Part shown: positions 1 through 64,000 of the stretch, piece by piece
Layout of the letters: the number at the start of each line of letters is the position of its first letter
How positions within the stretch are numbered: the stretch's first letter is position 1
NCBI RefSeq assembly: GCF_003334765.1
Contig: NZ_QOWT01000016.1
Strand: one strand, 5' to 3'
Length of the DNA: 64,000 bases
Source of the DNA: Escherichia coli
GTDB taxonomy: Bacteria > Pseudomonadota > Gammaproteobacteria > Enterobacterales > Enterobacteriaceae
Position numbers and translations under genes: made by a program
The notes under the pieces: generated by a model
The model's input: only the letters and a program-made list of their open reading frames with translations
The model's database searches: none
What the model was told of the DNA's origin: nothing

Positions 1-14253: not shown

Positions 14254-15411
14254 CTACCGCTCTTCATCCAGTTGTAACGCCACATACAGCAGCAACCTGT
14301 CATCAAAATTGCCCAAATCAAGCCCGGTCAGTTCCGATATACGATTAAGCCGATACTCCAGGGTATTACGATGAATAAACAACGCCTTTGACGTTGCCAG
14401 CGGTTGCACATTGTGGCGAAACCACGCCGCCAGCGTTCGTCGCAGCAAGCCGTTATTGTCCATCGTTTTCAGCCGCGCCAGCGGTCGCGCCAGTTCGTTG
14501 GCCTGCCAGTCGCCACGCAAACTGTCGAGTAACACAGGTAACATCAGATCCTGATAAAAATAGCAGCGACTTTCTGGCATCCGCTGTTTACCCACCACCA
14601 TCGTCGTTTTCGCCGTACGATAGGATCGGGCAATACTGCCAGGACCGGTAAAATAGTTGCCCAGTGAAACGCGAAAACGCAGCTGGCCGTACTCTTTCAT
14701 GCGGGTAATCAGTTGTTCAACTCGCTTACGATGATCTTCTGCATCCCAGCGCCCAAAAGAGTTCAACGCCGGTTTCAACACCACCATTTCGGTTAGCGAG
14801 ACAATCGCCACCAGATTATTACGCTCGGGCGTAGTCAGCGCGTTTTGCAGTTGTTGTAACTCCGCCATTGCGCTGTCCACGCCAAGCTGACCGCTGTCGA
14901 CCTCAACAATAGCCACCACTCGCGGTTGATTGAGATCGATCCCCAGCCGTTGCGCCCATTCAGTAAGTGCGGGAGTATTCTCCTCTGCCTGAATCAGGTT
15001 CATCACCAGTTCTTCCCGCAAACGGCTATCCTGCGCCAACAAGTGCATCAACCGCGACTGTTCCAGCATCATTTCAGCCGTCATGCAGACCAGTTCGCCA
15101 TATTTACGCAGATTCTCTGGTTCACCTGTCAGGCCAATTACGCCGACAATTTCACCTTCCAGCCGTAACGGTAGATTAATCCCCTGCCGCACACCGTGCA
15201 GATGACGTGCTACCGCGTCATCGATATCGACGACTCGTCCCTGTGAAAGTACCAGCAATGCACCTTCGTGCAATTCACCAATACGCTCACGATCGCCGCT
15301 GCCGATAATTCGCCCACGGGCATCCATTACGTTGATATTGGTATCGATGATGCGCATGGTACGTGCCACGATATCCTGCGCCATTTTGGTATCAAGATGC
15401 CAGCCAGCCAT
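14254..15411 (-). CDS. cdaR: Carbohydrate diacid regulator (CdaR/SdaR family)
   Basis: ORF track extends to 15429, but start placed at ATG 15409-15411 (MAGWHLDTKMAQDIV...), 385 aa; C-terminal PucR-type HTH. Confidence 0.85.
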   Translation of the reverse strand: MAGWHLDTKMAQDIVARTMRIIDTNINVMDARGRIIGSGDRERIGELHEGALLVLSQGRVVDIDDAVARHLHGVRQGINLPLRLEGEIVGVIGLTGEPENLRKYGELVCMTAEMMLEQSRLMHLLAQDSRLREELVMNLIQAEENTPALTEWAQRLGIDLNQPRVVAIVEVDSGQLGVDSAMAELQQLQNALTTPERNNLVAIVSLTEMVVLKPALNSFGRWDAEDHRKRVEQLITRMKEYGQLRFRVSLGNYFTGPGSIARSYRTAKTTMVVGKQRMPESRCYFYQDLMLPVLLDSLRGDWQANELARPLARLKTMDNNGLLRRTLAAWFRHNVQPLATSKALFIHRNTLEYRLNRISELTGLDLGNFDDRLLLYVALQLDEER

Positions 15412-15530
15412 AAGTCCTCCGTTATGCACGGCTTAGCATAAGGAAGTACGTAACGTACGGCATTGTGCAAATGCCTAAAGGATGATGAAGATGTATGGAG
15501 TTGTGGTGAAGTTCACAGATTGTAAGGAGA

Positions 15531-15557
15531 ACCCCTTCCCGTTTTCAGGAAGGGGTT
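15531..15557 (-). terminator. degP terminator hairpin
   Basis: accccttcc-loop-ggaaggggt hairpin beginning 9 bp downstream of degP stop. Confidence 0.5.
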
Positions 15558-15565
15558 GAGGGAGA

Positions 15566-16990
15566 TTACTGCATTAACAGGTAGATGGTGCTGTCGCCGC
15601 GCTGAATGTTGAGTGCCAGCACAGACGGTTTGCTGTCGAGAACTTTACGCAGTTCAGCGATGTTTTTCACTGCCTGCTGGTTCGCGCCAATAATCACATC
15701 ACCTTTCTTCAGGCCGATCTGCGCAGCCGGAGTGCCCGTTTTCACGTTGTTCACTACCACGCCCTGATCTTTGCCTTTGTTGCTCATCTCAGCGCCTTCA
15801 ATGCCGTTGAAGATGGAGCTGGAATCAACCTGATTCTGGCTGCTCTGCTGCAGTTCCAGGTTCACGTTAACCTGCTTACCGTCGCGCAGTAAGCCCAGGG
15901 TCAGTTTGCTGCCTACCGGCATAGTACCCACCTGAGCACGCAGTGCGGCAAAGCTGCTGATCGGCTTACCGTTCAGTGAGGTGATCACATCACCCGCTTT
16001 AATGCCCGCTTTTGCAGCGGAGGAATTAGGCAGAACCTGGCTTACGAAAGCACCGCGCTGGGCGTCAACTTTCATCGCTTTCGCCAGTTCGGAGTTCAGC
16101 TCAGTCCCCATAATACCCAGCTCACCGCGTTTCACCTGGCCGTATTCCACCATCTGCGAGGTCAGGTTTTTCACCATGTTACTCGGGATAGCAAAACCGA
16201 TACCGATGTTGCCGCCGTCCGGTGCGAGGATCGCGGTGTTGATACCGATCAGTTCGCCGTTCAGGTTAACCAGCGCACCACCGGAGTTACCACGGTTGAT
16301 CGCTGCATCGGTCTGGATGAAGTTTTCGTAGTTTTCGGCATTCAGGCCGCTACGCCCCAGCGCAGAGACAATCCCGGAAGTTACCGTCTCGCCCAGACCA
16401 AACGGGTTACCAATCGCTACGGTGTAATCACCCACGCGCAGTGCATCAGAATCCGCCATCTTAATTGCGGTCAGGTTTTTCGGGTTCTGGATTTGGATCA
16501 GCGCGATATCAGAGCGCGGATCTTTGCCAACCATCTTCGCGTCGAACTTACGGCCATCGCTCAGTTGAACTTTAATGACCGTCGCGTTATCAACAACGTG
16601 GTTGTTGGTGACGACATAGCCTTTATCGGCATCAATGATGACGCCGGAACCCAGCGCCATGAATTTCTGTTGCTGGCCGCCACCATTACCGCCCTGGCCA
16701 CCCTGGCAGAACGGAGAGCTCTGGAACGGAGAACCTTCCTGGCAGAACGGAGAATCATCACCGAAGAACTGCTGGAAATTACGCGGCATACGCGGCGTAT
16801 TAACGGTTGTGCTACCTTCTACGTTAATGCTGACCACTGAAGGCATCACCTTTTCGAGCATCGGTGCAAGGCTTGGCATCTGCTGGGCTGTCGTTGCTGA
16901 AGAAGTCTCAGCCGCCGTTGCAGAGAGCGGAGATAACGCCAAACCTAAACTCAGAGCCAGTGCACTCAGTGCTAATGTGGTTTTTTTCAT
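15566..16990 (-). CDS. degP: Periplasmic serine endoprotease DegP/HtrA
   Basis: 474-aa ORF with signal peptide, trypsin-like catalytic region (GNSGGAL) and two PDZ-like regions. Confidence 0.95.
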   Translation of the reverse strand: MKKTTLALSALALSLGLALSPLSATAAETSSATTAQQMPSLAPMLEKVMPSVVSINVEGSTTVNTPRMPRNFQQFFGDDSPFCQEGSPFQSSPFCQGGQGGNGGGQQQKFMALGSGVIIDADKGYVVTNNHVVDNATVIKVQLSDGRKFDAKMVGKDPRSDIALIQIQNPKNLTAIKMADSDALRVGDYTVAIGNPFGLGETVTSGIVSALGRSGLNAENYENFIQTDAAINRGNSGGALVNLNGELIGINTAILAPDGGNIGIGFAIPSNMVKNLTSQMVEYGQVKRGELGIMGTELNSELAKAMKVDAQRGAFVSQVLPNSSAAKAGIKAGDVITSLNGKPISSFAALRAQVGTMPVGSKLTLGLLRDGKQVNVNLELQQSSQNQVDSSSIFNGIEGAEMSNKGKDQGVVVNNVKTGTPAAQIGLKKGDVIIGANQQAVKNIAELRKVLDSKPSVLALNIQRGDSTIYLLMQ

Positions 16991-17035
16991 GTATTTCAGT
17001 CTCGATTAACAGATAACGCAAAATTGCTGTGTTCT

Positions 17036-17063
17036 TCAGATTCGTTTTATAGCCTGAAGTTCC
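17036..17063 (-). promoter_or_regulatory. Sigma-E-type promoter of degP
   Basis: Minus-strand GGAACTT (17063-17057) - 16-nt spacer - TCTGA (17040-17036); upstream gtaaa-like CpxR-type half sites around 17075-17110. Confidence 0.7.
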
Positions 17064-17119
17064 GAACTAAAGTTTCTGCAAAAGGTAAAAATTTATTGTT
17101 CGTCTTTACAAAAGCCTGG

Positions 17120-18637
17120 TTATTGTTCTACGGCCATCAGACGTCGGTATTCATCCCACGCATAGAGGTCGGTCATACCGCTGATATAATCCTGCAGCAG
17201 GCGGCAACGGTAATAATATTCCCATAGCGGAAACTCAGGAGAATCTGACGGTAATTTACTGACAGCCTCGACATAGGCCAGCCGATGGCGCGTCGAGAGT
17301 TTGTGGAATAAGCGCGATTCAATAGGGAAACGTTTCACCCGTTCTTTTTCTACCAGTTCAGTAAAGTCTGATAACGACAGGCTTAATAAAGGACGATAAA
17401 TCTCTAATAATCCGCTAATGACCCGATAGCCCTGCAATTCAAGCTGCTCGACATCTGGATGGCTAAACACATGTTTTACAGCGACATTTTTATATAGCTT
17501 AAGAAGATCGCTGCATTCGCTGGCATCTTCCAATAATGCATGATTAAACGTTCCGGCGAAAATCGCAGGCAGATTATCAATAAATCGTTGTGCCGCGTAG
17601 GGTACCAGTTTATTTAGGGTGTTTACCCGTAAATACATAAAAAACTGATCTTCCGTACTGCGGCTTAAACTATTTGAGCGTGATTTTTCCCAGGCATTTT
17701 CAACCACCAGCGAAAAGAGCGAACCTTTCTCATGCTGGCCCCACGCTTCGTGCAAATGATGATAAAGCTGCTCAACGGTAAATATTCTTTTCTCTACCGC
17801 ATCTTCAAGGTCTGCCACACAATAGGAGATGTCGTCGGCAGCTTCCATAATCCACGTTAATGGAAAACGACTGTAAAGCGCCAAATTAAGTTCTTTACGC
17901 AACCGGGCAATATAGGCTTCTTCAGAAAGATAATAACCCGGCTTTTTCATTAAATAGTGATGTGTCTCAGGCGTTTCGCCACGCCACCACGCCGGACGGG
18001 TATATTTTAAAATACCGCCAACCTGTGCCCAGGTGAGATTCATCCGCATCAATGTATGCACCAGGCGAATGCCTTGTGCATTCCCCTCAAAATGACATAA
18101 GTCCTGACGAATCTTGCGCCGCAGCTCGTTAAGCGGTTCTTCCCCGTCCCGTAAACGTAGTGCCGCCACGCTGCAGCGATCGTCAGTCAGAGGCTGGCTT
18201 TCGGCATCTTCCGGGTGCAAACGTTGGCGAAACCAGTCATTTATCGCCGCTTCGCCAAAATGACCAAACGGCGGATTGCCGATATCGTGCATCAGGCATG
18301 ACATCTCAACAATGCTTTCAAAGGGACCGGTCAGTTCATCCAGGCCGTATGCTTCCAGTAATTTAAGCTCTTTCAGACGGCTTAAAATTTCTTTGGCGAT
18401 GTAGCGCCCCACCTGCTGGACTTCCATCGAGTGGGTAAGACGCGTGCGCACGGCGGCATTGCGCTCCAGTGGAAAAACCTGGGTCTTTTGTTGCAGACGA
18501 CGAATTGCCGGAGAGTTGATGATACGCCCGCGATCGCTCTCGAAGATCCGCAGGATCTCATGTTCGGTTTTAACGCCCTGCGGTGAACGGTAACGACGAT
18601 GCCAGTTTATTTTTTTTCGGAAATCAATCTGTGCCAT
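17120..18637 (-). CDS. dgt: dGTP triphosphohydrolase
   Basis: 505-aa ORF with HD-domain motifs. Confidence 0.93.
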
Positions 18638-18720
18638 GTCCTCTCCCGCGTGAGAAATACGCTTCCCCGTAAGCGCATGGTAAACTATGCCTTCAAATCG
18701 GGCTTATCGCGAGTAAATCT

Positions 18721-19419
18721 ATGAAAATCGGCATCATTGGTGCAATGGAAGAAGAAGTTACGCTGCTGCGTGACAAAATCGAAAACCGTCAAACTATCAG
18801 TCTCGGCGGTTGCGAAATCTATACCGGCCAACTGAATGGAACCGAGGTTGCGCTTCTGAAATCGGGCATCGGTAAAGTCGCTGCGGCGCTGGGTGCCACT
18901 TTGCTGTTGGAACACTGCAAGCCAGATGTGATTATTAACACCGGTTCTGCCGGTGGCCTGGCACCAACGTTGAAAGTGGGCGATATCGTTGTCTCGGACG
19001 AAGCACGTTATCACGACGCGGATGTCACGGCATTTGGTTATGAATACGGTCAGTTACCAGGCTGTCCGGCAGGCTTTAAAGCTGACGATAAACTGATCGC
19101 TGCCGCTGAGGCCTGCATTGCCGAACTGAATCTTAACGCTGTACGTGGCCTGATTGTTAGCGGCGACGCTTTCATCAACGGTTCTGTTGGTCTGGCGAAA
19201 ATCCGCCACAACTTCCCACAGGCCATTGCTGTAGAGATGGAAGCGACGGCAATCGCCCATGTCTGCCACAATTTCAACGTCCCGTTTGTTGTCGTACGCG
19301 CCATCTCCGACGTGGCCGATCAACAGTCTCATCTTAGCTTCGATGAGTTCCTGGCTGTTGCCGCTAAACAGTCCAGCCTGATGGTTGAGTCACTGGTGCA
19401 GAAACTTGCACATGGCTAA
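18721..19419 (+). CDS. mtnN: 5'-methylthioadenosine/S-adenosylhomocysteine nucleosidase
   Basis: 232-aa [23 protein letters not shown]... Confidence 0.93.
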
Positions 19420-20212
19420 GTCACTGTTCAGGGCGCTGGTCGCCCTGTCTTTTCTTGCGCCACTGTGGCTCAACGCCGCGCCGCGCGTCATCACGCTTTC
19501 TCCCGCCAACACTGAACTTGCCTTTGCCGCCGGGATCACGCCGGTTGGGGTCAGCAGCTATTCCGACTATCCTCCACAAGCGCAAAAGATTGAGCAGGTT
19601 TCCACCTGGCAGGGGATGAATCTGGAACGCATTGTCGCGCTGAAACCCGATCTGGTGATTGCCTGGCGTGGAGGTAATGCCGAGCGGCAGGTTGACCAGC
19701 TGGCTTCGCTGGGAATAAAAGTGATGTGGGTCGATGCGACAAGCATTGAACAAATTGCCAATGCGTTACGTCAACTGGCCCCCTGGAGTCCGCAACCAGA
19801 CAAGGCCGAACAAGCCGCGCAATCCCTGCTGGATCAGTACGCGCAATTGAAAGCGCAATATGCTGATAAACCTAAAAAACGTGTTTTTCTGCAATTCGGC
19901 ATTAATCCGCCATTTACCAGTGGAAAAGAGTCGATTCAGAACCAGGTACTCGAAGTTTGTGGCGGAGAAAACATCTTTAAAGACAGCCGGGTTCCCTGGC
20001 CGCAAGTTAGCCGCGAACAGGTGTTAGCACGCTCGCCACAGGCGATTGTCATTACAGGCGGACCGGACCAAATTCCTAAAATCAAACAATACTGGGGTGA
20101 ACAGCTCAAAATTCCCGTTATTCCTCTCACGAGTGACTGGTTTGAACGTGCAAGCCCACGTATTATCCTCGCTGCACAACAGCTCTGTAATGCGCTTTCA
20201 CAGGTAGATTAG
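19412..20212 (+). CDS. btuF: Vitamin B12 periplasmic binding protein
   Basis: ORF track starts at 19385, but start placed at ATG 19412-19414 ([22 protein letters not shown] signal peptide); overlaps mtnN 3' end by 8 nt. Confidence 0.9.
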
Positions 20213-20249
20213 CGCCTGACCTTTTCAGGTGCTCAGTGGGGATTGAACA

Positions 20250-20873
20250 ATGCTCGTCTATTGGCTGGATATAGTCGGCACAGCGGTATTTGCCATCTCC
20301 GGCGTTTTGTTAGCCGGAAAATTGCGTATGGACCCTTTTGGTGTTCTGGTACTGGGCGTGGTAACCGCAGTAGGCGGCGGGACAATTCGCGACATGGCGC
20401 TGGATCACGGCCCGGTATTTTGGGTGAAAGATCCCACCGATCTGGTCGTTGCAATGGTCACCAGCATGCTGACCATCGTGCTGGTGCGCCAGCCAAGACG
20501 CTTACCAAAATGGATGTTGCCGGTGCTGGACGCCGTTGGTCTGGCGGTGTTTGTCGGCATTGGCGTGAATAAAGCCTTTAATGCGGAAGCCGGTCCGTTA
20601 ATCGCGGTTTGTATGGGCGTCATTACTGGCGTTGGCGGCGGGATCATTCGTGATGTTCTGGCCCGCGAAATCCCCATGATTTTACGTACAGAAATCTACG
20701 CAACTGCCTGTATTATCGGCGGTATTGTCCACGCTACGGCTTATTACACATTTTCCGTACCACTGGAAACAGCCAGTATGATGGGCATGGTCGTGACGCT
20801 ATTGATTCGGCTGGCGGCTATTCGTTGGCATCTTAAGCTACCGACGTTTGCGCTGGATGAGAATGGGCGTTGA
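20250..20873 (+). CDS. yadS: UPF0126 inner-membrane protein with two-fold internal repeat
   Basis: 207-aa hydrophobic ORF; halves share the VGGGxIRD motif. Confidence 0.85.
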   Translation: MLVYWLDIVGTAVFAISGVLLAGKLRMDPFGVLVLGVVTAVGGGTIRDMALDHGPVFWVKDPTDLVVAMVTSMLTIVLVRQPRRLPKWMLPVLDAVGLAVFVGIGVNKAFNAEAGPLIAVCMGVITGVGGGIIRDVLAREIPMILRTEIYATACIIGGIVHATAYYTFSVPLETASMMGMVVTLLIRLAAIRWHLKLPTFALDENGR

Positions 20874-20919
20874 AGAGAGAAGATGTGCCGGATAGTTTAT
20901 CCGGCACATGAACAACAGA

Positions 20920-21264
20920 TTAGATACTAAAGGAAGAACCGCAACCGCAGGTGCTTTTCGCGTTCGGGTTGGTCACGATGAAACGAGAACCTTCCAGACC
21001 TTCGGTATAATCAACGGAACCGCCGACCAGATATTGCAGGCTCATCGGATCAACCACCAGGCCAACGCCCTGTTTTTCGATGGTCATATCGCCTTCGTTC
21101 ACCTGATCATCAAAGGTGAAACCATACTGGAAGCCGCTGCAACCGCCACCGGTGATATACACGCGTAATTTCAGATTCGGGTTATCTTCGTCAGCGATCA
21201 GGCTTTTAACTTTGTTGGCTGCTGCGTCGGTAAACTCCAGCGGCAGTGCTACGTCATCACTCAT
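20920..21264 (-). CDS. erpA: A-type iron-sulfur cluster carrier
   Basis: ORF track extends to 21297, but start placed at ATG 21262-21264 ([19 protein letters not shown]...), 114 aa; C-terminal CGCGSSF. Confidence 0.9.
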
Positions 21265-21345
21265 ATTTTGCTCCAAACGACATCGGCAATTGGGCAAATT
21301 CTAACCCAATAATAATCGCCATTATCTAATACCCTGGTATTTCGT

Positions 21346-22785
<1,440 letters not shown>

Positions 22786-22991
22786 TCATACAAATAAGAT
22801 GACGGCATTTTACTCGCACGTTCCATGAAAATCCTTTGCAAAGCGTAATGTTTCAAATGCACAAAACTTTTATACTCTAAGAAATCAGGATTGCACCAGT
22901 ACAAGCAGCCTGATGTTTGACGAGTATTTAACTTGTTATGAATAACATAGAATAGCAGCCATTCACTTTTTCTACGAATCAGGAACCCTCC

Positions 22992-24272
22992 ATGAGTAAG
23001 TCTGAAAATCTTTACAGCGCAGCGCGCGAGCTGATCCCTGGCGGTGTGAACTCCCCTGTTCGCGCCTTTACTGGCGTGGGCGGCACTCCACTGTTTATCG
23101 AAAAAGCGGACGGCGCTTATCTGTACGATGTTGATGGCAAAGCCTATATCGATTATGTCGGTTCCTGGGGGCCGATGGTGCTGGGCCATAACCATCCGGC
23201 AATCCGCAATGCCGTGATTGAAGCCGCCGAGCGTGGTTTAAGCTTTGGTGCACCAACCGAAATGGAAGTGAAAATGGCGCAACTGGTGACCGAACTGGTC
23301 CCGACCATGGATATGGTGCGCATGGTGAACTCCGGCACTGAAGCGACCATGAGCGCCATCCGCCTGGCCCGTGGTTTTACCGGTCGCGACAAAATTATTA
23401 AATTTGAAGGGTGTTACCATGGTCACGCTGACTGCCTGCTGGTGAAAGCCGGTTCTGGCGCACTCACGTTAGGCCAGCCAAACTCGCCGGGCGTTCCGGC
23501 AGATTTCGCCAAACATACCTTAACCTGTACTTATAATGATCTGGCTTCTGTACGCGCCGCATTTGAGCAATACCCGCAAGAGATTGCCTGTATTATCGTC
23601 GAGCCGGTGGCAGGCAATATGAACTGTGTTCCGCCGCTGCCAGAGTTCCTGCCAGGTCTGCGCGCGCTGTGCGACGAATTTGGCGCGTTGCTGATCATCG
23701 ATGAAGTGATGACCGGTTTCCGCGTAGCGCTAGCTGGCGCACAGGATTATTACGGCGTAGTGCCAGATTTAACCTGCCTCGGCAAAATCATCGGCGGTGG
23801 AATGCCGGTAGGCGCATTCGGTGGTCGTCGTGATGTAATGGATGCGCTGGCCCCGACGGGTCCGGTCTATCAGGCGGGTACGCTTTCCGGTAACCCGATT
23901 GCGATGGCAGCGGGTTTCGCCTGTCTGAATGAAGTCGCGCAGCCGGGCGTTCACGAAACGCTGGATGAGCTGACAACACGTCTGGCAGAAGGTCTGCTGG
24001 AAGCGGCAGAAGAAGCCGGAATTCCGCTGGTCGTTAACCACGTTGGCGGCATGTTCGGTATTTTCTTTACCGACGCCGAGTCCGTGACGTGCTATCAGGA
24101 TGTGATGGCCTGTGACGTGGAACGCTTTAAGCGTTTCTTCCATATGATGCTGGGCGAAGGTGTTTACCTGGCACCGTCAGCGTTTGAAGCGGGCTTTATG
24201 TCCGTGGCGCACAGCATGGAAGATATCAATAACACCATCGATGCTGCACGTCGGGTGTTTGCGAAGTTGTGA
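22992..24272 (+). CDS. hemL: Glutamate-1-semialdehyde 2,1-aminomutase
   Basis: 426-aa ORF, class III aminotransferase. Confidence 0.95.
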
Positions 24273-24281
24273 TCCAGCATG

Positions 24282-24410
<129 letters not shown>

Positions 24411-24429
24411 GGGCCGTTATATGGAAAAA

Positions 24430-26412
24430 TTAACGGCTCTGCTTTCTCAACAAATAGATAAAATATGGCGCGCCGATAAAGGTTGACAGCAGCCCCGCCG
24501 GGATCTGGAATGGAAACAGCACCATCCGCCCACACCAGTCAGCGAACACCAGCAGTAAACCACCCACCAGCGCCGAAATTACGATGTGTGGCATCGTCCG
24601 TCGAAAGCCCATCATCCGCGCAATATGCGGTGCCATTAAACCAACAAAACTCAACGGTCCAATAGTCATCGTCGCGGTCGCCGTCAGGCAAGCCGCTAAC
24701 AGCAGCAGCGCAATTCGCGTCGGCGTCAGCGCCATTCCTACGGCTCGGGCGGTATCACCACCCAGCGGTAAAATGGTCAGCCAGCGGCGGCACAGCGGGG
24801 TAATCGCCAGCAAAATCACCATCACAATTCCGGTGCGCCAGACCTGCGCATCGGTCGCGTTGTAGGTCGAACCGGAAATCCAGGTCAGCACTTGCGCCAT
24901 TCGCGGGTCACCACTTGCCTGCAACATCATCAAAAGCATGGTGAACGCGGTGCTTAACGCCATCCCCGCCAGTAACATACGGTGTGGGGAAAATCCACCG
25001 CGGCCGGCGGCGATCATAATGATCAACAGCGTCACCGCCGCGCCGAGACTGCCTGCAGGTAACAGCCAGCCAAAGGCATTACCCGGCACCAGAAACAGCA
25101 TCAACACCACGCCAAACGCCGCGCCGGAGCTAATCCCCAGCACTTCCGGGCTTGCCATCGGGTTTCCGGTCAGTCGCTGAATAATACAGCCCGCCACCGC
25201 CAGCATGACGCCCGCAAACAGCGCCGCCATAATTCGCGGCCAGCGCCAGGGCATTAAATCCTCGAGCAACGCCCCGCTCGCCCACGTCCAGCCGTGCGCA
25301 TCACGACCAAACGACAGCGCCACCACCACAGCCATCAACAGCAGCACGCCGCCCGCGAGGGCAAACGCCAGCACATGTTGGCGTTCAGCCGCGACACGAT
25401 CGTTGACCTTCATATCCGGCGCGCTAATGCTGCGTAAACGCGGCAACAGCCACAGTAGCAGCGGCGCACCGATCAACGCAGTGACCGAACCGGTGGACAC
25501 TTCCATCCACACGCGAGTCAGCCAGAGGATGATTTGATCGGAAAGCCAGAGGATCAGCGCACCAATCAACGACGCCAGCATCAGTCGTGGCAGCAGACGC
25601 CGCGCCCCCAGCATTTTTGCCAGCAGCGGCGCGAACAACCCGATAAAGCCGATAATCCCCACAGCGTTCACCAGCAGCGCACTGATGACAATCGCCAGCG
25701 ACAGCGCCGCCAGACGCGCAAGCGACAAGGCCAGCCCGAGATTGCGCGCCACGCCATCATCAAGCCCCATCAGGGTTAACGGACGAAGTAGCAGCAACGT
25801 CAGCATCACACCGCCCAGCAGCTGCGGCCATAAACGCTCAACGCCGCCCCAGTCGGTTTGCGTCAGCGTTCCAGTGCTCCACAGAAACATGCTTTGCAGT
25901 TGGTCATGATGGAAGATAACCAGTAACTGATTGATTGCGCCGCAATAAAGGCTCACTACCAACCCCGCGAGAATCAGCGTTACCGGCGACAGCCGTTTCC
26001 CCCACGCGACGCCAAAGACAATTAAGCCAACAACACAAGCCCCTGCCAGCGCAGCAAACTGGCTCGCCATCGCACCAGGGATCGCCCAGAGCGTAGTGAC
26101 GGTAATCCCCAGTTGCGCGCCTGTAGCAACGCCAAGCGTCGTCGGCTCCGCCAGCGGGTTACGCAGCACTTGCTGAAACAGCACGCCCACCAGCCCCAGA
26201 CCCGCGCCCACCAGCAGCGAAATCGCCAGACGCGGCAACAAGCTGTAGTGAAAAATCATCTGCTCGATGACGTCAATATCCGGCGACCAGGCAGCCTGCG
26301 CCCACTGGCTACGCGGCAGCGCCTGCGAGAAGTTCATCCAGGTGAGCGCCGTAGCGACAATCACTAACAGCGCCAGCAATAACGCCGGGAAAAGCGCAAT
26401 TCGTTTACTCAC
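24430..26412 (-). CDS. fhuB: Ferric hydroxamate ABC transporter permease (fused duplicated FecCD domains)
   Basis: 660-aa hydrophobic ORF; GTG start at 26410-26412 overlapping fhuD stop (GTGA). Confidence 0.93.
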   Translation of the reverse strand: MSKRIALFPALLLALLVIVATALTWMNFSQALPRSQWAQAAWSPDIDVIEQMIFHYSLLPRLAISLLVGAGLGLVGVLFQQVLRNPLAEPTTLGVATGAQLGITVTTLWAIPGAMASQFAALAGACVVGLIVFGVAWGKRLSPVTLILAGLVVSLYCGAINQLLVIFHHDQLQSMFLWSTGTLTQTDWGGVERLWPQLLGGVMLTLLLLRPLTLMGLDDGVARNLGLALSLARLAALSLAIVISALLVNAVGIIGFIGLFAPLLAKMLGARRLLPRLMLASLIGALILWLSDQIILWLTRVWMEVSTGSVTALIGAPLLLWLLPRLRSISAPDMKVNDRVAAERQHVLAFALAGGVLLLMAVVVALSFGRDAHGWTWASGALLEDLMPWRWPRIMAALFAGVMLAVAGCIIQRLTGNPMASPEVLGISSGAAFGVVLMLFLVPGNAFGWLLPAGSLGAAVTLLIIMIAAGRGGFSPHRMLLAGMALSTAFTMLLMMLQASGDPRMAQVLTWISGSTYNATDAQVWRTGIVMVILLAITPLCRRWLTILPLGGDTARAVGMALTPTRIALLLLAACLTATATMTIGPLSFVGLMAPHIARMMGFRRTMPHIVISALVGGLLLVFADWCGRMVLFPFQIPAGLLSTFIGAPYFIYLLRKQSR

Positions 26413-27299
26413 GCTTTACCTCCGATGGCGTTATCCAGAACGCGCACAAAGTGCATTGCCGAGAGCGTCGCACCATAAAACCAGACTGCAGGTACGCGCT
26501 GAAAGCGTCCGGCGCGGACAAACGGCATGGCCTGCCACAGCGGCGTTGCCATTAGCGCATCCATGTCTTTGCTGTTGTCGTGATCAAAACAGAGCACATC
26601 AACGTCTTTATACGCCGCCAGACGATCGATACTGACGGCGGTACTGCCCCAGAAGTTGGTTTCCCCTTGCCAGGCATTTGGGATGCCGTACTCATCAAGA
26701 ATTTCCTGGAACAAGCTGTTTGGACCGAAGACCAGCATATGGCGCGGATCGATAAGCGTCGTCAGCAATAACGGACGCGCACCACGCTTCACAAAGCGGG
26801 GTTTCATGCTGCGGATAAAGTCTTCATATTGCGCTAAATGCGTTTCCGCTGCGCTTTGCAGGTTAAGTAAATCTGCCATTTCCGTCAGCGATTTACGCGC
26901 CATCGCCAACGGCTGTTTGCCGTCACTGAAGTTAAATCCGCGACCCGGCGCAATACGAGCCAGCATTTCTGGTGAAGGGCCATATCCTGCCGACCAGACC
27001 ATAAACGATGGTTTCATTTCGGTCAGCAGTTCAAGGTTAGGTTCTGTGCGCAAACCGACGTCGATCACTGAGTCCGGCAATGGTGGTTCGCTGACCCACA
27101 GGCGATAGTTGATGGTATCCGCCACGCCGTAAGGCACGATGCCGAGCGCCAGCAGTAATTCCACCGGCAACCACTCCAGCGCCACAATACGATTGGGATC
27201 AATAGCCGCCGCGTGGGCGGTATTCATCTGCCATAACAACGGAGAAAGCGCCATCGCCGTTAACAGTCGACGGCGCGAAATAAGAGGTAAGCCGCTCAT
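26409..27299 (-). CDS. fhuD: Ferric hydroxamate periplasmic binding protein
   Basis: ATG at 27297-27299 (MSGLPLISRRRLLTAMALSPLLW...), 296 aa; start shares 1 nt with fhuC stop. Confidence 0.9.
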   Translation of the reverse strand: MSGLPLISRRRLLTAMALSPLLWQMNTAHAAAIDPNRIVALEWLPVELLLALGIVPYGVADTINYRLWVSEPPLPDSVIDVGLRTEPNLELLTEMKPSFMVWSAGYGPSPEMLARIAPGRGFNFSDGKQPLAMARKSLTEMADLLNLQSAAETHLAQYEDFIRSMKPRFVKRGARPLLLTTLIDPRHMLVFGPNSLFQEILDEYGIPNAWQGETNFWGSTAVSIDRLAAYKDVDVLCFDHDNSKDMDALMATPLWQAMPFVRAGRFQRVPAVWFYGATLSAMHFVRVLDNAIGGKA

Positions 27300-28096
27300 C
27301 AATAAACAAAACTCACAGGTGCAGCACCCGCCGGATGCGGCAAAATACCCATCGGGATGCCATAAATCATTTCGAGGGTTTCGCCGCGCATAATTTCCGC
27401 AGGCGTTCCCTGAGCAATCATTTCACCGCCGCGCAGGGCGACCAGATAATCACAGTAGCGTGCCGCCATATTGATATCGTGCAACACGGCAATGACCGTC
27501 AGGCCACGCTCCTGACTTAAACGGTGCACCAGCGACAGCACATCAACCTGGTGGGCGATATCCAGCGCCGAGGTCGGTTCGTCGAGCAACAGACAACGGC
27601 TATCCTGCGCCACCAGCATGGCGATCCACGCCCGCTGACGTTCGCCGCCAGAGAGACTATCGACCAGCCGATGCGCCAGCGGTTTTAAGCCAACCAGCGA
27701 GATAGCTTCCTCGACTTTTTCGCGATCTGCCGCCCCAAAGCGCCCCAGCGCGCCATGCCACGGGTAACGACCAATCGCCACCAGTTCACGCACGGTCATC
27801 CCTTCTGCCGGAGGAAGCTGCTGCGGCAAATAAGCCACTTTGCGGGCAAACGCTTTGCTGCTCCAGCTTTCCAGCGGTTGGGCATCAAGAAGAATCTCCC
27901 CTTCCGACGGCGGCTGATGACGGCCAAGCATTTTGAGCAGAGTGGATTTACCAGAACCGTTGTGACCAATCAGACCGGTCACTTTCCCGGCAGGAAAGGT
28001 TAACGACAGCGGATGCAAAAGCGTGCGCCCGGGCACACGAAAGGAGATATTACGCAGTGCAAAAGTGGTATCGGAATGATTCGTGTATTCCTGCAT
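27299..28096 (-). CDS. fhuC: Ferric hydroxamate ABC transporter ATPase
   Basis: Start placed at ATG 28094-28096 (MQEYTNHSDTTFALRNISF...), 265 aa; Walker A GHNGSGKST. Confidence 0.92.
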   Translation of the reverse strand: MQEYTNHSDTTFALRNISFRVPGRTLLHPLSLTFPAGKVTGLIGHNGSGKSTLLKMLGRHQPPSEGEILLDAQPLESWSSKAFARKVAYLPQQLPPAEGMTVRELVAIGRYPWHGALGRFGAADREKVEEAISLVGLKPLAHRLVDSLSGGERQRAWIAMLVAQDSRCLLLDEPTSALDIAHQVDVLSLVHRLSQERGLTVIAVLHDINMAARYCDYLVALRGGEMIAQGTPAEIMRGETLEMIYGIPMGILPHPAGAAPVSFVY

Positions 28097-28146
28097 AACA
28101 GCCAACTTGTGAAATGGGCACGGAAATCCGTGCCCCAAAAGAGAAA

Positions 28147-30390
28147 TTAGAAACGGAAGGTTGCGGTTGCAACGACCTGACGTTCTGCGCCCCAGAAGCA
28201 GCCATAAGTGTTAAAGCAGCTGGCGACGTATTCACGATCGAACAGGTTGTTAACATGCAGCGCCACGTTGGAGCCAGCCATGCCGACTCGCGCCAGATCA
28301 TAACGTACTAACGCATCCACGACCGTATAACTTCCCACTTTAAAGGAGTTAGCCGGATCACCATAACTGGAGCCAGTATAACGACCACCGGTGCCCAGCG
28401 TCAGACCTGAAAGCGGACCGTCAAAGAAGGTGTAGTCAGCCCACAACGAAGCCATGTGTTTTGGCACCTGTGCAGGCGTATTGCCTTTATAGGTAGTATC
28501 GGTGGTGTATTCCGCATCGGTGTAAGTATAAGAACCGACTACGTTAACACTCGCCGACAGCGCCGCTTTCGCTTCGATTTCTACGCCACGTGCGCGGATC
28601 TCGCCACCTTCAACCGAGAAGAAGGAACCCTCAGGGTCCGCCATCAGGTTGTTGGTTTTAGTGAGATTATACACGGCACCAGTAACTACAATCGGACGAT
28701 CTTCCGGTACATATTTCACGCCGACTTCATACTGCTTACCTTTAGACGGTGCGAAAATATTACCATCCTTCCCAACTTGCGAAGAAGGTTCAAACGATTC
28801 GCTATAGCTGAAGTAAGGTGTTACACCATTATCAAACAGGTAGTTAACACCACCACGCCAGGTAAACTGTTTGTCATCACGTTTATCGGTCGTCCCGGCA
28901 ACGCGGTTAAGAGATTCTTGATCTGCCCAGTCATAACGACCGCCTAGGGTGACCAGCACTTTATCCCACTGCGCCTGATCCTGAACATAAACGCCCGTTT
29001 GTTTCTGTTTATTCAGAATGCGGTAAGGGCCGGAGTTTGCCGGATCTTTGGCATTGAAGTCGAAATCGGTATTCACCGGATTGTACAGATTGAGCAGTGG
29101 CACAGAGTCGTCGTAACCAAACCAGGCGTTGATGTCATTACGCATACGCATAAAGTCGACACCGGTCAGCAGGGTGTGGTCGATATCGCCAGTGGCAAAC
29201 TTGCTCTGCAACTGGGTATCAACGGAGAAGTTTTGCAGCTTCTCATCATCAACGACGTATTTACGTGCCAGATAATGGCCTTTATCCGCTGGCGCTAATG
29301 CCGCACACTGTTTGCTGTAAGCATTCGCCGGATCGGAGCAGACGCCGTAACCATAAACGCTGTTTTGCGAGGTTTTGTTTTCAGCAAAGCGCAGGTTCTG
29401 ACGCACAGTAAAGGTGTCGTTAAATTCGTGATCGAAGCTGTAGCCGACCATCTTCTCATTACGAGAATAGGTGTTGTTCTTCGCCCCTTCATTAAAGTCT
29501 GTCGGCAGACGCTTACCGTTCGGCAGCGGCTCAACGGTTCCCTCTTTCGGCAACCAGCCGTAATAACCGGTTTCCGGCTCGTTCTGGAAGTAAGAAAGGA
29601 AGGTAAAATTGGTTTTATCATCCGGACGCCAGGTGAACGCCGGTGCAATAGCATAACGCTGCTCTTCTGACCCTTTCTGCTGGGCATTGGCAGAACGCGC
29701 AAGACCGGTCAGGCGATAAGAGTAAACACCGTCATCATCCAACGAATCGCTAAAGTCAAAACCAGTCTGGAACAGGCTGTCAGTACCGGCTTTAAACTGA
29801 ACTTCTTTCAGCGGTTCGGTGGTCGGACGCTTGCTGACCATATTCAACAGGCCGCCAGGACTGCTTTTACCGTAAAGCACGGAAACCGGGCCACGCATAA
29901 TTTCAGCGCGTTCCAGCATATACGGGTCAATGACCGCATCGTTATAGAAGTTGCCCTGCAACTTCAGGCCATTCAGATAGTTATTCTGGCTTTGGCCTTC
30001 TGCCGCAAAGCCGCGAATGATCAGGTGGTCATAGGTGTTGGATGCGCCACGCGTACCAACAGAGACACCCGGCGTGTAGCTAAGCGCTTCTTTTACCGAC
30101 TTCGGCTGATGCAGCGCCATCTCTTCGGCGGTCACAACAGAAATAGACTGTGGCACTTTTTGAATCGGCGTATCGGTTTTAGTGCCGGTAGCAGACTGTC
30201 GCGCCGCAATAGTTGCAGCAGGCCCCCATGCGCTTTCTTGCGGCGCAGGTGCAGCGGTAACGGTGATAGTGTCTTCTTTCGGTTCAACCGCTGCCTGTGC
30301 ATAAACAGACATGCCGCTAACCGCTGTGGCTACTACAACTGCGATTTTACGCAGTGAGTGTTTTGGCTGAGCAGTTTTGGAACGCGCCAT
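28147..30390 (-). CDS. fhuA: TonB-dependent outer-membrane ferrichrome receptor
   Basis: 747-aa ORF with signal peptide, N-terminal TonB-box-like DTITV, C-terminal aromatic residue. Confidence 0.95.
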   Translation of the reverse strand: MARSKTAQPKHSLRKIAVVVATAVSGMSVYAQAAVEPKEDTITVTAAPAPQESAWGPAATIAARQSATGTKTDTPIQKVPQSISVVTAEEMALHQPKSVKEALSYTPGVSVGTRGASNTYDHLIIRGFAAEGQSQNNYLNGLKLQGNFYNDAVIDPYMLERAEIMRGPVSVLYGKSSPGGLLNMVSKRPTTEPLKEVQFKAGTDSLFQTGFDFSDSLDDDGVYSYRLTGLARSANAQQKGSEEQRYAIAPAFTWRPDDKTNFTFLSYFQNEPETGYYGWLPKEGTVEPLPNGKRLPTDFNEGAKNNTYSRNEKMVGYSFDHEFNDTFTVRQNLRFAENKTSQNSVYGYGVCSDPANAYSKQCAALAPADKGHYLARKYVVDDEKLQNFSVDTQLQSKFATGDIDHTLLTGVDFMRMRNDINAWFGYDDSVPLLNLYNPVNTDFDFNAKDPANSGPYRILNKQKQTGVYVQDQAQWDKVLVTLGGRYDWADQESLNRVAGTTDKRDDKQFTWRGGVNYLFDNGVTPYFSYSESFEPSSQVGKDGNIFAPSKGKQYEVGVKYVPEDRPIVVTGAVYNLTKTNNLMADPEGSFFSVEGGEIRARGVEIEAKAALSASVNVVGSYTYTDAEYTTDTTYKGNTPAQVPKHMASLWADYTFFDGPLSGLTLGTGGRYTGSSYGDPANSFKVGSYTVVDALVRYDLARVGMAGSNVALHVNNLFDREYVASCFNTYGCFWGAERQVVATATFRF

Positions 30391-30429
30391 TGGTATATCT
30401 CTGATGTAAAGTGAATGATAACGTAAACG

Positions 30430-30462
30430 AGAATGATTATTATAAAGATAAGATAATATTCG
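30430..30462 (-). promoter_or_regulatory. Fur-box-like operator in fhuA promoter
   Basis: Minus-strand ttatctttataataatcattctc resembles the GATAATGATAATCATTATC consensus, 40-70 bp upstream of fhuA start. Confidence 0.5.
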
Positions 30463-30609
30463 AAACGCTGGCGGGTTCGCAAGCGGTACGCAATCTGAGC
30501 GTTCCTGAAGGGTTAATAAACAACCAGATGAAAAGAAAGGGTTAATATCTTAGATGGGATGTTATTTTACCGGATGGCAACTCGCCATCCGGTATTTCAC
30601 GCTTAGATG

Positions 30610-33144
30610 TTAATTACTACCAAACATATCCTTGATCCAACCGGCTACACCGTCGCTGTCTTTCTGCTCTTGCTGAGCAGGTTGCTGTTGCGGCTGTTGC
30701 TGCGGCTGAGAAGACTGATCAAACGGATTGCCTGACGGCTGCTGCTGCATCTCGCTCTGCTGGCACAGCGATTGCGGATCGCTGGTCCAGACCGGCAAGA
30801 TACGCATGCCACCGCTGCAAACAAAGTTGCCGTCGTAGTCCACGCCCATATCTGCAATATCTTCTGGCGGAACAAGATTCAGCGGCGTTGGCGTCTGGTT
30901 AGCCAGATAACGCTGATAAATCGACATTGCCCCGCTGGCACCATACAGTTTGGTCGGCTGGTTGTTATCACGGCCGACCCAGGTGATGGTCACCGTGCTG
31001 CCGTCAATGCCCGCAAACCAGGTATCTACGTTATTGTTGGTAGTCCCTGTTTTCCCTGCCAGATGCAGGTTCGGGTATTTCGCCCCAAGCTGACGACCCG
31101 TACCGCGTTGTACCACCTGCTGCATGGTCCATAGTGTCAGATACGCCGCCTGCGCCGGAACAGCGCGTTCCGCCTGCGGGAAGCTCTGATACAGCACTTT
31201 GCCATCTTCCGCGATTACCGAACGCAGCGCAGAAAGCGGTGCACGGTTACCACCGCTGGCGATGGTCTGGAATGCCTGCGCCACTTCGATTGGCGTTAAG
31301 TTCAACGCCCCCAGCAGCATTGCCGGAACCGGATGCAACTGATCTTTCGGTACGCCCAGTTTAATCCAGGTCTCCGTAACCGCAGGCAGCCCCAGCGCCA
31401 TCCCCAGATTTACCGTCGGCACGTTCATCGAACGGGTCAACGCATCCACCAGCATCACTCTGCCGCTTTCGCTATAACGACGGTCATCATTCTGCGGTGA
31501 CCAGACCTGGCCATTCGGCTGACGCAGCGCAATTGGCGCATCCGCAATCCACGTATTCAGACGATAGATTTTCGGCTGGCTTAAGGCCGTCAGATAAGTC
31601 GCTGGTTTTGCAAGGGAACCAATCGAACGACGCGCCTGCATCGCACGGTTGTAGCCCGCAAACTGCGGCTCAGAACCTCCGACCATCGCACGAACTTCAC
31701 CACTAAAGCGGTCGACGACCACAATCGCAGTTTCAAGATCGCTCAACTTACGCTGTTTCTTCAGTGCCGGAATGCCTTCCACGGCGGCTTTTTCTGCCGC
31801 GTCCTGGGCCACCGAGTCAAAGGTAGTGAAGATCTTCACGCCGGAGAGATCTTTTACCTTATCGCCCAGTTTTGCCTGCAGCTCCTGACGCACCAGTTGC
31901 ATAAAGGCTGGCTGAGGAGAGATCACCCCACCGCGCGGCTGAACCCCCAGCGGACGGGCACTCAACATGTCATAGAGTTCTTGATCAATAATCTGTTGCT
32001 GTTGCAGCAGACGCAGCACCAGATTACGTCGCTCCAGCGCCAGTTTTGGGTTACGCCACGGGTTGTAGATGGACGCCCCTTTCACCATACCGACTAACAG
32101 CGCCTGCTGGTCGAGGCTTAGCTCTTCTACCGGGCGACCAAAGTAATACAAGCTTGCCAGCGGGAAGCCGCGGATTTCGTTGTCGCCGCTCTGACCGAGA
32201 TACACCTCGTTCATATACAGCTCAAGAATACGGTCTTTGCTGTAACGCGCGTCCATGATCAGCGCCATGTAAGCTTCGTTCGCTTTACGCCAGTAAGAAC
32301 GCTCGCTGGAGAGGAACAGGTTTTTCACCAGCTGTTGCGTCAGCGTACTCGCACCCTGTACCGTGCGTCCGGCGGTCAGGTTTGCCAGCACCGCACGTCC
32401 GATTGAGTAGAGACTGATTCCATCATGCTCGTAAAAATGACGGTCTTCTGTCGCCAGCAAAGTATCCACCAGCAAATCCGGGAAACCACTGCGCGGCACA
32501 AACAGACGCTGCTCACCGTTTGGCGAAGAGATCATGGTGATCAGACGCGGATCAAGACGGAAGAAACCGAACTGACGGTTGTTCTCCATATTGACGATCG
32601 TCGCCAGATGATCGCCATCAAAGGTCAGACGCGCGCGCACCTGTCCTTCTTTACTGTCCGGGAAATCAAACGGACGGCGAATCATCTCAATGCTGTTGGC
32701 CTGCACGGTAAATTCGCCAGGACGGGTCATTTTCGACACCTGACGATACTGGGTCGCCTCCAGCAGCTTCACCATCTCGTTCTTGCTGATGGTCATGTCT
32801 GGCTCAAGATTGACCATTCGGCCATAAACTGCCGCAGGCAGTTGCCAGACCTTGCCATCAATACGGCTACGAATTTTTTGATCGAGATAAACGCCGTAAA
32901 TGGCGATCAGCACGGCAAAAACGATAGCCAGTTTTAGCAGTAGCCATAGCCAGCCGCGTTTGCCACGAGGCTTACGCCCTTTGCCTTTGCCCTTACCTTT
33001 GCGCGGCATCGGTTCTTCATCCTCATAGTCATCATAATCGTCGTAATCATCGTCATCTTCGTAACGACGACGGCTTACCTTTTGTTTGACCGGACGCGTC
33101 GGTTTCCCTTTGCGTCCAATTGGCTCGCGGTCATTCCCGGCCAT
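30610..33144 (-). CDS. mrcB: Penicillin-binding protein 1b (bifunctional glycosyltransferase/transpeptidase)
   Basis: Start placed at ATG 33142-33144 ([14 protein letters not shown]...), 844 aa; acidic then basic N-terminal tail, TM segment, transpeptidase motifs. Confidence 0.93.
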
Positions 33145-33241
33145 GCTTTTTCTCCGCAATATTCAGGCGCAAAAGCCCGATTTTCTGTTCTTCTGTTACA
33201 AGACAGAAGAAGATATCTCTCAAAATTTGTGCTCGATCGGT

Positions 33242-33331
33242 CCCCTCTCCCTTGAGGGAGAGGGTTAGGGTGAGGGTGAACGTGCGCGCTGATGCCCTCA
33301 CCCCGGCCCTCTCCCACAGGGAGAGGGAGAA
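33242..33331. repeat. Pair of inverted about 40-bp palindromic intergenic repeat units
   Basis: cccctctcccttgagggagagggttagggtgagggtgaa (33242-33280) and gccctcaccccggccctctcccacagggagagggagaa (33293-33331) are near reverse complements; each contains a ccctctccc/gggagaggg hairpin. Confidence 0.75.
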
Positions 33332-33339
33332 AACCAACC

Positions 33340-35769
33340 TTACGAATACTTTTTCGTCCGTCGCGTCGGTGCAGTATTTGCCGGGTCGTCCGGCCAGACA
33401 TGTTTGGGATAACGCCCTTTCATCTCTTTTTGCACCTCACGGTACGCTCCTTTCCAGAAGGCGCTCAAATCTCGTGTGATTTGTAATGGCCTTTGGGCAG
33501 GTGAAAGCAACTCCAGCACCAGCGGCACGCGCCCCTGGGCGATCGTCGGATTGGTGGCCTCGCCAAACATCTCTTGCATTCTCACCGCCAGCGCGGGCGG
33601 GTTATCTTCATGATAACGAATGGCGATCCGGCTTCCCGTCGGCACAGTGTAATGCGCAGGCAATTCACTATCCAGACGTTGCTGCATTCCCCAATCAAGT
33701 AATCCGCGTAGTGCCTGATAAATGTCGAGTGATTTCAGGCCGCGTAGTGAATGTACGCCAGTCATATGTGGCAGCAGCCACGTTTCCAGCGCTGCCAATA
33801 AACTTTCATCATCAACCGCTGGCCAGTCATATTCCGGCAACCACTTTGCGGCGCATAACAAACGCAAGCGTAGCTGTTCCGCTTCCGCCGTCCAGTTGAG
33901 CACGCTTAAACCTTTATCACGGATGCCATTAAGCATCGCCTGATGCAACTCGTCTTCTGACGGTTTCGCCAGCGGCTGCACTTTCACCGTCAACTGACCG
34001 ATTTGTAGCCGACGCCAGGCTTTCAGCGTACCTTGCGCGTCATCCCACTCCACAGTGTCAGACTGCTGTACCAGCTGCGGGCAGCGTTGTACTAACTCAT
34101 CAATATCGACCAGCAGCGCCAGTAAAATCCGCGCATCCGGCGAGGCGCTGCCCTGCAATAATAACGGTGCGATCAACCATTCGTGGCGGCTTAGCGCGTC
34201 GTTGGCATCGAGCATCGCTCCCATGCCGTTTGCCAGTTGATAGCGTCCATCTTGCCCACGGCGACGAGCAATGCGATCGGCAAACGCCCCGGCAAGTAGC
34301 GGCGCGATAAGCGAACTGTCTGCCTCACCGCCACGTACGTTTAAGCGTTTTAACAGTTGCTGACTACGTTGCTGCCAGGCTGGTTGATTGCGCGAAAACG
34401 CCACGCCCAGGTCACTATTGCCCATCCGTGGCGGCTCTTCGAGAATGGCGGCAATTTTTGCCGCGGTAGCAGCTTCGTCGTCGTTCTTCGCGCTAACCAG
34501 CATTGCCGCTAAACGCGGATCGTTACCCAGCGCTGCCATTTTTTGCCCTTGCGCACTAAGCCGTTCACCCTCCAGTGCCCCCAGCATTTGTAACAGACGT
34601 TTCGCGGCCAGTAGATTCACTACTGGCGGTTGATCCAGCCAGCTCATCTGCGCCGGATCGCTGCATCCCCATTGCAGTAATTCCATCAGCAAACCGGAAA
34701 GATCGCTTTGTAAGATCTCCGGTTCACTTTGCGCCGCGGCGCGTTCTGCTTGTTCTTTGGCGATTAAATGCAGGCTGATACCCGGCTCCAGACGCCCGGC
34801 GCGCCCGGCACGCTGCGTCATGGATGCCTGGCTAACGCGTTGAGTAATCAGTCGCGTAAGCCCCGTGCGCGGATCAAAACGCGCCACACGCTCCTGGGCA
34901 CAATCCACCACCAGACGAATACCTTCAATGGTTAAACTGGTTTCAGCAATATTGGTCGCCAGCACCACTTTGCGCATCCCTTGCGGTGCCGGGAGGATCG
35001 CTTTTCGCTGATCGTTCAGCGACAACGCGCCATACAGCGGGCAGAGCAATACATCACTGCCGATGCGCGAAGCCAGTTGTTCCTGCACACGCTGAATTTC
35101 TCCGACGCCAGGTAAAAATAACAGTAATGATCCGCTTTCCTGACGCAGCATTTCAGCGGTGGCTACCGCAACGGCATCGTCAAAACGCTGATGCGCGGGC
35201 AGCGGTAAATAACGGCGTTCAACCGGAAACGAGCGCCCTTCTGAGATGACGACAGGCGCTTCTGGCAGCATTTGCTGCAAGCGGTCGTTGTCCAGGGTAG
35301 CCGACATAATCAGCAGTTTAAGGTCATCACGCAGACCTTGTTGCACATCGAGTAACAGCGCCAACGCCAAATCCGCCTGCAAGCTGCGCTCATGAAATTC
35401 ATCAAGGATCACCAGTCCAACACCGCTCAGTTCCGGGTCACGCTGGATCATGCGCGTCAGCACGCCTTCGGTAACCACTTCCAGGCGGGTATTCGGCCCG
35501 ACGCAGTTTTGCGCACGCATCCGGTAGCCAACGGTATCGCCTGGCTTTTCGTTAAGCAGCTCCGCCAGCCGTTGCGCGACGTTACGCGCCGCCAGACGAC
35601 GCGGCTCCAGCAGGATAATTTTCCCGTTAATGCCGGGATGCGCCAGCAGTTGCAGCGGCAGCCAGGTTGATTTCCCGGCCCCGGTCGGCGCACTTAATAA
35701 TACCTGCGGCGCACAATCGAGAGCGGTAAGTAATTCAGGTAAGACGGCAGCAACGGGCAACGACGACAC
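33340..35769 (-). CDS. hrpB: DEAH-box ATP-dependent RNA helicase HrpB
   Basis: ORF track extends to 35814, but start placed at GTG 35767-35769 (VSSLPVAAVLPELL...), 809 aa; Walker A GAGKST, DEFH box. Confidence 0.9.
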   Translation of the reverse strand: MSSLPVAAVLPELLTALDCAPQVLLSAPTGAGKSTWLPLQLLAHPGINGKIILLEPRRLAARNVAQRLAELLNEKPGDTVGYRMRAQNCVGPNTRLEVVTEGVLTRMIQRDPELSGVGLVILDEFHERSLQADLALALLLDVQQGLRDDLKLLIMSATLDNDRLQQMLPEAPVVISEGRSFPVERRYLPLPAHQRFDDAVAVATAEMLRQESGSLLLFLPGVGEIQRVQEQLASRIGSDVLLCPLYGALSLNDQRKAILPAPQGMRKVVLATNIAETSLTIEGIRLVVDCAQERVARFDPRTGLTRLITQRVSQASMTQRAGRAGRLEPGISLHLIAKEQAERAAAQSEPEILQSDLSGLLMELLQWGCSDPAQMSWLDQPPVVNLLAAKRLLQMLGALEGERLSAQGQKMAALGNDPRLAAMLVSAKNDDEAATAAKIAAILEEPPRMGNSDLGVAFSRNQPAWQQRSQQLLKRLNVRGGEADSSLIAPLLAGAFADRIARRRGQDGRYQLANGMGAMLDANDALSRHEWLIAPLLLQGSASPDARILLALLVDIDELVQRCPQLVQQSDTVEWDDAQGTLKAWRRLQIGQLTVKVQPLAKPSEDELHQAMLNGIRDKGLSVLNWTAEAEQLRLRLLCAAKWLPEYDWPAVDDESLLAALETWLLPHMTGVHSLRGLKSLDIYQALRGLLDWGMQQRLDSELPAHYTVPTGSRIAIRYHEDNPPALAVRMQEMFGEATNPTIAQGRVPLVLELLSPAQRPLQITRDLSAFWKGAYREVQKEMKGRYPKHVWPDDPANTAPTRRTKKYS

Positions 35770-35842
35770 AAAACGCTCCAGAGGGTTAACATTCTTCGCG
35801 CCACATTGTAGCATCGCGGTAATTCATAACCGAGTGCCTCAC

Positions 35843-37092
<1,250 letters not shown>

Positions 37093-37269
37093 TAAAGTAA
37101 GTAACTGGTTAATTTACATTCTGGTCGCGTGCGCAAATACGCTTTTCCTCACACAGTTGTCAAGTGTTACGTTTAGATAATTGCTATCCGGAAAAGCATC
37201 TGCTATTTATAGCGGCCTCATTTTTCCCCCGAACATGGGGATCGATAGTGCGTGTTAAGGAGAAGCAAC

Positions 37270-37725
37270 ATGCAAGAAGGGCAAAACCGTAAAACATCGT
37301 CCCTGAGTATTCTCGCCATCGCTGGGGTGGAACCATATCAGGAGAAGCCGGGCGAAGAGTATATGAATGAAGCCCAGCTGGCGCACTTCCGTCGTATTCT
37401 GGAAGCATGGCGTAATCAACTCAGGGATGAAGTCGATCGCACCGTTACACATATGCAGGATGAAGCAGCCAACTTCCCGGACCCGGTAGACCGTGCAGCC
37501 CAGGAAGAAGAGTTCAGCCTCGAACTGCGTAACCGCGATCGCGAGCGTAAGCTGATCAAAAAGATCGAGAAGACGCTGAAAAAAGTGGAAGACGAAGATT
37601 TCGGCTACTGCGAATCCTGCGGTGTTGAAATTGGTATTCGCCGTCTGGAAGCGCGCCCGACAGCCGATCTGTGCATCGACTGCAAAACGCTGGCTGAAAT
37701 TCGCGAAAAACAGATGGCTGGCTAA
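37270..37725 (+). CDS. dksA: RNA polymerase-binding transcription factor DksA
   Basis: ATG at 37270 ([19 protein letters not shown]...), 151 aa; C4 zinc finger CESCGVEI...CIDC. Confidence 0.95.
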
Positions 37726-37753
37726 TTACAGCCGTTCCATCACGTTTACCACA

Positions 37754-37782
37754 GGCGGGAAATGCTCCCGCCTTATTTTTTG
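37754..37782 (+). terminator. dksA rho-independent terminator (overlaps the longest gluQ start)
   Basis: ggcggga-aatgc-tcccgcc hairpin followed by ttattttttg; the ATG at 37762 sits in the loop. Confidence 0.75.
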
Positions 37783-38688
37783 TTCAAAGAGATGACAGAC
37801 ACACAGTATATTGGCCGCTTCGCCCCCTCTCCTTCCGGCGAGCTTCATTTTGGCTCTCTGATCGCCGCGCTCGGCAGCTATTTGCAGGCTCGCGCCCGGC
37901 AAGGTCGCTGGCTGGTACGCATAGAAGATATCGACCCGCCTCGTGAAGTTCCCGGTGCCGCAGAAACTATCCTGCGCCAGCTGGAACATTACGGTCTGCA
38001 CTGGGACGGCGATGTTCTCTGGCAATCGCAACGTCACGACGCCTATCGTGAAGCACTCGCCTGGTTACATGAACAAGGACTAAGTTATTACTGCACCTGT
38101 ACGCGTGCGCGTATTCAAAGCATTGGCGGTATTTACGACGGTCATTGCCGGGTGTTGCATCATGGACCAGACAACGCCGCAGTGCGTATCCGCCAGCAGC
38201 ATCCGGTCACGCAATTTACTGACCAGCTGCGCGGCATTATTCACGCCGACGAAAAACTGGCACGGGAAGATTTTATCATTCATCGCCGTGATGGGTTGTT
38301 CGCCTACAACCTGGCTGTTGTGGTTGATGATCATTTCCAGGGCGTTACAGAAATAGTGCGTGGGGCTGATCTGATTGAACCAACAGTAAGGCAAATCTCG
38401 CTGTACCAGCTTTTTGGCTGGAAAGTGCCAGATTACATTCATCTGCCGCTGGCGCTTAATCCACAAGGCGCTAAACTTTCCAAGCAGAATCATGCGCCTG
38501 CGTTGCCGAAAGGCGATCCACGCCCGGTACTAATCGCGGCACTTCAATTTCTGGGGCAGCAGGCAGAAGCACACTGGCAGGATTTCAGCGTCGAGCAAAT
38601 CCTTCAGTCAGCCGTCAAAAACTGGCGGCTTACCGCCGTGCCCGAGTCGGCAATTGTAAATTCAACATTCTCAAATGCGTCATGCTGA
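37762..38688 (+). CDS. gluQ: Glutamyl-Q tRNA(Asp) synthetase (GluRS catalytic-domain paralogue)
   Basis: Longest ORF starts at 37762 (308 aa); alternative in-frame ATG at 37792 ([22 protein letters not shown]...); class I aaRS catalytic region. Confidence 0.85.
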
Positions 38689-38747
38689 GCTATGATTAGC
38701 CGCTATTTTTTTGTCCTGAATGATGTTTGACACTACCGAGGTGTACT

Positions 38748-40145
38748 ATTTTTACCCGAGTCGCTAATTTTTGCCGCAAGGTGCTAAGCCGCGAGGAAAG
38801 CGAGGCTGAACAGGCAGTCGCCCGTCCACAGGTGACGGTGATCCCGCGTGAGCAGCATGCTATTTCCCGCAAAGATATCAGTGAAAATGCCCTGAAGGTA
38901 ATGTACAGGCTCAATAAAGCGGGATACGAAGCCTGGCTGGTTGGCGGCGGCGTGCGCGACCTGTTACTTGGCAAAAAGCCGAAAGATTTTGACGTAACCA
39001 CTAACGCCACGCCTGAGCAGGTGCGCAAACTGTTCCGTAACTGCCGCCTGGTGGGTCGCCGTTTCCGTCTGGCTCATGTAATGTTTGGCCCGGAGATTAT
39101 CGAAGTTGCGACCTTCCGTGGACACCACGAAGGTAACGTCAGCGACCGCACGACCTCCCAACGCGGGCAAAACGGCATGTTGCTGCGCGACAACATTTTC
39201 GGCTCCATCGAAGAAGACGCCCAGCGCCGCGATTTCACTATCAACAGCCTGTATTACAGCGTAGCGGATTTTACCGTCCGTGATTACGTTGGCGGCATGA
39301 AGGATCTGAAGGACGGCGTTATCCGTCTGATTGGTAACCCGGAAACGCGCTACCGTGAAGATCCGGTACGTATGCTGCGCGCGGTACGTTTTGCCGCCAA
39401 ATTGGGTATGCGCATCAGCCCGGAAACCGCAGAACCGATCCCTCGCCTCGCTACCCTGCTGAACGATATCCCACCGGCACGCCTGTTTGAAGAATCGCTT
39501 AAACTGCTACAAGCGGGCTACGGTTACGAAACCTATAAGCTGTTGTGTGAATATCATCTGTTCCAGCCGCTGTTCCCGACCATTACCCGCTACTTCACGG
39601 AAAATGGCGACAGCCCGATGGAGCGGATCATTGAACAGGTGCTGAAGAATACCGATACGCGTATCCATAACGATATGCGCGTGAACCCGGCGTTCCTGTT
39701 TGCCGCCATGTTCTGGTACCCACTGCTGGAGACGGCACAGAAGATCGCCCAGGAAAGCGGCCTGACCTATCACGACGCTTTCGCGCTGGCGATGAACGAC
39801 GTGCTGGACGAAGCCTGCCGTTCACTGGCAATCCCGAAACGTCTGACGACATTAACCCGCGATATCTGGCAGTTGCAGTTGCGTATGTCCCGTCGTCAGG
39901 GTAAACGCGCATGGAAACTGCTGGAGCATCCTAAGTTCCGTGCGGCTTATGACCTGTTGGCCTTGCGAGCTGAAGTTGAGCGTAACGCTGAACTGCAGCG
40001 TCTGGTGAAATGGTGGGGTGAGTTCCAGGTTTCCGCGCCACCAGACCAAAAAGGGATGCTCAACGAGCTGGATGAAGAACCGTCACCGCGTCGTCGTACT
40101 CGTCGTCCACGCAAACGCGCACCACGTCGTGAGGGTACCGCATGA
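38748..40145 (+). CDS. pcnB: Poly(A) polymerase I
   Basis: Reading frame open from 38727 (TTG); the established initiator is the non-canonical AUU, here ATT at 38748-38750 with gagg 8 nt upstream; nucleotidyltransferase motif [10 protein letters not shown]; stop overlaps folK start. Confidence 0.85.
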
Positions 40146-40621
40146 CAGTGGCGTATATTGCCATAGGCAGCAATCTGGCCTCTCCGCTGGAGCAGGTCAA
40201 TGCTGCCCTGAAAGCATTAGGCGATATCCCTGAAAGCCACATTCTTACCGTTTCTTCGTTTTACCGCACCCCACCGCTGGGGCCGCAAGATCAACCCGAT
40301 TACTTAAACGCAGCCGTGGCGCTGGAAACCTCTCTTGCACCTGAAGAGCTACTCAATCACACACAGCGTATTGAATTGCAGCAAGGTCGCGTCCGCAAAG
40401 CTGAACGCTGGGGACCACGCACGCTGGATCTCGACATCATGCTGTTTGGTAATGAAGTGATAAATACTGAACGCCTGACCGTTCCGCACTACGATATGAA
40501 GAATCGTGGATTTATGCTGTGGCCGCTGTTTGAAATCGCGCCGGAGTTGGTGTTTCCTGATGGGGAGATGTTGCGTCAAATCTTACATACAAGAGCATTT
40601 GACAAATTAAACAAATGGTAA
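40142..40621 (+). CDS. folK: 6-hydroxymethyl-7,8-dihydropterin pyrophosphokinase
   Basis: 159-aa ORF; ATGA overlap with pcnB stop. Confidence 0.93.
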
Positions 40622-40990
40622 TTTATTTATATTGCGAATATAAATATTTTCTGAAAATCATATCTCATCTCTTTCCTTAATTACGATTTTAGTTTAAACA
40701 TCTCTTTGCGGAAATAATATAACTTCCTATAAATAAATATCAATCCCATCTCCATACCCTAACCAATTGCACTTGTGAACTTATTTTTACTTAATTTTGA
40801 ATTAAGTAAATTTAATTTGTTCAAAAGCTTCTAAAGTGCACAATAGGCGACCTAATGAACAATGGTTGTAAATTTGGGTAACAAATATCATTGCTCATTA
40901 ATATCTAACATTTGTTTCTCCTATTTGTGTCATGAATAGTCATTCTTCAAACATGTAGTCTGACTAATGGAATTTTATTAAAGGATTTTT
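40622..40990 (+). promoter_or_regulatory. AT-rich upstream region of the yad fimbrial operon
   Basis: 369-bp strongly AT-rich spacer with many A/T tracts immediately upstream of yadN; typical of nucleoid-protein-silenced fimbrial promoters. Confidence 0.6.
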
Positions 40991-41575
40991 ATGTCTAAAA
41001 AATTAGGTTTTGCCCTGTCTGGTCTTATGCTGGCGATGGTTGCAGGTACTGCTTCTGCTGATATGGACGGCGGTCAGTTAAATATCAGTGGTCTGGTTGT
41101 TGATAACACCTGTGAAACCCGCGTTGACGGCGGTAACAAGGATGGTCTGATCCTGCTGCAAACCGCAACCGTTGGTGAAATCGATGCTGGCGTACTGAAT
41201 GACACCGTTGGCGCTAAAGCTAAACCTTTCAGCATCACCGTTGACTGCAGCAAAGCAAATCCGAATCCAGGTAGCACGGCTAAAATGACCTTCGGTTCTG
41301 TTTTCTTTGGTAACAGCAAAGGGACTTTGAACAACGACATGTCTATTAACAACCCATCTGACGGCGTTAATATCGCTCTACACAATATTGATGGTTCCAC
41401 TATCAAACAGGTTCAAATTAACAACCCTGGCGATGTGTATACTAAAGCCCTGGATGCAACGACAAAATCTGCTGTTTATGATTTTAAAGCGTCTTACGTT
41501 CGTGCCGTCGCAGACCAAACAGCAACTGCTGGTTATGTAAAAACTAACACTGCATACACCATTACTTATCAGTAA
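40991..41575 (+). CDS. yadN: Fimbrial major-subunit-like protein
   Basis: 194-aa ORF with signal peptide ([23 protein letters not shown]) and fimbrial-subunit features; first gene of chaperone-usher cluster. Confidence 0.85.
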
Positions 41576-41672
41576 GTATTCACCAGTTAAATTGATTGAA
41601 TGAATATACAGGGAATAATAATTTCTATTTTATATTATTCCCTGTTTTAATTAACTCTATCAGGGATGGTTT

Positions 41673-42413
41673 ATGTTTTTTAACACCAAACATACAACAG
41701 CTTTATGCTTCGTAACCTGTATGGCTTTTAGTTCATCGTCTATTGCGGACATTGTCATTTCGGGTACTCGCGTAATATATAAAAGCGATCAAAAAAGTGT
41801 CAACGTACGTCTGGAAAATAAAGGGAATAACCCGTTGCTTGTCCAGAGTTGGTTAGATACTGGCGATGACAACGCTGAGCCTGGCAGTATTACAGTCCCT
41901 TTTACTGCTACGCCGCCAGTATCGCGTATTGATGCCAAACGTGGGCAAACAATCAAATTAATGTACACAGCCAGCACCTCACTGCCTAAAGACAGAGAGA
42001 GCGTGTTCTGGTTTAACGTACTGGAAGTTCCACCAAAACCAGATGCAGAAAAGGTCGCGAATCAAAGCCTGCTGCAACTGGCATTTCGCACACGTATAAA
42101 ACTTTTCTATCGCCCGGATGGATTGAAGGGAAATCCCTCTGAAGCCCCGTTAGCCCTGAAGTGGTTCTGGTCAGGTTCAGAAGGTAAGGCGTCATTACGA
42201 GTGACCAATCCAACCCCTTACTACGTCTCTTTTAGCAGTGGTGATTTAGAAGCTAGCGGTAAACGCTATCCGATTGATGTGAAAATGATTGCACCATTTA
42301 GTGATGAGGTCATGAAAGTCAATGGCCTTAATGGCAAAGCGAATTCTGCAAAAGTGCATTTTTACGCCATTAATGACTTTGGTGGCGCAATTGAAGGTAA
42401 TGCCAGGCTGTAA
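41673..42413 (+). CDS. yadV: Periplasmic pilus chaperone (PapD-like)
   Basis: 246-aa ORF with signal peptide and PapD-family pattern. Confidence 0.88.
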   Translation: MFFNTKHTTALCFVTCMAFSSSSIADIVISGTRVIYKSDQKSVNVRLENKGNNPLLVQSWLDTGDDNAEPGSITVPFTATPPVSRIDAKRGQTIKLMYTASTSLPKDRESVFWFNVLEVPPKPDAEKVANQSLLQLAFRTRIKLFYRPDGLKGNPSEAPLALKWFWSGSEGKASLRVTNPTPYYVSFSSGDLEASGKRYPIDVKMIAPFSDEVMKVNGLNGKANSAKVHFYAINDFGGAIEGNARL

Positions 42414-42447
42414 TCAGGCAAGGATATAATTCCGCAGGAAGCATAGC

Positions 42448-45045
42448 GTGACTATAGAATATACTAAAAATTATCATCATCTGACCCGTATCGCCACGTT
42501 TTGCGCGCTGCTGTATTGCAATACTGCTTTCAGTGCTGAACTCGTTGAATATGACCATACCTTCCTGATGGGGCAGAATGCATCTAATATTGATCTCAGC
42601 CGGTACAGTGAAGGTAACCCCGCTATACCGGGTGTTTACGACGTCAGTGTTTATGTAAACGACCAACCAATCATTAACCAAAGTATTACATTTGTCGCAA
42701 TTGAAGGAAAAAAGAACGCCCAGGCTTGTATCACATTAAAGAATTTATTGCAGTTTCATATTAATTCTCCCGATATAAATAACGAAAAAGCCGTTCTGCT
42801 TGCCAGGGATGAAACGCTCGGCAATTGCCTCAATTTGACGGAAATTATCCCTCAGGCTTCTGTTCGTTATGACGTTAACGATCAACGTCTGGATATAGAC
42901 GTTCCTCAAGCCTGGGTAATGAAAAATTACCAAAACTATGTTGATCCATCGTTATGGGAAAACGGCATTAATGCGGCCATGTTGTCATACAACCTCAACG
43001 GATATCATAGTGAAACCCCTGGTCGAAAAAATGAAAGCATTTATGCTGCATTTAACGGTGGGATGAATTTAGGTGCATGGCGACTGCGTGCCTCGGGCAA
43101 CTACAACTGGATGACCGATTCTGGCAGTAATTATGATTTTAAGAATCGGTATGTTCAGCGTGATATCGCCTCGCTGCGTTCTCAACTCATTCTTGGTGAG
43201 TCTTATACGACGGGCGAAACCTTTGATTCCGTCAGTATCCGAGGCATTCGTTTATACAGTGACAGCCGCATGTTGCCTCCGACTTTAGCCAGCTTTGCGC
43301 CTATCATTCATGGCGTTGCCAATACCAACGCCAAAGTCACTATTACGCAAGGTGGCTATAAGATTTATGAAACGACGGTGCCGCCAGGCGCTTTCGTCAT
43401 TGATGATCTGAGTCCGTCAGGGTACGGCAGCGATCTTATTGTTACCATCGAAGAATCCGATGGCTCAAAGCGGACATTCTCGCAACCTTTCTCATCCGTT
43501 GTTCAAATGTTACGCCCTGGCGTTGGACGTTGGGATATTAGCGGCGGTCAGGTCTTAAAAGATGATATTCAGGATGAGCCTAATTTATTTCAAGCAAGCT
43601 ACTACTACGGCCTGAATAACTATCTGACGGGTTATACCGGTATTCAGATAACCGATAATAACTATACCGCTGGTTTGTTAGGTCTTGGTCTGAATACTTC
43701 AGTTGGTGCATTTTCTTTCGATGTGACTCATTCCAATGTTCGTATCCCGGATGATAAAACATACCAGGGGCAAAGTTATCGTGTTTCCTGGAACAAGTTA
43801 TTCGAAGAAACAAGTACTTCACTGAATATCGCGGCCTATCGCTATTCGACACAGAATTACCTTGGTCTTAATGATGCACTAACTCTAATTGATGAAGTGA
43901 AACATCCCGAACAAGATCTTGAACCGAAATCCATGCGTAATTACTCACGCATGAAAAATCAGGTTACGGTCAGTATTAACCAACCGTTGAAATTTGAGAA
44001 AAAAGATTACGGTTCATTTTATCTTTCCGGAAGTTGGTCCGATTACTGGGCTTCCGGACAAAATCGTAGCAATTACTCTATTGGCTACAGTAACAGTACA
44101 TCCTGGGGCAGCTACAGTGTCAGTGCCCAGCGTTCATGGAATGAAGACGGCGACACTGACGATAGCGTTTATCTTAGTTTCACCATTCCAATTGAAAAAT
44201 TACTTGGCACTGAACAACGTACTTCAGGTTTCCAGAGTATTGATACTCAAATAAGCAGTGACTTTAAGGGTAATAACCAACTCAACGTTAGCAGCAGTGG
44301 CTATAGCGATAACGCTCGCGTCAGTTATAGCGTGAATACTGGCTATACGATGAATAAAGCCAGCAAAGATTTGAGTTATGTTGGGGGTTATGCCAGCTAT
44401 GAGTCACCATGGGGAACGCTGGCAGGTTCAATTTCTGCAAATAGCGATAACAGCCGTCAAGTTTCTCTCAGCACCGACGGTGGTTTTGTATTGCATAGCG
44501 GTGGACTGACTTTCAGTAATGATAGTTTTAGCGACTCCGATACACTGGCGGTAGTTCAGGCTCCAGGTGCTCAAGGAGCGCGAATAAATTATGGCAACAG
44601 TACTATCGATCGATGGGGTTATGGTGTCACCAGCGCTCTTTCTCCTTATCATGAAAACCGTATCGCGCTGGATATCAACGATCTTGAGAACGATGTTGAA
44701 TTAAAAAGTACCAGTGCAGTAGCTGTACCGCGTCAGGGTTCAGTCGTCTTTGCTGATTTTGAAACCGTGCAAGGGCAATCAGCCATTATGAACATCACAC
44801 GAAGTGATGGTAAAAATATTCCATTTGCTGCAGATATTTATGATGAGCAAGGCAATGTCATTGGTAATGTTGGACAGGGTGGACAAGCATTTGTTCGTGG
44901 TATTGAGCAGCAGGGAAATATCAGCATTAAATGGCTCGAACAAAGTAAACCCGTAAGTTGTCTTGCGCATTATCAACAAAGCCCAGAAGCAGAAAAAATA
45001 GCACAATCTATTATTCTGAATGGAATTCGGTGTCAGATTCAGTAA
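42448..45045 (+). CDS. htrE: Outer-membrane fimbrial usher
   Basis: 865-aa ORF; large beta-barrel usher with C-terminal Cys pair. Confidence 0.9.
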   Translation: MTIEYTKNYHHLTRIATFCALLYCNTAFSAELVEYDHTFLMGQNASNIDLSRYSEGNPAIPGVYDVSVYVNDQPIINQSITFVAIEGKKNAQACITLKNLLQFHINSPDINNEKAVLLARDETLGNCLNLTEIIPQASVRYDVNDQRLDIDVPQAWVMKNYQNYVDPSLWENGINAAMLSYNLNGYHSETPGRKNESIYAAFNGGMNLGAWRLRASGNYNWMTDSGSNYDFKNRYVQRDIASLRSQLILGESYTTGETFDSVSIRGIRLYSDSRMLPPTLASFAPIIHGVANTNAKVTITQGGYKIYETTVPPGAFVIDDLSPSGYGSDLIVTIEESDGSKRTFSQPFSSVVQMLRPGVGRWDISGGQVLKDDIQDEPNLFQASYYYGLNNYLTGYTGIQITDNNYTAGLLGLGLNTSVGAFSFDVTHSNVRIPDDKTYQGQSYRVSWNKLFEETSTSLNIAAYRYSTQNYLGLNDALTLIDEVKHPEQDLEPKSMRNYSRMKNQVTVSINQPLKFEKKDYGSFYLSGSWSDYWASGQNRSNYSIGYSNSTSWGSYSVSAQRSWNEDGDTDDSVYLSFTIPIEKLLGTEQRTSGFQSIDTQISSDFKGNNQLNVSSSGYSDNARVSYSVNTGYTMNKASKDLSYVGGYASYESPWGTLAGSISANSDNSRQVSLSTDGGFVLHSGGLTFSNDSFSDSDTLAVVQAPGAQGARINYGNSTIDRWGYGVTSALSPYHENRIALDINDLENDVELKSTSAVAVPRQGSVVFADFETVQGQSAIMNITRSDGKNIPFAADIYDEQGNVIGNVGQGGQAFVRGIEQQGNISIKWLEQSKPVSCLAHYQQSPEAEKIAQSIILNGIRCQIQ

Positions 45046-45061
45046 CTACAAGGGACGTCAA

Positions 45062-45631
45062 ATGATAAAAACAACGCCACATAAAATAGTGATACTGATG
45101 GGAATATTATTATCACCCTCAGTATTTGCAACGGATATTAATGTAGAGTTTACAGCCACTGTCAAAGCGACAACCTGTAACATCACACTTACTGGTAATA
45201 ACGTCACGAATGATGGCAATAATAACTACACATTGAGAATCCCTAAGATGGGTCTGGATAAGATCGCGAATAAAACGACAGAATCTCAGGCTGATTTTAA
45301 ACTGGTTGCCAGTGGGTGCAGCAGTGGCATCAGTTGGATTGATACCACTCTGACCGGAAATGCATCATCAAGCTCACCTAAGCTTATTATACCGCAGTCT
45401 GGTGATTCATCTTCGACGACAAGTAATATCGGTATGGGTTTCAAAAAACGGACTACTGATGATGCCACTTTCCTTAAACCTAACAGTGCGGAAAAGATAC
45501 GCTGGAGCACAGACGAGATGCAGCCCGATAAGGGTCTTGAAATGACCGTTGCGCTACGTGAAACAGATGCAGGGCAAGGCGTACCGGGGAATTTTCGTGC
45601 ACTGGCGACGTTTAATTTCATCTATCAATAA
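45062..45631 (+). CDS. yadM: Fimbrial-like minor subunit
   Basis: ORF track starts at 45020, but start placed at ATG 45062 (MIKTTPHKIVILMGILLSPSVFA signal peptide), 189 aa. Confidence 0.8.
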   Translation: MIKTTPHKIVILMGILLSPSVFATDINVEFTATVKATTCNITLTGNNVTNDGNNNYTLRIPKMGLDKIANKTTESQADFKLVASGCSSGISWIDTTLTGNASSSSPKLIIPQSGDSSSTTSNIGMGFKKRTTDDATFLKPNSAEKIRWSTDEMQPDKGLEMTVALRETDAGQGVPGNFRALATFNFIYQ

Positions 45632-45642
45632 GAAGGATAATT

Positions 45643-46248
45643 ATGATGACATTTAAAAATTTACGTTATGGATTATCCAGCAGTGTCGTTTTGGCTGCCT
45701 CATTGTTCAGCGTACTCTCTTATGCGGCAACAGACAGTATTGGACTGACCGTTATTACTACTGTAGAAATGGGTACTTGTACCGCTACATTAGTAAATGA
45801 CTCTGATCAGGACATTTCTGTTGTTGATTTTGGTGATGTATATATTTCTGAAATCAATGCCAAGACCAAAGTAAAAACATTCAAACTCAAATTCAAAGAC
45901 TGTGCGGGTATCCCCAATAAAAAAGCGCAAATAAAATTAACCAAGCGAGCCACATGCGAGGGAACTGCTAATGACGGTGCGGGGTTTGCAAATGGTTCCA
46001 CAGCCGCAGATAAAGCAAGTGCTGTCGCCGTTGAAGTCTGGAGCACTGTAACTCCGGCAACAGGGAGTGCAACACAATTTAGCTGTGTAACACCAGCATC
46101 ACAAGAGGTAACAATCTCCACTGCAGCCAATGCGGTCGTTTATTATCCGATGAGTGCACGCCTGGTCGTGGAAAAAAATAAAACCGTAAACAATGTCACT
46201 GCGGGTAAGTTTTCTGCACCAGCCACATTTACAGTAACCTATAACTAA
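45643..46248 (+). CDS. yadL: Fimbrial-like minor subunit
   Basis: 201-aa ORF with signal peptide and Cys pair. Confidence 0.8.
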   Translation: MMTFKNLRYGLSSSVVLAASLFSVLSYAATDSIGLTVITTVEMGTCTATLVNDSDQDISVVDFGDVYISEINAKTKVKTFKLKFKDCAGIPNKKAQIKLTKRATCEGTANDGAGFANGSTAADKASAVAVEVWSTVTPATGSATQFSCVTPASQEVTISTAANAVVYYPMSARLVVEKNKTVNNVTAGKFSAPATFTVTYN

Positions 46249-46274
46249 CAGACTTACAGATTCAGGAACTATAT

Positions 46275-46871
46275 ATGCATCCCACTCAACGTAAGCTGAT
46301 GAAGAGAATAATTCTGTTTCTGTCATTACTGTTTTGCATCGCCTGTCCAGCCATTGCTGGACAGGATATTGACCTTGTTGCCAATGTAAAAAACAGCACC
46401 TGCAAAAGCGGAATCAGTAACCAGGGTAATATTGATCTTGGCGTCGTTGGGGTGGGATATTTTTCAGGTAATGTTACTCCTGAAAGTTATCAACCAGGTG
46501 GAAAAGAGTTCACTATCACTGTATCCGACTGTGCATTACAGGGAACTGGCGATGTGCTAAATCAGTTACATATTGATTTTAGAGCCCTTAGCGGTGTCAT
46601 GGCTGCTGGCTCTAGGCAAATATTTGCTAATGAAATTTCGTCAGGAGCAAGTAATGTAGGAGTAGTTATATTTTCTACTCAGGATTCGGCGAATACATTC
46701 AATGTTCTTAATGCTTCAGGCGGATCTCGTTCCGTTTATCCAGTAATGTCGGATGACATGAATGGTTCATCCTGGAAATTTAGCACCCGAATGCAAAAAA
46801 TCGATCCTGCATTGAGTGTTACATCTGGTCAACTTATGAGCCATGTGTTAGTGGATATTTACTACGAATAA
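46275..46871 (+). CDS. yadK: Fimbrial-like minor subunit
   Basis: 198-aa ORF with signal peptide. Confidence 0.8.
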   Translation: MHPTQRKLMKRIILFLSLLFCIACPAIAGQDIDLVANVKNSTCKSGISNQGNIDLGVVGVGYFSGNVTPESYQPGGKEFTITVSDCALQGTGDVLNQLHIDFRALSGVMAAGSRQIFANEISSGASNVGVVIFSTQDSANTFNVLNASGGSRSVYPVMSDDMNGSSWKFSTRMQKIDPALSVTSGQLMSHVLVDIYYE

Positions 46872-46920
46872 CAAACAAAAACAGCGCAAACCATAACAAT
46901 AAAGAAACATTGGAGTAAAA

Positions 46921-48159
46921 ATGAAGACTATCTTCAGGTACATTCTTTTTTTAGCACTGTATTCTTGTTGTAATACAGTCAGTGCATATACAAGTTTTAT
47001 TGTGGGAAATAATGCAGGAGTTGATAACTATCGAGGCCCCTCCACTGCCGCACAGATGACCTTTAATTACACATCAACAGCAAGCAACTTGGTTTTTTAT
47101 AAACCCACGCAGCTCGGCCCGACTGGGGTAAAAATGTACTGGTCATACCTGGATACAGGTACCGGTGGTGGTATTCTTTACTGCAATACATCTGGCAGAG
47201 CGAATCCTGGTCCAATAACTATTGAAAATGCCATGGTCTATTCAGGTAAAGATTATGGCGGACATAAACTATTTAATACATCTGTTCCTGGTCTGTATTA
47301 CACCATGTTAATATCAAGGGTCTGGTCTGCATACGATACAATAACTGACATTCAATCGCCAGGAATCTATATCGGAGATCCTTCCAACCAAGAATTTTTC
47401 TTTTCCGTCACAGACAGCGATCTACAAACTAAGGGTTGCAACAAAGCAGACGACTACGATAAGTTTTGGGCTATTGGTGGTATAGTACACAACATAACTG
47501 TTGAATTTTATACAGATACTAATTTCGATCCTACACTTAATCAGCAAGTCCAGTTATCCAGTTCATCAAATTACCTTTATTCGTTTAAGGCCTACAGTCC
47601 TGGTACAAAAGTTGTAGATCACAGCAACCACATTTATGTCAATTTCACACTGAATAATGTCAAATTAACCTTACCAACATGTTTTACCTCCATACTTACC
47701 GGGCCATCAGTCAATGGTTCAACGGTTAGAATGGGAGAATATAGCTCTGGGACAATTAAAAATGGCGCTTCACCTGTTCCCTTTGATATCTCGCTTCAGA
47801 ATTGTATTCGTGTGCGTAATATTGAAACAAAACTCGTCACTGGAAAAGTAGGTACTCAAAACACACAACTGCTTGGTAATACGCTTACTGGAAGCACTGC
47901 CGCCAAAGGCGTTGGCGTACTCATTGAAGGTTTAGCAACCAGTAAAAATCCGCTAATGACATTAAAACCTAATGATACGAATTCTGTTTATATAGATTAT
48001 GAAACCGAAGATGACACCTCCGATGGGGTTTACCCTAATCAAGGTAACGGCACATCACAGCCTCTTCATTTCCAGGCAACATTAAAGCAAGACGGGAATA
48101 TTGCTATCGAACCCGGCGAATTTAAAGCCACCAGTACTTTCCAGGTAACCTATCCCTGA
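46921..48159 (+). CDS. yadC: Fimbrial tip-adhesin-like two-domain subunit
   Basis: 412-aa ORF with signal peptide; size fits an adhesin (lectin domain plus pilin domain); last gene of cluster. Confidence 0.8.
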
Positions 48160-48163
48160 TAAC

Positions 48164-48198
48164 GTAGCAGCACTGTCACCTTCTGGCAGTGCTGCTAC
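48164..48198 (+). terminator. Hairpin terminating the yad operon
   Basis: Perfect 12-bp stem gtagcagcactg/cagtgctgctac starting 5 bp after yadC stop; weak U-run. Confidence 0.55.
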
Positions 48199-48272
48199 GG
48201 ATAAATCATTGCCCCCACCAATGTGACTGATAAAATGCCAGACAGCACAACATCAATTTATCAGGATACGTT

Positions 48273-49067
48273 ATGAAACCGACCACCATCTCCTTACTGC
48301 AGAAGTACAAACAGGAAAAAAAACGTTTCGCGACCATCACCGCTTATGACTATAGCTTCGCCAAACTCTTTGCTGATGAAGGGCTTAACGTCATGCTGGT
48401 GGGCGATTCGCTGGGCATGACGGTTCAGGGGCACGACTCCACCCTGCCAGTTACCGTTGCCGATATCGCCTACCACACTGCCGCCGTACGTCGCGGCGCA
48501 CCAAACTGCCTGCTGCTGGCTGACCTGCCGTTTATGGCGTATGCCACGCCGGAACAAGCCTTCGAAAACGCCGCAACGGTTATGCGTGCCGGTGCTAACA
48601 TGGTCAAAATTGAAGGCGGTGAGTGGCTGGTAGAAACCGTACAAATGCTGACCGAACGTGCCGTTCCTGTATGTGGTCACTTAGGTTTAACACCACAGTC
48701 AGTGAATATTTTCGGTGGCTACAAAGTTCAGGGGCGCGGCGATGAAGCGGGCGATCAACTGCTCAGCGATGCATTAGCCTTAGAAGCTGCTGGGGCACAG
48801 CTGCTGGTGCTGGAATGCGTGCCGGTTGAACTGGCAAAACGTATTACCGAAGCACTGGCGATCCCGGTTATTGGCATTGGCGCAGGCAACGTCACTGACG
48901 GGCAGATCCTCGTGATGCACGACGCCTTTGGTATTACCGGCGGTCACATTCCTAAATTCGCTAAAAATTTCCTCGCCGAAACGGGCGACATCCGCGCGGC
49001 TGTGCGGCAGTATATGGCTGAAGTGGAGTCCGGCGTTTATCCGGGCGAAGAACACAGTTTCCATTAA
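48273..49067 (+). CDS. panB: 3-methyl-2-oxobutanoate hydroxymethyltransferase
   Basis: 264-aa [36 protein letters not shown]... Confidence 0.95.
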
Positions 49068-49078
49068 GGAGTCACGTT

Positions 49079-49930
49079 GTGTTAATTATCGAAACCCTGC
49101 CGCTGCTGCGTCAGCAAATTCGCCGCCTGCGTATGGAAGGCAAGCGCGTGGCGCTGGTGCCTACCATGGGTAACCTGCACGATGGCCATATGAAGCTGGT
49201 CGACGAAGCCAAAGCCCGCGCCGATGTGGTCGTCGTCAGTATTTTCGTTAACCCGATGCAGTTCGACCGCCCGGAAGATCTGGCTCGTTATCCACGGACC
49301 TTGCAGGAGGACTGCGAGAAGCTAAACAAACGTAAAGTGGATTTAGTTTTCGCCCCTTCGGTAAAAGAGATCTACCCGAACGGTACTGAAACCCACACTT
49401 ACGTTGACGTTCCTGGCCTTTCGACCATGCTGGAAGGTGCCAGCCGTCCGGGACATTTTCGCGGCGTTTCGACTATTGTCAGCAAGCTGTTCAACCTGGT
49501 CCAGCCGGACATCGCCTGCTTCGGTGAAAAAGATTTTCAGCAACTGGCGCTGATCCGCAAAATGGTTGCCGATATGGGCTTCGATATTGAGATTGTCGGT
49601 GTGCCAATTATGCGCGCCAAAGACGGTCTGGCGCTAAGTTCCCGTAACGGTTATCTGACGGCGGAACAACGCAAAATTGCGCCTGGTCTGTACAAAGTTT
49701 TAAGTTCGATTGCTGACAAATTGCAGGCTGGGGAACGGGATCTCGATGAAATTATTACCATTGCGGGGCAAGAACTGAATGAAAAAGGCTTCCGCGCCGA
49801 TGATATTCAGATTCGCGATGCCGACACATTGCTGGAAGTTTCTGAAACCAGCAAACGGGCAGTAATTCTGGTAGCCGCCTGGCTTGGCGATGCTCGCCTG
49901 ATCGACAACAAAATGGTCGAGCTGGCGTAA
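49079..49930 (+). CDS. panC: Pantothenate synthetase
   Basis: 283-aa ORF, GTG start; class I-like motif [10 protein letters not shown]. Confidence 0.95.
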
Positions 49931-50003
49931 TACTTAACTGGCGCTACGGCTGATGGCGCCAGTTATTAATTTACCCCACGTCATCTGTCATAACACAGGT
50001 AAC

Positions 50004-50186
50004 TTAAATAAGGTTAATTACCTTATCAATCTCAGCAAGAGGTAAATTTGCCATCTCTGCAACGTCTTCCCGAGACATTCCTTTACTCAGAAGACGCTGG
50101 GCGAATTCCTGACTTACTTCCTGTCTTCCCTGCTGAATCCCCTTCTCAATCCCTTTCTCTTCAAACCACTGCGCCAGCGTCATCAT
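50004..50186 (-). CDS. Candidate intragenic small protein (60 aa) in the rpnC frame
   Basis: In-frame tandem ATG-ATG (50184-50186, 50181-50183) with Shine-Dalgarno-like GGGAGGGGAG 7 nt upstream (plus-strand ctcccctccc, 50191-50200); product MMTLAQWFEEKGIEK...VINLI. Confidence 0.35.
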   Translation of the reverse strand: MMTLAQWFEEKGIEKGIQQGRQEVSQEFAQRLLSKGMSREDVAEMANLPLAEIDKVINLI

Positions 50187-59240: not shown

Positions 59241-60791
59241 TTATACCGTAAACCCTAACATCATCCCCGTATCTTCATGCTCCAGCAGATGGCAGTGCGC
59301 CATATAAGCATGTTCTTTCGGTGCATCGTGATTAAACTTCACCAGCACTTCGCTGACATTACCTTCTACCTTAACGGTATCTTTCCAGCCCGCGCGATGA
59401 GCCGCTGGCGGTTTGCCATTTTCTGACAAGATACGGAACTGCGTGCCGTGGATATGGAACGGATGCAGCATCATGTCGCCCACGCCAGAGATAACCCAAC
59501 GTTCGTATTGCCCTTTCGCCGCCGCAAACATCGGCTTGTTCATATCAAACGCCTGACCGTTGATTTTGTTGGCATGGTGGAAATCGAACTTCCCGCCGTG
59601 GTTCATATGATTCATATTGCCGTGCCCCATATGGCCCATCATCTGGCTGTGATCCATCCCGGCCATCGCCTGATCGCCATATTTCTCCATTAGCATCTGC
59701 ATCCCCATCATATCGAGCATCGGGTCCATAGAGAGTTGCAGCTTGCGTACCGTCAGCCCTTCCAGCGAAGGTAACGCAGGCAGGCTACTTAATGTGTCTG
59801 GCAAAGCACCGGAGGCACTAATAGCAATCGGCTGAATCCGCATTACCGGATGAGGCTTATCAAACGGCGCAATCGCCATCCCCATCTGGCTGACCGGCAG
59901 CGTCACCAGGTCAAAGGGTTTGTTATCGTTAACCTCCACCAGCACTTCAAAACGCTCGCCCATCAGCACCGGCAGTTCGCTCACCTTCACTGGTTCAGGT
60001 AGCAGACCACCGTCGCTGGCAATCACATACAGCGGGCGATTGTCGCTGGTGGCGAAATTGAGCGAACGGGCATTACAGCCATTGAGCAAACGCAGGCGCA
60101 GCCAACCACGCGGGGCAGCGTGTTGCGGGTAGATTGCACCGTTGGTCAGCAACGTATCGCCAAACCAGCCCACGGCGGCGGTCATCACATCCAGTTGATA
60201 ATCAATCTGCCCGTCGGCGCTAAATTTCTTATCCTGAACGATCACCGGAACATCATCGATACCCCACTGTTTTGGCAGCATTAATTTCAGGATCTCGTCA
60301 TCTTCAATCACCACCAGCCCAGCCAGCCCCATCGCCACCTGTCGCCCGGTTTTGCCGTGCTGATGCGGATGGAACCAGCAGGTAGCGGCAGGTTGATCAA
60401 CGTTCAACGTCACCGAGCGCTTGCCACCTGGCGGAATAATTCCCTGCGGGCCGCCGTCGACTTCACCCGGTACTTCCAGCCCGTGCCAGTGCAACGTTGT
60501 CTCTTCCGTCAGTTGGTTGTAGATATCAACCGTTACCGCTTTGCCGCGCTGTAATTTCACCGCCGGCCCCAGCAGATTGCCGTTATAGCCCCAGGTAGTT
60601 GCAGTTTTCCCGCCAAAGGTGGACTGGCCTGCGCCAATAGTTAACTGAATGCGATTACGGGCATCGGTCGTGAGCAAATCAGGGATCGGTAACGTTGGGC
60701 GTTCTGCCGCAAATACTGCGCGGCTCCACAGCGGCAAAGCCGAAGCCACACCCAGCGCGACGGAATATTTTAAGAAATCACGACGTTGCAT
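59241..60791 (-). CDS. cueO: Multicopper oxidase CueO (Tat-exported)
   Basis: Start placed at ATG 60789-60791 ([28 protein letters not shown] twin-arginine signal), 516 aa; Met-rich insert; copper-site HCH motif. Confidence 0.93.
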
Positions 60792-60836
60792 AGTTATTTC
60801 CTTATTCTTAAGCAGGCGAAACAAAATCAAACGTTG

Positions 60837-60867
60837 AGCATAGTCCTTCCCCTTACGGGAAGGTCAA
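60837..60867 (-). promoter_or_regulatory. MerR-type (CueR) promoter of cueO
   Basis: Minus strand TTGACC (60867-60862) - 19-nt spacer containing the palindrome ccttccc-N5-gggaagg - TATGCT (60842-60837). Confidence 0.7.
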
Positions 60868-60956
60868 GCCGCAGACACAATTTAATCGACAATAATGGTC
60901 GTCGCCTCGCTCGCAGTGTGCTAACGTTTATCTTCTTTAAGCCCCTGGTAGAAGCA

Positions 60957-61304
60957 ATGAAGACGTTTTTCAGAACAGTGTTATTCGGCAGCCTGATGGC
61001 CGTCTGCGCAAACAGTTACGCGCTCAGCGAGTCTGAAGCCGAAGATATGGCCGATTTAACGGCAGTTTTTGTCTTTCTGAAGAACGATTGTGGTTACCAG
61101 AACTTACCTAACGGGCAAATTCGTCGCGCACTGGTCTTTTTCGCTCAGCAAAACCAGTGGGACCTCAGTAATTACGACACCTTCGACATGAAAGCCCTCG
61201 GTGAAGACAGCTACCGCGATCTCAGCGGCATTGGCATTCCCGTCGCTAAAAAATGCAAAGCCCTGGCCCGCGATTCCTTAAGCCTGCTTGCCTACGTCAA
61301 ATAA
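60957..61304 (+). CDS. yacC: Small periplasmic protein of unknown function
   Basis: ORF track starts at 60786, but start placed at ATG 60957 (MKTFFRTVLFGSLMAVCANSYA signal peptide), 115 aa. Confidence 0.75.
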   Translation: MKTFFRTVLFGSLMAVCANSYALSESEAEDMADLTAVFVFLKNDCGYQNLPNGQIRRALVFFAQQNQWDLSNYDTFDMKALGEDSYRDLSGIGIPVAKKCKALARDSLSLLAYVK

Positions 61305-61409
61305 TCCCTGATACCTTTTTGTAGAAATATTGACCGTGCATCCGCGGTCAATGTTAGCTATTATGTTGCGCCCTTTTTTTACGGGTGTTAACAAAGGAGG
61401 TATCAACCC

Positions 61410-62276
61410 ATGGCCGAAAAAAAACAGTGGCATGAAACGCTACACGACCAGTTTGGGCAGTACTTTGCGGTAGATAACGTTCTGTATCATGAAAAGACCG
61501 ATCACCAGGATCTGATCATTTTTGAGAACGCTGCATTTGGTCGCGTAATGGCGCTGGATGGCGTAGTACAAACCACCGAGCGCGACGAGTTTATCTATCA
61601 TGAGATGATGACCCATGTTCCGCTACTGGCCCATGGTCACGCGAAACATGTGCTGATTATCGGCGGCGGCGACGGTGCCATGCTGCGTGAAGTAACCCGA
61701 CATAAAAACGTTGAGTCAATCACGATGGTGGAAATCGATGCGGGTGTCGTATCGTTCTGCCGTCAGTATCTACCCAACCATAACGCCGGTAGCTACGACG
61801 ATCCGCGCTTTAAGCTGGTGATCGACGATGGCGTCAATTTCGTTAATCAAACCAGCCAGACCTTTGATGTCATTATCTCCGACTGCACCGATCCTATCGG
61901 TCCCGGCGAAAGCCTTTTCACTTCGGCATTTTATGAAGGCTGCAAACGTTGCCTGAATCCTGGCGGTATCTTCGTCGCACAAAACGGCGTCTGCTTTTTA
62001 CAGCAGGAAGAAGCCATCGACAGCCATCGCAAACTCAGCCATTACTTCAGCGACGTTGGCTTTTATCAGGCGGCGATCCCGACCTATTACGGCGGTATCA
62101 TGACTTTTGCATGGGCGACAGATAACGACGCCTTACGCCATCTCTCAACCGAAATTATTCAGGCGCGTTTTCTCGCCTCTGGCCTGAAATGCCGTTATTA
62201 CAATCCGGCAATCCATACGGCAGCTTTTGCCTTACCTCAGTATCTGCAAGACGCACTGGCTTCACAGCCGTCCTAA
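61410..62276 (+). CDS. speE: Spermidine synthase
   Basis: 288-aa ORF with aaggagg Shine-Dalgarno at 61394-61400; motif VLIIGGGDG. Confidence 0.95.
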
Positions 62277-62291
62277 GGAGAAGATAAGAAA

Positions 62292-63086
62292 TTGAAAAAA
62301 CTGAAACTGCATGGCTTTAATAATCTGACCAAAAGTCTGAGTTTTTGTATTTACGATATCTGCTACGCCAAAACTGCCGAAGAGCGCGACGGTTATATTG
62401 CTTATATCGATGAACTCTATAATGCCAACCGTCTGACCGAAATCCTGTCAGAAACCTGTTCCATTATCGGGGCTAATATTCTTAACATCGCCCGCCAGGA
62501 TTACGAACCACAGGGTGCCAGCGTCACTATTCTGGTGAGTGAAGAACCGGTTGACCCGAAACTCATCGACAAAACAGAACACCCCGGCCCACTGCCAGAA
62601 ACGGTCGTTGCCCATCTTGATAAAAGTCATATTTGCGTACATACCTACCCGGAAAGTCATCCTGAAGGCGGTTTATGTACCTTCCGCGCCGATATTGAAG
62701 TCTCTACCTGCGGCGTGATTTCTCCGCTGAAGGCGCTGAATTACCTGATCCACCAGCTTGAGTCCGATATCGTAACCATTGATTATCGCGTGCGCGGTTT
62801 TACCCGCGACATTAACGGTATGAAGCACTTTATCGACCATGAGATTAATTCGATTCAGAACTTTATGTCTGACGATATGAAGGCGCTGTATGACATGGTG
62901 GATGTGAACGTCTATCAGGAAAATATCTTCCATACCAAGATGTTGCTTAAAGAGTTCGACCTTAAGCACTACATGTTCCACACCAAACCGGAAGACTTAA
63001 CCGACAGCGAGCGCCAGGAAATTACCGCTGCGCTGTGGAAAGAAATGCGCGAGATTTATTACGGGCGCAATATGCCAGCTGTTTAA
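62292..63086 (+). CDS. speD: S-adenosylmethionine decarboxylase proenzyme
   Basis: 264-aa ORF with TTG start at 62292 ([14 protein letters not shown]...); 15 bp downstream of speE. Confidence 0.92.
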
Positions 63087-63091
63087 CGGCT

Positions 63092-63127
63092 CTGGCGGAG
63101 CTCCCAGGCTCCGCCAGATTTATTTAC
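63092..63127. terminator. Terminator between convergent speD and yacL
   Basis: Perfect 10-bp stem ctggcggagc/gctccgccag (63092-63117) followed by atttattt. Confidence 0.7.
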
Positions 63128-63486
63128 TTCTGCTGCACGAAATTGCGGTAAGCCGCCACGACCTGCAGAAAATCCTCAACGCCGCATAGCGACAGGCTTT
63201 CTTCGTCGTAGTAGTTCATCCCCTCTTCCATTTCATCGCCAGCGAATTCCAGTTGATTGGCGCGAACCATCACCTCTTCACCGTCCATCCACAGGGTGTA
63301 TTCATGCCCTGCCCGTTGCCAGGACCGTTCGCTACCTTTCAGTGCGTGCGCTGCTTGTTCCACTTCATCAAGCAAGGCCAGGTTTTCTTTCACCTCTTCA
63401 TTAAACCAGTGCCCGACCACTTCATGCCCCATGGACATACGCACCTTTACCACTCCGGTAATATCGCGCAGAAATTCGTAATCCAT
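63124..63486 (-). CDS. yacL: UPF0231-family protein of unknown function
   Basis: ORF track extends to 63534, but start placed at ATG 63484-63486 ([17 protein letters not shown]...), 120 aa. Confidence 0.8.
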
Positions 63487-63591
63487 AGTGTGTTCCTCTG
63501 CTCCCGGCAATGCACCGAAATCGCATTGCGCCATTGATGTAATTATCGCAGCCTTACCGGAGAAAAACAGCGGAACGGCGATGGTTTAGAA

Positions 63592-63626
63592 ATAAAAAAA
63601 TGCCCGGGAATCTCATTCACCGGGCA
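63592..63626 (-). terminator. acnB rho-independent terminator
   Basis: Hairpin tgcccgg/ccgggca (63601-63626) preceded on plus strand by A-run 63592-63600, i.e. U-run on minus transcript; 35 bp downstream of acnB stop. Confidence 0.75.
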
Positions 63627-63661
63627 TTGTGTCGTTTATGCGCAGCGCGTGCGCTGACTTT

Positions 63662-64000
63662 TTAAACCGCAGTCTGGAAAATCACCCCATCGGCTTTCTC
63701 GGTGTACTGAGAAAGCTGGTTGAAGTTCAGATAACGGTAAGTATCAACGGCTGTTTTATCTACCTGCGCCACGTAGGTCTGGTACTCTTCCGGCGTCGGC
63801 AGTTTGCCAATCAGCGCCGCAACAGCCGCCAGTTCCGCAGAAGCCAGGAAGACATTCGCGCCAGTACCCAGACGGTTCGGGAAGTTACGGGTAGAGGTGG
63901 AAACCACCGTTGCACCGTCCGCCACACGCGCCTGGTTACCCATACACAGGGAACAGCCAGGGATCTCGATACGCGCACCACTCTTACCGAAGACGCTGTA
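63662..64000 (-). CDS. acnB: Aconitate hydratase B (partial; C-terminal end only, 5' part beyond right window edge)
   Basis: Reverse-strand frame open to window end, terminating ...TEKADGVIFQTAV* at 63662. Confidence 0.9.
   Translation of the reverse strand, partial: YSVFGKSGARIEIPGCSLCMGNQARVADGATVVSTSTRNFPNRLGTGANVFLASAELAAVAALIGKLPTPEEYQTYVAQVDKTAVDTYRYLNFNQLSQYTEKADGVIFQTAV

Follow-up and report, generated by a model that had tools for sequence, protein, structure and literature searches.

The repeat described here has been catalogued under several names. Holder et al. (2015, PMC4666352) defined the TMECO motif as CCCTCNCCC-N3-6-GGGNGAGGG-N3-GGGNGAGGG, and stated that it was "earlier described as BoxC" and later studied by Hoyne and Maher (2000, 2002) under the name PIT (potential intrastrand triplex) elements. 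They listed 23 TMECO motifs in E. coli MG1655, with five sites at which an inverted pair is present, always composed of one motif of type A and one of type B (PMC4666352). Copy number can be far higher, with 143 copies given for Enterobacter asburiae LF7a in the same paper. The name BoxC is traced to the envM (= fabI) region by reference 46 of PMC4666352 (Bergler 1992), as that work is cited there. We found that the fabI-ycjD spacer of MG1655 holds GGGAGAGGGTTAGGGTGAGGG, a 21-mer identical to the core of unit A described below; it corresponds to TMECO no. 9. The original GenBank record is said to have annotated BoxC units of 56 bp (51-59). A second catalogue was provided by Kaplan et al. (2016, PMC5100583), who described G-quadruplex motifs of the form G3 N1-7 (three times) G3, with the loops AGA/TTA/TGA in HPG1 and AGA/CCG/TGA in HPG2. 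The term BoxC has 0 occurrences in PMC5100583, and the HPG motifs are not linked to BoxC there.

Several other classes of sequence resemble BoxC in part. REP sequences with their BIMEs, and the REPIN doublets mobilised by RAYT, are likewise short, GC-rich extragenic palindromes that are often located just past stop codons. REP/BIME and BoxC alike occur as inverted doublets as well as singletons and are polymorphic among strains, but their sequences are unrelated and the third G-block of BoxC is missing from REP. The MITE-like elements ERIC/IRU, RU-3 and YPAL are also small, non-coding and dispersed, form long stem-loops and vary in presence between strains; they possess terminal inverted repeats and TA target duplications (PMC2229807), whereas the BoxC junctions analysed here show no duplication. 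Rho-independent terminators share with the BoxC doublet a GC-rich hairpin past a stop codon, but the doublet has no U-tract.

The copy under study is intergenic, bounded by the stop codon of hrpB (33340) and the ATG of mrcB (33144), in the 64,000-nucleotide stretch of E. coli DNA that was analysed (the window). Both flanking genes had been named correctly in the preliminary description of this DNA. The hrpB-mrcB spacer of 195 nt is an exact string match to MG1655 164535-164729, and window positions are converted to MG1655 positions by subtracting them from 197874. The region comprises the following features:

33340..35814, minus strand: hrpB coding sequence, with the stop codon at the 33340 end
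30610..33144, minus strand: mrcB (PBP1b) coding sequence, with the ATG at 33144-33142
33228..33336, no strand assigned: BoxC doublet as a composite running from TGTGCTCGATCGGTC to GGGAGAGGGAGAAAAC, about 108-109 bp, the stretch common to other loci
33243..33277, plus strand: BoxC unit A (type A, second loop TTA), catalogued as TMECO no. 2 and HPG1 no. 6; MG1655 164597-164631
33294..33327, minus strand: BoxC unit B (type B, second loop CCG), catalogued as TMECO no. 1 and HPG2 no. 5; MG1655 164547-164580
33278..33293, no strand assigned: central spacer of the doublet around GCGCGC, predicted from folds and the inverted repeat to be the tip of a long hairpin or cruciform made from both units
33243..33315, plus strand: internal direct repeats, CCCTCTCCC at 33243-33251 and at 33307-33315, 64 nt apart
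33255-33266 and 33267-33278, plus strand: tandem 12-mer AGGGNGAGGGTN, a deletion breakpoint repeat
33188..33211, minus strand: conserved stem-loop, separate from the repeat, with arms 33188-33196 and 33203-33211 (perfect 9 bp) and a 6-nt loop
33145..33223, minus strand: conserved block of about 80 nt directly upstream of the mrcB ATG, TTGAGAGAT...GCGGAGAAAAAGC, delimited by alignment

The two inverted units are one copy of the E. coli BoxC family, a type-A/type-B inverted doublet that is probably carried as a passenger without host function. The pair is already known and has been catalogued by exact coordinates under the names BoxC, PIT, TMECO and HPG1/HPG2. Table 1 of PMC4666352 contains CCCTCTCCCTGTGGGAGAGGGCCGGGGTGAGGGC as no. 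1 (164547-164580, plus strand, type B) and CCCTCTCCCTTGAGGGAGAGGGTTAGGGTGAGGGT as no. 2 (164631-164597, minus strand, type A). These coordinates are exactly those of unit B and unit A, and the pair 1+2 is among the five A+B pairs of MG1655 (PMC4666352). In PMC5100583 both sites are assigned to hrpB-mrcB and appear as the G-quadruplex motifs HPG1 no. 6 (midpoint 164608, minus strand) and HPG2 no. 5 (midpoint 164569, plus strand). The earlier suggestion of a dispersed intergenic repeat family resembling box-C-type elements was thus right, down to coordinates printed in PMC4666352. In its consensus, its inverted pairing of A (TTA) with B (CCG), its intergenic site and its MG1655 coordinates the element itself is no different from BoxC/PIT/TMECO. 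With HPG1/HPG2 it has the same two sites and G-rich cores in common, the difference being one of structural reading, G-quadruplex instead of triplex. The current RefSeq annotation of MG1655 contains no repeat feature at the locus, and an Rfam scan of 32500-34000 (E <= 10) returned only sub-threshold matches to microRNA-type hairpins, which reached at most 29.4 bits against 74.

The preliminary description had noticed two inverted hairpin units of the ccctctccc/gggagaggg type with tails, and these are indeed present at 33243-33277 (plus strand) and 33294-33327 (minus strand). Each contains a perfect 9-bp CCCTCTCCC/GGGAGAGGG hairpin, and the two units are arranged tail to tail. In unit A, read on the plus strand, the C-stem CCCTCTCCC (33243-33251) is followed by the loop TTGA (33252-33255), G-stem 1 GGGAGAGGG (33256-33264), the second loop TTA (33265-33267) and the G-stem 2 or tail GGGTGAGGG (33268-33276). 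Unit B, read on the minus strand, has the same C-stem CCCTCTCCC (33327-33319), the loop TGT (33318-33316), G-stem 1 GGGAGAGGG (33315-33307), the second loop CCG (33306-33304) and the tail GGGTGAGGG (33303-33295). Hence the TMECO pattern is found in unit A at 33243-33276 (plus strand) and in unit B at 33295-33327 (minus strand), and the pairing of the two follows the rule for such doublets, TTA in A being combined with CCG in B in inverted, tail-to-tail order. Both units also match G3N3G3N3G3N3G3, from 33256 on the plus strand and from 33315 on the minus strand. Over 27 nt, 81% of the positions in the arms 33250-33276 and 33295-33321 are complementary.

The 21-nt core pattern occurred twice in the window, compared with 0.00 expected from 100 shuffles. 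Perfect hairpins with 9-bp arms and loops of 3-8 nt gave 21 matches (about 12 distinct sites) in the window, where composition-matched shuffles averaged 1.2; the 195-nt hrpB-mrcB spacer contains three of these roughly 12 sites. When the 108-nt composite was folded as DNA, under a model that covers Watson-Crick hairpins only, both strands behaved alike (z = -5.6 and -6.0 versus shuffles). A 201-nt RNA context in the hrpB/mrcB sense folded into one long hairpin of -96.7 kcal/mol (z = -6.8).

The earlier statement that the units are neither CRISPR repeats nor classical REP holds. A CRISPR array was rejected because there are just two units, in inverted order, and because the best CRISPR-DR model scored 15.9 bits against a gathering score of 39. 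REP/BIME was rejected because the GCCGGATG...CATCCGGC-type core is absent from 33183-33331. REP-type hairpins were observed elsewhere in the window, at 20884, 30569 and 55875.

A genome-wide copy-number search for the unit, which had been proposed in the preliminary description, revealed a multi-copy family. In 5,340 of 5,426 complete E. coli genomes the 108-nt query had matches at 1-27 places in each genome, with a median of 12, and almost all matches were chromosomal. The motif was confirmed at nine other loci that were fetched, including fabI, fepB, ygfF, alx, lldD, argF, ilvC and phnD. The gene ycjD (DUF559), located beside the BoxC copy at fabI, was considered as a mobilising gene and discarded, as no supporting pattern was seen at the other loci.

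Convergent doublets from five loci, hrpB-mrcB, phnD-phnE (in some strains), fepB-entC, ygfF-gcvP and alx-sstT, could be aligned end to end. Their homology extends outside the triplex motif, with GTGCTC..G.C.GTC at the A end and GAGAAAAC at the B end, and the doublets of fepB-entC, ygfF-gcvP and alx-sstT have about 35 nt further in common. Because the alignment reaches beyond the triplex motif, the homologous unit is the doublet and not merely the motif of 34-36 nt. At phnD-phnE most E. coli strains carry a BIME (two REPs) exactly where other strains have a BoxC doublet, the latter being a composite copy with the same ends as that of hrpB-mrcB. The BIME allele does not align with the BoxC allele.

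The alleles present at hrpB-mrcB itself were surveyed in the same 5,426 complete E. coli genomes, with the following counts:

full pair (at least 80% of the 180-nt spacer query covered): 3,266 genomes, about 60%
at least 80% of the spacer plus flanks covered: 3,536 genomes
intermediate alleles, by difference: about 270 genomes, about 5%
short spacer, by difference: about 1,890 genomes
direct match to the empty junction: 1,469 genomes
E69-type allele in opposite orientation: 32 genomes

The size of the deletion class is an estimate taken from the difference between the counts for the spacer query and for the spacer plus flanks. An empty spacer of 93 nt, with about 14 nt of unrelated sequence in place of the element, is found in 27-35% of E. 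coli genomes. Filled and empty alleles diverge from within the hrpB stop codon, which is TAA in K-12 and TGA in the empty alleles, and they also differ in the stretch from the stop codon to the conserved block. Neither a target-site duplication nor a clean insertion scar was detected at the hrpB-mrcB and phnD-phnE junctions, so that the element may have been acquired by transposition, by template switching or by recombinational import.

The deletion alleles have exact end points. In L005 and L018 exactly 64 nt are gone between the direct CCCTCTCCC copies, which leaves a single hairpin, and in L006 exactly 12 nt are gone, corresponding to one copy of the tandem AGGGNGAGGGTN. The phnD-phnE copy (L096) has undergone the same 64-nt deletion independently. 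That deletions at both hrpB-mrcB and phnD-phnE end at internal direct repeats fits replication slippage between the element's own repeats, and agrees with the "palindrome effect" of Holder et al. (PMC4666352). A possible explanation may lie in the folding of the doublet. When single-stranded during replication or transcription, either strand could fold, with a 9-bp GC hairpin in each unit or, across the entire doublet, a hairpin or cruciform measuring about 90 nt. The G-rich strand might add an intrastrand purine-motif triplex or a G-quadruplex, as the in-vitro publications indicate. Such folding would bring the short direct repeats together and favour replication slippage, which in turn would give rise to the recurrent 64-nt and 12-nt deletion alleles and to the published 'genomic instability', that is the raised local sequence variability around the motifs (PMC4666352). 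We judge local instability to be the main effect of the doublet.

One scan of a genome collection yielded the hrpB 3' end and downstream sequence for 80 species representatives, 76 of which gave an extractable spacer. The spacer is empty and 93 nt long in E. albertii, E. whittamii and Escherichia sp. MOD1-EC7003, and by parsimony, as judged from these sequences, the empty spacer would be ancestral for the genus Escherichia. In Escherichia sp. E1V33 the 64-nt deletion allele of the K-12 type is present, so that the insertion must be old or have been exchanged between lineages. "E. coli" E69 possesses an A+B doublet at hrpB-mrcB in the opposite orientation, and strain SCPM-O-B-8794 an internal-deletion derivative of the E69-type doublet. 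Taken together, the alleles of E69, SCPM-O-B-8794 and E1V33 indicate that acquisition or exchange happened more than once. The K-12 composite, when inverted, aligns best to the copies in the same slot of E69 (95/102 identical) and of Lelliottia sp. V86_10 (97/108), while the adjacent hrpB DNA of K-12 and Lelliottia is just 80.8% identical. An in-situ inversion of an E69-type allele was considered as the source of the K-12 allele and rejected, since the outer flanks differ too.

Outside Escherichia, one to five BoxC units occupy the hrpB-mrcB slot in Enterobacter, Lelliottia, Leclercia and related genera. In the Enterobacter group the units usually end with GGGAGAGGGAGAAAAC, directly before the conserved mrcB-proximal block. 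Some spacers of this group have, after the BoxC unit, a separate hairpin with a T-run behind it. Citrobacter and Salmonella possess other fillers or none, the shortest spacers measuring 79-81 nt. The alternation of BIME and BoxC at phnD-phnE, together with the fillers of other genera, implies that the slot after the stop codon serves as a landing site for extragenic palindromes.

That the entire composite of about 108 nt, with its ends, recurs at other loci and in other genera, and at hrpB-mrcB in both orientations, suggests that the doublet is moved or copied as a whole. Selection acting on the sequence, and not recent spread, might account for the near-identity of the core across genera. It is conceivable, although we consider it rather unlikely, that the BoxC doublet is the replicating unit of an unrecognised element mobilised in trans, comparable to REPINs, which would target the stop-codon-proximal slot also used by BIMEs. 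Such mobilisation would explain why the whole composite of about 108 nt, ends included, is common to several loci, why Escherichia and Lelliottia are 90% identical in the element and 81% in the adjacent hrpB DNA, and why either orientation is found in the hrpB-mrcB slot and BIMEs alternate with BoxC at phnD-phnE. A transposase for BoxC was not found in this analysis, and to our knowledge none is known.

The spacer contains a third hairpin. In the preliminary description it had been placed at 33190-33212 and grouped with the repeat. It does exist, at 33188-33211, so that the positions were off by 1-2 nt; the grouping, on the other hand, was wrong, as the hairpin persists in alleles that lack the element as well as in other genera. 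It was present in the empty E. coli alleles and in 76 of the 76 Enterobacteriaceae spacers recovered. Further components of the conserved block to which it belongs are the Shine-Dalgarno sequence and a second, small GGC/GCC helix; in other species the shortest spacers (79-81 nt) contain nothing but this block. No match in the Rfam scan of 32500-34000 covered the hairpin (33188-33211), and a literature search for a published mrcB leader structure gave nothing specific.

The hairpin forms a helix of ten pairs in which 94.1% of the cells of the alignment are paired and 6 of the 10 pairs show compensatory double changes, for example from CTGT/ACAG to TCAC/GTGA or CCTCC/GGGGG. The covariation score, which covers the stem-loop helix together with the small, almost invariant second helix, was 0.274 compared with 0.163 in shuffles (0 of 500 reached 0.274) and with 0.057-0.127 when the partner was slid. 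The same helix was predicted by RNAalifold. Wobble pairs numbered 62 on the mrcB-sense strand versus 9 on the antisense strand, and the proportion of paired cells was 94.1% in sense versus 86.1% in antisense. One-sided wobble pairs of this kind point to an RNA structure in the sense transcript. To judge from this comparison of sequences, the stem-loop 33188-33211 may be a cis-acting RNA structure in the leader of mrcB (PBP1b) that is conserved across the Enterobacteriaceae.

The stem-loop would be part of the leader if transcription of mrcB starts upstream of 33211. The published prediction of a sigma-70 promoter for mrcB, inside the conserved block, consists of TTGAGA (33223-33218) and TGTAAC (33200-33195), separated by 17 nt (PMC3946193); it would imply a start downstream of 33188, which would speak against an RNA role. 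In E. coli the predicted -10 hexamer, TGTAAC, coincides with the loop of the stem-loop; the loop is unconserved in other genera. The hexamer assigned as the mrcB -35, TTGAGA, begins about 5 nt downstream of the doublet, and given this short distance to the predicted -35 it may affect mrcB expression.

Most likely, the doublet is a passenger without host function and not a regulator. This conclusion draws on the dispensability of the pair, which follows from its absence from 27-35% of E. coli and from sister species, and on negative tests with other copies of the family: PIT elements had no promoter or terminator activity (Hoyne and Maher 2002, according to the summary given in PMC4666352).

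Of the functions that might nevertheless be proposed, the one that survives best is a role at the RNA level like that of REP/BIME, in which the 3' hairpin would keep 3' exonucleases off the hrpB mRNA or serve as a processing barrier separating the hrpB and mrcB messages. We regard this as improbable. The element is dispensable, it is found in both orientations, and single units elsewhere are as common upstream of genes as they are downstream (PMC4666352). These points have to be set against the strong predicted RNA hairpin, a position right after the stop codon that is typical of REP, the many family members that follow an ORF at a distance of 11-60 nt (PMC5100583) and the existence of BoxC doublet and BIME as alternative alleles at phnD-phnE.

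The preliminary description had also suggested a transcription terminator or insulator separating hrpB from mrcB, a proposal that is not supported and very unlikely to be correct. The doublet directly follows the hrpB stop codon, and in the hrpB-sense RNA it could indeed make a hairpin of about 90 nt with high stability (201-nt fold, -96.7 kcal/mol, z = -6.8), but none of the three hairpins is followed by a U-tract, and scanning both strands of 33000-33500 yielded 0 terminator-like and 0 promoter-like sites. The inactivity of PIT elements as terminator or promoter, as summarised in PMC4666352, also speaks against it, as do the dispensability of the pair, missing from 27-35% of E. coli and from sister species, and the natural alleles in either orientation.

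About as unlikely is a DNA structural switch, by which an intrastrand triplex, G-quadruplex or cruciform would tune the adjacent mrcB promoter or cause a regulated pause of replication. In vitro, very stable intrastrand purine-motif triplexes arise from single-stranded type A and type B oligonucleotides (CD, NMR, Tm 70-82 C), and CD signatures of a K+-dependent transition between G-quadruplex and hairpin have been reported in vitro (Kaplan et al. 2016, PMC5100583). Both units match G3N3G3N3G3N3G3, and the doublet ends only about 5 nt upstream of the predicted -35 TTGAGA of mrcB. When the complementary strand is present, however, only duplex DNA is formed, and published in-vivo DMS footprinting gave no protection; moreover, the genes flanking family members share no function (PMC4666352) and the element is optional. 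Finally, the idea that all three hairpins are chance palindromes of a GC-rich spacer, for which the short 9-bp arms and nothing else can be quoted, is ruled out for practical purposes by the shuffles (0 matches expected), by thousands of family copies across E. coli genomes and by the covariation of the third hairpin between genera.

With the doublet read as a BoxC passenger, the new observations concern its history and surroundings. They comprise the allele frequencies in 5,426 genomes and the deletion breakpoints on internal direct repeats, the empty spacer in sister species and the opposite-orientation allele at hrpB-mrcB, the slot common to BIMEs (at phnD-phnE) and to BoxC of the Enterobacter group (at hrpB-mrcB), the homology of the doublet over about 108 nt between loci, and a covarying mrcB-proximal stem-loop that is set apart from the repeat. 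The main value of the analysis is one of bookkeeping: the proper label for the locus is BoxC/PIT/TMECO doublet, and flags such as REP, CRISPR-like repeat or new terminator should be avoided. Because RefSeq is silent at this locus, future readers are likely to notice the doublet anew. The locus is also a compact natural experiment on the arrival and decay of palindromes, as sequenced strains display an empty spacer of the ancestral type, two orientations of the pair and two deletion derivatives of the slippage type. The doublet adjoins the promoter or leader of mrcB, the gene of a major peptidoglycan synthase, and the covarying stem-loop is the part most likely to be worth an experiment.

The hrpB-mrcB spacer of the window, which carries the BoxC (PIT, TMECO) doublet of inverted units A and B, is identical to that of E. 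coli K-12 MG1655, and no exact string match to the MG1655 record NC_000913.3 was found for a 4.5-kb stretch around it (window 30000-36000), so the window may derive from a strain closely related to MG1655. The hrpB stop codon (window 33340-33342) is TAA in alleles filled with the doublet versus TGA in empty alleles. Because the two alleles already differ within the stop codon, the variable segment begins exactly where the coding sequence ends. The slot can also hold an A+B doublet in the orientation opposite to that of K-12, as in E. coli E69, Lelliottia sp. V86_10 and the comparison stretch L017; 32 genomes labelled E. coli have this allele. The cores of this doublet hardly differ from the units of K-12, even in Lelliottia; the Lelliottia hrpB DNA beside the doublet shows an identity of only 80.8%.

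At the mrcB side of the spacer lie two further features:

window 33145-33223, minus strand: conserved block of about 80 nt upstream of the mrcB ATG
window 33188-33211, minus strand: stem-loop inside this block

The block was kept in all 76 Enterobacteriaceae spacers recovered and is overlapped by a published predicted sigma-70 promoter, TTGAGA-17-TGTAAC (PMC3946193). Six of the ten pairs of the stem-loop show compensatory changes, and wobble pairs numbered 62 on the mrcB-sense strand versus 9 on the antisense strand. The stem-loop had no match in Rfam, and a published description of it was not found in the literature.

The arrangement of BoxC units varies between sites. In the A+B pair of the lldD-trmL spacer of MG1655 (TMECO 17+18) the units stand head to head, pointing apart and separated by 59 nt, whereas the other four A+B pairs are tail to tail. 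In Enterobacter-group genera (L092, L046, L059, L060, L074, L081) the BoxC unit precedes ACTAAAG, then a hairpin whose sequence varies, then GCTGTTTATTTT; the hairpin and GCTGTTTATTTT together look like a terminator. The spacer of Enterobacteriaceae bacterium UBA3516 (L092) contains this BoxC-hairpin module of about 96 nt in three tandem copies, and the 509-nt spacer of L060 has five BoxC units.

We also observed a degenerate BoxC-like hairpin, CCCTCTCCC-TGAAAGA-GCGAGGGGG, overlapping the stop region of ycjD (DUF559) in MG1655 (L004 2890-2920); the full BoxC of the fabI-ycjD spacer lies some 150 nt away.

Elsewhere in the window the following were recorded:

window 20884-20910, 30569-30595 (fhuA-mrcB spacer), 55875 and 59200: perfect hairpins with 9-bp arms of the CCGGATG type
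window 26209, minus strand: G3-tract quadruplex-type motif GGGCGCGGGTCTGGGGCTGGTGGG

The motif at 26209, the sole one of its type in the window besides those of BoxC, has no relation to BoxC. The CCGGATG-type hairpins are probably ordinary REP elements and offer a useful contrast to BoxC.

Both kinds of repeat are represented among other strains of E. coli in the spacer between phnD and phnE:

L002 1501-1608: phnD-phnE spacer
L095 151-301: phnD-phnE spacer
L096 151-256: phnD-phnE spacer, 64-nt deletion derivative

Three alternative alleles occur here: a BoxC doublet 94% identical to that of hrpB-mrcB, its 64-nt deletion derivative and, in the majority, a BIME (two REP sequences). Since one slot holds either BoxC or BIME, two unrelated families of palindromic repeats are allelic at a single site.

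Follow-up and report, generated by a model that had tools for sequence, protein, structure and literature searches.

The locus considered here lies in a window of 64,000 nucleotides (the whole stretch of DNA that was analysed) from Escherichia coli assembly GCF_003334765.1, contig NZ_QOWT01000016.1. In the part of this window that surrounds the feature of interest, sfsA (36388-37092), dksA, the gluQ ORF and pcnB are all located on the plus strand. RefSeq annotation mapped onto the window places the coding sequence of dksA (151 aa) at 37271..37726, with a TAA stop codon at 37724-37726, and that of gluQ (gluQRS, formerly yadB) at 37792..38688. The latter gene codes for a glutamyl-Q tRNA(Asp) synthetase (GluQ-RS) of 298 aa, an assignment that is also backed by a PDB match.

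A hairpin is found at 37753..37773 on the plus strand, 27 nt downstream of the dksA stop codon. Its stem comprises 8 bp, six of which are G-C pairs, and is formed by a 5' arm AGGCGGGA (37753-37760) and a 3' arm TCCCGCCT (37766-37773) that enclose the 5-nt loop AATGC (37761-37765). Directly 3' of the stem is the U-tract TATTTTTTGTT (37774..37784, plus strand), which was apparent on reading the sequence and in a terminator scan and which carries 7 T residues in 9 nt. The whole has the anatomy of an intrinsic terminator, namely a GC-rich stem-loop followed by the U-rich tail TATTTTTTGT. The terminator scan recovers the hairpin, and RNAfold includes it in both the MFE and the centroid structures; the identical hairpin has a folding energy of -14.5 kcal/mol.

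Two ATG codons in the same frame follow dksA. The ATG at 37762..37764 occupies positions 2-4 of the hairpin loop and opens the longest gluQ ORF in the ORF list (37762..38688, 308 aa). The other (37792-37794) lies 30 nt beyond the first ATG and 18 nt beyond the stem. An initial annotation made from the sequence had described the hairpin, the T-run, both ATG codons and the 308-aa ORF, and all of these are confirmed by the sequence, the scan and RNAfold.

Local statistics alone make a weak case for the hairpin. The scan found five terminator-like sites compared with 2.5 +/- 1.5 in shuffled sequences, and the z-score for folding of a 105-nt stretch that contains the hairpin is -1.04. The significance of the structure comes decisively from its conservation and from Term-seq data. 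RNAfold also proposes a second, weak hairpin in which the U-tract (37774-37781) pairs with AAGAGAUG (37787-37794) and would cover the true AUG. We treated this structure as not significant because it contains only A-U and G-U pairs and because of the z-score of the whole stretch. A permissive Rfam scan of 36000-40500 (E-value up to 1) returned no known RNA family; a C/D snoRNA hit that scored 19 bits against a gathering score of 50 was dismissed as a chance match.

Over 37200-38750 (1551 bases) the window is 100% identical to E. coli K-12 derivatives, and of 5426 complete E. coli genomes 5425 contain this region. Within it, 37740-37800 is identical in 4457 of the 5425 genomes, and the remaining 968 (about 18%) differ from the window. 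Two genomes with a single mismatch were inspected, and they carry a C to T change at 37743, upstream of the hairpin, with the hairpin and both ATG codons unaltered.

Several observations were also made on the flanking genes. The terminator scan reports a weak hairpin in the sfsA-dksA spacer (37200-37225, CTGCTA-TTTA-TAGCGG followed by CCTCATTTTT), which is situated about at the dksA transcription start by the numbering of a 2012 study (PMC3542578). It coincides with a Term-seq 3' end at MG1655 160652(-), or window 37222, that is classed as 'orphan' in the tables examined (PMC7815308) and that is probably the end of sfsA transcripts or of transcripts from an upstream promoter. Downstream, an RNA-seq comparison pointed to an RNase III-dependent site in gluQ at MG1655 159578, with decay being faster in the wild type than in an rnc mutant. 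This candidate site, which was not confirmed by in vitro cleavage, corresponds to window ~38296, some 530 nt from the start of the long ORF, and has no connection with the hairpin. The RefSeq start of pcnB, a gene for which a non-canonical AUU start is known, is an ATT codon at window 38748-38750; the mechanical ORF list begins at a TTG at 38727.

Termination and read-through after dksA

Published Term-seq data for E. coli MG1655 place an RNA 3' end at 160097(-), with an average count of 3,097,035 that exceeds the count of every other 3' end in those portions of the study's tables that were examined (PMC7815308). In window coordinates this is 37777, a position of the T-run, and the 61 nt given as its context are identical to 37727-37787. 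In the same tables the end is scored at 1.16 for Rho ('No') and at 7.47 for intrinsic termination, for which the threshold is 3.0. They also list coverage of 250 upstream and 62 downstream (about 25%), or 250 and 72 with bicyclomycin; the ratio of 250 to 62 is drawn from 800-nt windows and mixes termination with differences in RNA stability. In these tables the terminator end carries the class 'internal' for gluQ, with a distance of 15 nt to the start codon, because the gene model that was used began at the loop ATG (MG1655 160112, which is window 37762). The position of the 3' end, just 4 nt past the stem, suggests trimming after termination. A weaker Term-seq 3' end inside dksA at MG1655 160387 (window 37487), for which the tables examined give a count of 29,202, is not Rho-dependent, scores 1.04 for intrinsic termination and is probably a processing or decay product.

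Reporter data are available for the same locus of Shigella flexneri (PMC3542578). A lacZ fusion that carried the dksA coding region and the spacer and from which the dksA promoters had been removed gave baseline activity, and a fusion that retained the promoters and from which the spacer had been removed gave ten-fold the activity of the full construct. Mutations that disrupt the stem raised downstream reporter expression more than 2-fold, and an RT-PCR product was obtained that spans the spacer. Since the spacer has a 10-fold effect, of which stem mutation recovers just over 2-fold, a factor besides the hairpin may also lower downstream expression.

The hairpin is a Rho-independent terminator of dksA, as established by its anatomy, by the Term-seq 3' end at 37777 and by the Shigella stem mutagenesis. 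The 3' end is located in the U-tract in vivo and Rho independence is evident in the published Term-seq data, and the structure is kept in relatives. Together, the Shigella and Term-seq results indicate that termination is ~75-90% efficient and that read-through is the sole source of gluQ mRNA. The initial annotation had proposed both that the hairpin terminates dksA transcripts and that gluQ depends on read-through of it. The first proposal is upheld by the evidence just named, and the second by the baseline activity of the promoterless fusion, the RT-PCR product across the spacer, the ten-fold gain on removal of the spacer and the drop in coverage. Its remark that coupling of gluQ to dksA through a terminator had already been reported is also correct (Caballero et al. 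2012, PMC3542578).

The gluQ initiation codon

The initial annotation had regarded the true start of gluQ as ambiguous, and on this point it does not stand. When Shigella flexneri DNA that reaches from the dksA stop codon through the end of gluQ-rs was expressed, Edman sequencing placed the N-terminus of the protein at the second methionine, giving 298 residues (Caballero et al. 2012, PMC3542578). The sequence obtained is identical to the translation of the window after 37792. The sample came from T7-driven over-expression from a plasmid and only the predominant band was sequenced, such that a minor isoform of 308 aa is not strictly excluded by this experiment (PMC3542578). The same authors noted that Escherichia fergusonii lacks the first methionine (PMC3542578).

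A second line of evidence is provided by an N-terminomics study of E. coli K-12 published in 2026, in which the peptide MTDTQYIGR is listed for b0144 as a 298-aa proteoform (PMC13245402, Table S1 row 32). The start inferred there, NC_000913 160082-160080, is equivalent to window 37792, and the product is described as a 10-aa N-terminal truncation of the 308-aa UniProt entry (PMC13245402). The part of this table that was searched holds no other gluQ row, and hence no peptide from the loop ATG; for gluQ it has no entries in the evidence columns for Ribo-seq and Ribo-RET (PMC13245402).

Annotation and structural data agree with these N-termini. The RefSeq start of gluQRS is the equivalent of window 37792 in all five records inspected. 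Over its entire length of 298 residues, the chain of PDB 1nzj_A/4a91 aligns with residues 11-308 of the long ORF, and no mismatches are visible (E = 1.6e-207). It is this 298-aa form, starting with MTDTQ, that was crystallised (PDB 1nzj, 4a91). For GluRS chains of 448-592 residues, the alignment is confined to their catalytic part. The product is identified as GluQ-RS by its identity to the characterised E. coli enzyme and by its architecture, a truncated GluRS catalytic domain that lacks the anticodon-binding domain.

Thus, the ATG at 37792..37794 (plus strand) is the initiation codon of gluQ, as demonstrated by Edman sequencing, N-terminomics, RefSeq, the crystallised chain and conservation across species, and the loop ATG is not a functional start. 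The experiments that the initial annotation had proposed as checks, Term-seq, N-terminal sequencing and mass spectrometry, had already been published, and they place the 3' end at 37777 and the start at 37792. Termination, Rho independence, the lack of a separate promoter and the N-terminus have therefore all been shown previously by experiment.

The start codon that is used is poorly equipped with a Shine-Dalgarno (SD) sequence. Its anti-SD duplex is calculated at -1.7 kcal/mol, compared with -6.3 kcal/mol for the loop ATG and -9.2 kcal/mol for dksA, which has a strong ribosome-binding site. Among the matches listed, the second ATG is never accompanied by an SD sequence, and the anti-SD duplex at the gluQ start across 92 species has a median of +0.6 kcal/mol and a best value of -3.0. 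The loop ATG was likely chosen in older annotations because it gives the longest ORF and is preceded by the SD-like sequence GGCGGGA, and UniProt P27305 still gives 308 aa. Both this ATG and its SD-like sequence are located inside the stem-loop. Initiation at the loop ATG on the abundant terminated dksA transcripts would yield a non-stop message of 5 codons, and selection should therefore disfavour it.

Conservation of the hairpin and of the start codon

The comparative set consisted of at least 120 genomic loci that encode the GluQ N-terminal motif, an exact pattern that biases the set towards Enterobacterales. Among the matches listed, dksA is located directly upstream in 107 of the loci analysed. 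A hairpin of at least 8 bp with at least six G-C pairs is present in 78 of the 94 unique short dksA-gluQ spacers listed, as opposed to 0.5% of shuffled spacers. The stem core GGCGGG, in the form (A)GGCGGGA(G), is common to 71 of the 81 listed unique spacers with a scored hairpin, and Erwinia and some Pantoea among these matches carry a hairpin of other sequence in the same place. The hairpin is a conserved structural element across Enterobacteriaceae.

Other parts of the spacer are far more variable. No conservation between genera is seen from the dksA stop codon up to the hairpin. The loop varies freely, with 28 different loops (TCT, TTT, CTT and others) among the matches listed, and those of these matches with an in-frame loop ATG belong exclusively to E. 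coli, E. albertii and Escherichia sp. E1V33. In a divergent 'E. coli' isolate, AF16 (93% identity), the loop reads ATTAC and the loop ATG is missing; the stem, T-run and second ATG of this isolate are unaltered. An ATG located 15-24 nt before the glycine codon of GRFAP, the position of 37792, is found in 101 of the 107 dksA-adjacent loci listed, and for the 92 species among the matches the distance from the stem to the start codon downstream of it is mostly 11-24 nt. In 22 of the 92 listed relatives, any upstream start is precluded by an in-frame stop codon that separates the conserved ATG from the loop. From these sequence comparisons, the loop ATG looks like a chance, lineage-specific feature of Escherichia and Shigella.

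The T-run is also variable. Despite a kept hairpin, 31 of the 92 listed relatives have only 1-4 T residues in the 9 nt after the stem. Because the hairpin is kept in many relatives with such a poor T-run, it may have another role, such as protecting the 3' end of dksA mRNA. Either terminator strength differs between genera or the hairpin also serves this protective role, one of which is probably the case.

What is new in the present study is comparative only: the hairpin and an SD-less start are family-wide in Enterobacteriaceae, and the loop ATG is an accident confined to Escherichia. The leaky dksA-gluQ terminator and initiation at the second ATG were already known.

Alternative readings and biological context

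With these data in hand, we regard the following explanation as very probably correct as a whole: the dksA terminator is leaky, gluQ mRNA arises by read-through, translation starts at 37792 and the loop ATG is accidental. Most transcripts from the dksA promoters end at the hairpin and U-tract (37753-37784), with a 3' end at 37777. A minority, roughly 10-25%, read through and provide the only source of gluQ mRNA, given that gluQ has no promoter of its own. On this read-through RNA, ribosomes initiate at 37792, in an A/U-rich stretch without an SD sequence, to produce the 298-aa GluQ-RS; the U/A-rich composition of the spacer may itself support SD-independent initiation. The presumed purpose of combining a leaky terminator with weak initiation would be to hold the level of GluQ-RS well under that of DksA, with gluQ transcription still coupled to the dksA promoters.

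Three other readings of the locus deserve consideration, and the one we judge least probable, to the point of being effectively refuted, is that gluQ has its own promoter just downstream of the hairpin and has no need of read-through. A sigma-70-like match (TTCAAA-18-TATATT, 37783-37812) that fits at 9 of 12 positions could be taken to suggest this. However, the -10 element of this match lies downstream of 37792, and so the resulting transcript could not encode GluQ-RS. Moreover, the scan found three promoter-like sites where 1.7 +/- 1.6 are expected by chance, and the Shigella fusion without the dksA promoters stayed at baseline (PMC3542578). We consequently rejected this candidate on the basis of its -10 position, the chance-level number of hits and the published fusions. 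An independent promoter with no read-through is the situation that the initial annotation had named as incompatible with its proposal, and it is contradicted by the published data. It is also highly improbable, although slightly less so, that translation from the loop ATG yields a minor 308-aa isoform of GluQ-RS when the hairpin is opened, as could happen through a ribosome or under conditions of read-through. No stop codon separates the in-frame loop ATG from gluQ, GGCGGGA precedes this ATG at a suitable spacing with the anti-SD duplex energy given above, and the hairpin with its AATGC loop appears fixed in E. coli proper, as judged from the 4457 of 5425 identical genomes and from a variant that differs outside the hairpin. 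Nevertheless, this ATG and its SD-like sequence are held in a hairpin of -14.5 kcal/mol, the N-termini found by Edman sequencing and N-terminomics match the second ATG only, and the crystallised form has 298 aa. Likewise, the loop ATG is missing from isolate AF16, from E. fergusonii (PMC3542578) and from all other genera among the matches listed, and the 10-residue extension that it would add is not conserved, being interrupted by a stop codon in the 22 of 92 listed relatives noted above.

A somewhat less remote proposal, which we still consider unlikely, is that read-through is not constitutively leaky but actively regulated, be it through growth phase, a bound factor, an anti-terminator or a riboswitch. 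In stationary phase, the spacer-spanning RT-PCR product of Shigella rises 20-fold and the dksA and gluQ-rs products rise 1.3-fold, and the authors of that study considered a regulatory circuit possible (PMC3542578). In some genera, furthermore, the 5' arm of the hairpin has its complement in the bases directly 3' of the dksA stop codon. Set against these points are the lack of any Rfam family in the scan of 36000-40500 (E-value up to 1), the authors' own failure to find a riboswitch (PMC3542578) and the absence of conservation between genera in the stretch from the stop codon to the hairpin. We searched for anti-terminators by calculating the duplex energy between this stretch and the 5' arm for the 79 unique spacers among the matches listed, with 200 shuffles as a reference. 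Complementarity in the spacers of E. coli and E. albertii is no better than in shuffled sequences (z about +0.4), and the median z-score for the 79 listed spacers is -0.28. This search for an anti-terminator is therefore negative for E. coli and gives no general signal. With neither an Rfam family nor a conserved competing pairing, the hairpin does not qualify as a riboswitch or attenuator.

The complementarity itself was observed in Citrobacter, Salmonella, Enterobacter cloacae, Lelliottia and Mangrovibacter, in which the bases after the dksA stop codon (TAATCCCG.., TAATCCCCGCC, TAACCCGCCCGC or CCCGCC) can pair with the 5' arm. Among the matches listed, it corresponds to duplexes of -10 to -14 kcal/mol with z-scores of -1.7 to -2.8 relative to shuffles, and it is absent in E. 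coli. At the same low probability, the post-stop sequence of these genera could be an anti-terminator that is covered by the ribosome at the dksA stop codon. If this were true, transcription of gluQ would respond to the translation load on dksA. E. coli would then be without the anti-terminator element, and regulation there, such as the 20-fold stationary-phase rise, would need a different factor.

Our preferred reading, a leaky terminator followed by initiation at 37792, has its closest counterpart in the dksA-gluQ-rs locus of Shigella flexneri (BMC Microbiol 12:226, PMC3542578), which is the same locus in a sister lineage. There, too, the first AUG is in the loop and the second is ~30 nt further on, no separate promoter and (by the authors' own remark) no obvious SD sequence are present, and the N-terminus is the same. 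The two loci show no difference of substance, with a hairpin energy of -14.7 kcal/mol in the paper compared with -14.5 here. As analogues, the 2012 authors named the terminator T1 upstream of dnaG in the rpsU-dnaG-rpoD operon and the recA-recX terminator (PMC3542578). In both, as in dksA-gluQ, an intrinsic terminator separates a strong upstream gene from a weak, promoterless downstream gene, and partial read-through sets their ratio; dnaG also has an unusual SD sequence. Their genes and sequences are different, and they are likened to dksA-gluQ by description. Among the analogues considered, only the dksA-gluQ terminator holds an in-frame loop ATG that misled annotation.

The dksA terminator shares a GC-rich stem, a U-tract, a 3' end in the U-tract and insensitivity to bicyclomycin with canonical intrinsic terminators of E. 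coli. Unlike these, which terminate near-completely, it is leaky, and instead of closing an operon it precedes a start codon by 18 nt.

Our findings have little significance beyond annotation hygiene, as an example of a start codon that is misplaced into the loop of a terminator when the longest ORF preceded by an SD-like sequence is preferred. Through this arrangement, an enzyme of tRNA modification that attaches glutamate to queuosine in tRNA-Asp is coupled to the promoters of DksA, a factor of the stringent response, at a far lower level of expression, and this link between GluQ-RS and the dksA promoters was already made in 2012.

Follow-up and report, generated by a model that had tools for sequence, protein, structure and literature searches.

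The pcnB gene of Escherichia coli, which encodes poly(A) polymerase I (PAP I), and infC are described as the two confirmed AUU-initiated genes of this organism in papers citing Binns & Masters (2002, Mol Microbiol 44:1287). As these papers report it (PMC2939334, PMC3561954, bioRxiv 10.1101/063800, PMC5499595, and PMC4447247), the AUU start of pcnB was established in that work and limits PAP I. In the account given by PMC3561954, Binns & Masters also presented phylogenetic evidence, with AUU starts in other Proteobacteria. According to the same source, a cell contains only ~30-50 molecules of PAP I, and overproduction of the enzyme polyadenylates tRNAs and is lethal. In reporter constructs, AUU initiates at roughly 1-2% of the level of AUG (bioRxiv 10.1101/063800), and non-canonical starts are rejected by IF3 (PMC5499595). 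A search of the literature for N-terminal proteomics or initiation-site ribosome profiling of E. coli pcnB found none (the match to pcnB and retapamulin was an S. aureus paper only), and nothing on pcnB-specific IF3 repression of AUU was found in the literature on the pcnB start.

Two other systems can be compared with pcnB. The infC gene (IF3) likewise has a conserved non-canonical AUU start that limits its expression, with discrimination by IF3 described for infC (PMC5499595). In some species infC uses AUC, which is paralleled by the ATC found at the aligned position of pcnB in Pectobacteriaceae (see below). A difference is that the infC product regulates its own synthesis, whereas no feedback of PAP I on its own initiation is known. 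In Enterococcus faecalis ebpA (PMC4447247), a rare ATT start attenuates expression and the annotated canonical codon is wrong. Both the gene and the organism are unrelated to the present case, and the rival canonical codon is downstream of the ATT in ebpA but upstream of it in pcnB.

The pcnB start region in the window

The window is the whole stretch of E. coli DNA analyzed here (64,000 nt). According to the ORF list and the RefSeq annotation of an identical stretch, its + strand carries sfsA, dksA, gluQ (gluQRS), pcnB, folK, and yadN in this order at ~36.4-41.6 kb, which includes the enterobacterial gene order gluQ-pcnB-folK. All features described below are on the + strand. The gluQ gene ends with a TGA stop codon at 38686-38688 (ORF list and RefSeq annotation), and an in-frame TGA at 38721-38723, located by reading the sequence and tracing the frame, closes the pcnB frame upstream. 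The start region reads ...ctgaaTGAtgtTTGacactaccGAGGTGtactATTtttacccgagtcgctaatttttgccgcaaggtgcta. It contains a TTG at 38727-38729 and, 21 nt (7 codons) downstream in the same frame, an ATT at 38748-38750; the positions given for both codons in the initial annotation are borne out by the sequence and its translation. The frame had also been described as open from the TTG. It actually opens at 38724, directly after the TGA, and what stands of that description is that no canonical start codon precedes the TTG in the frame. Similarly, the gagg element said to lie 8 nt upstream of the ATT is present (GAGG, 38738-38741), but the gap between its last G and the ATT is 6 nt, so the distance of 8 nt is only approximate. 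The complete match to the anti-Shine-Dalgarno sequence is GAGGTG at 38738-38743, which leaves 4 nt before the ATT; conservation and anti-SD duplex energy both identify it as the Shine-Dalgarno (SD) sequence.

Read from the ATT, the pcnB CDS spans 38748-40145 (465 codons plus stop). RefSeq/PGAP places the pcnB start at the same position (window 38748, equivalent to the ATT at position 2649 of locus L001 in our comparison), with a CDS of 1,398 nt and a product of 465 aa; the window gene and that of L001 differ by a few substitutions elsewhere in the gene. The product is clearly PcnB: it scores 997.1 bits against the NCBIfam equivalog model NF008634 (cut-off 702), residues 1-464 covering profile positions 1-468 of 469, and it matches the E. 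coli PAP I structure PDB 3AQM with E = 7e-285 over residues 28-442 (related crystal chains, PDB 3AQK-3AQN). The nucleotidyltransferase motif pattern matches the window at 38943. The view that the known PcnB N-terminus begins at the ATT agrees with both the RefSeq start and position 1 of the NF008634 profile, which fall on the residue encoded by this codon. If initiation is at the ATT, this codon specifies Met and the N-terminus is MFTRVANF. At the other end of the gene, the pcnB stop overlaps the folK start in the sequence ATGA (40142-40145), an arrangement usual for translational coupling.

Among complete E. coli genomes, 5,425 of 5,426 match the region 38600-38950 at 95-100% identity, and the 60 nt at 38721-38780 are identical in 5,417 of 5,425, as well as in a K-12 record. 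One E. coli variant of this 60-mer was examined, and it is changed at position -2 only; RefSeq likewise puts the pcnB start at the ATT in a variant strain. Compared with the K-12 pcnB studied by Binns & Masters (2002), the window thus has the same gene and the same site, with identical 60 nt, the same RefSeq ATT, and the same dksA-gluQ-pcnB-folK synteny. There is no difference of substance, the window being from another E. coli strain. GAGGTG and ATT are both intact here, and the sequence does preserve the feature, as had been remarked. The feature is not new: the AUU start of pcnB has been published and is part of the reference annotation, with which our comparison agrees.

Conservation of the ATT and its flanks in Enterobacterales

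To compare the start region across species, we scanned one genome per species with a degenerate DNA pattern for a motif located 65 codons downstream of the ATT, and obtained 120 loci, almost all from Enterobacterales, to which the pattern largely limited the sample. Since the motif lies so far downstream, the comparison at the ATT is unbiased by the pattern. The pcnB frame was traced upstream to the first stop at each locus. Counts were made on the 96 loci (87 unique sequences) that have the peptide F-T/S-R-V-A/T-N-F and full sequence context. The codon preceding this peptide is ATT in 88 of the 96 and ATC in the other 8; ATA, ATG, GTG, and TTG were never observed. All eight ATC codons belong to Pectobacteriaceae, and each is preceded by an ATT one codon upstream. 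GAGGTG at positions -10 to -5 is invariant in the Enterobacterales sequences (87/87 unique). The same design, with GAGGTG-N4-ATT-TTT-AAC-CGA, is found in Morganellaceae (Proteus, Providencia, and Moellerella). The layout in these genomes is an invariant GAGGTG at a functional distance (4 nt) from the AUU, with conserved coding beginning at the AUU itself. In 46 of the 96 loci, no in-frame ATG, GTG, or TTG lies between the upstream stop and the codon at the ATT position, so that in these 46 species the conserved peptide can be made only by non-canonical initiation.

The pattern of variation changes at the ATT. From -45 to -13, entropy by codon position is 1.60/1.59/1.44 and has no codon periodicity, whereas codons 5-12 show a classic coding signature (0.07/0.07/0.96). 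As judged from these entropy profiles, the coding signature begins at the ATT and not 5' of it. Moreover, no stop interrupts the frame between the ATT and the catalytic core in any of the 100 loci that have the motif, despite indels that make its length vary from 64 to 116 codons. Because this frame stays open everywhere, the region after the ATT is coding rather than leader. Codons 2-4 (TTT ACC CGA, 38751-38759) are nearly invariant even at their third positions, with an entropy of 0.07/0.00/0.14 over the 87 unique sequences, while third positions are free to vary in codons 5-12. No conserved hairpin accounts for this frozen wobble, which may reflect a constraint of the initiation region.

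In the eight Pectobacteriaceae loci (from Pectobacterium, Brenneria, Dickeya, and Lonsdalea), the start region reads gaggtgt-ATT-ATC-ttt, the two codons being aligned with window 38745-38750, and the upstream ATT is only 1 nt away from GAGGTG. Four of the eight have no canonical in-frame start upstream, and initiation there must thus occur at AUU(-1) or AUC. In Providencia stuartii NCTC11800, an extra T occurs in a T-run ~40 nt past the ATT (AATATTTTTATCG vs AATATTTTATCG in P. vermicola). This T, which shifts the ATT-led peptide into a different frame from the remainder of pcnB, represents either an assembly error in the homopolymer or a genuine frameshift.

Upstream and downstream start codons

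The codons that compete with the ATT lie on both sides of it. Use of the canonical TTG at 38727 as the main start, which would give a 472-aa protein and reduce the ATT to an ordinary internal Ile codon, is to be considered extremely unlikely. This TTG is in frame, is the first such codon past the upstream stop, and lies 3' of a predicted -10 element (see below), so it is probably transcribed. It is also unchanged in the 5,417 E. coli genomes with the identical 60-mer, but the whole 60-mer is invariant within the species, and its invariance does not separate the TTG from the ATT. When SD strength was computed as the duplex of the 20 nt 5' of a codon with the 16S 3' end, against a window-wide background, the TTG was found to be without an SD (at -2.3 kcal/mol, its duplex is weaker than the window average of -3.4), while the duplex for the ATT reaches -9.8 kcal/mol, a value between the window's 5th and 1st percentiles. 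Of the 96 loci, only 30 have TTG at the position of the E. coli TTG; 5 have ATG, 6 have a TAG stop, and the others have various sense codons. The absence of any canonical upstream start in 46 loci and the lack of codon-periodic conservation upstream of the SD argue in the same direction. If the ATT were an internal Ile codon, all three Ile codons (ATT, ATC, and ATA) should turn up at this site, yet ATT predominates (88/96) and the only substitute is a clade-specific ATC. Finally, RefSeq and published experiments put the start at the ATT. The initial annotation's preference for the ATT thus has the backing of RefSeq, the literature, and the 96-locus comparison. An in-frame TTG, ATG, or GTG in a short open stretch is unremarkable. 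Such a codon occurs in 53 of 101 related loci, against ~35 expected from base composition; these loci are phylogenetically non-independent, and the difference is given no weight here. In five loci (one of them from Salmonella enterica subsp. arizonae), the -7 codon is an ATG with no visible SD. There, gene callers probably prefer the ATG, lengthening PcnB by 7 residues.

We regard as very improbable, though slightly less so than TTG initiation, that the functional start is the GTG at 38832-38834 (Val29) or the ATG at 38901-38903 (Met52, the first in-frame ATG by frame tracing), with 38748-38831 serving as a leader or with a truncated second isoform made beside the AUU product. Several observations point to the neighborhood of residue 29. 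The first residue covered by the broad PcnB model TIGR01942 is residue 31, the crystal chains of PDB 3AQK-3AQN begin at residue 28/29, residue 29 is Met in most relatives, and non-Enterobacterales homologs as well as two endosymbionts open with ATG at this point. In addition, PMC2939334 discusses a downstream ATG and a sigma-S promoter (pS1) located 3' of the ATT, together with two bands in anti-PAP I western blots, and suggests a shorter variant. On the other hand, several genera have Ile or Leu at residue 29, as would be the case for an internal hydrophobic residue; the GTG has no good SD (-4.5 kcal/mol), and the ATG, preceded by a weak SD (-4.0 kcal/mol), is replaced by Leu in most genera. 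Together with the NF008634 profile, which covers the protein from residue 1, the coding entropy of codons 5-12 and the universally open frame between the ATT and the core show that the N-terminal extension evolves as protein, and a downstream codon is thus ruled out as the sole start. A downstream start that yields an additional minor, shorter isoform is possible. Liu and Parkinson are said to have proposed an ATG as the pcnB start in 1989, and this was probably the ATG at 38901.

With the AUU as the start, the 28 residues that precede Val29 are, from the homologs compared, an Enterobacterales-specific N-terminal extension. Its conserved peptide (codons 2-15, 38751-38792) is outside the crystallized core. 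Two symbionts with reduced genomes, the secondary endosymbiont of Heteropsylla cubana and Ca. Hartigia pinicola, are without the ATT-led peptide and have an ATG next to the core (MIVPRDQH; MTNETDENITIIPR). In Yersinia and Serratia (nine loci) and in Morganellaceae (five loci), ~30-90 extra codons separate the N-terminal peptide from the core. These codons are charged and poorly conserved, and the distance from the ATT to GGGVRD is 94-116 codons or more vs 65 in E. coli. Given this long variable insert, the N-terminal peptide seems to form a module of its own, attached through a flexible linker.

Leader RNA and control of PAP I synthesis

A promoter scan predicted a sigma-70-type promoter upstream of the start region, with a -35-like hexamer TTCTCA at 38668-38673, inside the 3' end of gluQ, and a -10-like hexamer TATGAT at 38691-38696 that is followed by the GC-rich TAGCCGC. 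The promoter consensus CATTCTCAAA...GCTATGATTAGCCGCT is conserved, CATTCTCAAA being part of the consensus of 80 unique contexts, and 95 of 101 loci have TATGAT 5' of the ATT. This sigma-70-like promoter astride the gluQ stop is probably the published pB promoter, and the GC-rich discriminator after TATGAT would fit the reported ppGpp/DksA control. The transcript is predicted to start near 38703, which would place both the TTG and the ATT on the mRNA. TTGACA at 38727-38732 was also considered as a -35 box and was discarded, the promoter scan having given no matching -10.

An out-of-frame small ORF (ATGATG...TAA) at 38720-38767, with 15 codons, overlaps both the SD and the ATT and has no SD of its own. 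It was rejected as a conserved regulatory uORF, with ATG in that frame in only 10 of 81 unique contexts, and is probably incidental.

The block GAGGUG-N4-AUU-UUU-ACC-CGA is frozen throughout Enterobacterales, including the third positions of codons 2-4, and it is therefore conceivable, though unlikely, that it acts as a sequence-specific translational operator, either as an IF3/growth-rate sensor or as the target of an RNA or protein, with initiation moved to the adjacent AUU or AUC in Pectobacteriaceae. No conserved RNA structure that would back this reading was found in a shuffled-fold test or with RNAalifold on 30 genera. Specifically, a regulatory hairpin at the start was rejected, as the E. 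coli stretch 38703-38800 is less stably folded than its shuffled versions (z = +0.91), and RNAalifold gave -0.73 kcal/mol and no compensatory pairs for the start region of the 30 genera. The E. coli fold also contains a local pairing of GGUG with UACC, which was dismissed as well, being broken in Morganellaceae (AAC or AAU).

We are highly confident that translation of E. coli pcnB is initiated in this region of the window, at the AUU at 38748-38750, and yields the 465-aa PAP I. In this best explanation, which as a whole we hold with equally high confidence, the in-frame TTG at 38727 is there by accident, as part of the 5' leader; weak initiation at it is conceivable but finds no support. The invariant, strong SD GAGGUG (38738-38743) places ribosomes on the mRNA, and initiation follows at the non-canonical AUU to produce the 465-aa poly(A) polymerase I. 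The AUU would pair imperfectly with initiator tRNA and be discriminated against by IF3; as a result, initiation would be inefficient and a cell would hold no more than a few tens of PAP I molecules. By analogy with infC, we infer that IF3 discrimination at the AUU would determine the output of pcnB. PMC3561954 speaks of a "poor ribosome binding site" for pcnB, in contrast to the strong, well-spaced SD found here. The proposal in the initial annotation that AUU is thought to hold poly(A) polymerase I at a low level is in line with the literature citing Binns & Masters (2002). An excess of PAP I is toxic.

The window leaves the current understanding of pcnB unchanged. In practice, ORF callers limited to ATG, GTG, and TTG pick the wrong pcnB start, choosing the TTG or a downstream codon in place of the AUU.

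Follow-up and report, generated by a model that had tools for sequence, protein, structure and literature searches.

What are seven fimbrial genes doing between folK and panB in Escherichia coli, and should they be regarded as a working adhesin system, as a decaying remnant, or as a recent arrival on the chromosome? We address this question in a window of 64,000 nucleotides (the whole stretch of E. coli DNA that was analysed; all positions refer to it), starting from a preliminary description made from the sequence alone. The identity with K-12, the gene and domain content, the base composition, the insertion status and the hairpins were computed here; H-NS silencing, pilus formation and ligands are taken from the literature.

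A complete chaperone-usher operon

The locus lies between the end of folK (40621) and the start of panB (48273), and its seven genes are named yadN, yadV (ecpD), htrE, yadM, yadL, yadK and yadC in RefSeq, which also names the two flanks. From 40000 to 48700 (8.7 kb compared) the window matches K-12-type E. coli chromosomes at 100% identity, and over 64 kb it differs from one K-12-lineage record by 14 single bases, of which two fall in yadN and yadV. With a probability of roughly 97%, we identify the region as the operon that encodes the Yad chaperone-usher fimbriae of E. coli K-12, i.e., yadN-yadV(ecpD)-htrE-yadM-yadL-yadK-yadC. This operon is already known, and its cryptic state, silencing by H-NS, assembly, ligands and role in virulence are all published.

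All seven genes are read from the + strand. The major pilin YadN (40991-41575, 194 aa; Pfam PF00419, E 1e-11; RefSeq yadN) has a signal peptide, a Cys41/Cys86 pair and a C-terminus ending in TYQ, and its gene is followed by that of the PapD-like periplasmic chaperone YadV (41673-42413, 246 aa; NCBIfam NF007398 over the full length, 472 bits vs. a cut-off of 285) and that of the outer-membrane usher HtrE (42448-45045, 865 aa, GTG start; NCBIfam NF007337, 1701 bits vs. a cut-off of 830). Next come the minor pilins YadM (45062-45631, 189 aa from the RefSeq start; PF00419, E 1.6e-25), YadL (45643-46248, 201 aa; NCBIfam NF011795 (YadL), 448 bits vs. a cut-off of 392) and YadK (46275-46871, 198 aa; NCBIfam NF011794, 311 bits vs. 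a cut-off of 132), and lastly the two-domain tip adhesin YadC (46921-48159, 412 aa), which exceeds the cut-off of an NCBIfam adhesin model and matches PF00419 at its C-terminus. YadN and YadM do not reach the cut-offs of the NCBIfam equivalogs nearest to them (StaA and StaD), and their names come from synteny and Pfam alone. The longest open reading frame of yadM is open from 45020, upstream of the RefSeq start at 45062. A signal peptide, paired Cys residues and a Tyr in the penultimate position are common to all subunits. With a PapD-like chaperone, an usher in the range of ~800-900 aa, pilin subunits and a two-domain tip adhesin, the locus has the components of a chaperone-usher operon; the preliminary description had proposed just such a complete seven-gene operon with an 865-aa usher between folK and panB, and the reading frames, the NCBIfam and PF00419 matches and the RefSeq annotation bear it out. 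The HtrE usher is assigned to the gamma-4 clade in PMC7098969, which cites Nuccio & Baumler 2007.

Base composition and silencing

The island has a GC content of 41.7%, compared to 52.3% in the remainder of the window. Its genes range from 0.40 to 0.45 in GC and from 0.34 to 0.41 in GC3, and the GC3 of all seven is lower than that of any of the window's 49 other genes (0.466 or higher; Mann-Whitney p ~2e-5), while their window-referenced codon adaptation index is also lower (0.58 vs. 0.69; p 2e-4). The folK-yadN spacer (GC 26.6%) is poorer in GC than any of the 30 intergenic regions that lie outside the operon, and the sole spacer lower than it is that between yadN and yadV (97 bp, GC 0.258). 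A negative GC offset of the island recurs in 13 island-bearing loci (-0.025 to -0.115). Thus, quantitative GC, GC3 and codon-adaptation analyses all agree with the earlier remark that the operon, and above all its upstream spacer, is AT-rich relative to the flanks, and the AT content of the island exceeds the background as clearly as is expected of H-NS-silenced xenogeneic DNA.

H-NS represses the locus in K-12 and in ExPEC, as demonstrated by reporter, qRT-PCR and western analyses (PMC13245861): deletion of hns in CFT073 raised the Pyad reporter more than 100-fold (PMC13245861), and yadC was up by RT-qPCR in an hns deletion strain (PMC12460168). De-repression in hns mutants and induction of yad by environmental or host cues are both published. 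The proposal that the operon is silenced under standard conditions is supported by these reports of H-NS repression and by the cryptic but functional pili of K-12/ExPEC, as presented in PMC13245861 (which cites Korea 2010 and Larsonneur 2016) and PMC12460168. In our best explanation, a 7.6-kb AT-rich operon is inserted in an otherwise ~120-bp folK-panB intergenic region, and under laboratory conditions H-NS silences transcription from the 27%-GC region upstream of yadN. Sec exports the subunits, the chaperone YadV captures them and the usher HtrE polymerises them into a thin flexible YadN pilus, which also bears YadM, YadL and YadK as minor subunits and YadC as the two-domain adhesin.

The folK-yadN spacer

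The spacer spans 40622-40990 on the + strand, i.e., exactly the 369 bp first described, and represents the yad promoter/regulatory region and, according to the literature, the target of H-NS silencing. It coincides with the promoter island 'yadN/folK 156927_379', which has been tied to HGT and to H-NS (PMC3661553). A scan of the + strand of the 369 bp found no consensus sigma-70 promoter, and the promoter could not be placed; over an 8-kb region the sigma-70 scan returned 19 matches vs. 20.1 expected from shuffles. The high-affinity H-NS 10-mer tCGATAAATT, at up to two mismatches, is absent from the spacer, and the island shows no enrichment for it (0.9 per kb vs. 1.2 per kb), a result that we consider uninformative because H-NS reads AT-rich curvature and not that motif alone.

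Alignment revealed a conserved block, GAATATAAATAttTTCtGAAAA, just past the folK stop (40636-40657, + strand), within which GAATATAAATA is invariant in 7 divergent haplotypes; the block may be a regulator or UP-like site. Repeat searches and alignment also located a perfect 10-nt inverted repeat, TTACTTAATT-ttg-AATTAAGTAA (40787-40809, unstranded), whose core CTTAA...TTAAG is maintained across haplotypes (alignment columns 227-250) and which we regard as a candidate transcription-factor site. Little here resembles a phase-variable switch, i.e., a site search found no GATC in 40622-40990, there is no recombinase gene, and the inverted repeats are only short and AT-rich. On these grounds we reject a fimS-type inversion or a pap-type Dam/Lrp switch, and Yad has been reported not to be phase-variable (PMC13245861).

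An old insertion in a narrow slot

Given that folK and panB are near-adjacent in most Enterobacteriaceae, the Yad operon is an insertion: the gap between the two genes measures only 97-154 bp in ~60 of 80 species of the family, and an operon occupies the slot in only ~13, i.e., the orthologous site mostly lacks one. Homologous operons fill the slot in E. albertii, E. whittamii, Pseudocitrobacter, some Citrobacter and Superficieibacter. Nearly all of 5,426 complete E. coli genomes have the slot filled; three haplotype families account for 3915 + 420 + 459 of them, and the remaining genomes include partial or IS-disrupted loci.

Could this be a mobile genomic or pathogenicity island, brought in recently by site-specific integration? 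The strong shift in GC and GC3, the sharp edges and the fact that most Enterobacteriaceae have no such operon between folK and panB would fit such an origin. However, the attributes of an integrative element (integrase/transposase, tRNA/tmRNA, flanking repeats) are lacking: a tRNA scan found none within 36-53 kb, the interval encodes neither an integrase nor a transposase, its only ORFs being the seven fimbrial ones, and a search for target-site duplications and terminal inverted repeats found no direct or inverted repeat of at least 8 nt linking the two junctions. The near-universal occupancy in E. coli and the occupied slots in the other genera and Escherichia species also speak against recent arrival, as does the placement of the locus in the E. 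coli/Salmonella ancestor by Wurpel et al. (PMC3559732), where it is described as 'core-associated' in E. coli and in the same position as Salmonella Sta. We thus hold a recent island to be very improbable; the missing tRNA, integrase and repeats, together with the core-associated position, imply that acquisition was ancient or proceeded by homologous replacement. Of the earlier view of a horizontally acquired island, the insertion relative to relatives and the distinct composition stand, while the lack of mobile hallmarks makes it an old one. Still less credible is a decaying pseudo-operon unable to make pili. It would explain the cryptic behavior reported in the laboratory, the poor codon adaptation and the lesions of other strains (yadC interrupted by IS1, a deletion mediated by IS1, an internal stop in an adhesin), but in the window all seven ORFs are intact, with signal peptides and conserved pilin motifs, forced expression yields visible pili in K-12 and O157 Sakai (as stated in PMC13245861, with reference to Korea 2010 and Larsonneur 2016, and in PMC7098969), and deletion of yad attenuates ExPEC in mice (PMC13245861).

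Edges of the island and its hairpins

On the left, the variable AT-rich segment has its edge within the 3' end of folK, in about its last 17-20 codons (40562-40621, + strand), as seen in a break of homology, the FolK tails and the GC content: homology with the O145 haplotype ends at 40581, the C-terminal tail of FolK varies with island haplotype and species (...RAFDKLNKW in K-12), and GC drops from 0.55 along this stretch. Outside the right edge, 48200-48272 (+ strand) is the ancestral panB upstream region, recognized by alignment with operon-less species, i.e., with the folK-panB spacers of Salmonella, Citrobacter and Klebsiella, and it contains a promoter-like TTGCCC-16-TAAAAT at 48209-48236.

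Abutting this ancestral panB promoter is a GC-rich hairpin with a 5-nt loop (48163-48199, + strand), which marks the right edge of the island. The preliminary description had the operon end in a hairpin with a 12-bp stem; the hairpin is there, but its stem counts 13 perfect Watson-Crick pairs (16 with an extension that includes one G-U), and it is not a canonical terminator. None of 200 shuffles folds equally well (dG -30.4 kcal/mol, z -7.2), every haplotype compared has its own hairpin at this edge, and across 6 haplotypes double (compensatory) changes occur at 7 of the 16 pairs, with 83% of cells paired and a score matched by none of 500 shuffles. A classical Rho-independent terminator closing the yad transcript would agree with so stable a stem, with its start 4 nt past the yadC stop, with the pairing kept by compensatory changes and with the E. 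whittamii version, where TTTT follows directly. Against it, the stem of K-12 and other E. coli haplotypes has no U-tract (GGAUAAAUC...), i.e., in the window the next bases are GGAUAAAUCAUU and no T-tract follows, the terminator scan does not report the hairpin, and a 3' exonuclease barrier, a Rho-assisted site or an insulator of the panB promoter would serve equally well. A classical terminator is therefore a doubtful, if tenable, assignment, and we consider that the hairpin is probably a 3'-end, stability or insulating stem-loop.

Folding also showed an AT-rich hairpin between yadN and yadV (41608-41653, + strand; dG of the region -25.2 kcal/mol, z -2.9), with a 13-bp stem followed by UUUUAAUU. 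It probably serves as a partial terminator or as an mRNA-stability element that sets the ratio of pilin to assembly machinery. The single match in an Rfam scan of 40000-49000 (E up to 1) was a chance miRNA on this hairpin (E 0.4).

The YadC adhesin

YadC consists of an N-terminal receptor-binding domain (~residues 23-262) and, at the C-terminus, a pilin domain (265-411). Because a PDB sequence search with YadC gave no relatives, i.e., no solved structure of a sequence relative, we turned to structure prediction and fold search. The predicted N-terminal model (pLDDT 89) resembles the receptor-binding domains of chaperone-usher adhesins in the fold search, and as modelled, the lectin domain is similar to UclD and Abp1D. 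Sequence identity to the YadC domain is only 7-14% for the F17-like (UclD, UcaD, GafD), Abp1D/Abp2D, AtfE, LpfD and MrkD domains, and the YadC domain is larger (~240 aa vs. 165-195), and a ligand pocket cannot be transferred to it from UclD/Abp1D-like structures. We agree with the preliminary description that receptor specificity is unreadable from the sequence; the ligands reported from experiments are D-xylose and annexin A2 (PMC6921372, PMC13245861).

Divergent haplotypes in the same slot

At least three deeply divergent operon haplotypes of E. coli sit in the folK-panB slot. The O157:H7/O145 type (ECs0139-0145) and the six-gene L005 type share slot, orientation and gene classes with K-12, and each likewise closes with a hairpin ahead of the panB promoter; one of the two lacks a minor subunit. 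Their ushers are 62% (O145 type) and 75% (L005 type) identical to that of K-12, and YadC is 48% identical in the L005 type and has no tblastn match in the slot of the O145 type. Counted as gamma-4 haplotypes, at least three or four divergent ones occur in E. coli (usher 62-75% to K-12, YadC lectin domain 24-100%). Their boundaries are the last ~17 folK codons and the covarying hairpin that adjoins the ancestral panB promoter, and panBC divergence is raised beside the slot.

We postulate, and give it an even chance, that the folK-panB slot is a multi-allelic 'adhesin cassette' site and not one conserved operon, in which long-lived haplotypes under diversifying/balancing selection are swapped at fixed boundaries by flanking homologous recombination, both across genera and within E. 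coli, with the hairpin serving to insulate the essential promoter of panB from the silenced island. A survey requiring 80% HtrE identity scored such divergent strains (phylogroup E and most of D) as Yad-negative (PMC13245861); if the slot is indeed such a site, these phylogroups carry a divergent homologue in it. Identity-threshold prevalence surveys miscount divergent alleles at the slot, and engineering or deletion of the locus must leave the 3' end of folK and the promoter of panB untouched. The Yad locus is a textbook-annotated K-12 locus and carries little weight as a scan finding, though a silenced AT-rich adhesin operon was correctly called from the sequence alone; the additions made here are minor, i.e., at least three haplotypes, the slot boundaries and the modelled fold likeness of YadC.

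Comparison with known fimbrial systems

The Yad fimbriae of K-12 MG1655 (yadN-ecpD/yadV-htrE-yadMLKC; Korea et al. 2010, Larsonneur et al. 2016, Ellison et al. 2026) have the same locus, genes, order and flanks as the operon in the window. Salmonella Sta (staA-G) is reported at the identical chromosomal position (PMC3559732) and provides the nearest named NCBIfam relatives of YadN, YadM and YadL (StaA, StaD and StaE, respectively), but scores far under the Sta equivalog cut-offs point to deep sequence divergence. In the two Salmonella subspecies compared (arizonae and diarizonae), folK and panB are adjacent and the operon is absent. Unlike the type 1 (fim) and P (pap) operons, Yad has no invertible fimS-like element and no recombinase, its promoter region is without GATC/Lrp sites, and the operon has no dedicated regulator gene; what it has in common with both is chaperone-usher assembly, a hairpin after the major-subunit gene and sensitivity to H-NS.

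Gene content and composition of the yad locus

A nucleotide search with positions 40000-48700 recovered several K-12-type E. coli chromosomes that are 100% identical over 8.7 kb, and part or more of this stretch was matched in 5,425 of 5,426 complete E. coli genomes. Over its full 64 kb, the window departs from a K-12-lineage record (O16:H48) at 14 positions. One of these, position 30076, falls within fhuA (28147-30390), which is intact in the window and annotated as a pseudogene (internal stop) in the near-identical K-12-lineage record NZ_CP043189. In the RefSeq annotation, pcnB, folK, yadN, yadV, htrE, yadM, yadL, yadK, yadC, panB and panC all lie on the + strand of the window. The gene coordinates and sizes of the preliminary description agree with the ORF table except for yadM, which RefSeq starts at 45062 (189 aa) and whose longest ORF opens at 45020.

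The chaperone, the usher, YadL, YadK and the adhesin exceed the curated NCBIfam equivalog cut-offs. YadN and YadM remain below those of the closest models, Salmonella StaA for YadN and StaD for YadM, but both proteins are matched by Pfam PF00419. All subunits possess a signal peptide, the usual two cysteines, spaced by ca. 45 residues, and a tyrosine in the penultimate position of the C-terminal strand. In YadC, PF00419 is limited to residues 265-411; no solved structures related to YadC by sequence were found, and residues 23-262 were modelled confidently with AlphaFold2 from 22 diverse alleles (pLDDT 89, pTM 0.86). Therefore, based on the family matches, subunit features and YadC domain data, the operon is complete, as had been proposed from the sequence, and has a two-domain tip adhesin. 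Pilus assembly by the chaperone-usher pathway is well established, and Yad pili would be assembled in this manner, judging from the families of their components.

The locus is compositionally distinct, as the preliminary description had it: GC content is 41.7% in the island (40622-48198) vs 52.3% in the rest of the window, a large and sharp shift. The seven yad genes have a GC of 0.40-0.45 and a GC3 of 0.34-0.41 (declining along the operon from 0.41 in yadN to 0.35 in yadC), against a minimum of 0.466 in the remaining 49 genes of the window (Mann-Whitney p about 2e-5), and the codon-adaptation index, referenced to these other genes, is 0.58 for yad vs 0.69 (p 2e-4). The folK-yadN spacer (369 bp, 26.6% GC) and the yadN-yadV spacer (97 bp, 25.8% GC, the sole spacer with a lower value) are both poorer in GC than any of the 30 intergenic regions that lie outside the operon.

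A derived insertion and its boundaries

A FolK scan, using one genome per species, provided 80 loci. In about 60 of these the folK-panB gap is just 97-154 bp, e.g., in Salmonella arizonae, diarizonae, most Citrobacter, Klebsiella, Enterobacter, Kluyvera, Leclercia, Lelliottia and Kosakonia. A 7-9 kb Yad-like operon occupies the slot in Escherichia coli, E. whittamii, E. albertii, three Pseudocitrobacter, Superficieibacter, Citrobacter werkmanii, C. portucalensis and two further Citrobacter. Flanks on both sides were available for 13 island-bearing loci, and every one of these inserts is richer in AT than its surroundings (offset 0.025-0.115). The short gap in most species and the AT-rich insert mark the Yad operon as a derived insertion. 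One contig retrieved with these loci (L007, NZ_JAHZMP010000106.1, 524 bp, low coverage), labelled as the Firmicute Terrisporobacter mayombei, encodes a FolK 97% identical to that of E. coli and almost certainly represents E. coli contamination of that assembly.

The preliminary description went further and regarded the locus as a horizontally acquired island. The derived, AT-rich insert agrees with this, but the marks of a mobile island are absent: the tRNA scan found none at the locus, the island contains no integrase and no repeats of at least 8 nt joining the two junctions were found. Wurpel et al. (PMC3559732) classed Yad as "core-associated": nearly all E. coli have it at this one site, with an intact operon in 94% of the strains surveyed. 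From this locus conservation and its equivalence with Salmonella Sta at an identical position, they inferred its presence in the common ancestor.

At the left edge, inter-haplotype homology breaks off within folK. The last ca. 17 residues of FolK (window 40562-40621, compared with L004, L005, L008, L009, L011 and other folK-panB loci) vary with the downstream fimbrial haplotype, W always being the final residue, and the K-12 tail (...RAFDKLNKW) uses AT-rich codons; the C-terminus of this essential gene thus seems to travel with the island.

The right edge was mapped by cross-species alignment of the 160 bp upstream of panB. In K-12 the last ca. 75 bp (from about 48200), which hold a promoter-like TTGCCC-16-TAAAAT, are conserved with operon-less species and represent the ancestral panB upstream region. 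Exactly at this junction lies the terminal hairpin (48163-48199, -30.4 kcal/mol, z -7.2), real as described but with 13 perfect pairs, extending to 16, instead of a 12-bp stem; it is missing from the terminator scan because no U-tract follows the stem. A GC-rich hairpin is present directly past the adhesin stop codon in each haplotype examined, and the stem sequences all differ. When six E. coli haplotypes are aligned, 7 of 16 pairs show double-sided changes and 83% of cells are paired; the covariation score is reached by none of 500 shuffles and falls sharply in slid controls. With six sequences, this is support for a selected structure and not proof.

A second class of island-bearing loci (L009, L012, L019, L030, L043, L048, L053 and L058, from E. 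whittamii, Pseudocitrobacter, several Citrobacter and Superficieibacter) has a wholly different panB upstream region over about 110 bp (…AAAGGGCTAAC…CCCCTACAATGCG…), the replaced segment reaching the panB start codon.

Haplotype diversity and decay

In E. coli the slot holds one of three operon families that have diverged deeply from each other: the K-12 family (3,915 genomes with at least 80% query coverage, 80-100% nucleotide identity), the O145/O157:H7 family (420 genomes, usher protein 62% identical to K-12) and a six-gene family (459 genomes, usher 75% identical). Partial matches in about 200 further genomes suggest a fourth operon type. Among YadC alleles, identity drops from 100% to as low as 24% in the lectin domain and 47% in the pilin domain. 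In a 2026 survey with an identity threshold of 80% against a single HtrE, phylogroup E and the majority of D came out as Yad-negative (PMC13245861), yet the operon that O157 Sakai carries at this site (ECs0139-0145) is referred to as Yad and makes filaments (PMC7098969).

Compared with L004 and with L005, which carries the six-gene haplotype, panB-panC (48273-49930) is about 94-96% identical between yad haplotypes, and pcnB and the genes upstream about 97-99%; divergence linked to this hypervariable slot seems to reach into the right flank. The panC-rpnC junction (window 49931-50260; L004 20827-21006; L005 19349-19564) is a second variable spot, with an aligned identity of just 42-46%; at this panC-rpnC (yadD) junction an additional RpnC/YadD fragment or a truncated hypothetical gene is present in other strains, and rpnC, on the opposite strand, splits panBC from panD.

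Among other E. coli genomes (H1, H6, H15, L006 and L087) we found IS1 insertions in yadC, including one in a K-12-identical strain, a single IS1-mediated deletion that leaves a 3' adhesin fragment alone, and an adhesin pseudogene with an internal stop in strain 94_0962, all of which point to recurrent decay of the yad locus.

Regulation, function and relation to known work

The folK-yadN spacer contains no GATC, and no invertible-element architecture was found in it, in agreement with the report that Yad is not phase-variable (PMC13245861). Aligning seven yad haplotypes revealed conserved blocks amid otherwise divergent upstream sequence, i.e., GAATATAAATA..TTC.GAAAA (40636-40657, with GAATATAAATA invariant), a perfect 10-nt inverted repeat TTACTTAATT-ttg-AATTAAGTAA (40787-40809), GTGCACAATAG, TCATTAA and the ribosome-binding region; the 40636-40657 block and the palindrome are candidate operator sites. 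The + strand of this spacer yielded no consensus sigma-70 promoter; Panyukov and Ozoline (PMC3661553) list the spacer as a "promoter island", tied to horizontal transfer and H-NS. Between yadN and yadV, an AT-rich hairpin whose 13-bp stem is perfectly paired precedes UUUUAAUU (41608-41653). Judged by analogy to fimbrial operons elsewhere, it is probably an attenuator or stability element, lowering transcription or mRNA stability past the major subunit gene; its Rfam miRNA match (E 0.4) is spurious.

For silencing and function we rely on published work. In ExPEC, hns deletion raises a Pyad reporter more than 100-fold, serum induces the operon and yad deletion attenuates bloodstream infection; for K-12, effects of temperature, anaerobiosis and ArcA are reported (PMC13245861). 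The yadC gene is also among the silenced horizontally transferred genes de-repressed in an hns deletion strain (PMC12460168), and the proposed silencing is thus borne out. YadC binds annexin A2, and D-xylose blocks adhesion (PMC6921372). Given this silencing, expression and ligand work, the experiments proposed in the preliminary description have largely been done already; its observation was accurate and its interpretation is supported. The Yad locus is already known and well characterised, and the present analysis adds little to it: a mapping of the island's boundaries, a covarying hairpin at the right junction, counts of the operon haplotypes and structural neighbours for the lectin domain of YadC.
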